From Promethearchaeia archaeon (GTDB lineage: Archaea; Asgardarchaeota; Lokiarchaeia; Sigyniarchaeales; SOKP01), in assembly GCA_046497275.1 (NCBI GenBank), contig JAWOFX010000070.1, forward strand, positions 1 through 8,429: a DNA stretch of 8,429 nucleotides, written 5' to 3'. Both the position numbers and the translations under genes were made by a program. Below are positions 1 through 8,429 of the stretch, one piece after another (position 1 is the stretch's first letter; each line of letters starts with the position of its first letter). The notes under the pieces are model-generated. The model was given only the letters and a program-made list of their open reading frames with translations, ran no database searches and was not told the DNA's origin.

Positions 1-1297
1 TTTTAATAGAATTGCCAATAAGATTTCTTATAGTGTTGAATTCTTGAATACTCTTCAAATACTCTTCTATTTCGGGAATATTTGCGCTTTTTAATAATTC
101 TCTAATCTTAGGGATTTTATCTAAGGAGGTTTTTATATTGATCAAATCCCTTGCATTTGTACGATTCACATAAGTAATACGATTAATATAACGTTCTAAG
201 TCTCCAACTACGCTTAATTCTTCTCTCAAATCCGATCGCAAAAAGATATCATCCTTAAATTTTTGTACAATATTTAGTCTATGGTTAATTTCATCAATCT
301 TTGTTAATGGTTGTAAAATTATTTTCTTAAGAAGACGGGCTCCCATAGGTGTTTCAGTGTGATTAAATACAGAAAATAGAGTAATATCTTTACCTTTTTC
401 CCATAACGATGTTATCAGTTCGAGATTTCTCTGGGTTGTATAATCTAAATGTAAAACATTTTTTTCTTTCAATAATTTAATTTTGAATATATTAGGTATT
501 AGATCTCTCTGTGTTTCTTTAAGAAATGCCAAAAGTCCTCCCGCGGCTTGAACTGCAACCTCAGAATCGTCCAATCCAAATCCTTTCAGATTGGATAGAT
601 TAAAATGTCTTTTAATGAGTTTATATGCTTGATCATACTCAAATGAATAATCATCATAGGTTTTCACAATTGCTTCGGTTATATCTGTCAAAAAAATGAA
701 TAATTTTTCATCTTTTTTTAAATTTGAAGGAATAATCAATTCTACAGGATTGAATCGAGCAAATAAACTGAGTAATTTTTCTATTGGATCTTTCTGATCA
801 TCTGAGTATTCTGCAGTAACAAATTCACCTGTAGATATATCTGCGAACGAACATCCAAATTCTCCGCTTTCCTTCACAAGAGATGCGATATAATTATTTT
901 CAGAGGAGTTCAGCATATCTGCTTCAGTAATCGTTCCAGGTGATAATATTCTTACAACCCCTCGTTTTACAATTCTTCCCTTCACTGTTGACGGATCTTC
1001 TAATTGCTCAACTAGTACTACCGTCTCTCCCTTTTTCACCAAGTTATTCAAATATTGACCTGCGTGGTGAGGGATTCCGGCTAATGGATATTCATCATCC
1101 CCTACTTTCCGTTTGGTTAGAGTAATGCCTAATAGTTTTGACACCCTTATTGCATCATCATAAAAAAATTCATAAAAATCTCCCATTCTATAGGCGATGA
1201 GATGCTCTGAGTATTTTTTCTTGATACTCCACCAGTGGCGTATCATAGGTGTTGCGTTTTTAGGATCAAAATCCTCTATTGACTCGATATAGGTCAT
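1..1297 (-). CDS. mutS: DNA mismatch repair protein MutS (MutS1 type), N-terminal 432 codons; continues beyond the left edge
   Basis: ATG at 1297-1295; open frame to the window edge. Translation MTYIESIEDFDPKNATPMIRHWWSIKKKYSEHLIAYRMGDFYEFFYDDA...PLAGIPHHA...VEQLEDP...VKRGVVRILSPGT (domain I with the GDFYE mismatch-recognition motif), ...LDYTTQRNLEL...TPMGARLLKK...GDLERYINRI (domain III). Not in the ORF track, presumably because its stop lies outside the window. Confidence 0.97.
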   Translation of the reverse strand, partial: MTYIESIEDFDPKNATPMIRHWWSIKKKYSEHLIAYRMGDFYEFFYDDAIRVSKLLGITLTKRKVGDDEYPLAGIPHHAGQYLNNLVKKGETVVLVEQLEDPSTVKGRIVKRGVVRILSPGTITEADMLNSSENNYIASLVKESGEFGCSFADISTGEFVTAEYSDDQKDPIEKLLSLFARFNPVELIIPSNLKKDEKLFIFLTDITEAIVKTYDDYSFEYDQAYKLIKRHFNLSNLKGFGLDDSEVAVQAAGGLLAFLKETQRDLIPNIFKIKLLKEKNVLHLDYTTQRNLELITSLWEKGKDITLFSVFNHTETPMGARLLKKIILQPLTKIDEINHRLNIVQKFKDDIFLRSDLREELSVVGDLERYINRITYVNRTNARDLINIKTSLDKIPKIRELLKSANIPEIEEYLKSIQEFNTIRNLIGNSIK

Positions 1298-1371
1298 GGA
1301 AACTTATTAAAAAAATATTGAGTCTTCTAAATTAATTATTATTTTAAGAACAATAAAATGATTCTAATAAT

Positions 1372-1460
1372 TCTTATTGTTAGAATTTTAATAATTTAAA
1401 AACTAAAAAGGCGTTCTAATATTTAAGTTCCTTCACTCATCAAATTTATTAAAAATTGAT
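1372..1460. repeat. Degenerate direct repeat, copy A (~89 bp; partner at 6097-6183)
   Basis: TCTTATTGTTAG-aa-TTTTAATAAT-t-TAAAA-ac-TAAAAAG-6nt-TAATATTTAA-gttcctt-CACTCA-tca-AATT-tat-TAAAAATTGAT is collinear with copy B; 67/89 identities by hand alignment. Confidence 0.85.
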
Positions 1461-1470
1461 AATGAATCTC

Positions 1471-3075
1471 TTAAAATTCATCCAATCTCTTAACATTACG
1501 AGTTCGATAATCAAATTGTGGGAAGTTAGGTAATTTTTTTCCGGTTTTTTTCTCATATTCATCAATAATAAAGTCTTGCATCTTATCATAATCAACAAAA
1601 TCAGCTCTTCCATCAAAATCATAGGGTATTATAATTAAAGTGACACCTTCTTTTTCAGATGCCCATTTTTTTAGGTAATCAAATTCTTGTTGAATTTCTA
1701 ATTTTTTAAGACCATAAATAGGAATATAATGTTGAATTCCATTAAATTCAAAAGCAAGCCTTAATCTCTCATTATATCCATCTAGTTCCAATCTATGATT
1801 TGTCAATCTTTTGAGCCATTTAGGTGAAGATTTAGGGAATTTCAGATCAAAAATGGACTCAAAAAAATATCTTGCTATTCTTTCACTTGTTCCCTCCGCA
1901 CATTTGGGGCACCATCTGCCTAATCTTATGTTTGAATATGTAGATAACCATGGTTTGTGTTTCTCTCCGCATTGCCATAGGAAGTGAGTTGTGGATTTGC
2001 TAGAATACTTTTCAAATTCTTTTTTTGATGTACAAAATTTTCCTGGTTTTCCTATTGACTCTATTCCTCTTTTTCTTGCCATAGATACCATATCATTATA
2101 AGTTAAAGGAGTATTGCTAGCACATGCTGGACACCACGATCCATAAAGAATACTATCTGGTCTTGCTAACCAAGGTGGATGTCCCTCAATTCCACATGAC
2201 CATTTAAATTTGGCTCTATTGGGAAAAGTAATCTCCTTAAGTTTTCTATATTCTTCTAGACTTGTCAATAACTCACCTGAAATATTATTTTCTTCACACC
2301 CTCTTCTAATAGCTAATTTTTTTAATCTTTCATACGTCCATGGCTTCTTCTCTCTTTCTTCAGGACACCAGCTCCCCTGGTTAATTTTTGCTGGAGTTAA
2401 CCAGAATTTATGACCCTTTTCACACACCCATAGAAATTCGGTGTGACTTATATACCCTTCAGTTTTAGCGGAATCAAAATCCTCTTTAGTGCTTAGTAAT
2501 TTACCTTTTTTCGATTTTGCGATTCTTTTAAGATCACTATATGTTAATATTGAATTTTTTATACGTAAGCTAAAGTCATCCAGCGATTTCCTGAATTCTT
2601 TAATTAAGTTTGATATAAATTCCTTTAAATAAGATTTCGATAATCCTAGATCCAAGCCTGAAGAACTTAATTCTGATACAACATTTTTTATTATTATTCT
2701 TTGTTTTGAATCATTAAGAGACATAACATATTGAGTTATCCTTAAAAGACTATGGAGATAAACCAAAATAGGTCTTCTAAATTCTTTAATCTTGAGCTTT
2801 TCAAATAATTCCTTTAATTCTGTAATTTTTTTGATATCTTTTTTAAGTAAAAATGATATCGATTTTTTAATTATAGTTCTATTTGATGCATTACTATATT
2901 CAGAAGATAATCTATAAAACATTTCTGCCAAAATAAGTCTTAATTTTCTAGGAAATTGAGTTATACACTCATCATCTTCAGAAATACGAATTAGATTTAC
3001 TTGATTGATATTGATTATATCATTTAATTTCTTTTCTCTTTCTCCATCATAGTCCTTATTCATTATGATACCCAT
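1471..3075 (-). CDS. Zinc-ribbon repeat protein with C-terminal Vsr/DUF559-like PD-(D/E)XK-superfamily endonuclease domain (534 aa; alternative start at 3063)
   Basis: Three internal repeats TY..(L/M)...A...G...F.W.C...H..W......I..G.WCP.(C/E) at about 2547-2356, 2343-2122 and 2109-1900. They are followed by SE398...LELD432GYN...AFE443FNGIQH449Y, matching the E...D...E.(D/N)G..H signature of Vsr-like nucleases. Confidence 0.8.
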   Translation of the reverse strand: MGIIMNKDYDGEREKKLNDIININQVNLIRISEDDECITQFPRKLRLILAEMFYRLSSEYSNASNRTIIKKSISFLLKKDIKKITELKELFEKLKIKEFRRPILVYLHSLLRITQYVMSLNDSKQRIIIKNVVSELSSSGLDLGLSKSYLKEFISNLIKEFRKSLDDFSLRIKNSILTYSDLKRIAKSKKGKLLSTKEDFDSAKTEGYISHTEFLWVCEKGHKFWLTPAKINQGSWCPEEREKKPWTYERLKKLAIRRGCEENNISGELLTSLEEYRKLKEITFPNRAKFKWSCGIEGHPPWLARPDSILYGSWCPACASNTPLTYNDMVSMARKRGIESIGKPGKFCTSKKEFEKYSSKSTTHFLWQCGEKHKPWLSTYSNIRLGRWCPKCAEGTSERIARYFFESIFDLKFPKSSPKWLKRLTNHRLELDGYNERLRLAFEFNGIQHYIPIYGLKKLEIQQEFDYLKKWASEKEGVTLIIIPYDFDGRADFVDYDKMQDFIIDEYEKKTGKKLPNFPQFDYRTRNVKRLDEF

Positions 3076-3127
3076 TTCTTAATTTCAATAAAAATATTTA
3101 AGCTCATTTTTTTCATCTTAAGCTTAT

Positions 3128-3175
3128 TACAAAGGTTTTATAAGATATTTCTATGGAGTTTACAAAACCTTTCTA
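3128..3175. promoter_or_regulatory. 16-bp imperfect inverted repeat (operator or back-to-back BRE/TATA-like elements)
   Basis: TACAAAGGTTTTATAA (3128-3143) and TTACAAAACCTTTCTA (3160-3175) are 14/16 complementary with a 16-bp spacer, in the divergent intergenic region. Confidence 0.5.
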
Positions 3176-3191
3176 TAATAACAAATAGATT

Positions 3192-3239
3192 TTTATATAT
3201 TTAAATATTTTCTATGTATTATCCATAAATCATAGAAAA
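3192..3239 (+). promoter_or_regulatory. Archaeal TATA box followed by a 9-bp inverted repeat over the expected transcription start of the AbrB-like gene
   Basis: TTTATATA at 3192-3199; TTTTCTATG (3208-3216) and CATAGAAAA (3231-3239) form a perfect 9-bp inverted repeat with a 14-bp spacer. Confidence 0.45.
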
Positions 3240-3281
3240 CTTTAGTAAAACCTTTTTTACATCTTAATATTAGATAAGATA

Positions 3282-3455
3282 ATGACTGAAGAGGATAATG
3301 AAGATCTTCCACCTGCTGTTAGCTTTACTGCTCCGCCCTCAAAACATGGAGATTATTATATTTTTCATATACCGAATAAATTAATTAAATCTGGAGAAGT
3401 AAATCCTGAATATTACTATAAAGTAATGATTAAACCATTAAAGAGAAGAGAATAA
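3282..3455 (+). CDS. Small AbrB/MazE/SpoVT-like swapped-hairpin DNA-binding protein (57 aa)
   Basis: ATG 3282 to TAA 3455: MTEEDNEDLPPAVSFTAPPSKHGDYYIFHIPNKLIKSGEVNPEYYYKVMIKPLKRRE. The pattern beta(SFTA)-K.G-beta(YYIFHIP)-helix(NKLIKSG)-beta(YYYKVMIKP) fits the swapped-hairpin fold. Shorter than every ORF in the track, so probably below its length cutoff. Confidence 0.7.
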   Translation: MTEEDNEDLPPAVSFTAPPSKHGDYYIFHIPNKLIKSGEVNPEYYYKVMIKPLKRRE

Positions 3456-3626
3456 GTTTTTATAATCGCTAAAAGGTGTTATATCGAATTCTAAATCTAA
3501 ATTATGAAGTTCCTTTTTGATCTTCTTTATTTTTGAATAATCCTCAGTAAAGATTTCTATTATATAACTATTATTATAAAGATTGTCAATCTCATAACTA
3601 TCTTTTCTATTTTTCATCATTTTCAT
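3438..3626 (-). CDS. Hypothetical small protein (62 aa; start may be 3620 or 3617)
   Basis: ORF track. Protein-like beta-alpha-beta pattern (YIIEIFT / DYSKIKKIKKELHNL / LEFDIT) and an upstream TATA-like palindrome; no family recognised. Confidence 0.5.
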   Translation of the reverse strand: MKMMKNRKDSYEIDNLYNNSYIIEIFTEDYSKIKKIKKELHNLDLEFDITPFSDYKNLFSSL

Positions 3627-3638
3627 ATAATATGATTC

Positions 3639-3652
3639 TTAAATATATTTAA
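3639..3652 (-). promoter_or_regulatory. TATA-like perfect palindrome upstream of the 62-aa ORF
   Basis: TTAAATATATTTAA (14-bp palindrome) lies 13-26 nt upstream of ATG 3626 and 22-35 nt upstream of ATG 3617. Confidence 0.35.
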
Positions 3653-3744
3653 AGAAAAAATTCATCAAATTAACTATTTCTTTTACTTATTATGAAAAGA
3701 ATCGAAATTTAAAATTTTCTAATTTTAATAAAACCTTTTAAATA

Positions 3745-5988
3745 TTAGTTTTCTAATAGATTTTCAGAAAATGTATGAATTGTATTTACGACATCCTTAA
3801 AATATATAATATTTTTCTCTAAGATTTTTTTATTCAAATAGATTGGTTCCTCTGGAGGGGATGATGCAAAATTAAGAACAGGAGAATCAATTTTAGAATG
3901 GATTACTATTTTTCTCCATTTAAAAAAATTTTGCATTTCTTCAAATATATGAGTTTTTTCATAAATATTTCCAACTATTATATTATAGGCTATATTATAT
4001 GACCTTTTAAATTGGTTCCAATCTTGAAAATTAATTTTTCTTTCTTCAATTAGAATTTTAAAAATGGATTTCCCAGATTCCTCAGACTTCTTGATAATTC
4101 TCTCTTTTTGGCTTACAAATCTTTTTAATACACCATCATAATCAATTAAATTTTCTTTATTCTTAAGAGATTGTTCAAGTTCAAGAAATCTTCTTATCCC
4201 ATAGATCTCAAAGGCAGAGACCGTCATAACTATTATCTGTTGGTATATAATCACCTTAAATCTGTAATTGATCTTATATTTATTATTCAAACTAACGTAT
4301 TTAAGTAGCATTTCTATATTTTTTATTTTTTCATCAAAAATTTTCTTTGAATTCTTACTTCCAATTTCTATTATCTTTAGAATGCCAATTTTATTTAATA
4401 CGATTTCCTTGGGATCTATCTGTTTTGATTCATGGACATGATTAATAATTTTATTGATTATATTAATAAGATTTATTATATTTTCAGAATATTCTTTATC
4501 TTCCAATTTAATATTCAAATGGACAACTTGTTGCCTTAGATGTAATAATCTGTTAAGGATCCTTTTATATTGGTTTGGAATAATTTTATTCAAATCTAAA
4601 TTTAAGACACATAAATATACTTTAAATATCTCTTTTAAATCTTGAAAATTAATGAAATTCTTGTTAAAAAACACTTCTATTTCCGAGAGATCTTTTTTTA
4701 ACGCATGGTTTTTTATTTTCTTGACTTTGGTCTCCCTAATTAGTGATGGAATAAACTTATTATATAATTTTTTTAGATTAATATTATTATTCTGTTTTGC
4801 TATTTCTATTAACCTTTCTCTAAAATAAATTTCTAAACCCGTAACTAATATAACAATAATTTGTTTATATAGTATTTTTTTTAAATTTAAATCAATATTA
4901 TTTTTTTGAATTTGATTAATAATAATTAATATATTTTCAATTTTAAAATCAAAAAGTTCCTTTGCATCTGAGATAACTAAGATTTCTTGAGATATATTAC
5001 TCAAAATATTCCTAATTTCAGGAATATTATCTTTTGAGGCATAATATTCAACAGTTCCCTTGTCTGTAGGACTTTTATATCTATCAGAATTACTGCTTGG
5101 TTTTCGTAATAATTGGATAGAATTTATTATAAACGGTAACAGATTAAAAGAATTACTATATTTCTTTCTTAAAGTTTCAGTTTTGATATTCTTAATAATT
5201 AAATAGAAGGAGGCGAAACATTTAAGATAATAAGTTAATGCTTTCTTGTATTCTAGGGAATATTGATATGTTGAGGCAATATTAAACAAAATTTTTACCG
5301 AAAGTGGTTTAAAATTATTTTTTTTTGCCTTTTTTAAAGCACGGAATTGATAATCCAGAGCTTTCTGATGTTCATTTTTATTGCCATAGATATTACCAAT
5401 ATTAAGTAATGATCTACATATACCGTGAATATCATTCATATTTTCAAAAATATCTAATGCTTTTTTTTGATATCGGAGTGCCTTATCTAATTCCCCTTTT
5501 TCTCTGAAAATGTTTGCTATATTGGAATAAGCAAGAGCTAAATTCTTTTTTTCAATCTTAAGATTATTAACTCCTTTCTCTTTGAAAAATTCTATTCTCT
5601 GTTCCTTTATTTCAATTTCTATTAGATGATACTTCTGAGCAGATTCTAATTTTTCTTTAGATTTTTCCAACCACCTCTTCATCTTTAAGTTCTGGAATTC
5701 CGCTTGAAAATTTACCGCTATACAACCATAAATATCAGAAATTCCCTTAGAATTCTTCAATTCCTTAAAAATATCCAAAGCTTTATTATAGTATTCATGA
5801 GCGGTTTGAAAATTCCCAACACGAGAATAAACGTTCCCAAATATTTTATATTGATGAGCAATAGAAATTTTATTTCCATTATTTTTGGCTTTTTGCAATA
5901 ATTCCCTTGCAAGATTTGTGGCTTTATCAAATTCTCCTTCCTTTATCCATAGTATAATTTTTTTATTTTCTTGATAAAACTCAGTCAT
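3745..5988 (-). CDS. TPR-repeat protein with two tandem C-terminal HEPN-like (RiboL-PSP-HEPN-like) domains, putative regulated RNase (747 aa)
   Basis: TPR motifs start at about aa 44, 151, 191 and 231 (e.g. ALAYSNIANIFREKGELDKALRYQKKALDIFENM). The C-terminal half is an internal duplication (aa ~340-521 and ~545-747) sharing FD.KI.NI, (L/I)Y.QIIV..V...EIY, INFQD and R-x4-H (R485QQVVH490; R692KIVIH697). Confidence 0.8.
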   Translation of the reverse strand: MTEFYQENKKIILWIKEGEFDKATNLARELLQKAKNNGNKISIAHQYKIFGNVYSRVGNFQTAHEYYNKALDIFKELKNSKGISDIYGCIAVNFQAEFQNLKMKRWLEKSKEKLESAQKYHLIEIEIKEQRIEFFKEKGVNNLKIEKKNLALAYSNIANIFREKGELDKALRYQKKALDIFENMNDIHGICRSLLNIGNIYGNKNEHQKALDYQFRALKKAKKNNFKPLSVKILFNIASTYQYSLEYKKALTYYLKCFASFYLIIKNIKTETLRKKYSNSFNLLPFIINSIQLLRKPSSNSDRYKSPTDKGTVEYYASKDNIPEIRNILSNISQEILVISDAKELFDFKIENILIIINQIQKNNIDLNLKKILYKQIIVILVTGLEIYFRERLIEIAKQNNNINLKKLYNKFIPSLIRETKVKKIKNHALKKDLSEIEVFFNKNFINFQDLKEIFKVYLCVLNLDLNKIIPNQYKRILNRLLHLRQQVVHLNIKLEDKEYSENIINLINIINKIINHVHESKQIDPKEIVLNKIGILKIIEIGSKNSKKIFDEKIKNIEMLLKYVSLNNKYKINYRFKVIIYQQIIVMTVSAFEIYGIRRFLELEQSLKNKENLIDYDGVLKRFVSQKERIIKKSEESGKSIFKILIEERKINFQDWNQFKRSYNIAYNIIVGNIYEKTHIFEEMQNFFKWRKIVIHSKIDSPVLNFASSPPEEPIYLNKKILEKNIIYFKDVVNTIHTFSENLLEN

Positions 5989-6036
5989 AATTTTTTGGAT
6001 TAATTTATCGCTTTTTTTCCAGTTTTTGTTCTTAAG

Positions 6037-6052
6037 ATTTTTTATAAAAAAT
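6037..6052. promoter_or_regulatory. Palindromic TATA-like element upstream of the TPR-HEPN gene
   Basis: ATTTTTTATAAAAAAT is a 16-bp perfect palindrome containing TTTATAAA, about 50-65 nt upstream of ATG 5988. Confidence 0.3.
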
Positions 6053-6096
6053 TATCTTCATAATAATTATATTTTTTACGATATTTAAAAAAGAAC

Positions 6097-6183
6097 TCTT
6101 ATTGTTAGGTTTTTAATAATCTAAAATTAAAAAGTAAGATTAATATTTAAAATTCCACACTCAATGAATTAACTAAAATTGAT
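6097..6183. repeat. Degenerate direct repeat, copy B (~87 bp; partner at 1372-1460)
   Basis: TCTTATTGTTAG-gt-TTTTAATAAT-c-TAAAA-t-TAAAAAG-6nt-TAATATTTAA-aattcca-CACTCA-atg-AATT-aac-TAAAATTGAT is collinear with copy A. Confidence 0.85.
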
Positions 6184-6211
6184 TCATCAAGAAAATCTTT
6201 TTCAAATATTT

Positions 6212-7127
6212 TTACTTGGAATTAATACATCTTTGAACTGTTTTCCTAATAGTTTCCTCTAACTCACCACCACTATATTGTAATTCTTTTTGGCTTGAGG
6301 TGGGATCAAAAAAGAATTCTTGAGATTGAATATCTCGGAAAAGATATTTATAATTTAACCCAGCTTCTTTTCCCTCTCTCGATTCTTTCCAACGAAGATA
6401 TGATCCTAATATAGTTCCTATCCAAACGGGGAGAATTTTTATCTTTTTATATATTCCCATCTCATCTAACATAATTTTTATCCACTCAGTCCATTTAACA
6501 TTTTTATCTCCAATAGTATAACGCTTTCCACCTTTTCCATATTCTATAGCACCAACTATTGCTTCTGCAACATGGTCAACAGTAATCATGTTTGAACCTC
6601 CTTTAAAGAAGAAGATATACAGTTTCATTTTCTTTAATCTATTTACAATAATATCTTTCCAAATTGGCATCCTTACAGGATGGGTTCCAAATATATAAGG
6701 CAGTTCCATGATCATAACATCCATTTGATTACCACCAATAGCTATACATTTTTCAGCTTGCTCAACTCTTGATCTTATATAAGGATGCTTTTCTTTCAAT
6801 TTTAATTCTGGTCGCTCTCTTTCAAAATAGGCGAAATATGAATTACAAATCGCGCATTTTTTTACTCCTGCCTTTCTAGCTGCTCTAACAACTTTCTCAC
6901 ATGCTTCTACTAATCTTTTATGGTAAAACTCATAAGCTGGTGCTTCTGGAGTGATACGATCGTCAGGACCGACTGCATAAATCATCGCATCATATCCTCG
7001 AAATAAATTGACTAATTTCTCATATTCTACATTAAAAAGATCAATATATAAATTATTAACCTCTTTAATAGGAAACCATCCCTCTAATTTACAATCTTCC
7101 TGTGCCCCCACATACAAATACTTTCAT
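6212..7127 (-). pseudogene. NAD(P)-dependent epimerase/dehydratase (extended/atypical SDR) disrupted by an N-terminal deletion and frameshift (or an assembly error)
   Basis: ATG at 7127 gives MKVFVCGGTG-RL-stop (TAA 7091-7089), the Rossmann beta-A and glycine motif. The body of the enzyme (YDAMIYAVG, HPYIRSR, ELPYIFG, VDHVAEAIVGA) is in another frame, the tracked TTG-started ORF 7117-6212. The alphaA-betaB segment is absent between the two. Confidence 0.8.
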
Positions 7128-7296
7128 TATAATATCACTCTATAATTATTATTTGAAATTAATTATTAGTTAAATTTTGCTTTATTTTTATTAGCAGTGG
7201 TTTTATAACCTCTCAAAATCCCTTATAGAAATTTAGAAATTAATTTAAAACTTAAAACATATCATACCTTAAATTATAAGTTAGGTTAATTATCTT

Positions 7297-8082
7297 ATGA
7301 ATGAAGATTTAATCCTATTCGAAACTAAGAATAAAGTCGCAATAATTACGATCAACAGACCAGATAAGGCGAATGCAGTTAATGTTGACATGCTTAGAAA
7401 AATTCACACATATCTTCAAGAGGCCGATAAAGATGAAAGAGCGAAGATTATTCTATTTAAAAGCTTAGGTGAAAGATTCTTTTCTGCGGGCTATGACTTG
7501 AAAGAAGTAGCTGGTAATCCCGAAAATGTGAAATTGATTACAGAATGGGGAAGAAAAGTTAATGAGACAATATTATTTCTGAAAAAACCTGTTATTTCTC
7601 AAATCCAAGGTGCTGCGATTGGTTTTGGAGTACTATTAATTCTTGCATCTGACTTAACAGTTTTCGCCGACAGACCAAGAGATGAGTTATATATCCAGCT
7701 TCCCGAGCTCTTTATCAATGCTTTCCCCCAAACAGGTGCCACTCTTATGCCTCTTATGGCATTTGGTATAAAATACGCAAAAAATATTTTATTTACCAAT
7801 AGAAAAATTGGTTTAGAAGAATTGCGTAATATTAACTTTCCAACTAAAATAGTTCCTTTTGAATTGCTTGAAGAGAAGACTTTTGAATATGCCAAAGAAT
7901 TGACGAAATTAAAAATGGAATTCATATTTACTGCAAAATCGATGATGACCATCATGAATAAAACCTATATAAGATCTTGTTTTGATTTAGAAGATGAATG
8001 TGGCGCCTATGCATATGGACCGAAGAAACCTATGAGTGATTTACATGAATTTATAAAAAATCTCTATAAAAAGTATCCATAA
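7297..8082 (+). CDS. Enoyl-CoA hydratase/isomerase (crotonase) family protein (261 aa)
   Basis: VAIITINRPDKANAV, FSAGYDL (oxyanion loop), KPVISQIQGAAIGFG...LASDL, LPE. Confidence 0.93.
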   Translation: MNEDLILFETKNKVAIITINRPDKANAVNVDMLRKIHTYLQEADKDERAKIILFKSLGERFFSAGYDLKEVAGNPENVKLITEWGRKVNETILFLKKPVISQIQGAAIGFGVLLILASDLTVFADRPRDELYIQLPELFINAFPQTGATLMPLMAFGIKYAKNILFTNRKIGLEELRNINFPTKIVPFELLEEKTFEYAKELTKLKMEFIFTAKSMMTIMNKTYIRSCFDLEDECGAYAYGPKKPMSDLHEFIKNLYKKYP

Positions 8083-8164
8083 ATGAAAATAATAGCTTCA
8101 TAACGTTTTTTTGAGAGTTTAAACAGTAATTTTATCAAGTAATAAAGAAAATTTTTATTCTCCC

Positions 8165-8175
8165 TTTCTTTTTTT
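8165..8175 (+). terminator. Possible archaeal oligo-T terminator between the two crotonase genes
   Basis: TTTCTTTTTTT about 85 nt after the stop at 8082; weak evidence in an AT-rich genome. Confidence 0.25.
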
Positions 8176-8202
8176 AATATAATCTGAATTCTAGCCTTAG
8201 GA

Positions 8203-8429
8203 ATGGAAAAAATGAATAATAATGAAATTATTTTATATGAGAAAAAGCGAAATATTGCGATCATTACCCTAAATCGTCCCGATATGGCTCATGCATTCAA
8301 TTGGGAATTAATGAAAGGATTGTATGATCATCTAATAAAAGCTCATGAGGAAGAAAAAGTGAAATGTATTCTTTTAAAAAGTACAGGCAAAAAAGTATTT
8401 AGTTCTGGAATTGATATTCGAGCTGCCTC
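8203..8429 (+). CDS. Second enoyl-CoA hydratase/isomerase family protein, N-terminal part (start 8203 or 8212); runs off the right edge
   Basis: MEKMNNNEIILYEKKRNIAIITLNRPDMAHAFNWELMKGLYDHLIKAHEEEKVKCILLKSTGKKVFSSGIDIRAA is a crotonase N-terminus with the FSSGID oxyanion loop. Not in the ORF track. Confidence 0.92.
   Translation, partial: MEKMNNNEIILYEKKRNIAIITLNRPDMAHAFNWELMKGLYDHLIKAHEEEKVKCILLKSTGKKVFSSGIDIRAA

Follow-up and report, generated by a model that had tools for sequence, protein, structure and literature searches.

A degenerate direct repeat around a gene cassette upstream of mutS in a Lokiarchaeial genome: probable side-by-side alleles of the mutS control region

Two diverged copies of one intergenic sequence stand in direct orientation on either side of an accessory gene block upstream of mutS in the genome of a Promethearchaeia archaeon. 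The stretch of DNA analysed, hereafter the window, is 8,429 nt long. Our preferred reading, to which we assign a probability of about 70%, is that the repeat consists of two alleles of the mutS control region (around 100–170 nt), a resident one and one that would have been imported together with the cassette through recombination within mutS. The copy next to mutS is orthologous to the mutS-upstream region of other genomes of the family, the copy at the far end of the block closely matches the single copy that a close relative carries at an empty site, and sequence identity to that relative changes abruptly at both ends of the block. A second case with the same signature is found in another genus.

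Results

The degenerate direct repeat described in an earlier note on this DNA is real, and every block of identity that it named was found in place. The repeat search returned the pair 1366–1408/6091–6133 at 81% identity, and BLAST aligned copy 1 with copy 2 at 75% identity over 95 nt, the longest exact run being 12 nt. According to the repeat search, BLAST and alignment against shuffles, the repeat unit of copy 1 (its core and right part) occupies 1366–1462 and ends 5–10 nt from the stop codon of the gene at 1471–3075; copy 2 ends 20–29 nt from the stop codon of an SDR-like gene. Local alignment of both whole intergenic regions scored 83, compared with 28.4±4.6 and a maximum of 50 in 2000 dinucleotide shuffles, that is, 12 standard deviations above the shuffles. 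The core and right part alone scored 72 (shuffles, 21±3.6; none of 3000 as high). A weak collinear similarity continues leftward to 1304/6039 and, taken alone, is marginal (30, compared with 19.6±3.4; 40 of 3000 shuffles as high). A second public assembly has the identical arrangement at 99.98% identity.

The genome (3.85 Mb searched) holds these two copies only. No third copy was detected in it by BLAST, by nhmmer with the single copies and with a two-copy profile, by Smith-Waterman alignment or by exact-motif scans, and there is none in 7118–7296. Among all 400-nt windows on both strands, the best match of copy 1 is copy 2 (83; the next scores 54), and vice versa. The one other high-scoring match (70), on C130, was discarded as a third copy, being gappy, without the core and without any match to copy 1. 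Rfam gave no match for the repeat at E values up to 1, and the folding of both strands was no better than that of shuffles (z-scores from −1.0 to +0.7); a short hairpin is possible in each copy after the upstream stop codon, in differing registers. Scans of all ORFs in 1471–5988 with Pfam, NCBIfam and PADLOC detected no integrase, recombinase or transposase, in agreement with the earlier note's remark that no integrase lies inside, and the repeat search found no terminal inverted repeats at the block ends. An integrative element with att repeats was rejected because the block encodes no integrase or recombinase and the copies are 75% identical with 12 nt as their longest exact run; a transposon or MITE was rejected on the two copies in the genome and the absence of terminal inverted repeats at the block ends.

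What is the repeated sequence? The window opens with the first 432 codons of mutS (2–1297, minus strand; Pfam MutS_I, MutS_II and MutS_III), the contig ending inside the gene; orthologues occur in 40 of the 41 genomes searched, the window's own included. The whole intergenic region upstream of it, 1298–1470 on the minus strand, aligns with the mutS-upstream regions of genomes G002, G004, G017 and G009, with scores of 92–100 for the first three, and its closest match is G009, a member of another genus (76%, compared with 61% to copy 2). On these alignments copy 1 is the conserved mutS-upstream region of this Lokiarchaeia family, with a core present in many genera. It can be divided into a left, mutS-proximal part (1298–1363), the core (1364–1397) and a right part (1398–1466). 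The core combines an imperfect palindrome, CTAAYAAT-N4-ATTRTTAG (1364–1383), with an A/T-rich TATA-like run that comes after it (1386–1395); the genome contains the palindrome pattern a single time. The core lies 48–78 nt 5′ of the mutS start (60–78 in most) at 15 of 20 loci examined in relatives, irrespective of the adjacent gene; in G012 its best match is found 192 nt upstream. An archaeal promoter would be expected to show an A/T-rich box that is conserved at a constant distance upstream of its gene, as is the case here for mutS, and on this conservation and position the core probably acts as the mutS promoter/operator. A scan for sigma-70 promoters and terminators was uninformative because the organism is an archaeon, and no listed piece of the RNA-library contigs falls on copy 1 or copy 2. 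In several relatives the repeat region is the divergent intergenic region between mutS and an enoyl-CoA hydratase (ECH) gene, the first ECH gene being the direct divergent neighbour of mutS in G002, G004, G005, G017 and G022. In the window, two ECH genes identified by domain matches and synteny (7297–8429, plus strand) represent this conserved backbone.

The block is absent from a close relative, REL, known from two JGI metagenome contigs that show no difference across the 3.9 kb compared, a stretch reaching from the 5′ part of mutS to the second of the ECH genes. REL has mutS, a 198-nt region with a single repeat copy, a 3′ remnant of the SDR gene and then ECH; no homologue of the two large cassette genes, encoding a TPR and a DUF4379 protein, was found within 20.8 kb. 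Presence and absence of the cassette are therefore polymorphic between close relatives, one of which retains an intact empty site. Of the earlier note's first option, that an insertion or recombination had duplicated the intergenic region between SDR and mutS, the accessory status of the block and an empty site of the form SDR-repeat-mutS are thus borne out, the latter with an SDR remnant; the in-situ duplication is not, since the copies look like side-by-side alleles, one resident and one from a diverged lineage.

Comparison with REL also locates the ends of the exchanged segment. In mutS, nt 73–1296 are 92.5% identical to REL and nt 1–72 only 76.4% (Fisher p = 4e-5), and a maximum chi-square test places the breakpoint at window position 1225, corresponding to mutS nt 72 (none of 300 permutations as high), so that the divergence step lies inside the anchor gene itself. 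The tract at 1226–1297 (mutS nt 1–72, minus strand), which is only 79–82% identical to G009 and G004, would be a flank transferred together with copy 1 and the cassette, as suggested by the identity step, the breakpoint test and its G009/G004-type characters. Copy 1 continues at this lower level, with 67% identity to REL in the left part and 70% in the core and right part.

At the other end, the leader upstream of the TPR gene (5989–6090, minus strand), here called X, is 52% identical to the mutS-proximal part of REL, which is the chance level, and would belong to the imported allele. Identity rises at a junction around 6085–6091 that abuts the conserved core. Beyond it, copy 2 (6091–6185) matches the single copy of REL at 84 of 89 nt (94%; 88% over 95 nt) and is roughly equidistant from all other relatives, and the ECH side is 91.8% identical to REL. 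No mutS coding remnant could be detected in X, the score equalling the shuffle mean. The resemblance of X to the left part of copy 1 is weak and marginal (p about 0.013); if it is real, an older duplication in a donor lineage is still needed. Copy 2 thus appears as the resident allele of the core and right part, joined to SDR as in REL. The SDR-like gene (6212–7117, minus strand) has weak matches to NAD_binding_10 and HpnA-like families, pointing to an NAD(P)-binding Rossmann fold. It is itself accessory, being present in 5 of the 121 family genomes searched (the window's own included) and occupying this site in G000, G001 and G003, with the remnant in REL; scans of metagenome and genome contigs based on it yielded nothing further.

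The earlier note took the divergence of about 25% between the copies as a sign of an old, domesticated event. This is unsupported, because presence and absence of the cassette separate genomes whose mutS sequences are 92.5% identical; if the copies are two alleles, the divergence would reflect the distance between donor and resident and not age.

The cassette begins next to copy 1 with a gene for a 534-aa protein (1471–3075, minus strand) with three DUF4379 treble-clef zinc fingers (Pfam) and, in the AlphaFold model (pLDDT 83), a predicted C-terminal Vsr-like domain of the PD-(D/E)XK fold (residues about 393–513, DNA 1537–1899). The best structural match of this domain is the catalytic domain of I-Bth0305I (Z 8.4; 97 of 98 residues aligned, 21% identity), followed by Vsr (Z 7.8), and all top matches are PD-(D/E)XK folds, Z values near 8 being borderline for the tool. 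Atlas look-alikes carry DUF559 or DUF723. Five residues do not vary among 13 homologues (D, E, Q, H and a further D), and members of this family have N or Q where the Vsr-type 'xDG' motif has its acidic residue. A Foldseek search of the PDB returned no significant hit (E = 0.7). The label 'nuclease' that the earlier note gave to this gene finds support at the level of fold, where the model points to a putative nuclease, and not at the level of sequence, where searches returned no nuclease family.

At the other side of the block lies the gene for a 747-aa protein (3745–5988, minus strand) with N-terminal TPR repeats (Pfam TPR families) and a C-terminal part without assigned function, for which Atlas models give RiboL-PSP HEPN-like matches (TM 0.5–0.63) that we take as a lead only. 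Its homologues (41–45% identity) adjoin a DUF4379 gene in four of five other Lokiarchaeia contigs, and since the two genes are paired elsewhere too, we consider the cassette a unit. No repeat element was found upstream of these TPR homologues, nor were there flanking repeats at the two other DUF4379 genes of the genome. PADLOC hits in the block were limited to an unspecific TPR match and a weak zinc-finger match of TniQ-like type. Between the two genes, a 57-aa ORF (3282–3455, plus strand) without family match is annotated as a gene in the second assembly, and the inner intergenic regions (3131–3738) contain a 25-nt inverted repeat (3131–3155/3231–3255) and a cluster of the TAAAACCTTT motif, which has eight matches in the window (3.1±1.6 expected), all three exact ones within 3131–3738.

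The DUF4379 gene is also found beside mutS in other genera. All three close members of its orthogroup (at least 67% identity) are located directly upstream of mutS, in three genera. The junction of gene, intergenic region and mutS is collinear between the window and G009, where a fragment of the gene is 82–85% identical at the DNA level to the 3′ part of the window's gene, compared with 71% for mutS. The gene is present in G023 and absent from G013 of the same genus; between these two, mutS is 64% identical in nt 1–156 and 93% beyond, a contrast reached by none of 500 permutations. Judged from these sequences, the pair is an independent replicate of the same signature. A second repeat copy was not found in the relatives with other insertions (G001, G003, G009, G015 and G023). 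Across the family, the position upstream of mutS stands out as a hotspot whose cargo varies.

Discussion

How could two alleles of one control region come to lie in the same chromosome? In the model that we favour, the diverged allele would comprise mutS nt 1–72, copy 1, the DUF4379/Vsr-like gene, the small ORFs and the TPR gene with its leader up to around 6090. Its source would most likely be another Lokiarchaeial lineage that already had the DUF4379 gene directly upstream of mutS; this linkage is seen in G009 and G023, and a near-identical donor allele was not found among the sequences searched. One crossover would have occurred within the conserved 5′ portion of mutS, around nt 72–90, and the far joint would lie at the left edge of the resident core. 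The import would thus have been facilitated by homology at one end, the far end being either illegitimate or, if the donor already had a second copy, homologous within the core. As an outcome, the incoming control region would now serve mutS, and its predecessor, still attached to SDR as copy 2, would stand about 100 nt upstream of the TPR start and may drive the TPR gene. Crossover between sequences that are diverged by around 10–25% is inefficient, which speaks against import.

The same arrangement would arise in the opposite direction if the common ancestor of this organism and REL had possessed the cassette and both copies, and REL had lost them when homologous crossovers, one near mutS nt 72 and one within the core, replaced them by an 'empty' allele of a G002-like lineage. 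Symmetrical breakpoints by themselves give no direction, and mutS nt 1–72 plus the mutS-proximal region of REL are indeed nearest to G002 and L122 (84.7%), above the gene average of 75–79%. A G002-type left part in REL is, however, also what vertical descent predicts. Loss would require one event more (a gain in the stem and a loss in REL), and within the genus the cassette occurs in the window's genome only, among seven genomes, REL and L122. We consider loss in REL unlikely, and gain in the window's lineage the more economical direction.

Considerably less probable is a duplication in situ, in which insertion of a mobile cassette, by a long target duplication or by Campbell-type integration of a circle, would have produced two copies that later diverged, with fast evolution of copy 1 and of the 5′ end of mutS. 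This idea fits the direct orientation of the copies, their position on either side of the block and their absence from the rest of the genome, as well as the fact that copy 2 finds its best within-genome match in copy 1. Nevertheless, copy 1 is nearer to the G009 region of another genus than to copy 2, and it is only 70% identical to REL where constraint from mutS would be expected to preserve it, yet copy 2 keeps 94%. Duplication of an intergenic region also leaves unexplained why divergence steps 72 nt into the mutS coding sequence; G009 and G023 have the same gene at the same site without a second copy, and integrase, transposase and terminal inverted repeats are all absent. The remaining possibility, a dispersed element (MITE, small RNA or shared regulatory module, the earlier note's second option) or a chance resemblance of A/T-rich intergenic DNA, has a negligible probability and is refuted for this genome, despite the E values of 0.5–0.95 with which composition-corrected nhmmer finds one copy from the other genome-wide, because there are two copies only, without Rfam match or fold, at a score far over shuffles and any other genomic match, and because orthology to the mutS-upstream region together with the 94% match to REL explains the likeness by descent.

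Among known systems, attL/attR of integrative elements likewise bracket accessory blocks as direct repeats. The present repeats differ from them in lacking an integrase, in being 75% identical instead of identical, in lying outside a tRNA gene and in the probably different origin of the copies. Homology-facilitated illegitimate recombination, with one homologous anchor and one illegitimate joint, has been described in competent bacteria and in E. coli conjugation (PMC3240628). The window resembles its products in carrying foreign DNA beside a conserved anchor gene, a divergence step inside the anchor, no integrase and resident sequence past the far joint; it departs from them in that the far joint borders on a conserved core of 30 nt and may have been homologous. 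To our knowledge, this process has not been demonstrated in Asgard archaea. The mutS-rpoS intergenic region of Escherichia coli is polymorphic and mosaic (PMC4209514), and it is similarly a hotspot beside mutS whose cargo differs by lineage, though the organism belongs to a different domain, the region flanks mutS on the opposite side and the cargo is not the same, so that the parallel is an analogy only. In Vibrio cholerae, resident type VI effector-immunity modules are displaced sequentially by incoming ones, with diverse arrays of the resident genes staying behind (PMC5361080); the leftover in the window would be a non-coding control region and not an orphan immunity gene.

The cassette also invites comparison with free-standing homing endonucleases. 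The DUF4379 protein combines modular DNA-binding fingers with a predicted Vsr-like nuclease fold similar to that of the EDxHD homing endonuclease I-Bth0305I (PDB 3r3p), and its gene has an intergenic site beside a conserved gene, a patchy distribution that includes pseudogenes, and co-transferred flanks in two genus pairs. Phages carry free-standing homing endonuclease genes of the T4 seg/mob type, and homing normally leaves no duplicate of the flank. Here, by contrast, the gene travels with a TPR partner, the flank is duplicated and the 'xDG' acid is N or Q. It is conceivable, although unlikely, that Asgard archaea possess in this DUF4379 zinc-finger/Vsr-like protein an active homing endonuclease of the free-standing kind. 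Such an enzyme would cut gene-less alleles in or near the mutS 5′ end or control region and spread between genera by break repair; its TPR partner, possibly a HEPN protein, would move with it, as would the mutS promoter and the initial 70–160 nt of mutS, and the direct repeat would be a by-product of one imperfect homing event. If so, a selfish nuclease would reshuffle alleles of the Lokiarchaeia mismatch-repair gene.

Under the allele reading, an odd repeat would become a footprint, both dated and mechanistic, that gene flow has left in Asgard archaea, a group for which we know of no genetic system to cite. The class of event would be ordinary; what the locus adds is a probable cassette import anchored in a core gene, with both breakpoints placed within a few bases, an empty site and a replicate from a second genus. 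Along with the cargo, mutS would have exchanged its promoter and its N-terminal coding part, which could alter mutS expression in recipients, and the locus yields a candidate homing-type nuclease and a natural pair of putative promoter alleles. A joint from 1400 to 6130, as expected for an empty site or excised circle, does not appear in four public runs, for which assembled contigs only were available, so that its absence is not probative. One RNA run contains two odd low-depth joints, at 5336/7175 and 6157/4867.

Two copies of a mutS upstream region flank the cassette

The window spans all of contig C162 (8,429 bp), part of a 3.85-Mb genome whose G+C content is 30%. The genome encodes TBP, which marks the organism as an archaeon, and the names attached to homologues place it in the Lokiarchaeia/Promethearchaeota. 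Its minus strand carries the 5′ part of mutS (2-1297), the genes for a 534-aa DUF4379 zinc-finger protein (1471-3075) and a 747-aa TPR protein (3745-5988), and an SDR-like Rossmann-fold gene (6212-7117); small ORFs occupy 3282-3455 (plus strand) and 3438-3626 (minus strand), and two enoyl-CoA hydratase (ECH) genes follow on the plus strand from 7297. A second assembly, GCA_051746095.1, has an identical layout at 99.98% identity, and contigs of one DNA run bridge 639-1634.

The direct repeat proposed in the earlier note is real. A repeat search pairs 1366-1408 with 6091-6133 at 81%, BLAST gives 75% over 95 nt, and alignment of both intergenic regions scores 83 against 28.4 ± 4.6 for dinucleotide shuffles (72 against 21 ± 3.6 for the conserved core and the part beyond it by themselves). 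Copy 1 (1298-1470, upstream of mutS) and copy 2 (6091-6185, beside the SDR gene) are reciprocal best matches, with 83 versus 54 for the next best among all 38,348 real genomic windows. BLAST, nhmmer, Smith-Waterman and exact-motif scans found no third copy in the genome, the repeat matched no known RNA family and its folding was no better than chance, which refutes the suggestion of a dispersed element or small RNA.

What, then, is the repeated region? In G002, G004 and G005, the nearest species representatives, and also in G017 and G022, mutS directly adjoins the first ECH gene, divergently and at a distance of about 200 bp, and the repeat aligns with this intergenic region. The consensus of the core is TAAYTCTWATTRTTA..TTTTTAATAA, and in the window the core includes a palindrome at 1364-1383. 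Of 20 relatives' loci inspected, 15 have the core 48-78 nt before the mutS start, mostly at 60-78 nt, irrespective of the opposite-side gene; the best match in genome G012 is 192 nt before the start. Because this distance is nearly fixed whatever gene adjoins, the core belongs to the mutS locus, and we infer that it is a putative mutS promoter/operator. About 51 bp of the part beyond the core, opposite window 1398-1448, are missing from genome G009 (locus L046) and kept in copies 1 and 2 of the window and in G002 and G004.

A cassette-free relative and two probable alleles

Scanning metagenome contigs with the core pattern uncovered a close relative, REL (contig Ga0102944_1000032; 3.9 kb of a contig from a second sample were compared and are identical). 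There, 198 nt separate mutS from a 76-codon 3′ remnant of SDR, with ECH next; the element is single-copy, and the 20.8 kb examined hold no TPR or DUF4379 homologue. The predicted empty site, one repeat between mutS and SDR, thus exists, with SDR as a 3′ remnant, and an insertion or recombination at this place was essentially the right idea. REL independently deleted 724 bp, comprising the 5′ two-thirds of SDR together with some of the intergenic sequence on the ECH side (L120 9452-10000); an overlap of about 9 nt between the aligned flanks suggests a microhomology deletion.

Identity between the window and REL is 92.5% in mutS nt 73-1296, 91.8% on the ECH side and 88% in copy 2 (94%, 84/89 nt, over its best stretch). 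It is 76.4% in mutS nt 1-72, 67% in the mutS-proximal part of copy 1, 70% in the remainder of copy 1, and 52% between window 5989-6090 and REL's mutS-proximal part. The change point at mutS nt 72 separates mismatch rates of 7.5% and 23.6% (Fisher p = 4e-5; 0/300 permutations reach the contrast), and the other boundary, at about 6085-6091, is the left edge of the core. Over shared columns, copy 1 has its nearest match in G009, which belongs to another genus (76%); same-genus regions reach 67-69% and copy 2 reaches 61%. Characters of the G009/G004/G017 type occur in the mutS-proximal part of copy 1 and in mutS nt 1-72; the 3′ part of the DUF4379 gene shares 82-85% DNA identity with a G009 fragment (mutS, 71%), and gene, upstream region and mutS run collinearly with G009 across their junction, save for the 51-bp gap. 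From these steps and affinities we therefore conclude that mutS nt 1-72, copy 1, the cassette and the TPR leader probably form one diverged allele, with copy 2 as the putative resident allele. Reading the 25% divergence as the age of an old event was consequently wrong, since the copies look like two alleles and not a duplication.

Import of the diverged allele, with one end anchored by homology in mutS, would best account for these observations. The far joint would be either homologous within the core or illegitimate, the latter corresponding to homology-facilitated illegitimate recombination (PMC3240628), and the Vsr-like DUF4379 protein could have made the break, as in homing. The reverse direction, in which REL lost the cassette by taking up an empty allele, is compatible with the same breakpoints but requires one extra event, and we consider it unlikely. 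In-situ duplication of the intergenic region is very improbable, as it leaves unexplained the divergence step inside mutS, the contrast between copies 2 and 1 in identity to REL (94% vs 70%) and the affinity of copy 1 to another genus. Import would be an event of known kind, here with unusually clean documentation in an Asgard archaeon. No empty-site or circle joint was seen in public-run contigs (contig-level data).

A hotspot upstream of mutS

Throughout the family the stretch preceding mutS is a hotspot of varied cargo. The loci surveyed (L039-L058 and L085) variously carry NTPase and SDR genes; SPFH and double-zinc-ribbon genes; ThiF and a 1196-aa orphan; a metallo-beta-lactamase-fold protein; an endonuclease/exonuclease/phosphatase protein; a 724-aa orphan; or nothing. 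All three close members of the DUF4379 orthogroup (≥67% identity), in the window's genome, G009 and G023, representing three genera, lie directly upstream of mutS. G013, a congener of G023, is without the gene, and the far side of the insertion is nearly identical between the two. Their mutS genes share 64% identity in nt 1-156 and 93% beyond (0/500 permutations reach the contrast), and no second copy of the resident region is present in G023. This pair is a replicate of the window/REL signature.

Cassette proteins

Homologues of the TPR protein (41-45% identity) adjoin a DUF4379 gene, in tandem or convergently, in four of five other Lokiarchaeia contigs (L087, L088, L089 and L092); because of this adjacency the two genes are regarded as one unit, a predicted conserved two-gene module. 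The modelled C-terminal domain of the 534-aa protein (pLDDT 83) best matches the catalytic domain of homing endonuclease I-Bth0305I (Z 8.4, 97/98 residues aligned), followed by Vsr (Z 7.8). Foldseek alone gave no significant match for this domain, and Atlas look-alikes carry DUF559/DUF723 and are mostly viral. This fold-level support, which is not proof, points to a putative nuclease. Weak HEPN-like (RiboL-PSP) structural look-alikes were found for the C-terminal part of the TPR protein. DUF4379 genes have a patchy, multi-copy distribution (45/121 family genomes, up to 8 matches per genome), with internal stop codons in many, as expected of selfish genes. TAAAACCTTT motifs cluster in the cassette's inner intergenic regions (3131-3738), with exact matches at 3131 (minus), 3246 (plus) and 3729 (plus) and near-exact ones at 3163 (plus) and 3472 (minus), together with a 25-nt inverted repeat (3131-3155/3231-3255); these may be regulator binding sites.

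Contig ends and RNA-library contigs

The window's contig and L086, a 39-kb contig of the second assembly, stop at the same base in mutS, past codon 432, beyond which strain variation or mosaic mutS alleles, for instance, seem to break assemblies. RNA-library contigs overlap portions of the cassette genes, but none of the listed pieces falls on copy 1 or copy 2. Two low-depth contig joints in RNA run X5, 5336/7175 and 6157/4867 (6157 falls inside copy 2), are probably assembly chimeras. An A/T box at 7241-7251 precedes, by about 27 nt, the beginning of a 443-nt RNA-library contig at 7274; this contig end, 23 nt ahead of the ECH start codon, does not amount to a mapped transcript start.
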